Of a DNA stretch of 64,000 nucleotides, positions 1 to 64,000 are shown piece by piece. The stretch spans positions 132,608-196,607 of the forward strand of contig JAHHIK010000001.1 of assembly GCA_019358935.1 (NCBI GenBank), in the 5' to 3' direction. This DNA comes from Tolypothrix carrinoi HA7290-LM1 (GTDB lineage Bacteria > Cyanobacteriota > Cyanobacteriia > Cyanobacteriales > Nostocaceae). The position numbers were made by a program, and so were the translations under genes. Under the pieces are notes generated by a model that saw nothing but the letters and a program-made list of their open reading frames with translations, was not told the DNA's origin and ran no database searches. Position 1 is the stretch's first letter, and the number at the start of each line of letters is the position of its first letter.

Positions 1-843
1 AACCCAGCCTCTTCAGTCAAAGACCGCATCGGCATCAGCATGGTGCAGCAGGCAGAAACAACAGGCTGGATTACGCCAGGAAAAACCATTTTAGTTGAGC
101 CGACCTCTGGTAATACGGGGATTGCACTCGCAATGGTGGCAGCAGCGCGTGGCTACAGTTTGATTTTAACGATGCCAGAAACGATGAGTTTAGAAAGACG
201 CGCCATGCTACGCGCTTATGGTGCTTCTTTGGAGTTAACTCCAGGGGCAGAGGGAATGCGAGGCGCAATTCGCAAAGCGGAGGAAATTGTCGCTAAAACT
301 CCCAATGCTTTTATGCTGCAACAGTTCCGCAACCCGGCAAATCCAAAAATTCACCAAGAAACTACCGCCGAAGAAATTTGGGAAGATACAGACGGGGAAG
401 TGGATATTCTCATTGCTGGGGTAGGTACTGGTGGGACGATTACTGGAGTTGCGGAAGTAATTAAAAAGCGCAAGCCAAGTTTTCAGGCGATCGCTGTTGA
501 ACCCAGCAATAGCCCCGTCCTCTCTGGTGGTGAACCAGGACCGCATAAAATTCAAGGCATTGGTGCCGGATTTGTCCCCACTATTCTCCGTACCGAACTG
601 ATTGACGAAGTGATTAAAGTCAGCGACGATCAGGCGATGGTTTATGGACGGCGTTTGGCGAAAGAAGAAGGATTGTTATCTGGTATATCCTCTGGTGCTG
701 CTTTATATGCAGCAATTCAGGTCGCTAAACGTCCAGAAAACGCCGATCGCTTAATCGTCATGATTCAGCCTTCCTTTGGCGAACGCTACCTCAGCACCCC
801 GATGTTCCAAAACTTGGAAGCCGAACCTGCGGCTGTCCGTTAG
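1..843 (+). CDS. cysK: Cysteine synthase A, 5' end outside the window
   Basis: Frame open from base 1 ([14 protein letters not shown] lysine motif); [15 protein letters not shown] and PHKIQGIG motifs. Confidence 0.95.
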
Positions 844-1026
844 GGAGACAGGGGGACAGGGGGGACAAGGGAGACAAGGGGGACAAGGGGAGCCAGCGCC
901 GTGCGGAGGTTCCCTCCGTTGAGGCGACTGGCGTGGACAAGGGAGAATTTGCTTCCTCATCTCCCTCATCTCCCTCATCTCCCTTATCTTCCCCCACTCC
1001 CCCACTCCTTCACTCCCCCACTCTTC
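844..1026. repeat. STRR-type tracts (GGGGACA/GGACAAG and CTCCCTCAT/CCCCACT) carrying an inserted structured repeat
   Basis: Tandem 7-9-mers between convergent genes. Confidence 0.85.
891..934 (+). repeat. 44-nt structured small dispersed repeat (SDR-like)
   Basis: AGCCAG...CGGAGG-TTC-CCTCCG...CTGGCGT; near-identical copy at 50778-50821, relatives at 3029, 19478 and 45673. Confidence 0.8.
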
Positions 1027-1491
1027 CTAATGGTTACACTTACCTTGCTGATGGTGTTGATGATCGTGACCGTGGGCACAGCCTTGTAGGTCTTGGTTCA
1101 TGAGTTTTTCGCTCATTTCTTGGAGGGATTCATCCGCAGCGGTTAAACCAATCCAAGCATTGATTTTTTCCACATCGAAACCGGCTTCGCGGCGATCGCC
1201 TACTTGAATTAAAGGACGCCGAATTAACAGCGGATCGCGCAGCATCAATATTAAAGCAGTTTGTGCGTCTAGTTTTTCTGGATCTACCTCACCAGATTTT
1301 ACCGCTGGGGCGGCGCGGTTTATCCACTCAACCACAGGGCGATCGCCAAAAAAGGAGCGCAAACGCTCAACTGTCCAAGGTTCAGTTAACAGATTATACG
1401 GCACAACTTCATGACCTGCGGCTGTCAGCAGAGTTTTCTGTTTCGTATTGTTTTTGCAGCCTGGTTTTTCATAGAAAATTATCCTTGCCAT
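1027..1491 (-). CDS. Nitrogenase-associated ArsC/Spx-family protein (NifO-like)
   Basis: FYEKPGC and PLLIRRPL motifs; lies downstream of the cox/fdxB cluster. Confidence 0.85.
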   Translation of the reverse strand: MARIIFYEKPGCKNNTKQKTLLTAAGHEVVPYNLLTEPWTVERLRSFFGDRPVVEWINRAAPAVKSGEVDPEKLDAQTALILMLRDPLLIRRPLIQVGDRREAGFDVEKINAWIGLTAADESLQEMSEKLMNQDLQGCAHGHDHQHHQQGKCNH

Positions 1492-1610
1492 TGAATTATC
1501 TCCTTAATAATTAGATAGATTAGGACTTACGCATTCTCTTTTGCTCTGTTGGTGTTCTTGGCAGTTCGTTCAAGCCATTATCAAAGAATGCATTACGTAA
1601 GTGATTTGGA

Positions 1611-1725
1611 TATAGCAATCCTATCTAATTTGGAAAAAATATTTTTGAGAAACGAACCGCAGAGGCACAGAGAGAACAGAGAAAGAGTAAGAGAGAGTTT
1701 GACGCTATTATTTGGGATTGCTATA
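1611..1725. mobile_element. MITE-like element with 11-bp terminal inverted repeats
   Basis: TATAGCAATCC (1611-1621) and GGATTGCTATA (1715-1725) enclose a CAGAG-rich interior. Confidence 0.6.
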
Positions 1726-1818
1726 TAAACAAAAATCAGTTGAATAGATAGTTACCACCCTAGTGAAATTTTAATTAATATAATTAACTGGTTGCCATTA
1801 ATATTTATCAAATATTAA

Positions 1819-2430
1819 TTAAAACTTTTTCGCAGTTTGAGTACTTATGTCAAACTCAAATCTTTCCTTGGGGTCAGTTTCGCCATAAATATTAAAAGTA
1901 ACAGTTGGTTCATCACCCACCGCTTCTACGCTATGAATTGCATCGGGAGTAAAGCTTATAATATCTCCTGGTTCTAAAGTTATGTCGCCTGTAGTTTCAA
2001 TTTTATCTGGAAATTCTGCATTAGGACTGCGTTGCCAACAAGTAGTTTTTTCTTGTCCTTTTAATACCGCTACTACTCCCCAAGTTCCGTGGTTGTGAAT
2101 TGATGATTTTATTCCTGGTAAAAATGTTACTACTTGCACTGTTAAAGGAAAACCTAATTCATCATACAGTAGTAAAACAGAAGTTCCAGTTTCCGGAGAA
2201 GGCTGTAATTTTTGACTTTGCACCCAATAGGAATTAGTAATCAATCGCCTTACCAACATCCGAATTTCTGGAAGGCGGCTTGATTCGTCGTCAACGTTAT
2301 TAAGAACATCTTCTACCTCAGTTATAAACCGATACAGGCGATAATTCTCTCTTAATAAATCCCATTCTCTAGCTGATTTACATGCTTGATACTGACCGTC
2401 TCCGGTTACAAGCCAATCTTTATTTTTCAT
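1819..2430 (-). CDS. Cupin / cysteine-dioxygenase-like metalloprotein
   Basis: SSIHNHGTWGVV and DAIHSV metal-binding cupin motifs. Confidence 0.8.
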   Translation of the reverse strand: MKNKDWLVTGDGQYQACKSAREWDLLRENYRLYRFITEVEDVLNNVDDESSRLPEIRMLVRRLITNSYWVQSQKLQPSPETGTSVLLLYDELGFPLTVQVVTFLPGIKSSIHNHGTWGVVAVLKGQEKTTCWQRSPNAEFPDKIETTGDITLEPGDIISFTPDAIHSVEAVGDEPTVTFNIYGETDPKERFEFDISTQTAKKF

Positions 2431-2505
2431 AATTTTCAGTATTTGAAGATAGGTTGTGTTTTGTAGTGAGCGCTGTCTTCGCTAAAGCGCTTACTACGAA
2501 GATAA

Positions 2506-2994
2506 TTATTCTTCATCTTCTTCGGCTGGGCGTGTCAAAATATCAAGTATAAGTCCCCCACCAAATTCTTTTTTATCATCAACTTCTTTGACTCTGGCAC
2601 TTATTTCTTTAGCTTGTTCTATCTCTCCCAGCTTTGCTAATACTAATCCAGAAGCGGCGTAAGCGGTTAAATATAGCCTAATTGAGGGGTTATCTTTGCG
2701 ACTAACTAATATTGGCTTTAGTTGTTGCCAATCATCAGGTAGATTTTCGTGATTATGAATTTTCTTTATAACTTTGACTGCCATTTGCAGTGCTAGTAGA
2801 TAATTATTTTTATAGTAAAAATATCTATATGCGGCAATTAAAACGTCTATATTATCTTGTGTTTTAGCTAAAGCTTCCTGCATATACTTTTCTGATTCGG
2901 CGGTATTTTCCCAGCTTTTCGCGGCTAATATCAATAAATTCTTGATATCTTCTGGAACTTGAAACCATGAAAACGCTTCTGAGTCAATTTTCAT
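2506..2994 (-). CDS. Conserved hypothetical helical (TPR-like) protein downstream of the cox operon
   Basis: 162-aa ORF co-oriented with cox genes; amphipathic helices. Confidence 0.7.
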   Translation of the reverse strand: MKIDSEAFSWFQVPEDIKNLLILAAKSWENTAESEKYMQEALAKTQDNIDVLIAAYRYFYYKNNYLLALQMAVKVIKKIHNHENLPDDWQQLKPILVSRKDNPSIRLYLTAYAASGLVLAKLGEIEQAKEISARVKEVDDKKEFGGGLILDILTRPAEEDEE

Positions 2995-3028
2995 AAAAAA
3001 ATCCTTGATGGGGAATGGGTAATTGGTG

Positions 3029-3084
3029 AGCCAGTGCGTTGGGCGGCTTTGCCGACTTGAAGCACCTGGCGAACCCCGAAGGGG
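3029..3084 (+). repeat. Structured small dispersed repeat within STRR tract
   Basis: GCCAG/CTGGC outer stem, CGGC-TTT-GCCG inner hairpin, 3' CCCC-GAA-GGGG hairpin. Confidence 0.7.
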
Positions 3085-3205
3085 TAATGGCTAATGGGGA
3101 AAGAAATAGGAAAAAGGAAAAGAATTATTACTACGTTCCTACTCCCAATTCCCAATTCCCAATTCCCAATTCGCAATTACCTATTACCTATTACCTATTA
3201 CCGAT

Positions 3206-3802
3206 TTAAAACAAGGTGAGAATGTACAGCAAGGAGAAGAGAACAATCCAGATGATGTCTACAAAGTGCCAGTATATTTCTGCCATTTCAATACCAACGT
3301 GCTTGGTAGCAGAATAGTGACCGGGACGACGCGATCGCCACAATACACCTAAAATTAATAACAGTCCTATAAACACGTGCAAACCGTGGAATCCTGTCAT
3401 TAAATAAAAACAGTTGGAAAATACGTTGGTCGTCATGCCGTATCCTAAAGTTAGATACTCAACAACCTGACCAAGTAAGAAAACTGCTCCCATAATTGCA
3501 GTGATGATGTACCACCGCTGCATTCCTTTGACATCATTCCTTTTAATTGCTGCGTCACCAAAATGAATGACGAAACTACTAGAAACCAGAATGATAGTGT
3601 TAATTGTCGGCAATAAAAGCTCTACTTCGGTGTTTTCTGGGGGCCAAACTTCCGTTATTCCTCGAAAGAACAAATAAGCCGCAAAAAAGCCGCCAAACAT
3701 TAAAGATTCAGAAGCAAGAAAGGTCAATAATCCCAATACTCGCAAATCTTGATGTTCGCTGTGTTCTGCGTGATGTTCTGCATTTGATGTTGCGATCGCC
3801 AT
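3206..3802 (-). CDS. coxC: Cytochrome c oxidase subunit III (cox2-type operon, ctaE)
   Basis: FLASESLMFGGFF, TGFHGLHV and YWHFVD motifs; ATG at 3802 preferred over TTG at 3829. Confidence 0.93.
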   Translation of the reverse strand: MAIATSNAEHHAEHSEHQDLRVLGLLTFLASESLMFGGFFAAYLFFRGITEVWPPENTEVELLLPTINTIILVSSSFVIHFGDAAIKRNDVKGMQRWYIITAIMGAVFLLGQVVEYLTLGYGMTTNVFSNCFYLMTGFHGLHVFIGLLLILGVLWRSRRPGHYSATKHVGIEMAEIYWHFVDIIWIVLFSLLYILTLF

Positions 3803-3872
3803 ATTGTTGCAGCTTGAATAAATTTCCAAAAAGAAATCGTAATAAGCGCTATAAGCGCTTACTACGAACTAA

Positions 3873-5564
3873 CTAAGCACTAACTTCGGTCGCACCAGAT
3901 GACGGCAGTTCAGCGCTATGATTATCGATGCCGTAGTCGTAGGGACCGTGAGTGACAACGGGCAATACTTCCCAGTTTTCTACTATTGGTGGTGAACTGG
4001 TTGTCCATTCTAAAGTCAAAGCTTGCCAAGGATTATCACCGGCTTTTGGTCCAGCAATCCAACTCCAAATGACGTTGATGGTGAAGGGAATCACTGAAGC
4101 TGCCAATATAAAAGAACCAACAGTACAAACCTGATTGAGGCTGATAAATTGCGGATCGTACATGGCAACTCTTCGAGGCATTCCTTGCAAACCCAACTCA
4201 TGCATCGGCAAAAATGTCAGATTAGTGCCAATGAAGGTGAGGACGAAGTGAATGCGACCCCAAGTTTCATTCATCATCCGTCCGGTCATTTTCGGGAACC
4301 AATGGTAAATCCCGGCGTAAATACCGAATACGGAACCACCAAATAATACATAGTGGAAGTGCGCCACTACATAATATGTGTCGTGTACGTGAACATCAAA
4401 GGGGGCTGTTCCCATCGTCACACCGCTTAAGCCACCCATGACAAACATGGATAGCAAGCCAATAGCGAATAGCATGGCGCTGGTGAAGCGGATTTTACCA
4501 CCCCAAAGGGTTGCTACCCAACCGAAAATCTTTACGCCAGTGGGAACAGCCACGATGAGGGTGGAGATGGTGAAGAACATCCGCATCCAACCGGGTGTAC
4601 CGCTGGTAAACATGTGGTGTACCCAGACGAACAAACCGACAACGCAGATAGCTACGCTGGAATAGGCGATCGCCTTATACCCAAAAATCGGTTTGCGAGC
4701 GTGTACTGGTATCACTTCGGACATAATGCCGAAAATTGGCAGAATCATCAAATAAACTGCCGGGTGCGAATAAAACCAGAATAAGTGTTGGTAAATTACC
4801 ACATTACCGCCAGCATCTGGTTTAAAGAAGGAAGTACCAAAGTTGATGTCAAACAACAACAGCACCAAACCTGCTGCTAATACAGGTGTGGAAAGAAGCG
4901 CCAAAATAGCGGTTGCTAAAGTTGCCCAACAAAATAAGGGAACTTGATCCCATCTCATGCTAGGGACTTTCATCTTCAAGATGGTGATGACAAAGTTCAC
5001 CGAACCCAAAATTGAAGAAGTTCCCACCAAAACGATCGCTAAAATCCACATCGATTGTGCGGTGTTAGCGGTAACTAAACTTAAAGGTGGGTAAGCAGTC
5101 CAGCCAGATTGGGAACCGCCAAAGAAGAAACTACCGAGAATTAATGCGCCGGCTGGTGGATTTAGCCAAAAGGCGATCGCATTCAACTTCGGGAAAGCCA
5201 TATCTCTAGCACCAACCATCAACGGCACCAGATAATTACCAAATCCCCCAATTGCACTCGGTACAATCCACAGAAAAATCATGATTGTTCCATGATTCGT
5301 CATGAAAGCGTTGTACAAATTGGGATCGAGGAGGTCTGCATCCGGTGTCGCTAATTCTGCACGCATAGCAACAGCCATCAGTCCCCCAATGAGATAGAAG
5401 ACAAATGCTGTAACTAGATATTGGATGCCAATAACTTTATGGTCAACATTAAACGTGAAGTAGTCGTACCATTTCCACGCTTGAGGATGGATCGTATGGG
5501 CACTCACCAATTGATTTTTATTGTCTTCGTGTGGAGTATTCGGTGGAAATTCTACTTGGGTCAT
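3873..5564 (-). CDS. coxA: Cytochrome c oxidase subunit I (cox2-type operon, ctaD)
   Basis: DHKVIG, WFYSHPAVY, VWVHHMF, HFHY and GMPRR motifs; start at MTQVEF. Confidence 0.96.
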   Translation of the reverse strand: MTQVEFPPNTPHEDNKNQLVSAHTIHPQAWKWYDYFTFNVDHKVIGIQYLVTAFVFYLIGGLMAVAMRAELATPDADLLDPNLYNAFMTNHGTIMIFLWIVPSAIGGFGNYLVPLMVGARDMAFPKLNAIAFWLNPPAGALILGSFFFGGSQSGWTAYPPLSLVTANTAQSMWILAIVLVGTSSILGSVNFVITILKMKVPSMRWDQVPLFCWATLATAILALLSTPVLAAGLVLLLFDINFGTSFFKPDAGGNVVIYQHLFWFYSHPAVYLMILPIFGIMSEVIPVHARKPIFGYKAIAYSSVAICVVGLFVWVHHMFTSGTPGWMRMFFTISTLIVAVPTGVKIFGWVATLWGGKIRFTSAMLFAIGLLSMFVMGGLSGVTMGTAPFDVHVHDTYYVVAHFHYVLFGGSVFGIYAGIYHWFPKMTGRMMNETWGRIHFVLTFIGTNLTFLPMHELGLQGMPRRVAMYDPQFISLNQVCTVGSFILAASVIPFTINVIWSWIAGPKAGDNPWQALTLEWTTSSPPIVENWEVLPVVTHGPYDYGIDNHSAELPSSGATEVSA

Positions 5565-5687
5565 AATTTTTCCTTTGTCCAACCGCTTCTTTGAAGTCAC
5601 GCATTCGATAGTCCAAGATGTTTTGACTAATGACCGTTGACTCTTGACTCTTGACTAATAACCGTTGACCATTGACTCTAGAGTTAC

Positions 5688-6069
5688 CAAAAAAATGGGT
5701 CTAAAGCCTCGCCCTTTAGTGACTCCTTTTTGTTGACGGCGAATTGAAAACAGTGGTACTATTTCATACGGAGGTTAGGGTATTCAACCTCTGAAAACAC
5801 CCAGTAGCCGAGAGGCAATGTACCTTGAAAATTAGGCTTAGTGGGTTCCACAAGGTAATGCTCTTGTGGGTAAAAAGTCTAGGCAACAAGCAACAGATAC
5901 CAAAGTTTTGAGGATCTCACAGTACCGAGGGGCACTCGGAAACTGGCTTCTGTAAGGGAGTAAAACGCTTTTGGAGAGATGCTCCTCTGGTGTGAAATAG
6001 GTAACTGTTTCATAGTAAGAGCGCTCATTGAATTAAGAATCTCCGTACCTAAAGGTCGGAGAGTGTCAA
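5688..6069 (+). mobile_element. Non-autonomous IS200/IS605-family (IS891/IS1341-like) element, 382 bp, no transposase or TnpB ORF
   Basis: Follows TTAC; left end CAAAAAAATGGGTCTAAAGCC; right end GAATCTCCGTACCTAAAGGTCGGAGAGTGTCAA (hairpin plus TCAA); no target duplication; removing it restores an in-frame coxB tail. Confidence 0.8.
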
Positions 6070-7050
6070 TGAACTAATCCCCATATCATGAGCGTAGGGA
6101 GCAAGAAACTCTGAAGCTGATAATTCGGCTGGTTTGACTGCAACAGCTTGATTGAGTTCTTGGTTTTGAGCAATTTTGTTTTCTGTCAGCCAGCTATCAT
6201 ACTCATCTTTTGTTTCCACAATTACTTGCGATCGCATTGAACCGTGATAGCCACCGCATAATTCTGTACAAACTATCGGATATGTACCCGGTTTAGTAGC
6301 GACGAATCGCAATTGAGTAGGGATACCGGGAATTGCGTCTTGCTTCAATCTAAATTGCGGTACCCAGAATGAGTGGATAACATCTGTTGCGGACAAGTTG
6401 ATTTGTACGTCGGCACCAACTGGAACGTGTAATTCTCCAGAATTAACGCCACTTTCGGGATAGTTAAATATCCAAGCAAACTGCATCCCGGTAACATCAA
6501 CAACTAAGTCGGCAACTTTGCCTTGTTCAGTCGGAGTTCCACCAATGCCAATTTTCCGCGCACCTGCTGGGGGTACTGGTACTTCCAAATCCGAAGCTGA
6601 GGCATCACTCAATGTAGCTGCGAGTGCGGTTCCCGGCATCTGAGCAACATGAGATGGAGAATGGCTCATAGCCATCATATGTCCGGGTGCTTCAATTCCG
6701 CCCATGCGCGTAAACACATCAACACTGTATATTCCTAAGCAAAGGACAATGATTGATGGAACTGCCGTCCAAAAAACTTCTAAAGGAAGATTGCCCTCAA
6801 TATGGACACCATCAGTATCATCACCTTTGCGGCGACGATATTTAACCGCAAAAATTAAGATGGTTCCTTCTACTATCAAAAACAGAGCGATCGCAATGCT
6901 GAACATGATGTTGAAAAACCCGTCCACCAAAGGCGCTTGTGCTGAAGCTTGCACCGGCAGTAAACTATGGTTTTGACCAAGCCAGATGCTTAAAACTGTG
7001 ACGAATGCCCCAGCAACTAAAGTTAATAATGAAACAGGAATTTCTTGCAT
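6049..7050 (-). CDS. coxB: Cytochrome c oxidase subunit II (cox2-type operon, ctaC); last 6 residues come from the inserted element
   Basis: DVIHSFWVP and CuA motif CTELCGGYHGSM; start at MQEIPV. Confidence 0.95.
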   Translation of the reverse strand: MQEIPVSLLTLVAGAFVTVLSIWLGQNHSLLPVQASAQAPLVDGFFNIMFSIAIALFLIVEGTILIFAVKYRRRKGDDTDGVHIEGNLPLEVFWTAVPSIIVLCLGIYSVDVFTRMGGIEAPGHMMAMSHSPSHVAQMPGTALAATLSDASASDLEVPVPPAGARKIGIGGTPTEQGKVADLVVDVTGMQFAWIFNYPESGVNSGELHVPVGADVQINLSATDVIHSFWVPQFRLKQDAIPGIPTQLRFVATKPGTYPIVCTELCGGYHGSMRSQVIVETKDEYDSWLTENKIAQNQELNQAVAVKPAELSASEFLAPYAHDMGISSLTLSDL

Positions 7051-7575
7051 ACATACCTGCTGTGTACAACATCGTGTTTGTGTGATTTTCTTTCTTTTTA
7101 CCCCAGGATTCATATCCTGTATTGATGTATATCCTAGGCAGGAAAGAAAATAGTTTTCTCGCTTGTGAGAGCATCACAACAAGCAGATTTTTTTGCTTTC
7201 ACCTATATATTTTCTCTGTTTATTATAGAGAATCCGGGAAAAATCTCTATATTTCTTAATATGTTTTGTCCGGCAAAGCTACAACAAAATTTTTGCTTAT
7301 AGTTAACTATAAGCATTCACAAATCAAGTCTCATGATGAAGCATAAAAGAAAAAAGTCAAAAGCATCACCACCGATCTAGGCTATATTAGCAGCAAGTTT
7401 AAATTTGTTAATAGCTGACATTTTTCGATTTCTAGATTGTTTTACTGGTAACTTTTTGCGTACCGCTAAATATTCAGCATTCCCCTTTTGGGTTGGTCGA
7501 GTATTAGATAGGTGGTGGCTTGCCTTTCGGCAAGCGCATTTTCCGGCAATAGCGCTTGAAAAAAGCGCAGAAACC

Positions 7576-7869
7576 TTAATTTACTAAGGCAACATGGGTG
7601 TAGCAATTCTTTGGACAAATTCTTGCACAAGCCTCACAACCAACACAGTTTTCTGGATTAGCCACTGTCATTATTTTGCGTTCGATTTCATCATCATCTT
7701 CATCTTCTACAAGTTCGCCTTCTTCGTTTAGCGCTGCCAAAGATAGTACATTATGCCCGCAAATTTTAAAGCATCTGCCACAGCCAATGCACTTTTCTTG
7801 ATCGATATCTTGAGCAAATTTAGGTGTCCAAGTTTTACCGCCAAATGTCAAGCCTGTTAGTTGTGCCAT
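7576..7869 (-). CDS. fdxB: Ferredoxin III, nif-specific, 2x[4Fe-4S]
   Basis: CIGCGRC and CVGCEAC motifs with an acidic insert; lies between cox genes and patB. Confidence 0.9.
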
Positions 7870-8897
7870 GAATCTACCTCAGCAATTTTGCTTACTAATC
7901 TATCTGGACTCTTATTCTCATCCTAACTTAATCTTAATTAGCTGGCTTTATTATTCACAAATGATTATTTTCTCTATCAATTTTTGATGACTTTTACTTA
8001 TTTTTTTGAGTTTTTTAAGTTATTTGAAACTTTCTAATTGAAACTTTTTACCAATAATTTAAATTAGACGTTGACTGATATCATGCTTATATCGCCTGAT
8101 TCTGCCGATTTAAAGTGAGACGCGAGATTTATCAGAGCAGTCGATTGCTGAAGACTCAAATTCCTTATTTACTGACAAATAGAAATAAATAACTGATGTT
8201 TAATTTGACAATTTTTGGTAAACTTTGTCTGACTGATGATAGTGTTTGTAGAGAAATATGCGTTACCAACTAAAAATAATAAATAGTGTTTAGATATACA
8301 TAATTGCTTTTGTATTAGCTTATGTATATCCGGAATCTATATTGGGCAAAGTAAATGATGTGAAATTTACTTTTTAAGCGATCGCCTACATAACTAAATA
8401 CAAGCTCAATATCATATTTTGGATTCTTTCCATCAATTCAACACATTTAATTTGTCATTAATAACTGTAAATTAGCTAACAAAATAATTACTAAATTTAA
8501 TTATTAATAATATTAATAAGTGCGATACAACCTATCACTAAAAAGCTAAATGTTCGTTAATAACAATTATGAATTTTTATTATGTTCAACAAGCAAATGT
8601 TTATATATATCCGATGATGTAAGATATTAAAAAATATTTCTAAGCTCCGAAGTGAACAACGTTATCTTAAGATTAGTGAAATATATATTTAATAAATAAG
8701 TAATATTAGGCTTTAGTTAAAAGCGTTTATAGCATTCAGTTGGATGCAAAGTACTTAATATGGATGTTTCTTGATTAATTTGGCAAGATAATATTCTTGC
8801 AGTCGAAATATTGTGGTGGTGAGTATTAAAGAAAGTAAATACATCCATTCTTAGACTTGAGCCAGATATCGAGAGCGAGTAGAGTGGCAATTGCCGT

Positions 8898-10490
8898 ATG
8901 CCTTATACAATTCCTAACAACAGTTGCGTTGGATGTGATAACTGCCGTCCTCAATGTCCTACAGGTGCGATCAAAATAGAGAACGATGAGTATTGGATCG
9001 ACCCTTGTCTTTGTAACAATTGCGAAGGTTATTACCCTGAACCGCAATGCGTGATTGCTTGTCCAACAAAGTCACCGATTCCTTGGCAAGCGAAAAAGGG
9101 AAGATGCAAAGTTGAACCTAGAGATGCCACAAGTTCAGATTTGTTTGCCAATGGGAAGAGTAACCCGTTTGCATCAGCGATCGTCATTTGGGAAGCTTGC
9201 AACGTGTTGGCACAGCGAACATCCTTACCTTGGCAAATCGATGAACAAGGTTTCTTGTGTTATGGCAGACAAGTTAACCAAGGTAAGGGAGCGATCGCAT
9301 TTCACATTACCGATCCATTTAAAGTGAGTGAAAAAGCAACAGAGTTACAGGCAATTGAAGCACTTGATATCAGAGCTGCTTGCATCCATCTAATTTTTGC
9401 TGCTTATGCTACAGCTTGCGAGCAACCTTGGGAGCAAGAGTTTGCGATCGACGATCGCCAAATCGAGAAATATTTAGGATTAGAGAAACGCAAAGACTTG
9501 AGTAAAAACGCCAAACTCGCTCTCATGAAAAATATTGTACTGCAAGCTTGCTCGCTGATTGCTACCATTGACTGGCCCCAACAAGGTCGAGTCAAAGGCT
9601 TTTCAATTACAGGCAGTCGCTTGTGGCACATAGTAGACATTCAGCACTATTTTCAAGAAGATAATCTGGGGTGTAAATATCTAGTCGGGCTAACTTTTAA
9701 AGTCAAAGCCGGCATTTGGACGCGGTATTTCTTAAATAAACAAGGATGCAAAGAGCGAACTGCATTTTATCAATATCGCAGTCTGCCCAAATCTTTGTTA
9801 AGCACAATCATGAGCATTTGGCAACAACATGAAGGTGCAGCGCGATTAATGCTATGGCTGCTATTTAAAACTAAAATGGGCACTTCCCAACGCATCACCG
9901 TTCCCACCTTGCTGAAAGTTGCTTACGGTGAGGAAAAAGTCAACCACGCAACCAGACATAAAGAAGAACGCAAGCGACTGCTGCGAACCTTTGAAAGCGA
10001 CTTGGAAATTCTCCATCATTATGGAATTAAAGCAGTTTTCGACCCGATTACTTATCCACCAGAAATTCAACCTTTGTGGGCAAAGTTGATTGATATTCCC
10101 GAAGATCCAGAAGAAGCATTAGAATTTTGGACTAATGACGGTGGTGCTGACACTCGCTTGACAGACACAGGTCCCCGTGGTAAGTGGAATTTGCTGATGA
10201 ACGCTCGAATTTTGTCGTTTGAACTACCTCCAGAATGGGAGCAGCAAATGCCAAAATCTCAGAAAAATCAGCGACAAACTGTTACTAAAACCAGAAAAAA
10301 GATAAAAACTACCGGCGATTTGCTTGGGGAACAAATTTTACAAGCGCGAAAAAATCTCAATCTCTCCCAAAGAGAATTAGCAAAGTTGACAGGTAAAAGC
10401 CAAAGCTGGATTCGAGATGTCGAAAATGGTCGCTTAAAAGCGAAGTCAGAAGACCAAGCAGTATTAAGGAAAGTGTTGAATATGGGGTAA
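8898..10490 (+). CDS. patB: Heterocyst nif transcriptional activator PatB/CnfR
   Basis: N-terminal 2x[4Fe-4S] domain (CVGCDNC, CNNC) and C-terminal XRE HTH (LSQRELAKLTGKSQSWI). Confidence 0.93.
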   Translation: MPYTIPNNSCVGCDNCRPQCPTGAIKIENDEYWIDPCLCNNCEGYYPEPQCVIACPTKSPIPWQAKKGRCKVEPRDATSSDLFANGKSNPFASAIVIWEACNVLAQRTSLPWQIDEQGFLCYGRQVNQGKGAIAFHITDPFKVSEKATELQAIEALDIRAACIHLIFAAYATACEQPWEQEFAIDDRQIEKYLGLEKRKDLSKNAKLALMKNIVLQACSLIATIDWPQQGRVKGFSITGSRLWHIVDIQHYFQEDNLGCKYLVGLTFKVKAGIWTRYFLNKQGCKERTAFYQYRSLPKSLLSTIMSIWQQHEGAARLMLWLLFKTKMGTSQRITVPTLLKVAYGEEKVNHATRHKEERKRLLRTFESDLEILHHYGIKAVFDPITYPPEIQPLWAKLIDIPEDPEEALEFWTNDGGADTRLTDTGPRGKWNLLMNARILSFELPPEWEQQMPKSQKNQRQTVTKTRKKIKTTGDLLGEQILQARKNLNLSQRELAKLTGKSQSWIRDVENGRLKAKSEDQAVLRKVLNMG

Positions 10491-10563
10491 TAGCTGTGTA
10501 GAGATGCGATACTTAGTGTCTTCAGCTAAAACATTAATATTAAACTAATCCCATTAATATTCA

Positions 10564-11133
10564 TTACGGAGTCACCTTTAACCACCCAAAAATATCACCT
10601 ACCGTCAACTCTAACCCCTGACAGAACTCTGGCACCGGTAAAACACCATCAATTTCCTCAAAAGGTAAAGGTTGTCGTCCCGCAGGATAAGCAGCAATGA
10701 ATCGCTCATCAGGGTCAATTAACCAACCCATTTGAGTTCCGTGGTTAAGAGCGTGTAAGATTTTTTTTGTAACTTTTGTATGGCTTTGTTCTGGGGAAAG
10801 AATTTCGATTATCCAGTCGGGTGCTGCGGCAAATGTATTGGCAATATCACCATTTTCGTCTACAGGAAGCCTTGCCCAAGAGAATACAGCGACATCGGGA
10901 ACTATAGAACGTCCAGAAAAAGTGCAACGTAATTCTGGAAAAGCCCAACCAATTTTTTGTACTTTTATAACAGAATTGATTGTGGGACAGAGTTCTCCTT
11001 GAATAGTGCTATGTTTTCCTTGAGGCATGGGTTTTTGAATGATTTGACCGTCGATGTATTCTAAGCTTGGCTTAGTTTCTGATAGTGCGAGAAATTCTTC
11101 TAGGGTCAATATTTTATTTGGTGCTTGTACCAT
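10564..11133 (-). CDS. Uma2-family (DUF820) putative endonuclease
   Basis: EYIDG, PDVAV, PDWIIEILSP and WLIDP motifs. Confidence 0.9.
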   Translation of the reverse strand: MVQAPNKILTLEEFLALSETKPSLEYIDGQIIQKPMPQGKHSTIQGELCPTINSVIKVQKIGWAFPELRCTFSGRSIVPDVAVFSWARLPVDENGDIANTFAAAPDWIIEILSPEQSHTKVTKKILHALNHGTQMGWLIDPDERFIAAYPAGRQPLPFEEIDGVLPVPEFCQGLELTVGDIFGWLKVTP

Positions 11134-11198
11134 TGTTATCCTAGCCTCAATTTCTGATAATTTTTTTACATCATCAGAACTTTTGTCAGCAAAATAAG

Positions 11199-11627
11199 TT
11201 ATTTATTTGTAGACGAAACATTATTCAAGCGATCGCGAATTGCCGTTAATTGTTCTTGATTATTCACCGGCTTACGCGGTGCTGGCAATTCTGTATTGGG
11301 CCAATTGAGTAAATCATTACACGGACATAATTCAGGTGGCATTCCCAAGCTTCGCATCGGTACTGGCATCGTACAACGACTGCAATGGCTCATTTCCCAA
11401 CTCGGTGTCAGCAGTTCGGCAATAGTTTCTTGCGTACCTTCTAAGTAACAGTCGCCTGTTTCTGGTGAGATAATTTGCTGCCAGCAATTTTCAAATTCCT
11501 GACTGTAGCGATCGCCTTGAATAACTGATTCCGGCAACAGACTTGCCGAACCATTATTTGTCATCACCTTTTTGCCTAACTGAAACCAGTAGGCGAGGTA
11601 TTGTTTTACTTCGTGTTTGGTTGCCAT
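11199..11627 (-). CDS. Conserved cyanobacterial hypothetical protein (Cys-rich)
   Basis: YLAYWFQLGK, CSRC and CPC motifs. Confidence 0.75.
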   Translation of the reverse strand: MATKHEVKQYLAYWFQLGKKVMTNNGSASLLPESVIQGDRYSQEFENCWQQIISPETGDCYLEGTQETIAELLTPSWEMSHCSRCTMPVPMRSLGMPPELCPCNDLLNWPNTELPAPRKPVNNQEQLTAIRDRLNNVSSTNK

Positions 11628-11683
11628 ACCACAATATTAAGCTTGCGACATCAGATTTCTAATTTTGAATACTTAATTTTCAA

Positions 11684-12229
11684 TTAAGATTTTGGTGGTA
11701 ACGGGGAACCGAGAACACTGAGATTAAGAACATGACCGCCAGTGACTAAATAAACAGCTTCGCACAGATGAGCTAATTGGCGGATTAAAGAACCCAGGCG
11801 ATCGCGAAAATTTCTCCCAACCGGATAAGCCGGCACCACACCCCAACCTGTTTCTTCTGCCACAAATATCATATCAGCCGCAACCAAATCCACCGTTTCT
11901 AACAATTCTGCAACCGTGTTTTTCCAGATTGCATCCTCCTGAGAGAGTAGATTAGCTACCCAAGTTCCCAAAGAATCTACCAACAGACAGATATTTGGTT
12001 GAGCATCCGCAAGAGTAGCAGATAATTCTATCGGTACTTCCAGTGTTACCCAATCTTCAAGACGGCGTTTTTGGTGTTGGGCAATGCGTTGATTCCACTC
12101 TGCGTCCGCTGAGTTTTGCGTGGCAGTGGCAATGTAAACAACTGCTTTGCCTGACTGCATTGCGAGAATTTCTGCCCATTCACTTTTACCAGATCGTGCA
12201 GGTCCGGTCACGAGGATGACTTTACCCAA
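11684..12229 (-). CDS. cobU: Bifunctional adenosylcobinamide kinase / phosphate guanylyltransferase
   Basis: VTGPARSGKS P-loop, EETGWGVVP and FRDRLG; TTG start at 12229 after AAGGA. Confidence 0.92.
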   Translation of the reverse strand: MGKVILVTGPARSGKSEWAEILAMQSGKAVVYIATATQNSADAEWNQRIAQHQKRRLEDWVTLEVPIELSATLADAQPNICLLVDSLGTWVANLLSQEDAIWKNTVAELLETVDLVAADMIFVAEETGWGVVPAYPVGRNFRDRLGSLIRQLAHLCEAVYLVTGGHVLNLSVLGSPLPPKS

Positions 12230-12448
12230 AGCTTTTTCCTTAGTATCTTTAATTAATAGTGGTGGCAATTTCTTACTTTGAATTTTTTCACTACCAAAGT
12301 GGGATTTTTGGTACTAAATAACTTTTAAGAGATAAAATTAGCACCAGCATTATTTAATGCCACTCGTGGCAAAAAAAGAAAAATCCCATTGAGACACTTC
12401 TCAATCATTAGAACACCACTGGGGACAGAATAAGTCAGGTAATTTTTT

Positions 12449-13234
12449 ATGAAAGCAGGCTTAAAACGCATTGAGGCAACTCTACACGATTTGGGAACTA
12501 ACGGCACAGCCTCAGCCGAAGCTAGTTCTACAAAGCAGTCTTTCTCTTTTCGGATCAGCGTTGGAAGTAGCGAAGCTACAGCAGATGCTGTTTCATCAAA
12601 AGAAGATCTTCGCGAAGCAGACGCACCTGAGTTTGGTACAGAATTTGAGAATCATTCTTATCATCATAACTCTGTGCAAACCTTTCCCACACAAGACAGC
12701 GATGGCAGATCGCCGGCACTACCCAAGTTCAAAACTCCCAGCTTCACAAGCCATCGCAACGCAGCTAATCCCGCATTAGCACTTAATTTGTTGCAAGAAA
12801 TTCAAGAAAGCGTTTTTCTTTGGCAAAAAGAATTGCAAAATATTGTCAAACAAATTCAAGATATTTACATAGAAGGTCCGATTGTCAATGGCTGGTTAGA
12901 GTCCCAGGCACGAGAAAGCGAACCGGGGGGAACCGCAACCCTGCGTCATGCGGAAGTCGATCGCCTGATGGATTATGTAGAAGAAATTTGCGCGGCTCAA
13001 GAAAACGTATCGTATCAATCAGCGCGTACAGGCTACCGTCTTTGCGGTTTAGATTCCTCCGGTCAAGTGTGGTCGCGTCCATGTCCACCCGATCAAGTAC
13101 CGATCGTAAGTATGGCGATCGCTCGTTACCAAAAGTTACGCCAACTCCTAGGACGCAAGCAATATCTAGAAACTAGGCTTAGTCAACTGGCGGAAACTCT
13201 GGTAGTTTTACACAGTCATATTCAACAAGCATGA
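12449..13234 (+). CDS. Conserved cyanobacterial hypothetical protein (coiled-coil)
   Basis: 261-aa ORF with EGPIVNGWLES and GYRLCG blocks. Confidence 0.75.
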   Translation: MKAGLKRIEATLHDLGTNGTASAEASSTKQSFSFRISVGSSEATADAVSSKEDLREADAPEFGTEFENHSYHHNSVQTFPTQDSDGRSPALPKFKTPSFTSHRNAANPALALNLLQEIQESVFLWQKELQNIVKQIQDIYIEGPIVNGWLESQARESEPGGTATLRHAEVDRLMDYVEEICAAQENVSYQSARTGYRLCGLDSSGQVWSRPCPPDQVPIVSMAIARYQKLRQLLGRKQYLETRLSQLAETLVVLHSHIQQA

Positions 13235-13313
13235 AGTTTTAACGATTATTTCCGAAAAAACTCGGTTGGTGAGTCAGGAATTTTTGGTATAGATTTAGCA
13301 CAAGAGCAGACAG

Positions 13314-13478
13314 TTAGTTAGTGGTTAGTGGTTAGTGGTTAGGAGAATGGAGTAAAAGTTAAAAGGGGCAAATTTGGGAGTTAGTGGTGAAAAATTAACA
13401 ACCAACAACCAACAACCAACAACTAACAACAAACAACTAACAACCAACAACTAACAACCAACAACTAACAACCAACAA
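13314..13478. repeat. STRR tracts (GTTAGTG)n and (CAACTAA/CAACCAA)n
   Basis: Facing heptamer tandem repeats. Confidence 0.85.
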
Positions 13479-13483
13479 TTTCT

Positions 13484-14413
13484 ATGCCAGACCCGCAAAT
13501 CTCTGCCATTATCTGTACTCACAATCGAGATACCTATTTAGGTGCTGCTATAGATAGCCTTTTAAAGCAAGAGTTTGCCGCTGGCTTTGAGGTGGTGGTA
13601 GTCGATAATAACTCAAGCGATCGCACACGCGAAGTTGTAGAACAAAGGTTATCCGATCCGCGTTTGAAGTACGTTTTTGAACCGGTGCTTGGTTTATCTG
13701 TCGCTCGCAACACTGGTGCAAAAGAATCTAGGGGGGAAATTCTCGCTTATTTGGATGACGATGCGGTTGCAAGCTCACACTGGTTGCAAATATTATATTC
13801 TGCCTATGAAAATAACTCTAAGATCGCGATCGCTGGTGGCAAAGTCACTTTATTATGGCCCCAAGGAATCCAACAACCACGTTGGCTATCTCCCGGACTA
13901 GCTGCCAATTTGGGAGCATACGACTTAGGGGACAGCATCGTTTACATCGAGCAGCCCGGTTTAACTCCCAGAGGCTTAAATTACTCGATACGCCGCAGCT
14001 TTCTCAACGAAATTGGCGGTTTTGACCCTAATCTCGGTCGAGTAGGTAAAAACTTATTATCTAATGAAGAACTGCAAATGACAGAACTTGCCCTTCAACG
14101 CGGTTGGCAAGTTGCTTATCTTCCCGATGCTCTAGTTGCTCACAATGTCGCTCCAGAACGCCTCAATCGCTCCTGGTTTTTAAACCGAGGCTGGTGGCAA
14201 GGTATCAGTGAGTGCTATCGAGAACAACTTGCCGGTAAAGCCGGTATCGGTCAATTGCAGCGCGGCAGCGAAAGGTTTTTACGCGGCTTGTATAAATCAT
14301 TGCAACATTTAAGTGACCCAGCAGAACGCTTTGACAAACTTGTGTATGCCTACGGTCAGATTGGTTACTTAAATGCCGCTATTCAGGGTCTTTTATCATC
14401 AAATAACAAATAG
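13484..14413 (+). CDS. GT2 glycosyltransferase
   Basis: IICTHNR, VVDNNSSD, LSVARNTG and YLDDD motifs. Confidence 0.92.
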   Translation: MPDPQISAIICTHNRDTYLGAAIDSLLKQEFAAGFEVVVVDNNSSDRTREVVEQRLSDPRLKYVFEPVLGLSVARNTGAKESRGEILAYLDDDAVASSHWLQILYSAYENNSKIAIAGGKVTLLWPQGIQQPRWLSPGLAANLGAYDLGDSIVYIEQPGLTPRGLNYSIRRSFLNEIGGFDPNLGRVGKNLLSNEELQMTELALQRGWQVAYLPDALVAHNVAPERLNRSWFLNRGWWQGISECYREQLAGKAGIGQLQRGSERFLRGLYKSLQHLSDPAERFDKLVYAYGQIGYLNAAIQGLLSSNNK

Positions 14414-14428
14414 AAATAACTACTTAAT

Positions 14429-15370
14429 ATGTCAGCAAAAATACCAGTTTCCGTATTAATTCCCGCAAAAAACGAACAAGCAAATTTACCAGCTTGCCTC
14501 GCTAGCGTCGCTGTTGCCGATGAAGTGTTTGTTGTAGACTCTCAAAGTACCGATAAAAGCGAGGAAATTATTAAAAGTTACGGTGCAAACCTCGTGCAGT
14601 TCCACTTTAATGGACGCTGGCCCAAAAAGAAAAATTGGTCTTTAGAAAATCTACCTTTCCGTAATGAATGGGTGCTAATTGTCGATTGCGATGAGCGCAT
14701 CACCCCCGAACTTTGGGATGAAATTGCTCAAGCAATTAAAGATGATGAACACGATGGTTATTACCTCAATCGCCGCGTATTTTTCTTAGGTAAATGGATT
14801 CGCCACGGCGGTAAATATCCTGATTGGAACCTGCGTTTATTTAAACACGCCAAAGGTCGCTACGAAAATCTCAACACTGAGGATATTCCCAACACTGGCG
14901 ATAATGAAGTTCACGAACACGTTATTTTACCGGGGAAAGTCGGCTATCTGAAAAACGATATGCTTCATGAAGACTTCCGCGATTTGTTCCACTGGTTAGA
15001 AAGACACAATCGCTATTCCAACTGGGAAGCGCGTGTTTATTTGAATATTCTCACAGGTAAAGACGACAGCGGCACTATTGGCGCAAATTTATTTGGTGAT
15101 GCAGTGCAACGCAAGCGCTTTTTGAAAAAAGTTTGGGTGCGTCTGCCATTTAAACCATTTTTGCGATTTATTTTGTTCTACATTATTCAGCGCGGCTTTT
15201 TGGATGGCAAAGCTGGATATACCTACGCCCGCTTGCTGAGTCAATATGAATACCAAATTGGCGTGAAACTTTACGAATTACGCAGTTGTGGTGGACAACT
15301 AAATACTACCAGCGTTCCCAAAGTGGTGTCACCATCCCTCAAGCCGGAAATTCAACAAACGGCAACTTAA
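14429..15370 (+). CDS. GT2 glycosyltransferase
   Basis: IPAKNE, VVDSQSTD, VDCDE and EVHEH motifs. Confidence 0.92.
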   Translation: MSAKIPVSVLIPAKNEQANLPACLASVAVADEVFVVDSQSTDKSEEIIKSYGANLVQFHFNGRWPKKKNWSLENLPFRNEWVLIVDCDERITPELWDEIAQAIKDDEHDGYYLNRRVFFLGKWIRHGGKYPDWNLRLFKHAKGRYENLNTEDIPNTGDNEVHEHVILPGKVGYLKNDMLHEDFRDLFHWLERHNRYSNWEARVYLNILTGKDDSGTIGANLFGDAVQRKRFLKKVWVRLPFKPFLRFILFYIIQRGFLDGKAGYTYARLLSQYEYQIGVKLYELRSCGGQLNTTSVPKVVSPSLKPEIQQTAT

Positions 15371-15520
15371 GGGATTGGGAATGAGGCATCGGGCATCGGG
15401 CATCGGGCATGGGAAATAGATTTGACTTTATTCTCACGTTCCCAATTACCTTTTTCCCAATGCCCATTGCCCAATGCCCATTGCCCAATGCCCATTGCCC
15501 AATTCCCAATCCAAAATTTG

Positions 15521-16117
15521 ATGTCTCAGTTGAATGTGAGTAAACAACCGTCGGTAGTTGATGCAGAACCTTTTGTAGATTTACGCAAGTATGACCAATC
15601 CTGGTTTGATCGGGGTCGTCCGGGTTGGTATATTTTATTTTGGTGGTTTGTACAAGCGATCGCCTTTCCACTGACTCCTCATCCTTTTAGTGGTTTGCGT
15701 TGCGCTATACTCCGGCTGTTTGGCGCAAAAGTCGGCAAAGGTGTATTAATTCGCCCTACCGCTCGCTTCACGTACCCCTGGAAAATCAGTATTGGCGATT
15801 ATAGCTGGATTGGTGATGATGTCGTTTTATACAGTCTTGATGAGATCCACATCGGCTCACACTGCGTAATTTCCCAGAAAAGTTATTTATGTACTGGTAC
15901 TCATGACATCAAAGATCCAGCCTTTGGACTGAAAACAGCAATTATCACCATTGGTAATGGCGCATGGGTAACAACAGATTGTTTTGTTGCCCCAGGAGTG
16001 ACAATTGGCGCTAATGCCGTAATCGGCGCTCGTAGCAGTGTTTTAAGTGACATACCCGCAGGACAAGTTTGTTGGGGAAATCCCTGCCGTCCCAGGTATG
16101 CGCGGGAGAGAAAGTAA
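15521..16117 (+). CDS. hpsU: WcaF-type polysaccharide acetyltransferase, probably hormogonium polysaccharide HpsU
   Basis: Hexapeptide repeats and DLRKYDQSWFDRGRP; the longer N-terminus in the ORF track is STRR-derived. Confidence 0.75.
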   Translation: MSQLNVSKQPSVVDAEPFVDLRKYDQSWFDRGRPGWYILFWWFVQAIAFPLTPHPFSGLRCAILRLFGAKVGKGVLIRPTARFTYPWKISIGDYSWIGDDVVLYSLDEIHIGSHCVISQKSYLCTGTHDIKDPAFGLKTAIITIGNGAWVTTDCFVAPGVTIGANAVIGARSSVLSDIPAGQVCWGNPCRPRYARERK

Positions 16118-16173
16118 GGCGAATGGGAACTAGCACCTAAAAGCGGTCTAAAATTACCTCTATTCAAGACTGC

Positions 16174-16569
16174 CTAAGCAGTAGTATATTCGTTCTCCGT
16201 AGTTCCGATTATCCCAGCTTCCTGCGTTTGTTCTGGTTGAGCCAGTTTGCTAATATACTTATCACCCCAATCACGCATCAACAGCAAAATTGGCTCTAAA
16301 CTTCGACCGAACTCGGTCAATGAGTATTCCACCTTAGGTGGAACTTCGGCGTAAACAGTGCGCTTTACTACCCCATCCCGCTCTAGTTCCCGTAACTGTA
16401 GTGTGAGCATCCGTTGGGTACAACCTTTAACCATTCGCTGAAGTTCATTGAAGCGTTTGGTTCCCTCCAAGAGGTGAAATAGAATAACTCCCTTCCACCG
16501 TCCACCGATCACATCAAGGGTTGCTTCTACAGAACAACCATATCGGCAATCATACTGCCTGTTTTTCAT
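16174..16569 (-). CDS. HxlR-family winged-helix transcriptional regulator
   Basis: IGGRWK, RFNEL and YAEVPPKVEYSLT; divergent from an oxidoreductase gene. Confidence 0.93.
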   Translation of the reverse strand: MKNRQYDCRYGCSVEATLDVIGGRWKGVILFHLLEGTKRFNELQRMVKGCTQRMLTLQLRELERDGVVKRTVYAEVPPKVEYSLTEFGRSLEPILLLMRDWGDKYISKLAQPEQTQEAGIIGTTENEYTTA

Positions 16570-16837
16570 AGCTTATCTGCACAGGATAAATTTTGATACT
16601 ACTGCACAAAAATGTGCGTACTTGGCAAGTTTTAGGATAATTCACATAATCAAAGTATAGTTCTCCAACACTGCTTTGTTTGTAGCAATAGAAAGCGGCA
16701 GAGCTAGTTCAGCTTTCAGTAAGGAATTTGCAAGTCCCTCTGTTTTTAGTTTTGGATCGTATCGATCCGTTATTTTGTGCTGTCGATACAGCACATATTA
16801 AAGCAACGTTGTATACATCAATAAATTAGGAGGGAAC

Positions 16838-17860
16838 GTGAAAGCGATCGCTGTTTATCAGTCTAAAAAAACCACCGATTCTAACTGCTTTGCTGAGGTT
16901 GATATTGACCAGCCTAAACCTAGTGCCAAAGATTTACTCGTCAAAGTCAAGGCAATATCGGTTAACCCAGTAGATTATAAAGTTAGAGCATCCCTCTTAG
17001 AGCGGCAAAGCACACCTCGAATTCTCGGCTGGGATGCAGCTGGCATTGTGCAAGAAGTTGGAAGTGAGGTATCTTTGTTCAAACCTGGAGATGAAGTTTA
17101 TTATGCTGGTAGTATTACTCGTCCCGGATGTAACAGTGAATTTCACTTGGTGGATGAGCGAATTGTCAGTCAAAAGCCAGCTAATTTGTCATTTGAGTCA
17201 GCAGCAGCACTTCCCCTGACGGCAATTACTGCTTGGGAAGCATTGTTTGAAAGATTGGGTATCGAGCCTCGAAAAACTTCAAGCAATCAAGCTAGTAAAA
17301 TTTTAGTTATTGGTGGAGCTGGGGGAGTTGGCTCAATTGCGATTCAATTGGCAAAACAAGTGGCTGGATTGCAGGTTATTGCAACTGCATCTAGGCAAGA
17401 ATCAATTGATTGGTGCATGAAGATGAAAGCAGATTACTGTATCAATCACCATAATAAATTCACAACGGAACTGGAAAAAATTGGTATTTCGCAAGTCGAT
17501 TATATCCTTTGCTTAAATAACACAGATGGTCACTGGCAAAACATGGCAGATGCGATCAAACCACAAGGGAAAATCTGCTCGATTGTAGAGACGGATCATC
17601 CTCTAGACATGAACTTAATCAAAAATAAGAGTGTAACTTTTGTTTGGGAATTAATGTTCACTAAATCAATATATGAGACAAAGGATATGCAATCTCAGCA
17701 TGAATTATTGAACAACGTTGCACAACTCATTGAGCAGGGAGTTTTACAAAGCACGATGACGGAAAATTTTGGTTCACTGAATATTACCAATCTAGCGAAA
17801 GCTCATGCTCGACTCGAATCTGGAGAAATGATTGGTAAGTTAATTCTCTGGTGGAATTAA
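16838..17860 (+). CDS. Zinc-binding alcohol dehydrogenase / quinone oxidoreductase family protein
   Basis: SVNPVD, LGWDAAG and GGAGGVG motifs. Confidence 0.92.
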   Translation: MKAIAVYQSKKTTDSNCFAEVDIDQPKPSAKDLLVKVKAISVNPVDYKVRASLLERQSTPRILGWDAAGIVQEVGSEVSLFKPGDEVYYAGSITRPGCNSEFHLVDERIVSQKPANLSFESAAALPLTAITAWEALFERLGIEPRKTSSNQASKILVIGGAGGVGSIAIQLAKQVAGLQVIATASRQESIDWCMKMKADYCINHHNKFTTELEKIGISQVDYILCLNNTDGHWQNMADAIKPQGKICSIVETDHPLDMNLIKNKSVTFVWELMFTKSIYETKDMQSQHELLNNVAQLIEQGVLQSTMTENFGSLNITNLAKAHARLESGEMIGKLILWWN

Positions 17861-18033
17861 CAGTTAGGCAAACTCTTGAGAGCGATCGCCTCTTGATGAA
17901 CTTTTGCTGTGCCAGTGATGGGATTTTGTCAGAAACTAGCTTTCAAACTGGCGCAACCATAAAATAGGCATGTATTTTACATTGGTTTACTGCCTTTTTC
18001 TGCCAGAAAGCGTCAAAATCCCATTTCCTCTGC

Positions 18034-19410
18034 TTACGTTAATCCCAACCAAGAGAAGAGATTTTGCCACCAAGAACTACTCACCTGACCAACAAGTTTC
18101 ATTTTTTTGCGAATGTCTTGAATATTCCAATTAGTTAATTTAGCAAGAGTTTGCGCTTCTTTTTCAAAACGCTTGCCCAAAGACCGTTTGTATTCTCTTC
18201 CCGCTTGACATGTAACTTCACCTGTAAACGGGTGTTGCAAAACGTAACGTCCTTGAAAAGATTCGCGGTTAGAGGTTTGCTGAAACATCAAGTCTTCCGG
18301 GAATTTGTCGCGGGTGTAGCGGACATGCAAGCGAGAAATGAAAACGCTACTAGAAGGGCTTGGTGGACGAAAGCGACGGGGTGCGGGTGCGTTTACCCCA
18401 AAATCATTATCTAGCCAAAATACGCCCGCTTGCTTGAGTTCCTGCTGGCTGAGAGGTTCGGCAGAACAAGGATCGCAATTACTCATATCCCAAGCATATT
18501 CTAAAAATGCCACTTTTCTATCTTCTTTGATGTAAGAAGTTTGAAACATGGATTTATAAAAGTCGCTAAATTCATCTTTGACAAATAAAGGAATATTGTC
18601 ACCTGAAGGAACTTTCACTGTCCGGTAATTCGTAATTTCTGCCTGTCCTTTGGGCGATAAAATGTAGACAATCAAATCTTGTTCGGTTGTGGCGTTAATC
18701 ATGCCCAAACGAATTGGCAGCATGAATTTAGGTGAAGAGTAAGAAATTTGCAAAGGACGCAGAAACTGATAGCCAGATTCCTCAAATTTATCTAAGTTGA
18801 CTTTAGCAACAAAGAATTTCATTGAGGAACGAATGTAAGGCTGAAGTAGCTGTTTTGCCCCTCTAGGAATTTTATAACCGTTGCGGTTCAACCAAGTTTC
18901 CAGTCCGCCAGATTCTTTAGCGCTAAGAATTACAATATCGTATTCGCCAACGTTGAAACGCGCTTCGACAGTCACACCTAAATTGTCAGTACTCCTGGCA
19001 TTTCCTACCCGATTTCTTGGTGCTGCCATTGGTGCAGGTAAAACCCCTCCTCTTTCTTCGTAAACTGGCGCACAGGGGTCAGAGTCAAAATATTCTACCA
19101 ATCGTGGAGCGCTAAAAGCATCTAGGCGCTCAATAATTTTCGCTTGGGCAACGCGCACTTGCTCTTTTTGTAATACTGTCGGTACAGGCACGACAATTGC
19201 AAAATCTTTTACTTCGCCCTGAAAGTCATTTGCCATCGTCAAGACAGTGCGATCGCCTTCTCGCGCAATTACCACCTGAGAAGCTTTGTTATACAGTTTT
19301 GCATCAGCTTTAGCAACATAAAATCCACAAAATGCCCAAGCCGCCGGCGTAAAACAAAATACAGCAACAAATGTTAGTACTAAAGAAATTAACAATCGAA
19401 AAGGTTTCAT
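18034..19410 (-). CDS. DUF2330-family secreted protein
   Basis: Signal peptide followed by AFCGFYV; CDPC motif. Confidence 0.85.
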   Translation of the reverse strand: MKPFRLLISLVLTFVAVFCFTPAAWAFCGFYVAKADAKLYNKASQVVIAREGDRTVLTMANDFQGEVKDFAIVVPVPTVLQKEQVRVAQAKIIERLDAFSAPRLVEYFDSDPCAPVYEERGGVLPAPMAAPRNRVGNARSTDNLGVTVEARFNVGEYDIVILSAKESGGLETWLNRNGYKIPRGAKQLLQPYIRSSMKFFVAKVNLDKFEESGYQFLRPLQISYSSPKFMLPIRLGMINATTEQDLIVYILSPKGQAEITNYRTVKVPSGDNIPLFVKDEFSDFYKSMFQTSYIKEDRKVAFLEYAWDMSNCDPCSAEPLSQQELKQAGVFWLDNDFGVNAPAPRRFRPPSPSSSVFISRLHVRYTRDKFPEDLMFQQTSNRESFQGRYVLQHPFTGEVTCQAGREYKRSLGKRFEKEAQTLAKLTNWNIQDIRKKMKLVGQVSSSWWQNLFSWLGLT

Positions 19411-19477
19411 GTTTGTTAGTTGATAGTTGATAGTTGATAGTTGTTAGTTGATAGTTGATGGTTGTTAGTTGATGGTG

Positions 19478-19577
19478 AGTCAGTGCGTTGGGGAGGCAGT
19501 GCGTTGCGGAGGTCACGAGCGTTGAAGCACCTGCCGTCGGGTTTCCCGACAGTCACGCATCTGACGAACCCGAAGGG
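19478..19577 (+). repeat. Nested structured small dispersed repeat in a (GTTGATA)n tract
   Basis: Inner 44-nt unit at 19494-19537 inside an outer unit; same layout at 45673-45762. Confidence 0.75.
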
Positions 19578-19695
19578 TTGATGGTTGATAGTTGATAGTT
19601 GATAGTTGATAGTTGATGGTTGATGGTTGGAAAATACTACTAACAACTAACCACTAACAACTAACCAATAACAACTAACCACTAACCACTAACAA

Positions 19696-20565
19696 CTAAC
19701 CACTACCCATTCCCCATTCCCCATTCCCCATTCCCCAAGAAAATCGCGGTGCTTTCCACAAGGTATCTAGCAGGATAGTCAAAGGGGCAAGGGCAAACAG
19801 TGCCCAAAAAACTGCGGTGGAAACAAAAAAATAATTCCGCAGAATAAAAGTTAATATGGCGATGCACATTGCCCAAATCACACGCGCAATTCGAGCATTG
19901 GGAATTGACCGGGGGTCTGTTACCATAAACAGGGCAAATAGCAGCAACGATCCACTCATCAATCGATGCCAGTAAACATCCCAAGTCCAGCCCAACCAAA
20001 AATTGCGAATTGCTTCCATAAAAGCGTATGTAATTAAAAAAGCAGCTGTTGTATCCCAACGTCCGACTCGCTTGAGAATCATGCCACCTGTGCCGGCAAA
20101 TAACAGCCCATACCACCAATCATCACCCCATTGTCCCGGTGAAACCCAGGCATCGGGGGTTAGTAATAAGGCACAAATGATACCAGCGTTGGCGGGATTA
20201 AAGAAATGTTTATCGCCGACTTTGAAGACAAATTTACTAGCGATCGCCACAAATCCAGCTAAAGCCATTGTCGTCCAATCATCAGCCCGTAAAAGTAAGC
20301 TAAGTCCCAACGCAGTAATTAGAGGACTCCGAAAGTTTGTTTTTTCTTCTTTGTCTGTTGCAAATGACTTTTGACTCGTACAGACGCGATATATCGCGTC
20401 TCTACAACTCTTGACTAATGACAAAAGCCATTGCGTTGATACACAGGTTGCGATCGCCACTACAATCAACTCTGGTCGCAGCGTCCAGTCTCTTGTACCA
20501 ATTCCCAAAACTAGGAATAAGGAAAGAAATAAAATTTGATAATCTCGTATATCTTTGAGCAACAT
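19696..20565 (-). CDS. RnfD/NqrB-like integral membrane protein
   Basis: KHFFNPAN and FMVTDP motifs, many TM helices; C-terminus runs into STRR. Confidence 0.8.
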   Translation of the reverse strand: MLLKDIRDYQILFLSLFLVLGIGTRDWTLRPELIVVAIATCVSTQWLLSLVKSCRDAIYRVCTSQKSFATDKEEKTNFRSPLITALGLSLLLRADDWTTMALAGFVAIASKFVFKVGDKHFFNPANAGIICALLLTPDAWVSPGQWGDDWWYGLLFAGTGGMILKRVGRWDTTAAFLITYAFMEAIRNFWLGWTWDVYWHRLMSGSLLLFALFMVTDPRSIPNARIARVIWAMCIAILTFILRNYFFVSTAVFWALFALAPLTILLDTLWKAPRFSWGMGNGEWGMGSG

Positions 20566-20774
20566 TGCTCCTTAACTCAGGGATTTCCCCTAAACTTAGG
20601 TGTGTCACCAATCTAAACGCGTAGATGCGAAAATCATGCTGCCGTTACAAATTTTGTTACAGTTAAGTTAGATATGGCTATTAATTAGATTAATTAGTTA
20701 TTTATTTTACATAATACAATACCGTAAATTTTCTTATAGTAAGCCTTACAAAATCTAAAATTGAAAGACTTAAG

Positions 20775-21452
20775 ATGCAATTCGCTTCTTTATATCCGCT
20801 TGTTTACCGAATTCTCAAACCAACGTTTCCTAAGTGTCTTTGGTGTGGCGATCCAAATTCTAAAGCGATCGCACTCACGTTTGATGATGGTCCCCATCCT
20901 CAATACACGCCGGAACTTTTAGCCGTTTTAGACCGCTATAATATTAAAGCTAGTTTTTTTTGGTTGGGTGTTTGCGTCAATCGAAATCCGGCGATCGCTA
21001 AAACAATATGCGATCGCGGTCACTGGATCGGATTGCATAACTACGATCATCGCAATTTCCCGATGCTTTCCCCAACTGAACTTCAGCAAAGCTTAGAAAA
21101 AACCCAAGCTGCAATTTATAATGCTTGCAATTTACCACCCTCACAAGTACGTGATGTCCGACCCCCCAACGGCTTCTTTACACCGGAAACTTTAAAAATC
21201 TTACATCGGTGGAATTACCGAGCAGTTATGTGGAGCGTTGTACCAGAAGATTGGGTAAGACCAGGAGTCGCTACTGTAGTGCAGCGAGTTCTCCAGCAAG
21301 TAGAAAACGGCTCACTGATTGTTTTGCATGATGGCGCTTGCGGCGGACAAGATGTTGGCGCTACAGCAGAAAGCCTGATTCCCCAATTGCTACAACAAGG
21401 CTATCAGTTTGTGACAGTTGATACTTTATGGCAGCAAGTCGCACTCAGGTAA
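20775..21452 (+). CDS. Polysaccharide deacetylase (CE4/NodB family)
   Basis: LTFDDGP, HNYDH, RPP and IVLHD motifs. Confidence 0.92.
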   Translation: MQFASLYPLVYRILKPTFPKCLWCGDPNSKAIALTFDDGPHPQYTPELLAVLDRYNIKASFFWLGVCVNRNPAIAKTICDRGHWIGLHNYDHRNFPMLSPTELQQSLEKTQAAIYNACNLPPSQVRDVRPPNGFFTPETLKILHRWNYRAVMWSVVPEDWVRPGVATVVQRVLQQVENGSLIVLHDGACGGQDVGATAESLIPQLLQQGYQFVTVDTLWQQVALR

Positions 21453-21712
21453 TAATCACCTATAAGATGAGTGGTAGCGCCAATAGTTAACGCTTAACAT
21501 TCCCGCTTTTATTGCTATCTATGAACGCGCTGCCAAGTAATACCCTTTTAGAGTAGAATAATAATATGGCAACGGTGTCCCACATACATTTTAATTTAGG
21601 TAGTATACGCACTTTGTCACTTGCACGAAAAGTGCCAATAGTCAAGCAATTAAGTACCAACAATAGTTGGCTGGTGCTTATGACCGAAGAAATTAAGAAT
21701 GAGTGAATTTAC

Positions 21713-22072
21713 TTAAGATACGTTGGAGTTGCTTCTAGCGACTTTGCGTTTGTGAGCTACTTCAGGTTGGGGTGTGCTAGCAAGCGTTGGCTCGTCAGTT
21801 CCCAATAGGTCATGTATCTGGTTTAAAGATGTTGGTGTTTTTGCCGAAATCTCTTCTGGTGATGCACTTACGTACTCAATCAGGTCTTCTACCTTGCAGT
21901 TCAGAGCTTGGCAAAATCTCACGATTCTTTCAATATGGTCTGTTCCAGTCCTGCCACTCTCCCAGTTTTGGATCGTGCTTTCAGTCACTCCGACAAGACG
22001 TGATAGCTCAAGCTGGGTCAGCCCTGCTTTGTCACGCAGAAAGGCGATTCTTGGTTTTGCTTTCTGTTTCAC
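21713..22072 (-). CDS. XRE-family HTH transcriptional regulator, divergent from the tandem array
   Basis: LTQLELSRLVGVTESTIQNWESG; GTG start. Confidence 0.88.
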   Translation of the reverse strand: MKQKAKPRIAFLRDKAGLTQLELSRLVGVTESTIQNWESGRTGTDHIERIVRFCQALNCKVEDLIEYVSASPEEISAKTPTSLNQIHDLLGTDEPTLASTPQPEVAHKRKVARSNSNVS

Positions 22073-22170
22073 AGCTACAGCACTTTATATTTTAACTTAT
22101 AGTCGTAGATCCTAGCACCAAAAAAAACCAGCGCCCAGGAATTTCCCAAAAAAAACTTTTGCCCAAACTC

Positions 22171-22206
22171 TTGACACCCCCAATAACTTTGGTTAAAACT
22201 ATTGGG
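22171..22206 (+). promoter_or_regulatory. Putative promoter (TTGACA) overlapped by inverted repeat CCCAATA-N14-TATTGGG
   Basis: TTGACA at 22171-22176, 17-nt spacer, imperfect -10 TAAAAC; inverted repeat at 22179-22206. Confidence 0.45.
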
Positions 22207-22453
22207 TATGAGATTAGCCTCTTTTAGAGTCCGATTATAAAGGACAGATAAAGCGCACGCATTCAACTTGAAAAAAACTTTCAGAAAAATCCGGAATGAT
22301 GCGACTTTGATTTGAATCTCATAACATCAAACGACAGCGTAAAAACCCTGAGAACTCCTCAAATTTTAAGTATGTATACGCAAATTGAGTCACAGGATTT
22401 ATAAGTCAGTTTGAACCAACTACAACATACAAATAATCAGGTCTAGAAATATT

Positions 22454-22831
22454 ATGTTGAAGAATTTCGCTTTTGGTTTACTGGCTGCAACTTTGGCGAT
22501 CGCTCCTGGTGCAGCAGCATTTGCAGGTCAAGGTCAAAGCAACGTGCAAGTTACCACACAAGACGGTGCAGCAATCGATGGTAGCACCAACGCTCAAAGC
22601 TCCACAAGCACCAACGTGCAACAACAAATTCAAAACGCACAGAAAAAAGCTGGTGCTTATCGTCCTGGCAGATACTACAACCCGGCTTGCAGAGGTGGAT
22701 CAACTGCTCAATCTCAAGGTTCTGTACAACGTACAAGCCAAAGCGGTGCTGCAATTGGCGGTTCTGTGAATGCTCAAGATAGCGTTACAACCAGCAATCA
22801 GCGTCAAATTTTAGCTGCCGGCTGCCGCTAA
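22454..22831 (+). CDS. Secreted Q/N/S/G-rich two-repeat protein, array copy 1 (Cys-pair subtype)
   Basis: Sec signal ending AFA; repeats VQxTxQxGAAIxGSxNAQxS. Confidence 0.88.
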   Translation: MLKNFAFGLLAATLAIAPGAAAFAGQGQSNVQVTTQDGAAIDGSTNAQSSTSTNVQQQIQNAQKKAGAYRPGRYYNPACRGGSTAQSQGSVQRTSQSGAAIGGSVNAQDSVTTSNQRQILAAGCR

Positions 22832-22954
22832 TTACTGCATAAGTTCCGATGGCGTTACCTACTTAATAAAAGAATCACGCTAACGATTCCACAAGTCAAA
22901 TAACGCCTTCTTTTTCATCAACAACACATACACAAATATTTAGGTATAAAAACA

Positions 22955-23329
22955 ATGTTGAAGAATCTCGCATTTGGTATCTTAGCCGCAGCAATCGCGA
23001 TCGCTCCTGGTGCAGCATTTGCCGGTCAAGGTCAAAGCAACGTGCAAGTTACCACACAAGACGGTGCAGCAATCGATGGTAGCACCAACGCTCAAAGCTC
23101 CACAAGCACCAACGTGCAACAACAAATTCAAAACGCACAGAAAAAAGCTGGTGCTTATCGTCCTGGCAGATACTACAACCCGGCTTGCAGAGGTGGATCA
23201 ACTGCTCAATCTCAAGGTTCTGTACAACGTACAAGCCAAAGCGGTGCTGCAATTGGCGGTTCTGTGAATGCTCAAGATAGCGTTACAACCAGCAATCAGC
23301 GTCAAATTTTAGCTGCCGGCTGCCGCTAA
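22955..23329 (+). CDS. Secreted two-repeat protein, array copy 2 (Cys-pair subtype)
   Basis: Mature part identical to copy 1. Confidence 0.88.
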   Translation: MLKNLAFGILAAAIAIAPGAAFAGQGQSNVQVTTQDGAAIDGSTNAQSSTSTNVQQQIQNAQKKAGAYRPGRYYNPACRGGSTAQSQGSVQRTSQSGAAIGGSVNAQDSVTTSNQRQILAAGCR

Positions 23330-23452
23330 TTACTGCATAAGTTCCGATGGCGTTACCTACTTAATAAAAGAATCACGCTAACGATTCCACAAGTCAAATA
23401 ACGCCTTCTTTTTCATCAACAACACATACACAAATATTTAGGTATAAAAACA

Positions 23453-23827
23453 ATGTTGAAGAATCTCGCATTTGGTATCTTAGCCGCAGCAATCGCGATC
23501 GCTCCTGGTGCAGCATTTGCCGGTCAAGGTCAAAGCAACGTGCAAGTTACCACACAAGACGGTGCAGCAATCGATGGTAGCACCAACGCTCAAAGCTCCA
23601 CCAGCACCAACGTGCAACAACAAATTCAAAACGCACAGAAAAAAGCTGGTCGTTATCACGGTGGCAGATACTACAACCCGGCTTGCAGAGGTGGATCAAC
23701 TGCTCAATCTCAAGGTTCTGTCCAACGTACAAGCCAAAGCGGTGCTGCAATTGGCGGTTCTGTGAATGCTCAAGATAGCACCACAACCAGCAATCAGCGT
23801 CAAATTTTAGCTGCCGGCTGCCGCTAA
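23453..23827 (+). CDS. Secreted two-repeat protein, array copy 3 (Cys-pair subtype)
   Basis: Same architecture; linker RYHGGRYYNPAC. Confidence 0.88.
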   Translation: MLKNLAFGILAAAIAIAPGAAFAGQGQSNVQVTTQDGAAIDGSTNAQSSTSTNVQQQIQNAQKKAGRYHGGRYYNPACRGGSTAQSQGSVQRTSQSGAAIGGSVNAQDSTTTSNQRQILAAGCR

Positions 23828-23951
23828 TTACTGCATAAGTTCCGATGGCGTTACCTACTTAATAAAAGAATCACCACTAGATTCCACAAGTCAAATAACG
23901 CCTTCTTTTTCATCAACAACACTCACACACAAGTAAATTAGGTTTAAAACA

Positions 23952-24326
23952 ATGTTGAAGAATTTTGCTTTTGGTATCTTAGCTGCTGCGATCGCTATTG
24001 CTCCGGGTGCAGCATTTGCCGGTCAATCTCAAAGCAACGTGCAAATTACTGAGCAAAACGGTACAGCAATCAATGGTAGCACCAACGCTCAAAGCTCCAC
24101 CAGCACCAACGTGCAACAACAAATTCAAAACGCACAGAAAAAAGCTGGTCGTTATCACGGTGGCAGATACTACAACCCGGCTTGCAGAGGTGGATCAAGT
24201 GCTCAAGCTCAAGGTTCTACTCAAATTACACGCCAAAGCGGTGCTGCGATTGACGGTTCTGTGAATGCTCAAGATAGCGTTACAACTAGCAATCAGCGTC
24301 AAGTTTTAGCTCGTCGCGGCTGCTAA
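23952..24326 (+). CDS. Secreted two-repeat protein, array copy 4 (Cys-pair subtype, more diverged)
   Basis: Same architecture; ends RRGC. Confidence 0.88.
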   Translation: MLKNFAFGILAAAIAIAPGAAFAGQSQSNVQITEQNGTAINGSTNAQSSTSTNVQQQIQNAQKKAGRYHGGRYYNPACRGGSSAQAQGSTQITRQSGAAIDGSVNAQDSVTTSNQRQVLARRGC

Positions 24327-24428
24327 TTATTCTATCAAGTTATCAGGCGTTGCTTACCATTATTTGATGAACATACAACGCCATTTCTCTCATCAACCAT
24401 ACACACACAATTAATCAAGTCTAAAAAT

Positions 24429-24803
24429 ATGTTGAAGAATCTTGCATTTGGTATCTTAGCCGCAGCAATCGCGATCGCTCCTGGTGCAGCATTTGCCGGT
24501 CAAGGTCAAAGCAACGTGCAAGTTACCACACAAGACGGTGCAGCAATCGATGGTAGCACCAACGCTCAAAGCTCCACCAGCACCAACGTGCAACAACAAA
24601 TTCAAAACGCACAGAAAAAAGCTGGTCGTTATCACGGTGGCAGATACTACAACCCCGCTTGCAGAGGTGGATCAAGTGCTCAATCTCAAGGTTCTGTACA
24701 ACGTACAAGCCAAAGCGGTGCTGCAATTGGCGGTTCTGTGAATGCTCAAGATAGCGTTACAACCAGCAATCAGCGTCAAATTTTAGCTCGTCGCGGCTGC
24801 TAA
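24429..24803 (+). CDS. Secreted two-repeat protein, array copy 5 (Cys-pair subtype)
   Basis: Same architecture; mosaic of copies 2-4. Confidence 0.88.
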   Translation: MLKNLAFGILAAAIAIAPGAAFAGQGQSNVQVTTQDGAAIDGSTNAQSSTSTNVQQQIQNAQKKAGRYHGGRYYNPACRGGSSAQSQGSVQRTSQSGAAIGGSVNAQDSVTTSNQRQILARRGC

Positions 24804-24928
24804 TTACTGCATAAGTTCCGATGGCGTTACCTAATTAATAAAAGAATCACCACAAGATTCCACTGACTCAAATAACGCCTTCTTTTTCATCAACAACACT
24901 CACACACAAGTAAATTAGGTTTAAAACA

Positions 24929-25294
24929 ATGTTGAAGAATTTTGCTTTTGGTATTTTGGCTGCTGCGATCGCGATCGCTCCTGGTGCAGCATTTGCAGGT
25001 CAAGGTCAAAGCAACGTCCAAGTTACCACACAAGACGGTGCTGCAATCAATGGTAGCACCAACGCTCAAAGCTCCGTCAGCACCAACCGCCAACAACAAA
25101 TTCAAAACGCACAGAAAAAAGCTGGTGGATACCGTGGCAGCTACTACAAGCCCCGCTACCCCAAAGCTAACACAAACCAATCTCAAGGCTCTGTCCAACG
25201 TACAAGCCAAAGTGGTGCTGCGATTGATGGTTCTGTGAATGCTCAAGATAGCGTAACCCGCAACAACCAAACCCAAAATGTTCGCGGTCGCTAA
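24929..25294 (+). CDS. Secreted two-repeat protein, array copy 6 (Cys-free subtype)
   Basis: Linker GYRGSYYKPRYPK; no cysteine. Confidence 0.88.
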   Translation: MLKNFAFGILAAAIAIAPGAAFAGQGQSNVQVTTQDGAAINGSTNAQSSVSTNRQQQIQNAQKKAGGYRGSYYKPRYPKANTNQSQGSVQRTSQSGAAIDGSVNAQDSVTRNNQTQNVRGR

Positions 25295-25396
25295 TTATTA
25301 ATTAAGTTCAATGGCGTTGCATACATTACTTAACAACAGACAACGCCCGCATCGCTCATCAACAACACTCACACACAAATATTAAGGTTTAAAACA

Positions 25397-25762
25397 ATGT
25401 TGAAGAATTTTGCTTTCGGTATTTTGGCTGCTGCTTTAGCTATTGCTCCTGGTGCAGCATTTGCAGGTCAAGGTCAAAGCAACGTGCAAGTTACCACACA
25501 AGACGGTGCTGCAATCAATGGTAGCACCAACGCTCAAAGCTCCACAAGCTCCAACCGCCAACAACAAATTCAAAACGCACAGAAAAAAGCTGGTGGTTAC
25601 CGTGGCAGCTACTACAAGCCCCGCTACCCCAAAGCTAACACAAACCAATCTCAAGGCTCTGTCCAACGTACAAGCCAAAGCGGTGCTGCGATTGACGGTT
25701 CTGTGAATGCTCAAGATAGCGTAACCCGCAACAACCAAACCCAAAATGTTCGCGGTCGCTAA
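25397..25762 (+). CDS. Secreted two-repeat protein, array copy 7 (Cys-free subtype)
   Basis: Near-identical to copy 6. Confidence 0.88.
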   Translation: MLKNFAFGILAAALAIAPGAAFAGQGQSNVQVTTQDGAAINGSTNAQSSTSSNRQQQIQNAQKKAGGYRGSYYKPRYPKANTNQSQGSVQRTSQSGAAIDGSVNAQDSVTRNNQTQNVRGR

Positions 25763-25865
25763 TTATTAATTAAGTTCAAAGGCGTTGCTAATTAAAGTTT
25801 AACTCAAACAACGCCCTTTCCAAACAAAAACAACACTCACACACAAGTAAATTAGGTTTAAAACA

Positions 25866-26231
25866 ATGTTGAAGAATTTTGCTTTCGGTATTTTGGCTGC
25901 TGCGATCGCGATCGCTCCTGGTGCTGCATTTGCAGGTCAATATCAAGGCAACGTGCAGTCTACCACACAAGACGGTGCTGCAATCAATGGTAGCACCAAC
26001 GCTCAAAGCTCCGTCAGCACCAACCGCCAACAACAAATTCAAAACGCACAGAAAAAAGCTGGTGGTTACCGTGGCAGCTACTACAAGCCCCGCTACCCCA
26101 AAGCTAACACAAACCAATCTCAAAACTCTAGACAAGGTACACACCAAAGCGGTGCTGCGATTGACGGTTCTGTGAATGCTCAAGATAGCACAACCCGCAA
26201 CAACCAAAGCCAAAGTGTTCGCGGTCGCTAA
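25866..26231 (+). CDS. Secreted two-repeat protein, array copy 8 (Cys-free subtype)
   Basis: Same architecture, slightly diverged repeats. Confidence 0.88.
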   Translation: MLKNFAFGILAAAIAIAPGAAFAGQYQGNVQSTTQDGAAINGSTNAQSSVSTNRQQQIQNAQKKAGGYRGSYYKPRYPKANTNQSQNSRQGTHQSGAAIDGSVNAQDSTTRNNQSQSVRGR

Positions 26232-26345
26232 TTATTAATTGAGTTATTAGGCGTTGCATTCATTGAAGGAATCAGCCAAATTATTCTGCTTCTAGAGCAA
26301 CGCCTGCTCGAAATCACTAAGAAATTTCAAATCGGATTCAAAAAT

Positions 26346-26696
26346 ATGTTGAAGAAAACTTACGCTTTTAGTCTTTTAGCCGCAGCAATGATTATAGCAC
26401 CATCTGCTGCCTTCGCAGGCGATTCAGGTACTCGCCAAGAGCTTAATCAAAGTGCTACTTCGATTAACAACAGTCGAGTCGATCAAAAAGCTAGCCAAAC
26501 TAGCTACCAGTACCGCACCAATGGAGCAGGTTCTCGCTACGGCAACAAATACTGTGGAGGAAACCAGCAATCACAACGCTCAAATCAGCGTATTGACCAA
26601 AATGGTGTAGCGATCAATGATAGCGTTGTCAGCCAACGTGCCGACCAAACAAACTTGCAACGTCAAGCTGGTGCCGCTCAACGGTACTGCCGCTAA
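26346..26696 (+). CDS. Diverged ninth paralog of the array proteins (Cys pair present)
   Basis: AFA signal; repeats QELNQSATSINNSRVDQ and QRIDQNGVAINDSVVSQ; KYCGG linker and RYCR end. Confidence 0.82.
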   Translation: MLKKTYAFSLLAAAMIIAPSAAFAGDSGTRQELNQSATSINNSRVDQKASQTSYQYRTNGAGSRYGNKYCGGNQQSQRSNQRIDQNGVAINDSVVSQRADQTNLQRQAGAAQRYCR

Positions 26697-26978
26697 AGCA
26701 CTTGTGTTATCAGCTTAAGCTATCAAGTTTCAAACTTAAAATGCTGTGGCTGCTGACTAAACCCTTGATTAATTCTACTGCCACGAGAAAGGCGTTGTTA
26801 AATAATTCTTGCAGCGCCGGGATCCGATAAGCAAATTGCTTTTAAGTCGAATTAGTCTGGAGTGCGATCGTGTGGTGTGGTGTGGTGCTGACAGCTTTTT
26901 AACAGGGGTATTACCGATTTGCTAGCTTGCGAAGCAGAAAAAAAAATCGGTTTTTTCTATTAGGAGAGTGATTAAGTT

Positions 26979-27491
26979 ATGTTTCCCAAACAAACAGTTT
27001 CATTACTAGCAGTCTTGTCTGCGCTAATTGCATTACCAAGTGGAATTGCCAGAGCCGGTGACATTTTCGTTCAAACTGATAACGTTCAAGTCTCGGTTGG
27101 CAATGACAGCGGTATCCGGATTAACAACACTCCCACACACAGGTTCAAGTCTCCCCGTTGGCTTTCTGCACCGATCGCATCACCTCGCAGCATTGTCACA
27201 GCAGGTAACACGATAGTTGAAACTGACGACGTTATGGTCGATGTTGATGACTACGATGACGACGACGATATCAGGGTTAACACAACTCCCAGAAGAACTA
27301 TTATTCGCACTCCAGCGCGGATTTATCGACCAAATAATGTTCGGACTTACGGAATTTGGAAAAACCCCCGCTCAACTCCGTCTATGAAATGTAATGGCAG
27401 AAATATAACTCAGAGAAGCATTCAAAGCCATAGTTCCGGTAGAGCAGTTAACCGCAGTTATAGTTCGACTACAACAACAACTTGTCAATAG
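26979..27491 (+). CDS. Secreted hypothetical protein with duplicated N-terminal beta module and C-terminal Cys pair
   Basis: Signal peptide ending ARA, AGGAG RBS; paralog at 32791-33156. Confidence 0.8.
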   Translation: MFPKQTVSLLAVLSALIALPSGIARAGDIFVQTDNVQVSVGNDSGIRINNTPTHRFKSPRWLSAPIASPRSIVTAGNTIVETDDVMVDVDDYDDDDDIRVNTTPRRTIIRTPARIYRPNNVRTYGIWKNPRSTPSMKCNGRNITQRSIQSHSSGRAVNRSYSSTTTTTCQ

Positions 27492-27525
27492 TTCACGTTT
27501 TGTTTATTTCCATTAGGATACAACC

Positions 27526-27912
27526 ATGAATTCCAAATTACTTTCTCTCGGTATTTTCTCAGTTGTAAGTGTATCTCCTTTCTTGATGCCTTCGTTTACT
27601 CCTAAAGCTGCGGCTGGGTGTGTTGCAGTTGATGTGGCAGCGCAAGTAGCGGTTGACGGTTCCAGAACACGTTCGCAATCGAATAATGTTAGTCAACGCT
27701 TTGACCCGAATTGCAGTGGTGGCAGTGTCACCAGCGTCGGCAACCAAGTTTGTGTTTCTACCAAGTGCGAACAAAGACGGACAAGCAATCAGTCTGTTAG
27801 TGGAAACGGTGGATACAACACTGGTGGTCGAAATATTAACATTAAAGTAAATCCTCGAGTAAAAGTATACAACCCAGCTGCTGACCCCAACTCTCCGCTT
27901 TATAGGAGATAA
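27526..27912 (+). CDS. Secreted Cys-containing S/N/Q/V-rich hypothetical protein
   Basis: Signal peptide ending AAA; four Cys; beta-rich composition. Confidence 0.8.
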   Translation: MNSKLLSLGIFSVVSVSPFLMPSFTPKAAAGCVAVDVAAQVAVDGSRTRSQSNNVSQRFDPNCSGGSVTSVGNQVCVSTKCEQRRTSNQSVSGNGGYNTGGRNINIKVNPRVKVYNPAADPNSPLYRR

Positions 27913-28073
27913 ATAAACCCAATATCTATAAATTGGGTGTAACGATTTAATCGTTTTGAATTCCCCTTCGGGGGAATTTCGTCATAATTACTTTATTAAC
28001 ATAACTTTGGGGGGGTTTCTCTGGGAACTGTAGTTGGGGCGGCTCATACTATATAGTCAGGGGAGTTAATCTA

Positions 28074-28622
28074 ATGATGAAAAAAATTCTCATGGTTTTG
28101 GCAGGCAGCGTCGTTTGTGTCATGGCGACGACGTTTCTAGTTCAAAACTTAACTCAAAGCAACCAAAATCAAAATACTTTTCTGAGGTCAGACAACACTA
28201 GTATTAACTCAGACAGTACAAGTGTTAACTCAGCTAACAATAATGACGATGATGATATGCAAGATGGAACTTTTATGAACCAACAAAACGATCAATCATC
28301 TCAGTATCAACGAAGCACTCTCAATGTGGATGCAGCCAGTCTTAGTCAACCTCATATTCTCAGCATTAATAGCTCTGCAACTCAATTGAGAGGTGAGATT
28401 CTTGTTGATGGTAAAGTGGTGAAAAAACTGAACAAGAACAGTTCTGAGGTTAATCTCTCACCTTATCTATCAATGGGACAACACAATGTTGAAATTACTG
28501 CGCGTTATTCTCCGCCAACCTCTGGGGTGAATGTTCAAATAAACGGTCCCGGCACAAATGTCGCTCAACAAAATAGCGGTGATGGTGCTTTAAATTACAA
28601 AATTGATGTTAACGTGCAATAG
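28074..28622 (+). CDS. Exported or membrane-anchored hypothetical protein with C-terminal beta-sandwich-like domain
   Basis: N-terminal hydrophobic helix, N/D/Q-rich linker, alternating beta pattern. Confidence 0.75.
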   Translation: MMKKILMVLAGSVVCVMATTFLVQNLTQSNQNQNTFLRSDNTSINSDSTSVNSANNNDDDDMQDGTFMNQQNDQSSQYQRSTLNVDAASLSQPHILSINSSATQLRGEILVDGKVVKKLNKNSSEVNLSPYLSMGQHNVEITARYSPPTSGVNVQINGPGTNVAQQNSGDGALNYKIDVNVQ

Positions 28623-28835
28623 CGCGAATCAAGTTTTGTTTAAACAACTGAGATGAGAAAATTTATCGCCAAGCCAAATCCAAGTGAAGCAAGTGGCGTT
28701 CAAAAGTCCAGAGTCCAGAATAAATCTTGACTTTTGACTTTTTTCGTAATAAGAAAGAGGTAATCGCAAAACAGCCCTTGCAAATTCCAAGACAAGCCCT
28801 AATTGCAGACGTTGAGCTTTGTATCCAGTTAGCGG

Positions 28836-29450
28836 TTAATTCATCAGTGCAGCAAGCAAAGTTCCGATCGCGACTTCCAATTCTTCAGTCACTCGATAAA
28901 GATTAATTGCTTGTTCAATACTTTGTTTTTGTCTATTTAATATACCAAATTGCCAAACATTACCTGTAGTTACTGCTCCCAATATTTCAGCTTGAGTAGA
29001 ATCAGTCCATTTATCGAGAGCTATCATCTCAGTCGCTAATTGTATAAATCCCCTATTTATATCTGCTTGCTTGGCTTCAATCACAATTAAATTTGTTGTT
29101 GTTCGCAGATAATAATTCAAGTTACCTTGAAGTTTATTATCAACTTTAATATTGTATTCTATTCGTAATTTAGCGTGATAATAATGGATTAAATCAGTAA
29201 CAATGGGCGCAATTAAAATTTCACGACGAGTAGCTTCGTTCTCTAAATCTACAAAAGGTAATACTTCTTCAATCCGTTGTTTTAGATCGGCAAGTCTGTC
29301 TAATGAACCAGAATATTGCGGTAAATCAATAAATTTACGCTCGAATGAATAACCAAATTCAGCTACTAAATCATCAACTGCAAACCCTAATTCAAAGTAA
29401 TTGCTAAAAGTATATGAGCGATTTGGGTCTAACAATGGTGGACGGCTCAT
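28836..29450 (-). CDS. Cyanobacterial PD-(D/E)XK-like hypothetical protein
   Basis: EATRREILIAP, VIEAK and GAVTTGNVWQFG blocks; ATG at 29450. Confidence 0.75.
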   Translation of the reverse strand: MSRPPLLDPNRSYTFSNYFELGFAVDDLVAEFGYSFERKFIDLPQYSGSLDRLADLKQRIEEVLPFVDLENEATRREILIAPIVTDLIHYYHAKLRIEYNIKVDNKLQGNLNYYLRTTTNLIVIEAKQADINRGFIQLATEMIALDKWTDSTQAEILGAVTTGNVWQFGILNRQKQSIEQAINLYRVTEELEVAIGTLLAALMN

Positions 29451-29565
29451 TGAATTCCTCCAATCAAGCAAATTAGGCAGTAATTGATTCAGGATGAGGA
29501 CTTAAGTCCTCACTACGAGCTTATCAACGTTATATGACCGGACATTGCATAAATCAAGCCTACGA

Positions 29566-30015
29566 TTAACTAGTTCTAGTTGCTTGTAATTGATTTTCTA
29601 GATTTGCCCGCAACCGCAAGTCTGTGACTGACCAAATCCAAAACTTGTTAGAAGCATCGGCAAAATCATCATGTTTATGGGTAACGATCGCATCTAATTC
29701 TTGATAACTAGCACAAACTAATTCTACAGCAGATTCAAAATCTCTAAGTGGTGAGGAGCGTGCTTGTTGTAAAATTGTCTGATCGACACAGCAAATCTGA
29801 ATTTTCTCTTGTAACCAATCAACTACTATTTCTGCTATTTTAGTACTTTGAAAACGACTTGCATAATCGTAAATTTTCTGCCAACCAACATCTGTTACAT
29901 ACATTTGTATTGACGGGTGTACTCTATCCAATAGTTCCCTGACATTTCCGACAAATTCGGTGCGATTAATCAAAGCTTCTAAAATTAAATCAGCATCAAC
30001 TAAAATCCTGATCAC
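29566..30015 (-). CDS. PIN-domain protein
   Basis: ILVDADLIL, DFESAV and DAIVT motifs. Confidence 0.8.
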   Translation of the reverse strand: MIRILVDADLILEALINRTEFVGNVRELLDRVHPSIQMYVTDVGWQKIYDYASRFQSTKIAEIVVDWLQEKIQICCVDQTILQQARSSPLRDFESAVELVCASYQELDAIVTHKHDDFADASNKFWIWSVTDLRLRANLENQLQATRTS

Positions 30016-30579
30016 TTTAACCCCCCAGAAGAGCTGAAATTTGTGTGTGTGAAGACGCAGATACCATTTTTTTGGTATTATTTACACTTATTTTTGCTAA
30101 TTTACAAATGACTGCGAAATACTGACGTAAGCCAAGCAAAAAGAAGCAATAATTAAACCGCATTAACTGAAAAGGCAATATCTAATTTTTATATGTACAT
30201 ACTTATATAAGAATATTTATGATTTGATTTGACTTAATTTTATTGGTAAAAAAGAGATGCTTGGTAAATAAAAATAAGTTTTCTTAGCGATTATGGCAAA
30301 AATTACAGCTTTAGTACGGTAAATGGAAATGACGACTGATAATTTTTGTAGTTCCTAGCTAATAGATGTATATCCAAAGACATAGATGGTAAATAAATTT
30401 GTGATTTTCTCATTTTAATTTTCTTAGATTCACATAGATAAACAAAGTGAAAATAGGCATAATTTTTCCGAAAAAATAAGAATTAGCATAATACTAAGAT
30501 GAATTGTTAATGTAATCACTTTTGACACACTATCACAAGAGTTGTAAATATTAGTTTGGCTTTTAATAGGGAAATAAGT

Positions 30580-31842
30580 TTATTTCTTGGACTTAAGTAG
30601 CAGATAATATAGTTGTCCATTACTGACTGTTACGCCAGCGCGATCGCCTGCCACTTTTCCAGTACCTAAAAAATAATCCACCCTTCCCGCACCTTTAATC
30701 GCACCGCCGGTATCTTGATCGAGAACGTAACGACTGACAACTCGATGCTCGATTTCACCGCTTGCCTTGACAAAGGGAAAAGGAGCGCGAATTAACGCTA
30801 AAGCACCAGGAGGCATGATAGATTTGTCTGTAGCAATTGAACGCTCTGGAGAAAGTGCCACTTGGATAGAACCTTGTGCTGCTGCACCGTAGTTTTCTTG
30901 AAAAAAAACAAAGCTGGGATCGCGGGGAATATAGACATTTAACGCTTGTGGATGCTTGTGAAAATAATCGAGGATAATTGGCATTGTCATCCCCTCTAGG
31001 GGTAATATTCCATCATTCGCGAGTTCTCGTCCGATGCTTTTGTAGTTGTAAGCTGTATTACCGGCATAGCCTACGGTGGTTTGTGTGCCATCGGTAAGCT
31101 GAAGTTTGGCAGAACCTTGGATTTGAATCATATACGGTTCTAAGCGATCGCGAAACCAAAACAACTCTAAACCCCGCAACTTACCATTTGATGCTTGCAA
31201 ACCATCAACTCCTTCAAGTTCCGCTCGTGTAGGATGAGGTTTAGACCAAGATTCGATATCAGCAGGCAATTTATAAATCGGATAGCGATACTCAGCGGTA
31301 GGAATGCGACTTGCAGCATAAAGTGGCTCATAGTAAGCTGTAAACAAAACGGAACCTTTGTTGTCTTTACCGATTGACTGATAAAGAACAAATTCGCGCT
31401 CAATAGCTGCATGAAGTTCTGTAGCGGATTTAGATAGAAGCAGCAGTTTCTTGAATCTTTGCAGACTTTTGCTGACGCGATCGCGTGTAATTCCCGGCAC
31501 TTGATAGTTTTTGTAAGCAGCATCAGCATTACTAGTTTGCAAATATCCCAAACTGCGATCGATAGCTTGTATTAGTATCTTTTTATCTGGTAATTGAGTG
31601 TTTTCACCTGTAAATAAAACTTGATCCAAACAAGAGGTATCACCTTGACAACAAGCAACCGGCGACCTTTCAACAAGTACTGTGGATGCTTGATTTTTGC
31701 TTTTCAATGACACTGGTAGATCCCACTTTTTAACTTGACATTCCGGTGGACTGAGTTCCCCCTGCCCAAAACTTTGCATCCGTACTAAAAGTATTAACAG
31801 AACCACGGGTATGCTGATGATGAATGGCAGAGTCTTTTTCAT
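30580..31842 (-). CDS. mltA: Membrane-bound lytic murein transglycosylase A
   Basis: TAYYEP, IQGS, RSIATD and DTGGAIKGAGRVD motifs. Confidence 0.92.
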   Translation of the reverse strand: MKKTLPFIISIPVVLLILLVRMQSFGQGELSPPECQVKKWDLPVSLKSKNQASTVLVERSPVACCQGDTSCLDQVLFTGENTQLPDKKILIQAIDRSLGYLQTSNADAAYKNYQVPGITRDRVSKSLQRFKKLLLLSKSATELHAAIEREFVLYQSIGKDNKGSVLFTAYYEPLYAASRIPTAEYRYPIYKLPADIESWSKPHPTRAELEGVDGLQASNGKLRGLELFWFRDRLEPYMIQIQGSAKLQLTDGTQTTVGYAGNTAYNYKSIGRELANDGILPLEGMTMPIILDYFHKHPQALNVYIPRDPSFVFFQENYGAAAQGSIQVALSPERSIATDKSIMPPGALALIRAPFPFVKASGEIEHRVVSRYVLDQDTGGAIKGAGRVDYFLGTGKVAGDRAGVTVSNGQLYYLLLKSKK

Positions 31843-32023
31843 CTAGAAATGGATATGTCAAATAAGAAGGAAATTTTTAATTCCCTAGTCGCGTTACTTA
31901 GAAAACTACTGTTTTTCATTTGACCCCATAACTCACTTTTTAGATGAAAAAGCGTTGATTTTCGGTTTCTGCCAAAAATCACTTTTATGTAACCAAGCTG
32001 AAAAATCTCTCTAAGTGAGGGTA

Positions 32024-32052
32024 GCGATGTCTACGACGGGCTACGCCTACGC
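32024..32052 (+). repeat. 21-nt small dispersed repeat inserted inside a HIP1 site
   Basis: GCGAT-[GTCTACGACGGGCTACGCCTA]-CGC; identical inverted copy at 40643-40671. Confidence 0.85.
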
Positions 32053-32216
32053 GCTTTTTTCAGCTTTGGTGTATTTATATGATGAGGTTGGGAGATTTAT
32101 GCAAGTTCCGGAAAAATTCGTTACATTTTTTAACTTGGACTATGCGAATAACTTGAATCGAGCGATTGGAGCGGGTATGCTTTGTGGATAGAGGAACAAG
32201 AACAGAAGGAGGAAAA

Positions 32217-32429
32217 ATAACAACGAGTTGAAACAAACGACACTTGACGCTTTGCTAAAAGCTTACGCTCAATTACAGCGAATTATTGACGAGTTATATG
32301 ATGCCTCGGATGCAGCCTTGGAAAACAATGACCTTGAGGACGCAAGGAAAGCTAGGTACTAGAGCAGATAAACTTTATGAAGAGGCTGAAAACTTAGAAT
32401 TTGTAATTTCAGAACTAGAGGAAAGATGA
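32217..32429 (+). pseudogene. Degraded small helical protein gene (start codon lost, frameshift)
   Basis: GGAGG RBS then AT-AAC without an ATG; the frame stops at 32360-32362 and resumes in another frame to a TGA overlapping the next ATG. Confidence 0.55.
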
Positions 32430-32647
32430 AAACAGTAGAAGATTTAAGGAATCGTGCTAAAGAACTCAGTAAGCAAGCCGTTGAACTCAGACGTAAAGGT
32501 TCTGAAGTATATGAAGAAAACAAAGAGCAAGCCAAACACTTTAGACAACAAGCACTCTTTAGCTATGAAGCGTTGTCAAGTACTGATACAAGAGTTGAAA
32601 CGTTCGCAAATTCAAAGCTAAAAACTGGCAATCCGGATTATAAGTGA
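32426..32647 (+). pseudogene. Small coiled-coil protein gene with probable frameshift near 32555
   Basis: Helical pattern breaks after RQQA; an alternative frame gives LAMKRCQVLIQELKR. Confidence 0.5.
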
Positions 32648-32697
32648 TTAAACGGACATGATATAAGTTATTTTTGCGCGATCGCGCAAGTTGTGAA

Positions 32698-32738
32698 AAC
32701 CCCTGCACCTGTCCTTTGTTCGGATAGATGCAGGGGTT
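32698..32738. terminator. Hairpin between convergent genes (likely bidirectional terminator)
   Basis: AACCCCTGCA...TGCAGGGGTT. Confidence 0.65.
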
Positions 32739-32790
32739 GCGTGTTTATAGCCGTTAAACTAAAGTAGCTTCAAAAGCATTTAGTGAGCTA

Positions 32791-33156
32791 CTAACAAGAT
32801 GTTGTCGTTGTGGAACTGTAAGTGCGGTTAACCGAAGTGCCAGATCTGTTGGTTTGAGTGCTTTGCTGGGTTATTTTTCTGCCATTACAAATATTTGGCG
32901 TCGATCGAGAATTTTTCCAAACGCTGTAACGCTGGTTACGATTTGGTAGAACACGTATCCTTGAGGTGGGTACGCGACGGCTAGGAACGATAATTGTTTG
33001 TTTGGGAGTCGAGTTAATTATTGTAGTGCCGTCTTCACTAACTCTGACTCTCATGTTGCCGGTCTGAACGTCAATGTCCTCTGCTGTGGCAATACCTGCT
33101 GGTAATACCATCAAAGCAGAGACTGCTAATAATGAAAGTGTTTGTTTGATAATCAT
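32791..33156 (-). CDS. Secreted hypothetical protein, paralog of 26979-27491
   Basis: Shared LPxGIA, DIxVQT, WKNxRSTP, CNGRxITQ and VNRxYSSTTTTxC blocks. Confidence 0.82.
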   Translation of the reverse strand: MIIKQTLSLLAVSALMVLPAGIATAEDIDVQTGNMRVRVSEDGTTIINSTPKQTIIVPSRRVPTSRIRVLPNRNQRYSVWKNSRSTPNICNGRKITQQSTQTNRSGTSVNRTYSSTTTTSC

Positions 33157-33275
33157 GGCTTTATGACTCTATTAGTAGAAAAGACTGATTTTTTTCTGCT
33201 TTGTTCGCAAGCAAATCAGCAAAACTTTAGGTATGGTAGTAAAAAATACTCACTCCGCGATTTTTTACCCGAAGT

Positions 33276-34610
33276 CTATTCATTCATATTGCGGTAGGTT
33301 GCTACTGCTGAAGGCGATATCCGGTTTAAGTATCGGAAGATCCAGTATTTAAAGATGGTATCTAAAATTACTGGAAATGTGGCAATAAATAAGAAAATGA
33401 AATCGTGATTTCCTGGTAGTCCCCAATGACGCGATACACCCTCTAGAATCACTTCCCATCCATGAGGTGAGTGAAATCCGACAAAAATATCCGTAAACAA
33501 AATGATAATAAATGCTTTGGCACTATCACTCAGACCATATACTATATTATCGAAGAAATCTTTGATTACGGCAATGGAGGGTTTACTCACCAGCATTAGC
33601 CAGATAACAGCAACAACCGAGCAAAGGTCAGCAAAAACATTTTTAATCGCATTCGAGCTTTCGGCACGAAATTCTTCGGCAATCTCCGTAGCTTTTTCTT
33701 TTACGTGGTTTTCCATCTCCTCAGGAGATAAAGGGGTTAATCTGCCGATGAGAATGTCGAACTTTGTTCTCTCTTCAAATTTTTCTAGTGCTTCGAGTGC
33801 TTCTTCTTCCATTTCATAGTTGATGAAGATTCCGGTTTGCTCGGAACTTCTAAAACTATCAACTATAGGTCCGACAACTAATGTTTTTGATAGCTGATGA
33901 GTCAGAATTGGCACTATAATTAATAGTAAAAAAAATCTGATAGATATAATTGTTCTTCTTTGAGCTTGACGAAAGTTTTTAACAACATCTTCTTCTGAGC
34001 GAGGATCTAACTCAACTTGTAAACGAGTGACAGTACTTAAAATCGAACGAGGCAATATTCCGGTTGAATTTGCCTTACCTCGTGGTTTTTTATCCCAGCC
34101 TTTGCTTGATAACTTTGCTGATAATGGTGCGGGTGCAATGTCTGGTGCGATCGCTGAATCTAGTGGAATAATTTCCGGCTTGGGTTGGGTAACTAAATCT
34201 GAAGAAGTTGTTTCGTAATCAAAATTGGTGTATTTTGCGATAACTTGATCGATAAATCTCAGCTTTTCTAAAATTGTCGCCGGATTAGCATATTCTATCC
34301 CTGCTTTAATCGCAGCTTTTTGATTGGATTCACTGAGAAAAAAACGGCTACCTTTAAACTCTGTCAACCGCATCCGAGCAATTCTTAATTGCTTTTTCAA
34401 ATCTGACTCAAAATAATCCATCATGCTACTGGTGTACTTAGATGAATTAACGTCTATTTTCTTACCATCAAAATATTCGTCTTCTATAGCCTTAATCTGT
34501 AACGCCGCTTTGTAAGCTTGATCTAGAGAACGTTCTGCTGTCAGTAAGTACCATCGGTAAGCAGCGAGCAGAAAATTGTATACTTTTTGGCTTAAAACAG
34601 AAATTTTCAT
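33276..34610 (-). CDS. pxcA: Proton extrusion protein PcxA/PxcA (CemA family)
   Basis: LSDSAKAF, FVGFHSPHGWE and FKYWIFRYLNRISPS motifs. Confidence 0.93.
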   Translation of the reverse strand: MKISVLSQKVYNFLLAAYRWYLLTAERSLDQAYKAALQIKAIEDEYFDGKKIDVNSSKYTSSMMDYFESDLKKQLRIARMRLTEFKGSRFFLSESNQKAAIKAGIEYANPATILEKLRFIDQVIAKYTNFDYETTSSDLVTQPKPEIIPLDSAIAPDIAPAPLSAKLSSKGWDKKPRGKANSTGILPRSILSTVTRLQVELDPRSEEDVVKNFRQAQRRTIISIRFFLLLIIVPILTHQLSKTLVVGPIVDSFRSSEQTGIFINYEMEEEALEALEKFEERTKFDILIGRLTPLSPEEMENHVKEKATEIAEEFRAESSNAIKNVFADLCSVVAVIWLMLVSKPSIAVIKDFFDNIVYGLSDSAKAFIIILFTDIFVGFHSPHGWEVILEGVSRHWGLPGNHDFIFLFIATFPVILDTIFKYWIFRYLNRISPSAVATYRNMNE

Positions 34611-34698
34611 CGTCGGCAATCATCCAGCACTTTTTGGTGATTATTAACCTTAAGTTAACGCATAAGGTATAATGAGAGATTAACTTCGGAGATGGTTT

Positions 34699-37107
<2,409 letters not shown>

Positions 37108-37221
37108 AAGGGTGCGGCTATACGGACAAAGCCCACCTTTGTGGGCTAAAATTCTTCTAGCCCACGAAGGTGGGCTTTGTTAGTGTAGCCTCAGGCTTCT
37201 AGCCTGAAGGCTATCTTTCGT

Positions 37222-40200
37222 CTACCGTTGAGCGCAAGTAGGAGAAGCAAACCCAGAAGCATTAGATGCCGAGGAAATCAGCGTTACTTCCCCCGTCTGA
37301 TTATTAAATACCCAACCTGTAGCCGGGACAATTTCCACAGCTTTTGGTTTTGAGGATGATAAGGCGATCGCTGTTTTTGAAGGTTGCTGCGTTACAGTTG
37401 CGGTGAGGCGAGTATCTGACCATACTACATCACTACTGAGGAAATCGTCAGGGCTTAGGGGCAAACCACCGCGTCCGGTGACAGTAAATTCGCTTCCGTT
37501 TTTTCCGGCGATCGCACCACAACTAGTGTCAACAAGTCGGGAAACATCGGTTAGACCTGTGGGTAGTTCCACCAATCCTTGGGTGGGGTCGATGTCGGGT
37601 GTATTGATAATCACCTCACCGCTGAGTCCAAATTGAGAACTAGCAGTAATATCGCTTTGTGGTGTGGGTTGCGATCGCGCTTCAATGCCAAATAAGCCTT
37701 GTGAAGTGATATTAACCCTGCCACCCTTTCCGGTGAAAGCATTTGCCGTAATGTCGCTATCTTCGTTATCGATAGCAACGATAAAGGGTGTATTGATAGT
37801 GATATTACCGCCATCGCCACCTGATTGAGTCAACCCCGCAGTTGTGGAAATACTGCTGTTACGACGTAACAGTAAAAAATCTGCGGCTGTTAAGTTAATA
37901 TTTCCACCATTGCCAGAATTAGTTGATGCGGCAATAATACCTCGGTTATCTAGTCGGACAGAACGAGTATTAATATTGATATCTCCAGCGTTTCCCTGTC
38001 CGGAACTGCTAGAAGTTAATGCTGCACGGTTGGTAATAGACAGATTTCGGGCAGTAATATTAATGTTGCCACCCTCACCTCTGCCTACAAATCCTTCTTC
38101 TGCTGTGACTTGAGTAGATATTCCGCTACTAAAACCACCAGAACCTACTCCATCAAGGGAAACTGTACCACCAGCATTAACTGAGACATTTCCTGCATTC
38201 CCTTGTGCAAAAGTATCAGCACTGATCTGACCGCCACTTTTGATAATAATATCGCCAGATGTATTAATTTGAAAATTCCCAGCATCGCCTTTGCCCAAGG
38301 TAGCAGTAAATAATCGAGCATTGTCAGATAAGGAGAAGCTACGTCCTTGAATCTCAATATTTCCACCACTACCTATTCCTCCTAATCCTACAGTACTAAT
38401 TAGATTCCCTTTCTCGGAAATCGAGATATTCCCCCCTGCGCGAATCACTATCTTACCAGCATTACCTTGTCCAGAGGTAAAAGCTGCCACTGAAGCATTT
38501 TTGACGGTAAAGTCATCTATCGTATTAATCGAGATATTTCCAGCATTACCTCTGCCAGAAGTGAATGTAAATAAATCAGCACCGTCAGACAAAGAGAAAC
38601 TACGCGCTTGGATCTCAATATCACCACCATTACCCACCCCTGAATCTAATATACCGCTAGTAACTGCACTACTTGTGCGATCGCCACGTCCAGAAATCAA
38701 AACAGCGCCACCAGAGCGAATTGTTACCTTACCAGCATTACCTTCCCCAGAACTAGCAGCACTTACAAAAGCACCTCTAGTGATAGAAAAATCATTCGCT
38801 GTATTGATTAAAATATTGCCAGCTAAACCCTTCCCCCCAAGGTTGGTAGCAGTAACTTGAGACTCATCGGTTAAAGAAAACAAACCAGTTTGAATATTGA
38901 TATTTCCACCATTACCCACCGCTCCAGCATTTACAGTGCTAAAAATTGAAGCATTATTTAGGGAAACAGCATCTCTAGCTTGCACAAAGATGTTACCTGC
39001 CTTACCGTCTCCAGCAGTACTTGCATTTATAAAAGTCCCCTCGCCTAAAGACAGCGAACCTGATTTGATATTAATGTTACCGCCATTGCCCTGTGCGCCA
39101 TTCTCTAGGTCGCTAAAAATGGCAGTACCTAAGTTATTGTTCGGCACAGCAAGCGTTACTGCACCACTCACATCAATATTAATATTACCGCCATTTCCCC
39201 GACCCCCAGGCAGGTTATTCTGAATATCAGTTCCACGCAACCCAGCTTGCAATTGAGCGCCATCATTTAAAGTGAGTGAAGGTGCGGTGATATTAATGTT
39301 GCCACCATTGCCTACTCCCCCAGATTCTATATTGCTGAAGATAGTAGTATTACTACCAGCAAGAGAAACAAAATCCCTGGCTTGTATCGAGACATTACCA
39401 GCATCTCCTTGTGCGTAGGTACTGGCATTTAATTGAGAGCCATCTGCTAAGGAAACTGAGCCAGCAGTAATATTGATATTACCTCCCCTACCTACAGCTG
39501 GCGATCGCACACTGCTTAAAATGTTACTGCTTCCGGTTTGACCCACACCTGAAAAAGTTAGCGCATCACCAACATTAAGATTAACGTTACCACCATCCCC
39601 CTGTCCAAAGTTATTAGTATTTAAGGCACTACCATTAACCAGGGCAAGCGAGCCTGTATTAATATTGATGTTGCCACCTTTACCCACAGATGTTGGTTGG
39701 GGAACATTGGCAATAAAGCTATCATCAGTTAAAGTTGTTGCCCCTGTAGCATTAATCTCAACATCTCCGGCTTTGCTTGCGGGTGTACCATTACCCGTGT
39801 CTATCCCCGCTCTGACTTTACTTGCTCCCGCTAAACTCAAGTTTTGAGCATTGATGGCAATACTACCAGCATCACTACCACGGACATTCACCTCAGCCTC
39901 ATTAGTTAAAGATACATTTGCTCGTTGCACATCGGGAACACCCAAGCTAAGTATATTCCCTGTGAAATTTAACCCAATATTCCCAGGTGCAGCTAATCCG
40001 GCTAACTCGATGCGTCCGTTATAAGCTCTCAGGCTACCACCATCAATATTGACATCGCCACCGACCAATAGTAAACTCTTACCATCTGGCACTCTCAAGC
40101 CTGTAACTTCAACGCCTGCTAAATTCACGCCTGCGGGTGCAGTTGAGCTACTTGTAATTGCTGCGGGTGAAGGTTGAAGAAACAGCAATGCCGAAGGATT

Positions 40201-40704
40201 GATTGTCAATAATGGTGTGGGTGCATTCGGAGTAGTTGCGCTGAAAATCCCAGCAGTTCCAAATTGAATGGCGTTAGCTGTAGAACCAACAAAAGACCCG
40301 CCGACATTTAAACTGGCATTATTGCCAAAAATAATTCCGTTGGGATTGAGTAAAAATACGTTAGCTGTCCCATTTGCGCGAATTAATCCATCAATGTTGG
40401 AGATTGAATTACCCGTTACCCTGCTGATAATGTTACTAATGTCAAGAGCATTGTTGAAAAAAGCTGTGCCACCAGTGGGAACGGAGAATTCTTTAAAACT
40501 GTGGAATAAGTTGTTTCCGATTTGGCTTCCGCCAGTGATATTTAAGATATTACCCTGTGGTGTGATGATGGAGTTATTCGGTAAAGTGGCATCCGGGCTA
40601 ATTTGCGCTGATGCACTATTTGCCCAAAAATACTCGCAAAGCGCGTAGGCGTAGCCCGTCGTAGACATCGCTATCCCTAACAACCAGCCCCAATGATTGC
40701 TCAT
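37222..40704 (-). CDS. Filamentous-haemagglutinin-family (TpsA-like) beta-helical exoprotein
   Basis: NLFHSF and NPNGIIFG secretion domain; GxGGNINI repeats; GRGGLP and PATGW C-terminal motifs. Confidence 0.9.
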   Translation of the reverse strand: MSNHWGWLLGIAMSTTGYAYALCEYFWANSASAQISPDATLPNNSIITPQGNILNITGGSQIGNNLFHSFKEFSVPTGGTAFFNNALDISNIISRVTGNSISNIDGLIRANGTANVFLLNPNGIIFGNNASLNVGGSFVGSTANAIQFGTAGIFSATTPNAPTPLLTINPSALLFLQPSPAAITSSSTAPAGVNLAGVEVTGLRVPDGKSLLLVGGDVNIDGGSLRAYNGRIELAGLAAPGNIGLNFTGNILSLGVPDVQRANVSLTNEAEVNVRGSDAGSIAINAQNLSLAGASKVRAGIDTGNGTPASKAGDVEINATGATTLTDDSFIANVPQPTSVGKGGNININTGSLALVNGSALNTNNFGQGDGGNVNLNVGDALTFSGVGQTGSSNILSSVRSPAVGRGGNINITAGSVSLADGSQLNASTYAQGDAGNVSIQARDFVSLAGSNTTIFSNIESGGVGNGGNINITAPSLTLNDGAQLQAGLRGTDIQNNLPGGRGNGGNINIDVSGAVTLAVPNNNLGTAIFSDLENGAQGNGGNINIKSGSLSLGEGTFINASTAGDGKAGNIFVQARDAVSLNNASIFSTVNAGAVGNGGNINIQTGLFSLTDESQVTATNLGGKGLAGNILINTANDFSITRGAFVSAASSGEGNAGKVTIRSGGAVLISGRGDRTSSAVTSGILDSGVGNGGDIEIQARSFSLSDGADLFTFTSGRGNAGNISINTIDDFTVKNASVAAFTSGQGNAGKIVIRAGGNISISEKGNLISTVGLGGIGSGGNIEIQGRSFSLSDNARLFTATLGKGDAGNFQINTSGDIIIKSGGQISADTFAQGNAGNVSVNAGGTVSLDGVGSGGFSSGISTQVTAEEGFVGRGEGGNINITARNLSITNRAALTSSSSGQGNAGDININTRSVRLDNRGIIAASTNSGNGGNINLTAADFLLLRRNSSISTTAGLTQSGGDGGNITINTPFIVAIDNEDSDITANAFTGKGGRVNITSQGLFGIEARSQPTPQSDITASSQFGLSGEVIINTPDIDPTQGLVELPTGLTDVSRLVDTSCGAIAGKNGSEFTVTGRGGLPLSPDDFLSSDVVWSDTRLTATVTQQPSKTAIALSSSKPKAVEIVPATGWVFNNQTGEVTLISSASNASGFASPTCAQR
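40643..40671 (-). repeat. Second HIP1-inserted 21-nt repeat, in frame within the FHA signal region
   Basis: GCG-[21 nt]-ATCGC on the + strand; protein reads GIAMSTTGYAYALC instead of GIAIALC. Confidence 0.85.
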
Positions 40705-40896
40705 TACGTATATATACCCGCTATTCTTTTTTAGTACTTAACAAAAATTACCTGCATAATCATAAATAAACCATATAATGCTAAGTAATTCTAGTAGTTT
40801 CCAAAAATACCCGACGACTCAAGTCGCGGACTAGGAAACTGTCAAGCTAAAAATGAGGCGTTTTTGATAAGCTGTGATTAGTGTTATACTACGCTG

Positions 40897-41646
40897 ATGC
40901 AAAATTTGAGCATAGACATAAATTTGCTGAGAGAAAAATTTCCTCACTTTCAGCAAGCGAAAGATTATGTTTATCAAAGCGTTGATTCTTTAACTAAATC
41001 AGCGCAGCAAGTCGGAGAATCTTGGAAACAAACAGCAACAACCGCAACTGATAAGGCAATTGATTCTGTCAGCACAACTGTTGAACAAGCTAAAAGTTCA
41101 TTAGAACAGTCTTGGCAAAATGCTGACCAAATTAAGAATACAACATCGAGAGCAGTTGAAGTAGCGATCGCTTCTTCGATGAATGATTGGCTAACTGAGC
41201 ATCCAGCTATTTTCCGGATAGTGCAAATCCTTGCTTGGGCAAGTAATCACCCAATCATCAGCTTAGTAATTTTGGTTTTGGTGATTGCGATCGCCTCAAG
41301 TATCATCAAAGCTATTGTACGCTTGATTGAAACCGCTAGTTGGTCGATTCTCCAAGTTCCTTTTAAATTACTTTTTGCCTTAATTAAAGTTAGCTTTTTC
41401 TCATTTACAAAAGTTGGCAACATCGCTCTTAAAAAACTAACATCTCCTCAACCAGTTAAAAACCTGCCAGCTTTGCCACCTGCAACTTCTCCAGTAATTC
41501 ACAAAGATAAACAGCAAAGACTTGCAGAAATTAGTATGCGGTTAGAGACAATTCAAAAAGAGCAAAAGCAACTTTTGCAAGAAGCCGCAGAACTTATTGC
41601 TACAGATTCAATTGAGATGAAAAAGCAAGATGTAAATCTAGGATAA
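40897..41646 (+). CDS. Hypothetical membrane protein with coiled coils
   Basis: 249-aa ORF with a central TM segment. Confidence 0.75.
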   Translation: MQNLSIDINLLREKFPHFQQAKDYVYQSVDSLTKSAQQVGESWKQTATTATDKAIDSVSTTVEQAKSSLEQSWQNADQIKNTTSRAVEVAIASSMNDWLTEHPAIFRIVQILAWASNHPIISLVILVLVIAIASSIIKAIVRLIETASWSILQVPFKLLFALIKVSFFSFTKVGNIALKKLTSPQPVKNLPALPPATSPVIHKDKQQRLAEISMRLETIQKEQKQLLQEAAELIATDSIEMKKQDVNLG

Positions 41647-41769
41647 GATAATATCACATTATGTTAAAAAATTTAAATTGTAGGGTGTGTTATGCCGTTC
41701 GCTTTTAGCGTTCCCGTTCGCGGAGCGTCTCCGACAGGAGAAGGGTAGGAAGATCGCACTATTGATAGT

Positions 41770-41892
41770 TCAGGGTGCCGTACTCTCGGCTATAACACAA
41801 CGGACCCTAAAGCGCGGCGTTGCCTGCTTGACTAGGATTCTGTCCGTCGAACCGCCTTGGGAGGAACATCCACACCGCTTTAAGCCGGACCC
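41770..41892 (-). ncRNA. Candidate structured non-coding RNA, family unidentified
   Basis: GC-rich island with several complementary segments; TAAACT -10-like hexamer just upstream on the minus strand. Confidence 0.4.
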
Positions 41893-41997
41893 TACATAAA
41901 GTTTATATTTCTTCATATAAACAGATGACAGCAACTGTGACCTGTGCTTTTATTTACTTAATTATCTCTTTTAACTTTTCAAGAACCAACTTTTCAA

Positions 41998-42138
41998 CTA
42001 TTCTTCTGTTTCCAATACAACAGCTTCATACAGCAGTTCGATAGGAAACTCAAATTCAATGCGATCGTCTTGGTGAGGTTCCCATTCGAGATATTCCTCA
42101 ATGGTCATTTTTTGCGGTTGTTGGGGGATGGCTATCAT
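41998..42138 (-). pseudogene. Internally deleted Uma2-family gene (46 aa)
   Basis: Uma2-like N-terminus MIAIPQQPQKMTIEEYLEWE fused to the C-terminus FEFPIELLYE. Confidence 0.7.
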
Positions 42139-42204
42139 AGCAAGATTTTTCAAGCTTGGTTTGATTGTAGCAACAAGAGCATAACGAATGATTGATTAGC
42201 CGAA

Positions 42205-42639
42205 TCAAAGGTTATTTCGCTCTAAAATTAAGTCTATCGCTGTTTTAACAATCTCTTCACGGTCTACCATTTCGCTAATTTCTTCAGCTTCATAGCTTCC
42301 TTCAAATGCTTCTATAGCTGCTTGTCTCAAAGCGGATTCATAGGCATCATGTATAGTTTCTAATAATTCTTCTTCAGTTAAATAAGTACCCTTCGCTTTG
42401 CGACGTTGATTGCTGCGTTGAATTTGCTTAACAGAGTTGAAAATAGAAGTCTCCCAAGATTTAGTTGTTCGCTTTTCAGCGCTTTTTTTTATTAGATGTA
42501 ACAATAAAATGATGGCATAGCTAAATATTTTATTGAGTTTGTCAATTTTACTCATCTCCTCTAATTCTTCGACAATGATGAGGGCTTCCGCTACTTTTCC
42601 TTGGTGCAGTAGTTCCTTTAGTTCTAGCAGTTCTTCCAT
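42205..42639 (-). CDS. DUF29-family protein
   Basis: EELEEMSK, LLLHLIK and SWETSI blocks. Confidence 0.8.
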   Translation of the reverse strand: MEELLELKELLHQGKVAEALIIVEELEEMSKIDKLNKIFSYAIILLLHLIKKSAEKRTTKSWETSIFNSVKQIQRSNQRRKAKGTYLTEEELLETIHDAYESALRQAAIEAFEGSYEAEEISEMVDREEIVKTAIDLILERNNL

Positions 42640-42690
42640 TAGCTATTAGTCCTTTTTTTGTCAAATATTCCCATTGGTGGGAAAAAGAAA

Positions 42691-43311
42691 CTAAGCATTG
42701 CCGGCTTGAAAAATCTCTTGCACCGTCAAGTTAAACTCAGGGAATGCTGGTGACTGAATGACATCACTTTGCCTAAACTTCCTGATTTGATACTCACCTT
42801 CATCTAAAGAGCAAACAAGGATAGTAGGTTGTTTTGGTTTTCCAATGTACTCCCTACCTCCTAGCGCTGCGTAGTCAACAATCCAATATTCTGGAATTCC
42901 CATTTCCTCATAATCTGCATATTTCTTATAATAATCATCACGCCAGTTAGTTGATACTACTTCTAGAACCAAGGCAATTGATAAACCCTGAGTAACTGTT
43001 GATTCCTTTTTCCATCGTGGTTCATTTACAAGATTAGGACGGTTGAGAATCAATACATCTGGTGAATAACCTGATTCACTTGTAGGTGGTTTAACTAATA
43101 CAGTTTTGGGAATAAAATATGGTAGTTTTAATTGCCTGATTTGCACAGCTAACTCAATTCCTAAAAATCCTACAATCTCTTCATGGTCGCCTACTGGTTG
43201 TGCCATTTCAACAATCACTCCATTGTGTAGTTCATAGCGCTTTGGTGAGTTTTCTGGTATCCATTTAACAAATTCGTCAAAGGTTACTAGTTTTGGAGGT
43301 GCTTGAGTCAT
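42691..43311 (-). CDS. Uma2-family (DUF820) putative endonuclease
   Basis: YELHNG, PDVLIL, EVVSTNW and IPEYWIVD motifs. Confidence 0.9.
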   Translation of the reverse strand: MTQAPPKLVTFDEFVKWIPENSPKRYELHNGVIVEMAQPVGDHEEIVGFLGIELAVQIRQLKLPYFIPKTVLVKPPTSESGYSPDVLILNRPNLVNEPRWKKESTVTQGLSIALVLEVVSTNWRDDYYKKYADYEEMGIPEYWIVDYAALGGREYIGKPKQPTILVCSLDEGEYQIRKFRQSDVIQSPAFPEFNLTVQEIFQAGNA

Positions 43312-43498
43312 AATTACCTACTGATAAAATGTGGAAGTTGAGAAGGTATTGTATTAGATATAATCAATTGTTGACTTGGTGTTGCTAATTTTTGCGAACA
43401 ATTTAAAACCTAAAACCCTTATTTTTAGAGACGTTCCACGCAGAGGCGTCTCGTTCGATAAATTTCTGATTTCTACTTAAATTCAACAATGCCAAGAT

Positions 43499-43990
43499 TT
43501 AAATTTGATACCACGCCGTCAACGCTACCGCCAAAGCATCTGAAGCATCATCCGGCTTAGGAATATAATCTAAATCTAACTCTCGCGCTACCGCATCTTG
43601 TACTTCTGACTTCTCGGCATTGCCATATCCCGTTAAAGCTAGTTTAATTTGGGCAGGCGTAAATTCCACATACGGTAAGCGACGCTGCCCTAACACCAAC
43701 ATCATCACACCCCGCGCCTGTGCAACTAAGATAGTACTTGACATACGATAGAAGAACAATTTCTCGATCGCTACCAAATCGGGTTTCAATTCCTCCATCA
43801 GGGTGTGCAAATCGTCGAACAAGGTAGACAGTCGCTGTCCCATTTCCGCATCTGCTGGCGTACTAATTACCCCAAAATCCAGCATATCTACTGTTGTGCT
43901 TTGTACCTTGGCTTGACTTTGTTTGCAGGTTATGGCACCAAATCCTAAAATTGCCAGTCCTGGATCTAATCCTAAAATTCGCTTTTCCAT
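43499..43990 (-). CDS. ruvC: Holliday junction resolvase RuvC
   Basis: [22 protein letters not shown] and DDASDALA motifs. Confidence 0.96.
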
Positions 43991-44166
43991 TAGTTTTGTG
44001 TTTTACCAAACCAGGGTATTGTTTTACTGGGATGCTGGCAAGTTTAACTACTAGCTCTTAAATGTAATGGAATCAAAAAATTTAATAATTCCACATTTGG
44101 CGTTAAAGCCAGGTGGTGTACATTTTCTCTTATTCACTGTTCTAAACACATTGCTTATTTTCAGGT

Positions 44167-45546
44167 ATGTCAATTGGTTTTCTCAGACAAGCTTTAAACA
44201 CGTTGCAAGCGCAATCGCGTCGTCGCACTTCCCATAGGGTTAATCAGTGGTTCAAATGGTTATCCCCAGGTATATCGGTGAAACGCTGGTTGCTGATCTC
44301 GGTTGCGGGTGTAGTGCTAGCAAGTCTGGGATTGGCTATTTGGATTAAGCTGACACCAATTTTTTGGGTGCTTGAGTTTCTCCGGGGTATTTTGGGAGCG
44401 ATCGCCGACATCTTACCCAATTATATTAGTGGACCTTTAGTTATATTATTTGGCTTGCTGTTGCTTCTCTGGGGACAAACCCGCACTGTAGGCTCAATTA
44501 CTAAGGTTCTCAGACCACAAGGACAAAGCGAAGAAGAATTAATTGATGTACTATTGGCGCATCGTCGATTGTACCGGGGACCGAAAATTGTCGTGATTGG
44601 CGGTGGTACGGGACTTTCCACATTGCTGAGAGGACTAAAAACCTACAGTGCCAATATTACTGCGATTGTCACCGTCGCGGATGATGGTGGTTCTTCTGGA
44701 CGGTTGCGGCAAGAATTTGGCGTGTTACCACCAGGAGATATTCGTAACTGTTTAGCAGCACTAGCAGACGAAGAAAAGCTGTTAACAGAACTGTTTCAAT
44801 ACCGCTTCAAAGCCGGGGATGGCTTGACGGGTCACAGTTTTGGTAACTTGTTTTTGACGGCGATGAGTGATATAACCGGAGATTTAGAACGAGCCGTTGC
44901 TGCTAGTTCCAAAGTGCTAGCGGTGCGAGGACAAGTGTTACCCGCAACTTTAAGCGATGTTCGCCTTTGGGCTGAGTTAGCCGATGGTCGCCGAATTGAG
45001 GGCGAATCGAGCATTCCCGAAGCTGGGGGTAGTATTGTAAAAATTGGCTGCATTCCGGCTAATCCGCCAGCTTTGCCAGCAGCTATCAAGGCAATTAAAG
45101 AAGCAGATTATATCATAATTGGTCCGGGTAGCCTATATACTAGTTTGATTCCTAATTTGTTGGTTCCACAAATTGCTGATGCGATCGCCGCATCCCTTGC
45201 CCCCCGTATTTATGTCTGCAATATCATGACTCAACCGGGTGAAACTCAAGGATACACTGTTTCTGACCACATTAGAGCCATTGATGCCGCTTGCGGACGA
45301 CAGCTTTTTGATGCTGTATTAGTACACAAAAAATCCCCTAGCCCTCATTCACTAATCCGCTACGCTCAACAAAACTCTCATCCCGTCTTCCTCGATCGCG
45401 AAGCTGTATTGGATCTGGGGCGAAGAATTGTCTTAGCAAATATTTTGTTTGAAGATGATATCGGCTGCGTCCGTCACAATCCTCAGAAATTAGCGCGAGT
45501 TTTGTTCCGGTGGTACAGTGGCGCCCATTTGGGGATGGGGAGATGA
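44167..45546 (+). CDS. yvcK: YvcK/GlmR (UPF0052) UDP-GlcNAc-binding protein with N-terminal TM region
   Basis: [21 protein letters not shown] and GPGSLYTS motifs. Confidence 0.9.
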
Positions 45547-45672
45547 GGGAGATGGGGGGATGGGGGGATGGGGGGACAAGGGGGACAAGGGGGGCAGGGG
45601 GGGCAGGGGGGACAAGGAGACAAGGAGACAAGGAGACAAGGGGAAAAAATGCCCCATGCCCAATGCCCCATG

Positions 45673-45762
45673 ACGGCAGATGCGTGACTGTCGGCAGAGC
45701 CGACGGCAGGTGCTACAACGTTCGTGACCTCCCCAACGCACTGCCTCCCCAACGCACTGCCT
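45673..45762 (-). repeat. Nested structured small dispersed repeat in a (CCCAATG)n tract
   Basis: Same nested layout as 19478-19577, with compensatory stem changes. Confidence 0.75.
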
Positions 45763-45816
45763 CCCCCATGCCCAATGCCCAATGCCCAATGCCCAATGCC
45801 CAACTACTAACCAATT

Positions 45817-46275
45817 ATGAAAATTGTTCTTACAAGTGCAGAAGCTACGCGCGAGCTTGGCTTCACTTTTGGTCGATCGCTGACTGCTGGTAGTGTAATT
45901 TTACTCAAAGGTGATTTAGGTGCTGGCAAAACTACGTTAGTGCAAGGTATTGGCGCAGGTTTGGGTATCACTTCCCCAATTGTTAGTCCCACTTTCACTT
46001 TGATTAATGAGTATGATGAAGGGCGTCTCCCCCTATACCACCTCGATTTATATCGCTTAGAATCAAAAGAAGTGGCAACTTTGAATTTAGAAATTTACTG
46101 GGAAGGTATTGAAGTTACGCCAGGAATTGTGGCTATCGAATGGGCAGAGCGAATGCCCTACCAGCCAGATAGTTATCTCAAAGTGTGTTTGACCTCTGGG
46201 GATGAGGGTATAGTAAGAGCGGAAATTACGGCGTTTAATTGCTTGATTAACGAGGCGATCGCACGGCTAGTATGA
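45817..46275 (+). CDS. tsaE: tRNA threonylcarbamoyladenosine biosynthesis ATPase TsaE
   Basis: GDLGAGKT, SPTF, HLDLYRL and IEWA motifs. Confidence 0.95.
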   Translation: MKIVLTSAEATRELGFTFGRSLTAGSVILLKGDLGAGKTTLVQGIGAGLGITSPIVSPTFTLINEYDEGRLPLYHLDLYRLESKEVATLNLEIYWEGIEVTPGIVAIEWAERMPYQPDSYLKVCLTSGDEGIVRAEITAFNCLINEAIARLV

Positions 46276-46562
46276 CATTAATAACTCTTGCCAATGGAAG
46301 CAAGACACGCTTGTTTTATAACTCAAGCCGAAATGAACGCACTTGTCAACTTGGCACGGGAATAGCGGATTGTCGTCCAGGGCGATCGTCGGCTGCACTA
46401 TCAAAGCATTGGTGACGCTTAACTAATCAGCAAGCGATCGCACAAAGAACGTTTTCCACTTTTTGGATTAGGGAATTGGCAATATCGGCTAGCTTGCACA
46501 TCTGCTAGTCGTACCATCAACACTCACTCGCTCCACCAGAAAATGTCAGAAAACAGTCGATG

Positions 46563-46628
46563 TCAAATTGAGGGCTGGTCAAATCTGCCACTACCACGCT
46601 CGTCACAGTCATTTTCAAACTTTGTCAT
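46563..46628 (-). CDS. patS: Heterocyst pattern inhibitor peptide PatS, MTKFENDCDERGSGRFDQPSI
   Basis: Manual translation gives CDERGSGR; lies between tsaE and dihydroorotase, as patS does in Anabaena PCC 7120. Confidence 0.85.
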   Translation of the reverse strand: MTKFENDCDERGSGRFDQPSI

Positions 46629-47361
46629 TTTAGTTACCAGCTTTTGCTAAATATTTTTCTACAACGATAGATTTATCAAGCATTTACATTTGATGATTTG
46701 ATAGCCAATGTAAATGATGTTATACGTACTTTTAATTATAAATACGTATATGCTTTATGACTCAATTACAAAATAATTCTCGGTACAGCAGTATTTTTGC
46801 GGCTGAGAGACTACGAATTTTGCCCGATTTATGGTATCTACTCTCAACTGCTACCAATGCTGCTTGCTGCGTAGGGTACATCGCGATAAAGCGGTTCTGT
46901 TGCAATAGTGCAAAAAAAAATGAGTTTTGAGGTCTATTATTAGTATTGCCAAGTTGATTTCAAAATGTACTCAGTAGAAATCGCTAATTACAAGTTAACG
47001 ATATAAATTATTTCGATTTTTTAACGATAAAAATATATTGTTATCGCCAATCATGTAGTTAATACTGAAGCCAAAGCAGGTTAACCAACTATAGTGCAAC
47101 GCCCGAAAATCTATTTTGGTAGAAATACGAGATAGGTTTTTCAAGTTGTCTTCACATTGATATTTTTACCGAGATGCACGCTTAGGGTGAAAATGTTTGA
47201 AGCGATCGCCTTTATTCTCCCAAGTCAGTCAACATGATTTTTCGCATCAAAAATAGCAAATATCTCAAGCAAATTTGATGCATTATCTCTTAAATGTTTG
47301 CTGAAGGCGTAAGTAAAATTGAGACGTAAATTTATGACTTCTAATAAACAGATTCTTCAAA

Positions 47362-47416
47362 AGAACCCCGGTTTCTTAAAGAAACCGGGGTTCTGAGTTT
47401 AAGAAACCGGGGTTCT
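47362..47416. repeat. Palindromic repeat AGAACCCCGGTTTCTT/AAGAAACCGGGGTTCT with an extra arm (possible pyrC terminator)
   Basis: 16-bp inverted repeat plus a direct repeat of one arm. Confidence 0.7.
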
Positions 47417-47428
47417 GAGTTTAAGGTT

Positions 47429-48748
47429 CTACAAAAAATTTATTGCTTGACCCCGCACATCGGTATTCAACTTGCCTTTGTCATAAACAATTTCACCGCC
47501 GACAATAGTTGTATGTGCCCATCCGGTGAGATTCCAGCCTTCAAAGGGACTCCAACCACATTTAGTTAACAATTCTTCGCGCTTGACTTGGCGGTAGGTT
47601 TGCAAATCTACTAAAACTAAATCAGCATCAAACCCAGGTGCGATCGCTCCTTTATTAGGAATACCATACGCCTTCGCCACAGCGGTTGACATCCAATTCA
47701 CAACTTGGGCAACACTACATCGCCCCTGCATGGCAGCAGTTAACATTAAAGCTAGGGAAGTTTCCACCCCAGGCATTCCAGAAGGGCTGTTGGGATATTC
47801 TAAAGCCTTCTCCTCTAAAGTGTGAGGTGCATGATCTGTGGCGATGAAATCAATCACGCCATCGCGCAAAGCTTGCCAAAGAACTTCGTTATCGTGAGGC
47901 GATCGCAAAGGTGGATTCATCTGCGCCAAAGTGCCAATTTTCTCATAAGCGCTGGTGTTCAACAATAAATGTTGTGGTGTTACCTCTGCTGTTACCCAAC
48001 TCGGTTTATAATGGCGCAGCAACTCGGCTTCTTCCGCCGTTGACATATGCAGAATATGCAGCCGGCGTTGGTATTTTTCAGAAAGTCTTAACGCCAGCTT
48101 AGTTGCCAAAAGTGCCGCTTGATTATCTTGAATTTGCGAGTGAACAGCAGGATCGTGAATTCCGGCAAATTCCTTGCGACGTTGATTGATTCTGGCTTGG
48201 TCTTCAGCGTGAACGGCAATTAAGCGATCGCCTTTAGCAAATATAGCTTCTAAAGCCGCATCTGCATCGACCAGCAAGTGACCGTGCATTGACCCCATAA
48301 AAATCTTAATTCCCGGTGTCGGCTTGGCATTCAACAAATCTGGGAGATTCTCTGGAGTTGCGCCAATAAAAAAGCCATAATTAACCAGGCACTTGCTTTC
48401 GGCACGTTGCAACTTGTCGTCTAAAGCTTGCTGGGTAATCGTCAGGGGACGGGTATTCGGCATTTCCAAAAAGGAGGTAACTCCCCCCTTGGCACAAGCA
48501 CAACTGGCAGTGAACAAGTCTTCTTTGTGTTCTAGTCCTGGTTCCCGGAAGTGTACTTGCGGGTCAATTACCCCAGGCAACAAAGTTAACTGATCTGCGT
48601 CAATTTCTGTTGTTGGTGTTGCCGTGGAGATTTCTGGAGCGACTTTTATAATTTGGCGATCGCGGGTCAGGACATCCCCTACTATTAACTCACCATTAGG
48701 TAGAATAATGCGAGCGCGGCGAATCAGTAAACTTTTTGGAGATGACAT
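47429..48748 (-). CDS. pyrC: Dihydroorotase
   Basis: DPQVHFREPG, EMPNT, MNPPLR and ATDHAPH motifs. Confidence 0.93.
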   Translation of the reverse strand: MSSPKSLLIRRARIILPNGELIVGDVLTRDRQIIKVAPEISTATPTTEIDADQLTLLPGVIDPQVHFREPGLEHKEDLFTASCACAKGGVTSFLEMPNTRPLTITQQALDDKLQRAESKCLVNYGFFIGATPENLPDLLNAKPTPGIKIFMGSMHGHLLVDADAALEAIFAKGDRLIAVHAEDQARINQRRKEFAGIHDPAVHSQIQDNQAALLATKLALRLSEKYQRRLHILHMSTAEEAELLRHYKPSWVTAEVTPQHLLLNTSAYEKIGTLAQMNPPLRSPHDNEVLWQALRDGVIDFIATDHAPHTLEEKALEYPNSPSGMPGVETSLALMLTAAMQGRCSVAQVVNWMSTAVAKAYGIPNKGAIAPGFDADLVLVDLQTYRQVKREELLTKCGWSPFEGWNLTGWAHTTIVGGEIVYDKGKLNTDVRGQAINFL

Positions 48749-48995
48749 GGAGTTAAGAGCCAGAACGAAAATTAGCTTTTATCGTGACAGAAAATAATTC
48801 TTTTGGGTTAAATTGGTTGCACTATTCGTAACAAATTTTCGCACTTTGGTGACAAAAAAGTTTATTTTTTAACTAGGAATCACCATATCAAGATGCCAAA
48901 ATAACCAGAAAATCACATTTCCCCGGTTAAGATGAACGAATACAGTGACTGTGGTAGTTTAATTACCTGCATCTTCCTTTTACTTCTGTAATTTA

Positions 48996-49643
48996 ATGCA
49001 TAATAAAGTGTCTGATAACAACTCTAACCAACAACCTGATAATTCCTGGATCGCAGAACTAGGTAGAACAGTTGTATTAAGTATAATTCTTGCCTTGGGA
49101 ATTCGCACCTTTGTGGCGGAAGCTCGCTGGATTCCCTCTGGTTCAATGGAACCTACCCTGCACGGTTCGGAAAATCAGTGGGAGGCAGACAAAATCATTG
49201 TTGATAAATTGAAGTATAAATTTTCTGACCCACACCGAGGAGATATTGTAGTATTTTCGCCTACAGAAGAGTTGCAAAAAGAACAATATCAAGATGCTTT
49301 TATTAAACGTGTAATTGGTTTACCGGGAGAAAAAGTAGAACTTAGAGATGGCAAAGTATACATCAATAACAAACCGCTTCCGGAAACCAATTACCTCAAT
49401 AAAAACTTACGTACAGAAAAAGAAGTTTGCACCTCAGGACCGCAGCCACCTTTTTTATCCAAACCCGTCACTATACCACCTAACTCATATCTGGTGTTAG
49501 GAGACAACCGCACCCAGAGTTATGATGGTCGCTGTTGGGGTGTTGTCCCTCGCGAAAACATTATTGGTCGTGCTGTACTTCGTTTTTGGCCCTTAAATCA
49601 TATTGGCGGAATCGATAATAAGACACCACTGTATCCAAATTAA
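48996..49643 (+). CDS. lepB: Signal peptidase I
   Basis: SGSMEPTL, FIKRVIG and GDNR motifs. Confidence 0.95.
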   Translation: MHNKVSDNNSNQQPDNSWIAELGRTVVLSIILALGIRTFVAEARWIPSGSMEPTLHGSENQWEADKIIVDKLKYKFSDPHRGDIVVFSPTEELQKEQYQDAFIKRVIGLPGEKVELRDGKVYINNKPLPETNYLNKNLRTEKEVCTSGPQPPFLSKPVTIPPNSYLVLGDNRTQSYDGRCWGVVPRENIIGRAVLRFWPLNHIGGIDNKTPLYPN

Positions 49644-49672
49644 AGATAATTTCGCAAGGGGAATATACCACA

Positions 49673-50278
49673 ATGAGCCGTAAGCAAAATCAAGTATCGC
49701 CATCTTTAAAACAGCAAAATTTCTGGATAGAAACAACTAAAACTATTGGACTAAGTTTGATTTTTGCTTTTGGGATACGTACTTTTGCAGCGCAAGCTTT
49801 CAACGTCCTTTCGGGGTCAATGGAGCCGACTTTACAAATTGATGATAAGTTTATTGTAGACAAGGTGAGCTACCACTTTAGTCAGCCAAAACGGGGAGAT
49901 ATTGTGGTATTTTCACCTACGCAGGAACTTCAGAAAGAACAATACCACGATGCTTTTATTAAACGTGTGATTGCATTACCCGGAGAAAAGGTAGAACTCC
50001 GGGAGGGCAAAGTTTACGTCAACAGCAAACCTTTGAGAGAAGATAATTACTTTAACTCTCAACCGTGGACATCGATTGATGTTTGCACCGTTGGAAAGCA
50101 GCCACCTTACTTGTCTGGACCAGTTACTATACCCGCAAATTCATACTTGGTACTAGGTGACAACCGAATAAATAGCTATGATGGGCGTTGTTGGGGCATT
50201 GTCCCGCGTGAGAATATTATTGGACGTGCCGTAGTTCGCTTTTGGCCTTTAAATCATATTGGCGAACTCAATAAGTAA
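49673..50278 (+). CDS. lepB: Signal peptidase I, tandem paralog
   Basis: SGSMEPTL, FIKRVIA and GDNR motifs. Confidence 0.93.
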   Translation: MSRKQNQVSPSLKQQNFWIETTKTIGLSLIFAFGIRTFAAQAFNVLSGSMEPTLQIDDKFIVDKVSYHFSQPKRGDIVVFSPTQELQKEQYHDAFIKRVIALPGEKVELREGKVYVNSKPLREDNYFNSQPWTSIDVCTVGKQPPYLSGPVTIPANSYLVLGDNRINSYDGRCWGIVPRENIIGRAVVRFWPLNHIGELNK

Positions 50279-50777
50279 CAATCACTCATGTAATAAAAAG
50301 AACGGCAGCCTTTAGAGTAGCTAAATTTATGTATGTTAAAGCTAACAAAGATTTACATCTGATGTTAGAGAATGTCTGAAAAGTAAAGCCTGTTTGTCAA
50401 GTATCTTTTCAACCTTAGTGGGTGCGTTGATGTAGTTTAACGCACTCTATTTTTATTTTATTCTGTATCTCTTTCTTTTCTTGGTATCTTGCCGATTCGT
50501 TCAATTATATATTTTATAAATATTTATCATAAAAATATATAATATAACTGTATGAAAAAATACATTTAATATATTAATGTAACTTTTATTGCCATCATCC
50601 CCGAACCGCAAATTTGCCTTTGGGGAAAACGATAAACAAAAATGTTATCGACACCAACTGTGCGTGAAATCTGTCAGCGTTCTGGGGGAAAAATTTATAC
50701 TAAAATTCCATTGATAGTAGCGGCTAAGACTGGGGGAGTGGGAGACAGGGGGATAAGAGGATAAGGGAGACAAGGGG

Positions 50778-50821
50778 AGCCAGCGCGTTGCGGAGGTTCC
50801 CTCCGTTGTAGCGACTGGCGT
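50778..50821 (+). repeat. 44-nt structured small dispersed repeat
   Basis: Near-identical to 891-934, same GGACAAGGGG flanks. Confidence 0.8.
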
Positions 50822-50959
50822 GGACAAGGGGGACGACTTGGGGACACAACAATTCAAAATGCAAAATTCTTAATGCGTGCATTTTGAATTTTTTTGAATT
50901 TTGAATGGAACGTAGGGGTTCCCTCGGAAACCCTCATCTCCCCCCACTTCCTCTACCCC

Positions 50960-51469
50960 ATCTAATCTTTGAGATACAAGACACAGGTATCGGTATCGCA
51001 CCTAAAGAAATTGACATACTTCTTCAAGCTTTTGGGCAAACTGAAACTGGGAGACAATCACAACAAGGAACAAGACTAGGTTTAGCCATTAGCCGCAAGT
51101 ACGTACATAAGTACTAGGAGAAAAAATACGCACTGGAGGTGAAATATATTAACTAAGTAGAAACCACAAATACAAAAGTTGTTTGTCAAGAAACCCAGAT
51201 AATTACGACTGAAACCGACCTTAGTCAGTATTGATCGCAGATCAAGCTGAGTGGAAAGCACATGTTCACCATGCAGCAGCCAGTTGTACCAATGGTAGTA
51301 ACAAGAGAAAGAAGAAAATAGGTAATCTTGTAGTGGGAAAAAAGTAATTTTAGAATTACTTAAACAAATTGCTCAAGATAACCCGCTAATTTTCCGCATT
51401 TTCCGAGGTTTAGCAAACAACTATCAATTTGAGAAAATTATGGAATTAACTAGAGCAAAGGCAGAATGA
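50960..51469 (+). pseudogene. Remnant of a hybrid sensor histidine kinase
   Basis: HATPase fragment FEIQDTGIGI...GTRLGLAISRKYV, then broken C-terminal pieces (...LANNYQFEKIMELT) ending in a TGA overlapping the next ATG. Confidence 0.75.
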
Positions 51470-53301
51470 ATTACAAGCGGTTAGATCCTCATAAAAAAGA
51501 TATTTTGATTATTGACGATACAGCAGATAATTTGCGAGTTTTATCCTCACTACTGACAAAGCATGGGTATAACGTTCGTAAAGCTTTGAACTGGCAAATG
51601 GCTCTAACTGCTTGTGAAACAGTATTACCCGATTTAATTTTGCTTGACATTATGATGCCAGAAGTAGATGGCTATAAGGTTTGTCAGCGTTTAAAAGCGA
51701 GTGATTTAACTGCCGATATTCCGGTGATTTTTATTAGTGCTTTGGATGACGTTTTTGACAAAGTAAAAGCTTTTGGGGCAGGAGGTGTAGACTATATTAC
51801 CAAACCTTTTGAGTTTGAAGAAGTTTTAGTACGTGTCAAAAATCAACTAGCGTTGAAAACAGCGCGACTAGAAATATTGAAATTAAACACCGAACTAGAA
51901 CAAAGAGTAAAACAACGCACTGGTGAATTAGAAAAGGCTCTACAAAAACTTCAGGGAGAAGTTACTTTTCGGCAGCAACTGCAAAATAAACTGCTGAATA
52001 CAGCACTGCATGATTCACTGACTGGATTGCCAAATCGAGTTTTGTTTATTAGGCGACTAGAAAAAGCTTTGAATCGTGCCCAACTAGAAACTGATTTTCA
52101 GTTTGCCGTGCTGTTTTTAGATTGCGATCGCTTTAAACTTGTCAATGATTCTCTTGGTCATTTGGTGGGAGATGAATTGCTCATAGCAATTGCCAATCGC
52201 CTAGAACAATCTTTATTGCCTGTTGATACTTTAGCACGATTAGGCGGAGATGAATTTGGAATTATTCTCGAAAATTTAACAGATATCACCCAGGCGATTC
52301 AAGTTGCCGAACATATTCTGCAACAGTTCTCACTAGCTTTTAAATTGTCTCGATATGAGGTATTTGTAAATGCCAGCATTGGCATTAGTTGGGGCAATAG
52401 TGATTGCGACAAGCCAGAGTATTTGCTGCGAGATGCTGATACAGCAATGTATCGAGCTAAAGCTTTAGGAAAAGCCAGATATCACGTTTTTAACCCAGAA
52501 ATGCATCACGAAGCTACCCAGCTTTTAGAGTTAGAAAACGATTTGCGTAGAGCTGTAGAACGGCAAGAATTTATCGTTTACTACCAGCCAATTATTTCTT
52601 TAGTTACAGGCAAAATCTCTGGATTAGAAGCGCTTGTGCGTTGGCAACATCCTACTCGCGGTTTGATTTCTCCTACAGAGTTTATTTTGGTTGCGGAAGA
52701 AACAGGTTTGATTCATGCTATCAATATTTGGGTATTGCGATCGGCTTGCGAGCAGCTAACTATTTGGCAAAATCACAACTCGACACTAAAATCTCTAACT
52801 ATCAGCGTGAATTTGAGTGTGCGCTTGTTTTCAGACCCGAAAATATTAGCACAAATTGACCAGATTATTCAATCAACTAAAATAAATCCTGCTTGTCTGG
52901 AAATAGAAATTACAGAAAGTGTAATTATGGAAAACTGTCAGGCACTGAAAAAAATTTTACAACAATTAAAAGAGCGAAAAATTAAGTTAGTTATGGATGA
53001 CTTTGGTACGGGTTATTCATCGTTAAGTTATTTGTATAACTTTCCTTTTAATGTCTTAAAGATTGACCAATCCTTTGTCAAACGTATGCAGGAAAACGAA
53101 GAAAGCATGGGGTTAGTGCCAGCGATGCTCGGTATTGCCAACTCAATGGGGATGAGTGCGATCGCTGAAGGTGTAGAAACAACTTTTCAGTTAGCACAAC
53201 TGAGAAATTTAAACTGTAATTTCGCTCAAGGATATCTATTTTCTCGACCTCTACAACCAGAATTAGTTCTAGACTTCATCGAAGCCGCACCTCAATGGTA
53301 A
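51466..53301 (+). CDS. Response regulator with REC-GGDEF-EAL domains (c-di-GMP turnover)
   Basis: IDD/LLDIMMP receiver, LGGDEF, EALVRW and DDFGTGYSS motifs. Confidence 0.95.
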   Translation: MNYKRLDPHKKDILIIDDTADNLRVLSSLLTKHGYNVRKALNWQMALTACETVLPDLILLDIMMPEVDGYKVCQRLKASDLTADIPVIFISALDDVFDKVKAFGAGGVDYITKPFEFEEVLVRVKNQLALKTARLEILKLNTELEQRVKQRTGELEKALQKLQGEVTFRQQLQNKLLNTALHDSLTGLPNRVLFIRRLEKALNRAQLETDFQFAVLFLDCDRFKLVNDSLGHLVGDELLIAIANRLEQSLLPVDTLARLGGDEFGIILENLTDITQAIQVAEHILQQFSLAFKLSRYEVFVNASIGISWGNSDCDKPEYLLRDADTAMYRAKALGKARYHVFNPEMHHEATQLLELENDLRRAVERQEFIVYYQPIISLVTGKISGLEALVRWQHPTRGLISPTEFILVAEETGLIHAINIWVLRSACEQLTIWQNHNSTLKSLTISVNLSVRLFSDPKILAQIDQIIQSTKINPACLEIEITESVIMENCQALKKILQQLKERKIKLVMDDFGTGYSSLSYLYNFPFNVLKIDQSFVKRMQENEESMGLVPAMLGIANSMGMSAIAEGVETTFQLAQLRNLNCNFAQGYLFSRPLQPELVLDFIEAAPQW

Positions 53302-53411
53302 TAAGCTGTAGTACCTGAAATTTTCTCTTTCTCGGCAGAGGGGGAGAGGGGGGGAGGGGGAGAGGGGGAGAGGGGGAGAGGGGGAAGACAAGGAAGACGA
53401 GGAGGCAAACT

Positions 53412-53472
53412 CCCCCTGCAAGAGTGCCCCCTGCAAGAGTGCCCCCTGCTAAGAGTGCCCCCGCTAAGAGTG
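53412..53472 (+). repeat. Four tandem 15/16-bp units CCCCCTGC(T)AAGAGTG
   Basis: Seen directly; no spacers between units. Confidence 0.85.
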
Positions 53473-53560
53473 CCTCTTCCTTGACCCTGGACACAGCAAC
53501 GCAAAACTTTTTAATAACTAATGAGTACAATTTTCAGTCACATATAAGCATAATAGAGAA

Positions 53561-54790
53561 GTGACTGATCACATCAACCCTTTACGCTCCCTCAAAGAAG
53601 GTCACTGGTTCAAGCTCATCTGTGGCGCCAGTTTCCAACATCTGCCTGCGGTCAGTAGTTTAACATTAGCCTACACATTGGCTGGCGCTGACTGCATAGA
53701 TGTGGCAGCTGATCCTGCGGTGATTGCAGCAGCGCAAACCGCGCTACAAGTAGCCAAAAATCTAGCTGGGGATGCCGAAAAGCGAGGCTTTGGCAATAAT
53801 CCAAAGTCGCCTTTGTTAATGGTCAGTTTAAACGATGGGGAAGACCCCCATTTCCGCAAAGCTGAGTTTAATCCTACTGAATGTCCTACGGACTGCGATA
53901 GACCATGTGAAAAGATTTGTCCAGTGCAAGCAATTGTGTTTAACGGTATAAAAGACGATTTTTCCGGAGTTGTATCCGAAAAATGCTATGGCTGCGGTCG
54001 TTGTTTACCAGCTTGTCCTTATGATATAATTTATACAAGGTCGTATGTTTCAACTCCAGGAGCGATCGCACCGTTGGTAATGTCAACCGGGGTAGATGCC
54101 GTAGAAATTCATACACAAGTAGGACGCTTAACAGAATTTAAACGATTGTGGCAAGCGATTTCACCGTGGGCAGATCGTCTCAAGGTAGTAGCAATTAGTT
54201 GTCCCGATGGCGAAAACTTAATTGACTATCTACACGCACTTTACGATCTGATTGCCCCGATAAACAGTGCCTTAATTTGGCAAACTGATGGTCGTCCGAT
54301 GAGTGGAGATATTGGAGATGGCACCACTCACGCGGCAGTGAAATTAGCCCAAAAAGTTTTGGCAGCTAAATTACCGGGATATGTGCAGTTAGCAGGAGGC
54401 ACTAACAGCTACACCGTTGCTAAGTTAAAAGCAATGGGACTGCTGAGGAAAGGGAGACAAGGAGACAAGGAGACAAGGAGACAAGGAGGACAAGGACGAC
54501 TTGGGGACAAGGGGACAAGGAGAAATTTATTCCCCCATCTCCCCATCCCCCTATCCCCCCCTCCCCCCCTCTCCTTGTCTCCTCTCCCCCCCTCCTCCAT
54601 ATCCGGTATTGCATACGGCAGCTATGCCCGTGTACTGCTGTCATCGATTCTTGAACAGTTAGAAACTAAGGAGGTAAACAAAGCAAGTGTAAAGCCAATT
54701 CGTCTTGAAGAGGACGAAGTATTACTTTGGCAAGCTGTAGAGCTTGCTTATTCTCTCGTTTCCCAACTCAAGTCACAGCAGGAGCGCTAA
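53561..54790 (+). CDS. ldpA: Circadian input Fe-S protein LdpA, with in-frame STRR insert
   Basis: WFKLICGAS, DPHFRKA, two 4Fe-4S motifs and WQTDGRPMSGDIG. Confidence 0.92.
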   Translation: MTDHINPLRSLKEGHWFKLICGASFQHLPAVSSLTLAYTLAGADCIDVAADPAVIAAAQTALQVAKNLAGDAEKRGFGNNPKSPLLMVSLNDGEDPHFRKAEFNPTECPTDCDRPCEKICPVQAIVFNGIKDDFSGVVSEKCYGCGRCLPACPYDIIYTRSYVSTPGAIAPLVMSTGVDAVEIHTQVGRLTEFKRLWQAISPWADRLKVVAISCPDGENLIDYLHALYDLIAPINSALIWQTDGRPMSGDIGDGTTHAAVKLAQKVLAAKLPGYVQLAGGTNSYTVAKLKAMGLLRKGRQGDKETRRQGGQGRLGDKGTRRNLFPHLPIPLSPPPPLSLSPLPPSSISGIAYGSYARVLLSSILEQLETKEVNKASVKPIRLEEDEVLLWQAVELAYSLVSQLKSQQER

Positions 54791-54860
54791 TAAAAGCGCG
54801 TTGCGGACACAAATCAAAAAAAGTGTCCTATCTATCTCTAAAAACGTCACCATAGAAAGC

Positions 54861-56597
54861 ATGACGATTACAGACGATCTCCAAAAGTTATTAGACATTG
54901 TGCCCCAAGACCTGCGTCAAATACTAGAGAGTCATCCCCGACGAGATAGTTTAGTTGAAGTAGTCTTGGATTTGGGTCGTCGCCCAGAAGCTCGTTTTCC
55001 GCACAGCGCCGAGTATCTGAGCGAAACACCCGTAACTCAAGAACAGATAGATGATTGCATCTCAAGAGTGGGAATTTTTGGCGGAGATAATCGGGCAGGA
55101 ATTGAGCAAACTCTCCATCGGATCAGCGCCATCCGTAACCGCACCGGCAAAATTATCGGCTTAACTTGTCGCGTCGGTCGAGCGGTGTTCGGAACGATAG
55201 GCATGATTCGCGATTTGGTAGAAACTGGTAAATCGATTCTCATGCTGGGGCGTCCGGGCGTGGGTAAAACTACCGCTTTACGGGAAATAGCTCGTGTATT
55301 GGCGGATGAGTTAAATAAGCGAGTGGTAATCATCGATACTTCCAACGAAATTGCTGGAGATGGTGATGTTGCCCACCCCGCTATTGGTCGTGCCAGACGG
55401 ATGCAAGTAGCTCATCCCGAAAATCAGCATCAGGTGATGATTGAGGCAGTGGAAAACCATATGCCAGAAGTCATTGTTATTGATGAAATTGGTACAGAAC
55501 TCGAAGCTTTAGCGGCACGCACTATTGCTGAACGCGGCGTACAGTTGGTAGGTACGGCACACGGCAACCAGATAGAAAACCTAATTAAAAATCCGACTTT
55601 ATGTGATTTAGTTGGGGGTATCCAGGCTGTGACTTTGGGGGATGACGAAGCCAGAAGACGGGGCAGTCAAAAAACTGTTTTGGAACGCAAAGCACCTCCT
55701 ACTTTCGAGATTGCTGTGGAAATGCAAGAACGGCAGCGTTGGGTAGTACACGAAAGCGTTGCGGATACAGTTGATACTCTTCTGCGGGGACGTCAACCGA
55801 GTCCGCAGACGAGAACCGTTGACGATACCGGCAAGGTGGCGATCGCCCGACAGTTGTCTGTAGTAAATGGTCGTGGATCACAGCAAGCTGTTGGCGAAGA
55901 ATCTTTCGCATCAGCGCGAGCCTCTAACGGCTGGCGTTCATCCGGACAAATGGTAGCACTACCGCTATTATCTCCTGAGCGAGAGCGGGTTTCCGGGCAA
56001 AGTGAATTTGACCGCTTATTAGATGAATCTTTCAATTACTCTGAGAGTATTGATTTCGCTGCTCCCAGACACGCTGGACCAAACGGTGAAGATTTGCCAT
56101 TGCACATTTTCCCATATGGTGTTAGTCGCCACCAGTTGGAACAAGTAATAAGTGTGTTAACTTTGCCAGTTGTATTGACAAAAGATATCGATAGTGCTGA
56201 TGCAATATTGGCACTGCGATCGCATGTCAAAAATCACGCCAAACTCAGGCAAATGGCGAAAGCTCGTCATGTACCGATTCACATGATTAAGTCCAGCACG
56301 ATTCCCCAGATTACCCGTGGTTTGCGGCGCTTGCTGAACATGGACGATCCGGAACTAGCTGATGACCGCGAATTGCAATTGTTTCTCCACAGTGGCAGCG
56401 ATGATGAAATGGATGCTTTAGAGGAAGCTAGACTTGCCGTAGAGCAAATTGTCATTCCCAAAGGACAACCAGTAGAATTACTGCCACGTTCTGCCCAAGT
56501 GCGTAAAATGCAACACGAGTTGGTAGAACACTACCGCTTGAAGTCGCACAGTTTTGGGGATGAACCAAATCGGCGTCTGCGGATTTATCCTGCGTAA
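54861..56597 (+). CDS. Ycf45-like SpoIIIAA-type AAA ATPase with C-terminal R3H domain
   Basis: GRPGVGKT, DTSNEIAG, VIDEIG and RKMQH; start at MTITDD. Confidence 0.9.
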   Translation: MTITDDLQKLLDIVPQDLRQILESHPRRDSLVEVVLDLGRRPEARFPHSAEYLSETPVTQEQIDDCISRVGIFGGDNRAGIEQTLHRISAIRNRTGKIIGLTCRVGRAVFGTIGMIRDLVETGKSILMLGRPGVGKTTALREIARVLADELNKRVVIIDTSNEIAGDGDVAHPAIGRARRMQVAHPENQHQVMIEAVENHMPEVIVIDEIGTELEALAARTIAERGVQLVGTAHGNQIENLIKNPTLCDLVGGIQAVTLGDDEARRRGSQKTVLERKAPPTFEIAVEMQERQRWVVHESVADTVDTLLRGRQPSPQTRTVDDTGKVAIARQLSVVNGRGSQQAVGEESFASARASNGWRSSGQMVALPLLSPERERVSGQSEFDRLLDESFNYSESIDFAAPRHAGPNGEDLPLHIFPYGVSRHQLEQVISVLTLPVVLTKDIDSADAILALRSHVKNHAKLRQMAKARHVPIHMIKSSTIPQITRGLRRLLNMDDPELADDRELQLFLHSGSDDEMDALEEARLAVEQIVIPKGQPVELLPRSAQVRKMQHELVEHYRLKSHSFGDEPNRRLRIYPA

Positions 56598-56609
56598 CTT
56601 TACCTTCTA

Positions 56610-56640
56610 CCCCCTTTCCTGCTTTGGAAAGGGGGATTTT
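56610..56640 (+). terminator. Intrinsic terminator
   Basis: CCCCCTTTCC...GGAAAGGGGG followed by ATTTT. Confidence 0.7.
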
Positions 56641-56651
56641 ATTTAGGGATG

Positions 56652-57041
56652 TTAGTGATTTATCAGGTTAATAGCTTGCTCTATATGCAGTTTAGCCTTG
56701 TGTAGGTTTAATAATCTCTCTTGGTCATAGCGATCGCTATATGACATGCGTCTACCTTCCATTGTGATTTTAATCAGTGCAGCTTGCTCAAGAGTGGGAG
56801 TTTCCATTTCATCGAGTGCAGTACCCAACGCTTGAAAGCTTACAAAGGTGGGACTTTTTAATCCTCTCCCTTCCTTAACTTGTTGAATCGCTAGCACTGG
56901 AAAAGCCATTAAGGACGTAATCCAAGAGGTTTTGTAAGCTGGATTGCCTGTTGCCTTAATGCCGTAACGACTAGCTAAATCTTTTAACTGTTTCAGCGTT
57001 TTGATTTCCAGTTCAGAACGTGTAAACATGGAATTGTCCAT
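56652..57041 (-). CDS. Hypothetical protein, start uncertain
   Basis: Open frame with helical N-terminus (TLKQLKDLASRYGI). Confidence 0.6.
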   Translation of the reverse strand: MDNSMFTRSELEIKTLKQLKDLASRYGIKATGNPAYKTSWITSLMAFPVLAIQQVKEGRGLKSPTFVSFQALGTALDEMETPTLEQAALIKITMEGRRMSYSDRYDQERLLNLHKAKLHIEQAINLINH

Positions 57042-57154
57042 TGGTTGATATTGATTAATGGATTTGGTGGCTACCAACTGTCCAGGGAGATAGCCACCCA
57101 AATAATTATTATCGCTTGTTGCCTAGCGATATAGTAATTTTAATAAAACTTAAA

Positions 57155-57355
57155 ATGCCTAATCGTGAGGAAAAGCCTTATTTAAAAAAACATCAATTTA
57201 CCACTAGTAGGGATGAACCTTTAACAGAGAGAATCGCTATCAGGGTTACTAAGTCAATGGCTGAAAAAATCAAAGTTATTGATAACTACCCAGAATTTTG
57301 CCGTCAAGCACTACAAGATGCTCTAGATAAGTTAGAGGACATTACAGAGGAATAA
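57155..57355 (+). CDS. Small ribbon-helix-helix-like DNA-binding protein
   Basis: RDEPL...IAIRV...YPEFCRQAL; paralog of the next ORF. Confidence 0.65.
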   Translation: MPNREEKPYLKKHQFTTSRDEPLTERIAIRVTKSMAEKIKVIDNYPEFCRQALQDALDKLEDITEE

Positions 57356-57440
57356 TATGTATAAATAAAATAAGTGCGATCGCGGAGTGACTCTGTAAGA
57401 GTATCGCGTTTGTTGATTAATCTTGTTAACAAAACTTAAA

Positions 57441-57647
57441 ATGCCTAACCCTCACGGGAACCCAGAAATAAAGAAATATGGTTTTAAAACGAACAGAGAT
57501 GAACCGCTAATTGCAAAGCTAACCGTCAGAATTCCTCAATCTATGATGGATGAATTAAAAGCGTTAGAAAATTATCCTGAATTCGTCAGACAAGCTATCC
57601 AAGATGCACTTTTAAAGTTAAAGAATGACAATACTACACAAGAGTAA
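57441..57647 (+). CDS. Small ribbon-helix-helix-like DNA-binding protein, tandem paralog
   Basis: RDEPL...LTVRI...YPEFVRQAI. Confidence 0.65.
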   Translation: MPNPHGNPEIKKYGFKTNRDEPLIAKLTVRIPQSMMDELKALENYPEFVRQAIQDALLKLKNDNTTQE

Positions 57648-57724
57648 AAAAGACAAAGCATTTTACAAAGCTAAAATTGCTGTAATAATGGCAAAGGCAA
57701 ATTTTTTAGTTAGGCAAAGCATAT

Positions 57725-57943
57725 ATGAATCAACTGACTGTAGAACTACCCTCAAATATTTCCATTGAAGAAGCACGATTACTGCTTACTGTTAAACTAT
57801 TTGAAACTGGAAAACTATCACTCGGACAAGCTGCAAAGTTAGCAGGTTTTTCTAAAAAAACATTTATAGAATTATTAGGCAAGATGGGGGTTCCGGTAAT
57901 CGATTATCCGGCTGAGGAATTAGAACGGGAGATCAGTTTTTGA
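57725..57943 (+). CDS. UPF0175-family putative antitoxin
   Basis: LFETGKLSLGQAAKLAG HTH and YPAEELERE. Confidence 0.85.
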   Translation: MNQLTVELPSNISIEEARLLLTVKLFETGKLSLGQAAKLAGFSKKTFIELLGKMGVPVIDYPAEELEREISF

Positions 57944-58039
57944 GCGAACAGACAGTTACTAATTTCCCGAAATTTTTAAGATCGGTACAATGAAAAACCC
58001 GCTCGTGTGGCGGGTTATAAGGTTATTAAAAATGACTGT

Positions 58040-58339
58040 TTAGCAAGCCTCTAAATTGATAGGTGTTATTTTACTTAATATTTCAGACTCTTGTGCAGCA
58101 TTCCAAAGGTCATATTTTTGCTGTAGATTTAACCAAAGTTCTGGGGTTGTTTGAAAAGCTTTTGCTAAACGTAGAGCCATAAGAGGGGAGACGCTAGCTT
58201 GTTCGTTAACAATTTCGGAAACTGTTTTACGTGAAACACCTAAAATATCAGCAAGCTGAGTATTACTCATTTCTAAAGGTTCTAAATATTGACGTTTAAT
58301 CAAAGCACCGGGGTGTCTTGGTTTTCTTTTAGTCATCAT
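58040..58339 (-). CDS. higA: HigA-family antitoxin
   Basis: HPG, LGVSRKTVSEIVN and WLNLQQKYDL motifs. Confidence 0.92.
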   Translation of the reverse strand: MMTKRKPRHPGALIKRQYLEPLEMSNTQLADILGVSRKTVSEIVNEQASVSPLMALRLAKAFQTTPELWLNLQQKYDLWNAAQESEILSKITPINLEAC

Positions 58340-58349
58340 AATTAATTCC

Positions 58350-58628
58350 CTAGTGATAATCTTCGTAATTAACAACGTAAGCATTACCGTTTTCAAATTC
58401 AAAAGTCACGCGCCAATTTCCTGATATTGGTATTGACCATTCACTTTTTCGATTACCTTTTAACTGGTGAAGCTTAGAAGCTGGGTATCTCATATCCTCA
58501 ATATCAATAGCAGCGTCAAGTCTATCAAGAATATCTAACAATTTTTCTGCGTGTTTAGGTTGCACACCACTTCTATCATCGTTCTCAAAAAGGTTTCTTA
58601 ATCCTTTATGCTTAAACGTTTTAATCAA
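58350..58628 (-). CDS. higB: HigB (RelE-like) toxin
   Basis: IKTFKHKGL, LHQLKG, SGNWRVTF and YEDYH; toxin-first order. Confidence 0.92.
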   Translation of the reverse strand: MIKTFKHKGLRNLFENDDRSGVQPKHAEKLLDILDRLDAAIDIEDMRYPASKLHQLKGNRKSEWSIPISGNWRVTFEFENGNAYVVNYEDYH

Positions 58629-58633
58629 TTTTT

Positions 58634-58662
58634 ATCGTAACCCTTGGGGTTACACCTGTCAA
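58634..58662 (-). promoter_or_regulatory. higBA promoter TTGACA-N17-TACGAT with palindromic operator GTAACCC-N3-GGGTTAC
   Basis: -35 at 58662-58657, -10 at 58639-58634, inverted repeat at 58637-58653. Confidence 0.75.
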
Positions 58663-58793
58663 CTGTTCACATATTACACTGTCACTTATAATGCGTTGCT
58701 TTAGTTTTTGATAAAGATTTTAAATAATTATTAAATTTGAAAAAATAAAAGACTTTTCAGATTAAATGTGATAGGAATAATTTCTGCAACTTT

Positions 58794-59540
58794 ATGAAGC
58801 AAGCTTTCTTAGGTTCTTTTCTATTGGTTAATGTATTAATCTCCTTGCCTGTATTTGCTGTCAATCCTCAGCATTTGGAACAGTTACTAAAAACAAATAA
58901 TTGTTCTGGATGTGATTTGTCGAATGCTGATTTATCAAATAAAAATTTATATCGTGCTAACCTTGGTGAAGCAAACCTCCAGGGAGCTAATCTTCAAAAA
59001 ACTATACTTCAACAAGCTGTTTTATTTAGAGCCAATCTTAAAAATGCTAATTTATCGGGTGCTTATTTAGGAATTGCTAATTTATTAAATGCTGATTTAT
59101 CAAATGCTAATTTATCAAATGCTGATTTAAACCAGGCTGCTCTTATGGAAGCCAATCTTCAAGGAGCCAATCTTCAAAAAGCAAATTTATTTAATACAAA
59201 TCTTTTGAAAGTAAATCTTAGTAGGGCTAATCTTAATGGGGCTAATCTTTTTAGTAGCATCCTTCAAGAATCTAATCTCCAAAGAGCCAGTCTTATAAAA
59301 GCAAACCTTTTACAAGTCTATTTATCTGGAGCCAATCTTCAAGAAGCCAATTTTACAGAAGCTGATCTTACAGAAGCTTATCTTTCTAGAGCTAATTTAA
59401 CAAGAGCTAATTTAACCAAAACAATTTTGGGACAAGCTATATTATTTAGAGCAAATATAAACGGCACTATTTTTCAAAATACTATGTTAAGCGGTGCAAC
59501 AATGCCTAATGGAGAACTAAAACATTACTTTACTAAGTAA
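58794..59540 (+). CDS. Exported pentapeptide-repeat protein
   Basis: Signal peptide, CSGC and A(N/D)Lxx repeats. Confidence 0.92.
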   Translation: MKQAFLGSFLLVNVLISLPVFAVNPQHLEQLLKTNNCSGCDLSNADLSNKNLYRANLGEANLQGANLQKTILQQAVLFRANLKNANLSGAYLGIANLLNADLSNANLSNADLNQAALMEANLQGANLQKANLFNTNLLKVNLSRANLNGANLFSSILQESNLQRASLIKANLLQVYLSGANLQEANFTEADLTEAYLSRANLTRANLTKTILGQAILFRANINGTIFQNTMLSGATMPNGELKHYFTK

Positions 59541-59616
59541 TTTTATCTCTCTATCTGGATAAGTTTCCCATTAAAATGATTGCTAACTATCTCTGGTCTG
59601 AGTGACTTTAGCAGAA

Positions 59617-59751
59617 TCATCGTTTGTAAGCATCTTCAAAAGTTCTTCCAGCACCCAAAGCATCGTAAAAACCAACGGCAAATTCAATTGCGGCTCTATC
59701 GCCGATCGCCTGACTCATGGCAATGACATAATCTATATGTTGCGCGATCGC
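59617..59751 (-). pseudogene. Fragment resembling the C-terminal part of a CHAT domain
   Basis: AIAQHIDYVIAMSQAIGDRAAIEFAVGFYDALGAG with no upstream coding part. Confidence 0.65.
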
Positions 59752-59831
59752 ATTTCAATTAGACTTTCTCAAAATTTTGCTGCATTATATTATGGGTCAG
59801 TCAGGCGATCGCATCAGTTACTAATTCCAAT

Positions 59832-60173
59832 TTAAGCAACTGCAAAATTAGTATCACAACGCACTTCTGGAGGATGAAATGCTAGGACAATATCACTTTT
59901 AGGTACACCAGCTTCAACTAAAGCATTGGCAATTCCTTCTTCTGTCCAGTCTTCCTCAATCCAAATTTTGTTATCTTTAATACGAATGTGAACTGTAATT
60001 CCTCGTACCCGCTCTTTCTGAGTCCAACCTACCTGAAACCAAAGATACTGGTCGTGTTGTTCATCGAAGGCTAACAGGGTTTCTACACCAAATGTCGGTG
60101 GGTTAGTTGCTAATTGGTCGTACTTTGTCAAAATATTCTTAATTAGAGTGCGGTAGTGAGCTATTTTATCCAT
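59832..60173 (-). CDS. xisI: XisI-family protein
   Basis: KIWIEEDWTEEGIA and IVLAFHPP motifs. Confidence 0.92.
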   Translation of the reverse strand: MDKIAHYRTLIKNILTKYDQLATNPPTFGVETLLAFDEQHDQYLWFQVGWTQKERVRGITVHIRIKDNKIWIEEDWTEEGIANALVEAGVPKSDIVLAFHPPEVRCDTNFAVA

Positions 60174-60577
60174 TGCGTAATTACCTCACTTGCAATGTTT
60201 ACAACAATTAAACGCATTTGATTCTGTTGGACTATTAATTGAATCGCCTTTTGTTGAAAAAAGCCAATGAAAGTGCGCTCGTTGATAGCCAAGTATAAAT
60301 CATAATCATGGGCTGTTACAGTTAATAGGTTCCGGTAGATAATATACTGACCTAAAGCTTCCTGCAAGTCTCGGATGAACGATGCACCAGTAAAACTTTT
60401 GACTTCAACAACGATTTTTTGTCCAGAACGCTCGGCTAAAAGTTGGCGTTCTGCGGCTAGATCGGCAAATAACTTGACCTCTTCATATTTAATTGTGTAA
60501 GGGTCGGCTGTAATTGTCCACCCATCCTTAATCAAAGCGTTTTTGACAGCATCATGAATAATATCTTTGGCTGGCAT
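60161..60577 (-). CDS. xisH: XisH-family protein
   Basis: MPAKD..H, KDGWTIT, EVKSF and ALGQY motifs. Confidence 0.92.
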   Translation of the reverse strand: MPAKDIIHDAVKNALIKDGWTITADPYTIKYEEVKLFADLAAERQLLAERSGQKIVVEVKSFTGASFIRDLQEALGQYIIYRNLLTVTAHDYDLYLAINERTFIGFFQQKAIQLIVQQNQMRLIVVNIASEVITQWIK

Positions 60578-60734
60578 TTTTTGTCTGTGCCTTCGTTTAA
60601 CAAAGAGCAGAGATACTTTTTGTCTCTGTATTATCTACTGAAATGAAAATAAATGCCTTTCCATTCACACCCGAAGTAGAAATAGGGTCAATCCCACTGC
60701 TACTCTACTTATAGACCATTAAAAAAACAGAGTA

Positions 60735-62861
60735 ATGTTAAAAGTTTTTGCCGATCGCGGTGGTACATTCACAGATATTGTAGCTGTTACGAATAATCAA
60801 GCGATCGCAGACAGACTATCAACACATCCCGAACGCTTTCTAATCGTTCCCCTACCTAACCAGCAATGGGTGATAGTTTACAAACTGCTTTCAGAAAATC
60901 CCGAACAATATCAAGATGCAGCAATTCAAGGTATTCGCGATATCATCGGTCTTTCAGCTAACGAACCCATTCCTGGTGAAGCGATAGAAGTAGTCAAAAT
61001 GGGTACAACAGTAGCAACCAATGCACTGTTAGAAAGAAAAGGCGATCGCCTAGTTCTTCTCATTACCAAAGGCTTTAAAGATGCCTTACGAATAGGCTAC
61101 CAAAACCGTCCTAACATCTTTGCCCGTCATATCATTTTACCAACGATGCTTTATGAGCAGGTAATTGAAGTTGATGAACGATATGATGCTCACGGTCAGG
61201 AATTAACACCTGTAAATATAGAACAAGTAAAAAACGACTTACAAACGATTTATAATACAGGAATTCGCAGTTGTGCCATAGTTTTTATGCACAGCGATCG
61301 CTATCCCCACCACGAACAACAAGTTGCTCAACTCGCGCAAGAAATTGGATTTACGCAGATATCTGTATCTCATCAAGTTAGTTGTTTAATGAAATTGGTC
61401 AGCCGAGGAGATACAACAGTCGTAGATGCTTATTTAACTCCGATTCTGCGTCGCTACGTTAACTCTGTATCCAGTCAGTTACCCCAAGTCAGATTAATGT
61501 TTATGAAATCTGATGGAGGCTTAACCGATGCACAACAATTTCAAGGTAAAGATAGTATTTTAAGTGGTCCTGCTGGGGGAATTGTCGGCGCAGTTCAAAC
61601 TAGCAAAAGAGCAGGTTTTGAGTCAATAATTACCTTTGATATGGGTGGAACAAGTACAGATGTTGCCCACTATAAAGGAGAGTATGAACGACAATTTAAT
61701 TCAGAAATTGCAGGTGCGCGGATGCGAGTTCCCGTATTAGCAATTAATACAATTGCGGCTGGTGGTGGTTCAATTTTATTTTTTGATGGTTCTAGTTTTC
61801 GTGTCGGACCTGAATCTGCTGGATCAAATCCTGGACCTGCGTCTTACCGTCGTGGTGGAGCTTTAGCGGTAACAGATGCTAATGTAATGTTAGGCAAAAT
61901 TCACCCGCAATATTTTCCTTTCGTTTTTGGAATTGATGGTAATTTGCCTTTAGATAAAGATATTGTTATCGAGAAATTTACAGAATTAGCCCAAGAGATT
62001 GAAGCTGTGACAAAAAATGCTCGGACACCCGAACAAGTAGCAGCGGGATTTATAGCGATCGCTGTCGAAAATATGGCGAACGCAATTAAAAAAATCAGTC
62101 TCCAAAGAGGTTATGATGTGACTCAATATGTGCTTTGTTGTTTTGGCGGTGCTGGGGCACAAGTTGCTTGTTTAATTGCCGATACTTTGGGGATGAAAAA
62201 GATATTTTTGCATCCTTATGCTGGAGTTCTTTCCGCTTATGGAATGGGATTAGCTGACGTTAGAGCGATTAGAGAAGCAGGAGTAGAACAGCCTTTAACG
62301 CAAGCATTAATTCCGCAATTACAGAAGTTAATGAAGAGTTTGGAAGTTCAAGGGAGGGAAGAGTTTGAAACGCAGAGTAACGCAGAGGAAAGCGCAGAGG
62401 TACGCGGAGTTTATGAAGAGGAGTTAGTTAGAAAGGTTAATTTTAAGTATGAGGGGACTAATTCCATTTTGGTTGTAAATTTTGATTTGGATGTCGTGAG
62501 AATGCGGGAGGAGTTTGAAGTTGAGCATAAATCGCGTTATGGTTTTATTCAATTAGAGAAAAGCTTAATAGTTGAATCTGTTTCAGTAGAAGTAATTCAG
62601 AAGATGGATACTCCCGAAGAACCTTTAATTACTCGGAAGCGTCCTCTAGATGAAATCCCCACATCTGTTGAGATAGTACGCATGTTTAGCGCTGATAAAT
62701 GGCATGATACACCCGTTTATCGACGAGAAGATTTACAGCCTGAAGATAGTATTAGCGGACCTGCGATTATTGTCGAAAAAATTAGCACGATTGTAGTTGA
62801 ACCATTATGGAAAGCGAGATTAACTGAAAGTAATCATCTGATTTTAGAGCGTAAAGATTGA
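60735..62861 (+). CDS. Hydantoinase/5-oxoprolinase A-type subunit
   Basis: DRGGTFTD, GTTVATNALLE, SGPAGG and DMGGTSTDV motifs. Confidence 0.92.
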   Translation: MLKVFADRGGTFTDIVAVTNNQAIADRLSTHPERFLIVPLPNQQWVIVYKLLSENPEQYQDAAIQGIRDIIGLSANEPIPGEAIEVVKMGTTVATNALLERKGDRLVLLITKGFKDALRIGYQNRPNIFARHIILPTMLYEQVIEVDERYDAHGQELTPVNIEQVKNDLQTIYNTGIRSCAIVFMHSDRYPHHEQQVAQLAQEIGFTQISVSHQVSCLMKLVSRGDTTVVDAYLTPILRRYVNSVSSQLPQVRLMFMKSDGGLTDAQQFQGKDSILSGPAGGIVGAVQTSKRAGFESIITFDMGGTSTDVAHYKGEYERQFNSEIAGARMRVPVLAINTIAAGGGSILFFDGSSFRVGPESAGSNPGPASYRRGGALAVTDANVMLGKIHPQYFPFVFGIDGNLPLDKDIVIEKFTELAQEIEAVTKNARTPEQVAAGFIAIAVENMANAIKKISLQRGYDVTQYVLCCFGGAGAQVACLIADTLGMKKIFLHPYAGVLSAYGMGLADVRAIREAGVEQPLTQALIPQLQKLMKSLEVQGREEFETQSNAEESAEVRGVYEEELVRKVNFKYEGTNSILVVNFDLDVVRMREEFEVEHKSRYGFIQLEKSLIVESVSVEVIQKMDTPEEPLITRKRPLDEIPTSVEIVRMFSADKWHDTPVYRREDLQPEDSISGPAIIVEKISTIVVEPLWKARLTESNHLILERKD

Positions 62862-63065
62862 TTAATTCATCATGTGTCATCTGTATTTGCAAGATAATTA
62901 TCAATGTCAGTTAGCTTGTAATAAACCTAATGACACTGGAATGGGGCTTGTTCTTCTTCCAATTCAAAATCCGTCTTGAAAAGCTTTGTACGGAGGAAAC
63001 CTCCGCTCAAACTTTTGTCTGCGACACGCTAGGCGAACGCAAAATCAAAAATTGCTCGGTCAGCA

Positions 63066-63704
63066 TTAAATCTTTAAGCCAATGCCGTTTTTAGCAAATT
63101 CTTCAACAGTTTTTTCTGAAAGCTCGTGGGTAGCCATAGCTTTCAGCATAGCCAAGGGTAGAGTCAGATGATGCGCTCCAGCTTGTAGCGACGCAGCGGC
63201 TTCTTCAGGGGATTTGATACTAGCACCCAAAATCTCAGTATCGCTACCTCTGAGTACGCTTGCCATATCCCGCACCAAGGCAATACCGTCACCTAACAAC
63301 CGGGTAGCACGATTTACATAAACTATTACGATTTTAGCACCCGCCTCCCGTGCCACTGCTGCCTGGGAAGCACTATAAATCGCTGTCACCGAACAAGTAA
63401 TAGACACAGACAGACGTGCGACCACTTGAAATCCTACTGATGTTGCTGGAATCTTCAACACAGTTTGGGAGCCAATAATCTCAGAAGCTTTCCTTCCTTC
63501 CTTAAGCATCTCATCGAAATCAGTTGCCATTAGCTGATAAAACACAGGTCCACTCGTCAACTGGACTAATTTTTTGAGCGTGGTTTCCGGTGGAGAATCG
63601 CTTTGAGCCAACAGTGTTGGATTTGTCGTAATACCCTTCACCCAGCCCATAAGGCTCGCTTCTTCAGCTTCAGATATAATTGCTGAGTCTAAATAAAGTG
63701 TCAT
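63066..63704 (-). CDS. Transaldolase / fructose-6-phosphate aldolase family protein
   Basis: LYLDSA, GITTNPTL, LKIP and ASIKS motifs. Confidence 0.9.
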   Translation of the reverse strand: MTLYLDSAIISEAEEASLMGWVKGITTNPTLLAQSDSPPETTLKKLVQLTSGPVFYQLMATDFDEMLKEGRKASEIIGSQTVLKIPATSVGFQVVARLSVSITCSVTAIYSASQAAVAREAGAKIVIVYVNRATRLLGDGIALVRDMASVLRGSDTEILGASIKSPEEAAASLQAGAHHLTLPLAMLKAMATHELSEKTVEEFAKNGIGLKI

Positions 63705-64000
63705 AATTCTACCTCCATGTACAAACGCTATTTTTCATCAATTGCTTTCATTTGACAATAAAAAGGCTATTTATGGACTCTCGCATTCAGTCATATTTGC
63801 GCTTTGCGGCAAGCCAGCAACGTGACACAGAGCAAATCGGACCATTCCTCGCTACCTTCAACCCCCATAGCGCCAACCGCTTCTAAATGTGTGGACAGAA
63901 CTACCACTAGCTAGATAATTTGTCCATACCTCACTCCACGGTGTAAGTGAAAGCGTTCTTTCCTAGTGCTTACGCTTCCTCGGTTTCGAGGTTGGCTAGG

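Follow-up and report, generated by a model that had tools for sequence, protein, structure and literature searches.

Polysaccharide is the usual explanation given for the sheaths, mats and soil crusts of cyanobacteria. Streptomyces chaplins are small Sec-secreted fibre proteins encoded by multiple paralogues, most but not all of which carry a Cys pair, and HET-s and HELLF, signalling prions of the cytoplasm whose triangular core is hydrophobic, stack two rungs per chain from two pseudo-repeats joined by a flexible loop. In curli, as described in the accessible part of the source, CsgA stacks in register and head to tail with Gln/Asn ladders, and the curlin core holds inward hydrophobic residues (PMC10192328). 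The accessible text of the curli survey gives a minimal motif of X6QXGX2NX10 and names the phyla Proteobacteria, Bacteroidetes, Firmicutes and Thermodesulfobacteria (PMC3521004). According to the parts of the Fap reports available, Q/N-rich beta-solenoid layers, flexible linkers, major and accessory amyloid subunits and a chaperone come from one operon (bioRxiv 10.1101/2025.03.15.642095; 10.64898/2026.10.01.755530). In Synechococcus elongatus, four small secreted proteins from one operon, EbfG1-4, are needed for biofilm and amyloid-prone, with double-Gly leaders, PteB/EbfE export and a short A-Phi-N-I-Pi hotspot, as the accessible text has it (PMC9981879); this is the sole cyanobacterial amyloid-prone matrix system that we found in print, from one model strain.

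The window analysed here is a 64,000-nucleotide stretch of Tolypothrix carrinoi HA7290-LM1 DNA, for which an earlier note had proposed a nine-gene tandem array of secreted proteins. Indeed, all nine ORFs were recovered on the + strand at 22454-26696, with a start-to-start spacing of 468-501 bp where about 470-500 bp had been claimed, and copy 9 is the diverged one (44% identity to copy 1, compared to 73-97% for copies 2-8). The operon-like unit runs past the array to 28622, so that the whole cassette spans 22454-28622 and, as the note had expected, includes accessory genes, named here accA, accB and accC:

21713..22072, - strand: XRE-type HTH gene, divergent neighbour of the array
22171..22199, + strand: candidate sigma-70-type promoter (TTGACA, 17 nt, TAAAAC)
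22290..22297, + strand: TCCGGAAT motif
22454..22831, + strand: major subunit copy 1, 125 aa, Cys-pair type
22851..22907, + strand: first of eight spacer stems (GGCGTT...AACGCC)
22955..23329, + strand: major subunit copy 2, 124 aa, Cys-pair type, inside the 578-bp exact repeat
23453..23827, + strand: major subunit copy 3, 124 aa, reference numbering (signal 1-23, rung 1 27-57, linker 58-86, rung 2 87-117, Cys78 and Cys123)
23952..24326, + strand: major subunit copy 4, 124 aa, Cys-pair type
24429..24803, + strand: major subunit copy 5, 124 aa, Cys-pair type
24929..25294, + strand: major subunit copy 6, 121 aa, Cys-free, Tyr/Lys/Arg/Pro linker, net +8
25397..25762, + strand: major subunit copy 7, 121 aa, Cys-free type
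25866..26231, + strand: major subunit copy 8, 121 aa, Cys-free type
26346..26696, + strand: minor subunit (ninth, last array gene), 116 aa, own cross-genus lineage
26979..27491, + strand: accA, 170 aa, with signal peptide, beta-rich stretch at the N-terminus and rung-length segment Cys138-Cys169 at the C-terminus
27526..27912, + strand: accB, 128 aa, signal peptide, invariant Cys32/Cys63 and Gln40/51/74/83
28074..28622, + strand: accC, 182 aa, with a signal for export or anchoring, a low-complexity stalk and, at the C-terminus, an Ig/FnIII-like beta-sandwich (79-181)
32791..33156, - strand: second accA paralogue lying apart from the cassette, 121 aa, 40% identity

A pN/pS of 0.22 (copies 2-8, codons 1-62) and matches in 9 of 10 same-genus genomes show that the array genes are real rather than chance ORFs; no extra copy was found elsewhere in the genome of this strain. 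The count of nine is uncertain by about one owing to a 578-bp exact repeat (22526-23103 and 23024-23601), copy 2 being either a recent duplicate or an assembly doubt; arrays of 4-7 copies were also seen in complete or near-complete genomes (loci L096, L094 and L100). In all nine products a Lys-bearing N-region is accompanied by a hydrophobic stretch and by an AFA/G site, and the mature chains (92-101 aa, net charge +5 to +8) consist of Q, S, N, T, G and A to 63-72%, bearing out the Sec signal and composition read earlier. Two cysteines are present in copies 1-5 and 9 and none in copies 6-8. Last-position copies fall into one clade (46 of 56, SH-aLRT 99), and the minor subunit is a candidate nucleator or terminator.

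In a comparison of 20 cassette loci with 10 empty-site loci, the -35 box of the candidate promoter, which a consensus promoter scan did not report, is retained with the cassette and decayed where the site is empty, and the TCCGGAAT motif, a candidate regulator site or second promoter element, is conserved upstream at cassette loci only. The spacer stem, a candidate mRNA-stabilising hairpin, occurs in all eight intra-array spacers, followed each time by an unpaired CA-rich leader, and in 80 of 159 spacers elsewhere, compared to 0.7% in shuffles. The suggestion that the array has its own regulator was weakened: the XRE gene is present in 164 of 301 family genomes and accB in 116, and 14 of 15 XRE-centred loci lack the cassette, with XRE directly beside the PIN gene in 8 of them. 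XRE is part of the genomic backbone and persists where the cassette is missing, so that it need not be dedicated to it.

Conservation was analysed over 215 distinct subunits (Nostocales rows). The two aligned repeats with a Tyr/Arg/Gly-rich linker reported in the note were found again, as 31-residue repeats at an offset of 60 residues with six Gln columns in register (Q27/87, Q31/91, Q35/95, Q47/107, Q55/115 and Q57/117 in copy-3 numbering), Gln occupying the first five at 80-99%. Uncharged and charged positions alternate strictly, with charged residues at 0.0% and 1.3% of inward positions and 15% and 24% of outward ones, and Pro is absent from every core. The linker is 8-34 residues long (median 21) with a median net charge of +4 and none negative. 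An AxA signal-peptidase site is present in 210 of the 215, marking the leaders as Sec/SPase I type. In 220 rows, which are kin and not independent, both cysteines occur in 163, neither in 56 and one in 1. Seven distant subunits carry a QxGxGN arc within 32-residue rungs, two or three per chain, while only 4 of the 215 Nostocales rows and none of the nine window proteins contain QxGxxN.

AlphaFold2 modelling of the monomer gave four strands (29-40, 44-59, 89-100 and 104-119) matching the repeats, with low confidence (mean pLDDT 51.9). The modelling check for stacked beta-arches that had been proposed was made with four copies and gave a score of 0.47, compared to 0.06 for the best of three controls, with at least 82% of contacts in common between runs and partner pLDDT of at least 68. 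Of the proteins with solved structures, 20 of 30 known as pairs of one chain attain the score mark, as does 1 of 23 known as single chains, a calibration that applies only roughly to a model built on its own alignment with four copies. In the modelled interface, residues 84-123 lie on 24-63 of the next chain, placing repeat 2 on repeat 1, and the best contact pairs (118/58, 110/50, 108/48 and 96/36) sit at offset 60, as in an in-register head-to-tail stack. Structure models of this type readily stack Q/N repeats.

Among the accessory proteins, accA, without a Pfam match, is a candidate minor fibre or cap component, and accB, the best marker of the cassette, a candidate nucleator, cap or anchor without homology to the subunit by profile comparison. 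accC is a candidate chaperone, anchor or adhesin; CsgC and CsgH are absent among the structure matches listed for it, and it also occurs alone (loci L108, L129-L132, L145 and L147), so that its link to the fibre is not strict.

The synteny search across cyanobacteria that the note had called for revealed the order subunit x n, accA, accB, accC in 55 of 64 loci of heterocystous genera, with 1-9 subunit copies in 36 XRE-bounded arrays and diverged cassette forms in nine other families of the class. With accB as marker, no cassette was detected in 185 of the 301 genomes of the family. Single-subunit cassettes are kept in small-genome lineages, cluster members being named Dolichospermum and Anabaena, which argues against a role confined to thick sheaths; this pattern of absence and retention fits no simple sheath trait. 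No description of the cassette was found in the published literature, and no Pfam family matches the subunit, as the note had anticipated, with curlin repeat PF07012 absent from 92 members and 20 distant subunits.

Combining sequence and structural models, we consider it reasonably probable that the subunit is a two-rung polar beta-solenoid polymerising into a cross-beta fibre, and the cassette a self-contained builder of a tough, amyloid-like fibre beyond the cell membrane, for which reinforcement of the cell-surface matrix (sheath or biofilm) is the favoured role. The secreted, high-dosage, self-stacking structural subunit of the note gains computational support from the register in 215 subunits and the four-copy model. 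One transcript would start upstream of copy 1, the hairpins before each cistron possibly favouring subunit genes over accA-C. All products carry export signals, those of the subunits being of Sec/SPase I type. The mature subunit is predicted to form two long beta-arches, in each of which a 3-4-residue arc links two strands of about 13-15 residues, with Gln, Asn, Ser, Thr, Ala and Gly forming polar ladders on the inside and the charged or variable residues turned outward; chains would stack with the second rung of one on the first rung of its neighbour, and the resulting cross-beta fibre would be unbranched. The Cys pair may close rung 2 at its open end, and the linker, basic and made largely of Gly, Arg and Tyr, may loop out every second rung and bind surfaces or polyanionic polysaccharide. 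Starting, capping or anchoring the fibre may fall to accA, accB and the minor subunit, accC may chaperone or tether it, and gene amplification would supply dosage and linker variants. The ordered cassette and the last-copy lineage resemble the operon logic of curli and Fap and speak for the fibre reading by analogy. The paired cysteines, the QxGxGN arc of distant members and the copy number of 1-9 with its conserved spacer stem point the same way. The poor monomer model, a core far more polar than that of curlin, the lack of an outer-membrane channel in the cassette, the distribution across family genomes and the occurrence of accC alone speak against it, and the complex-model result may reflect likeness to solved beta-solenoid amyloids and not true assembly.

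The same beta-arch fold could instead serve in the periplasm or wall, as a short oligomer or scaffold capped by accA/accB for wall remodelling or stress protection. With Sec signals only, no outer-membrane exporter in the cassette and no CsgG in the genome, an extracellular location lacks an explanation, and a polysaccharide deacetylase and MltA flank the array; accD, a possible membrane gene, is also missing from this genome. However, deacetylase, PIN and MltA are backbone genes that stay where the cassette is missing, cassettes elsewhere stand in unrelated contexts, a secretin is present, and open-ended stacking with 5-9-fold amplification better fits a bulk polymer, making this alternative unlikely. 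We regard as distinctly improbable a non-amyloid pilus-like appendage or surface layer held by strand exchange or disulphide cross-links, with accC as Ig-like tip adhesin or chaperone. The accC beta-sandwich is confidently predicted (pLDDT about 90 over 81-160), with weak Foldseek rows to fimbrial subunits and chaperones (E 6e-3 or worse), and paired cysteines occur in subunit, accA and accB; but the accC matches are generic Ig/FnIII (best Z 6.9, rmsd 4.2 over 87 residues, none reaching 8), the subunit has neither hydrophobic core nor Ig fold, a quarter of subunits have no Cys, and neither usher nor prepilin site was found.

Little probability is given to a soluble secreted binder (of ice, mineral, water or polysaccharide) or desiccation protectant whose flat Ser/Thr face acts without polymerising and is amplified for dosage. 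Although Thr, Asn, Ser and Val abound on the outward faces and the nearest carriers bear names of terrestrial and rock-surface genera, outward positions are the variable ones, which implies no conserved binding face, two uncapped rungs alone are unlikely to be stable (pLDDT 52 alone versus 68-72 stacked, from different programs), and hot-spring, marine and planktonic genera are among the carriers. Small genes in tandem whose conserved flanks enclose a variable, cationic segment with Cys would also suit peptide precursors (RiPP, microcin- or EbfG-like, or antimicrobial linker peptides), but no modifying enzyme, protease or C39 transporter is among the conserved cassette genes, the leaders are Sec-type and not double-Gly, and conservation follows alternating core positions rather than cleavage motifs, so that this reading is barely credible.

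If the favoured cross-beta fibre is true, Sec-exported beta-solenoid amyloids would gain a third architecture, one with a polar core. The four-gene cassette occurs in culturable strains that bear the names Chlorogloeopsis, Fischerella and Leptolyngbya boryana and would allow genetics and biochemistry to ask directly whether sheaths, mats and crusts have a scaffold of protein fibres, and a two-rung scaffold with a naturally variable display loop would suit engineered living materials. A wider proposal, which we put forward as speculative and rather doubtful, is a class-wide, hitherto unrecognised functional amyloid of cyanobacteria apart from curli and Fap, with wide, almost entirely polar Gln/Asn/Ser rungs, disulphide-closed ends and cationic loops that can be exchanged, its export needing neither CsgG nor FapF; at 4-9 copies in sheathed surface-dwelling heterocystous genera it would provide the sheath or crust matrix with a protein skeleton resistant to detergent, and QxGxGN members may share deep curlin ancestry.

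Chaplins are hydrophobic, whereas the cassette subunits are polar and basic, and no chaplin family was among the Pfam matches. The only HET-s/HELLF structural row (Z 2.2, rmsd 6.3 over 48 residues) is not evidence. Membership of chaperone-usher or Ig-fold pili was rejected, the subunit being predicted as beta-arches with a polar core and the cassette having no usher gene. Compared to EbfG as the accessible text describes it, the subunits have Sec leaders, whole-chain repeats and no cassette-borne C39 transporter, and the A-Phi-N-I-Pi hotspot was not found in the nine window sequences. With Fap, so far as its available description goes, they share long Q/N-rich repeats separated by variable flexible linkers, but the FapC core is three-layered and S-shaped while two simple arches are predicted here, dosage comes from tandem genes, and no FapF-like beta-barrel or FapD-like C39 protease is among the conserved genes (subunit, accA, accB and accC). 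The failure of the note to recognise curli transport genes was borne out genome-wide for the secretion channel: CsgG (PF03783) gave 0 matches in the 99.65% complete genome (control positive in 4 of 14), and the curlin repeat was not found there (E. coli control positive). The rungs are 31-32 residues compared to about 23 in curlin, two or sometimes three being split by a long basic linker, with an almost wholly polar core and an optional disulphide. Nevertheless, the likeness to curli, as far as the accessible sources describe it, extends to Sec-exported imperfect strand-arc-strand repeats with an inward Gln/Asn ladder, multi-copy subunit genes with a major and a paralogous minor subunit, and, in distant cyanobacterial members, a QxGxGN arc matching the minimal curli motif (PMC3521004). 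The best reading is that the cassette, having no curlin repeat, CsgG or double-Gly leader, is no member of these systems but would work like curli and Fap.

All nine tandem reading frames claimed in the earlier note were present in the window as described. The unit is larger than the array noted first and extends to accA-accB-accC, accessory genes without a family name; subunit and accessory genes together are referred to as the cassette. The region contains the following features.

21713-22072, minus strand: XRE gene
22454-26696, plus strand: nine subunit genes (copies 1-9)
22454-28622: cassette, subunit genes followed by accA, accB and accC
28836-29471, minus strand: 211-aa ORF between accC and PIN, with no Pfam match and not seen in 15 loci compared
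29566-30015: PIN gene
32791-33156, minus strand: second accA paralogue between mltA and pxcA, found likewise in six close relatives (among L065-L072)
37222-40704, minus strand: 1160-aa filamentous-haemagglutinin-like exoprotein with a TPS secretion domain (PF05860), with no link to the cassette seen

Compared to copy 1, the other major copies (to copy 8) share 73-97% identity and copy 9 shares 44%. The mature chains are basic and consist of Q, S, N, T, G and A to 63-72%, and the subunit genes are under purifying selection (pN/pS 0.22). The array count is uncertain by about one because an exact repeat of 578 bp spans copies 1-3; shadow ORFs in other frames across the array were discarded as by-products of the repeat. 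No further subunit copy was found elsewhere in the genome (7.96 Mb, 99.65% complete), and a search for longer or fused subunit forms gave none, which is weak evidence.

Sequence comparison of 215 distinct subunits revealed that the two repeats of each chain, termed rungs, superpose with an offset of 60. Positions of one parity hardly vary and carry almost no charge, with 0.0% and 1.3% charged residues and a composition led by Gln (36-40%) and followed by Ser, Asn, Ala, Gly and Thr. The opposite parity is variable and 15-24% charged; no Pro occurs in the core. Beta-arches whose polar ladders face inward would be expected to show such an alternation. The arc has three residues in the window subunits and is of the A-x-[DNG]-[GDNY]-S type in 146 of the 215 sequences, while 28 carry a four-residue arc and seven distant proteins a QxGxGN arc. 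The linker between the rungs (8-34 residues) is rich in Gly, Arg, Ser and Tyr with a median net charge of +4. Among 220 rows, which are kin and so not independent, 163 contain both a linker Cys and a C-terminal Cys, 56 neither and one an unpaired Cys; as the two residues flank rung 2, an intrachain disulfide is likely. Cys-bounded segments of rung length also occur in accA (Cys138-Cys169) and accB (Cys32-Cys63). No profile homology between accB and the subunits was detected in hhalign, so that their likeness is by eye only. Subunits of two or three rungs were observed at L176, L177, L179, L181 and L144, loci of other cyanobacteria, one type having a CxxxxC motif in the first linker; the first four have 32-residue rungs, a curli-type QxGxGN arc and Pro/Tyr-rich linkers.

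Structural modelling in AlphaFold2 (92-row alignment) placed strands at residues 29-40, 44-59, 89-100 and 104-119, with a mean pLDDT of 51.9. The multimer check for stacked beta-arches proposed in the earlier note was run with four copies of residues 24-124, and rung 2 was predicted to rest on rung 1 of the next chain, with the best pairs at offset 60. The score was 0.47, compared to 0.06 for the best control, with shared contacts of at least 82% and partner pLDDT of at least 68. Among proteins of solved structure, 20 of 30 homo-pairs but just 1 of 23 single chains pass the score mark, counts that are only rough for a four-copy job. The model supports an open-ended head-to-tail stacking of subunits, and its pass may be partly owed to likeness with solved amyloids. 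The C-terminus of accC was confidently modelled as a beta-sandwich; its structural matches are of a generic Ig/FnIII kind only, the best having Z 6.9 and rmsd 4.2 with 87 residues aligned.

We consider a self-stacking cross-beta fibre to be the probable product of the cassette. A pilus-like polymer of non-amyloid nature appears quite unlikely and a soluble binder very unlikely, and it is hardly credible that the subunits are peptide precursors. That the subunits stay in a periplasmic or wall-bound form is unlikely. One clear secretin is encoded in the genome. In other lineages accC may be followed directly by a fifth gene, accD, seen in 14 of the 64 loci L065-L128 and at L135:2366-2866 and L028:6467-7018; it encodes a signal peptide, a Q/N stretch and a C-terminal coiled coil; its invariant stretch is amphipathic and hairpin-like with alternating hydrophobic residues, a candidate outer-membrane beta-hairpin. 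AccD, which has no Pfam family and was not found in the window's genome, is a candidate anchor or export element. A PF13557 search was uninformative.

Searches of Pfam, NCBIfam and PDB sequences gave no match above cut-off for the subunits or the acc genes, and matches in the ESM Atlas were unnamed cyanobacterial clusters only. With the low-confidence subunit model as query, Foldseek returned no rows and a structural search two rows only (Z 2.1-2.2), nothing usable. Some members are annotated as 'filamentous hemagglutinin' or 'Curlin-associated protein', names that were rejected for want of domain support. No description of the cassette was found in the literature, although the genes could occur in supplements, in transcriptome/proteome tables or in papers under subscription; searching by accession retrieved no paper on these proteins, five matches sharing just a locus-tag prefix, and amyloid or curli go unmentioned in the accessible part of PMC10581220. 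We rate the family and cassette as undescribed so far, within secreted beta-solenoid amyloid systems.

The subunit profile retrieved 281 proteins among 8000 scored candidates, all cyanobacterial where named, and 58 cluster representatives. Subunit matches, mostly in tandem arrays, were present in 17 of 41 related genomes, including 9 of 10 of the same genus; strains of the Tolypothrix/Hassallia group are the nearest named carriers. A search with accC as bait retrieved 64 named loci, which belong to Tolypothrix, Hassallia, Scytonema, Brasilonema, Stigonema, Fischerella, Chlorogloeopsis, Rivularia, Calothrix and kin. Of these, 55 keep the order subunit(s)-accA-accB-accC; the remaining nine comprise seven cut off by a contig end, one without accA and one orphan accC. 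The 36 arrays bounded on both sides hold 1-9 copies, mostly 4-5, the nine of the window tying with the highest count. Across the phylum the subunit profile matched 10 of 401 genomes only, two of them weakly in long frames; because it misses distant members, accB and accC were taken as markers. At the family level, 116 of 301 genomes contain accB and 110 contain accC. At the class level, accB was detected in 30 of 401 genomes, which represent 10 families; a subunit-like gene adjoins accB in 17 of 18 such loci inspected, with weak to moderate E-values. Diverged versions have a single subunit gene, three rungs or a rearranged order, and cluster members are named Nostoc, Dolichospermum, Anabaena, Leptolyngbya, Synechocystis, Altericista, Trichothermofontia and Pleurocapsa. 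The distribution is patchy and shows no clean match to sheath type. According to older reports, sheaths isolated from genera of this kind contain protein that resists detergent.

Several variants were observed. Homologues of accC stand without subunit, accA or accB at L108, L129-L132, L145 and L147. A rearranged cassette at another site (L158-L161) consists of a Cys-free two-rung subunit, accA, accB and then a subunit-like gene that has one rung and an Arg/Asn-rich tail; accC is not adjacent. At L101:8500-9069 and L102:8947-9570, accB and accC are separated by an additional gene for a secreted low-complexity protein, which has a signal peptide like that of the subunits and a C-terminal Cys pair. 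One genome carries two identical compact cassettes ~110 kb apart (L191 and L192), which suggests recent mobility, and a third, different one (L178).

In a subunit tree (220 sequences, 57 loci, 130 columns, quick method, midpoint root; sequences containing X or not within 95-145 aa excluded), one clade (SH-aLRT 99) unites 46 of the 56 genes in last position, window copy 9 among them. Upstream copies group mostly by lineage. The other ten last genes cluster with their own Fischerella-type or Chlorogloeopsis paralogues. The pattern fits an amplified major and a conserved minor subunit, like CsgA/CsgB and FapC/FapB, and the minor subunit is a candidate nucleator. In each of the eight array spacers a GGCGTT/AACGCC stem precedes an unpaired CA-rich leader. 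Elsewhere, 80 of 159 spacers, from 32 of 51 loci, contain a similar stem pair, compared to 0.7% of shuffled sequences; spacers of the Fischerella and Rivularia types have stems of other sequence in a similar place. The homologous Chlorogloeopsis locus, L096, is present in 14 RNA runs from five studies. In four runs compared, contig depth over its array greatly exceeded that of the flanks in two and was close to background in the other two. This only hints at conditional expression and did not enter the ranking of readings, as the contigs cannot give levels, rank genes, show transcript or exclude DNA and their sums are inflated by repeats. Between the deacetylase and XRE genes of L096 lies a multi-copy repeat element (L096:5940-6190), which shows very high contig depth and many loose ends in RNA runs.

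The deacetylase, XRE, PIN, MltA and PxcA genes are genomic backbone outside the cassette. The XRE gene occurs in 164 of 301 family genomes, and among 15 XRE-centred loci from genomes where no accC-linked cassette was seen at that site, 14 lack the cassette and eight have XRE joined directly to PIN. The dedicated regulator postulated earlier is not supported, as XRE is kept at these empty sites; nor does the comparison support a functional link to deacetylase or MltA. XRE and PIN are adjacent and co-oriented in genomes without the cassette, which suggests a pair split by it. In a promoter alignment covering 20 of the 35 loci with the cassette and 10 of the 13 empty ones, XRE-proximal DNA was conserved even at empty sites, and a TTGAC -35 box and a TCCG-AAT motif only at cassette-bearing ones; XRE may act on the divergent cassette promoter. 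A consensus promoter/terminator scan performed at chance level, and a palindrome operator guess at ~22179-22207 was dropped, being present in the window alone.

The cassette works like curli and Fap, sharing Sec export, a Gln/Asn-laddered beta-solenoid, major and minor subunits and accessory proteins, and is not a member of either. The repeat length differs from that of curli and the subunits lack PF07012; the subunits have two rungs, compared to three layers in Fap. In agreement with the earlier note, which recognised no csg or fap transport genes, no CsgG was found and the cassette is without FapF or FapD. It is also distinct from EbfG, to which double-Gly leaders and PteB export belong, as described in the available text of PMC9981879. 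The stacking predicted by the four-copy model is the same as that of CsgA, for which the accessible part of PMC10192328 reports a head-to-tail mode.
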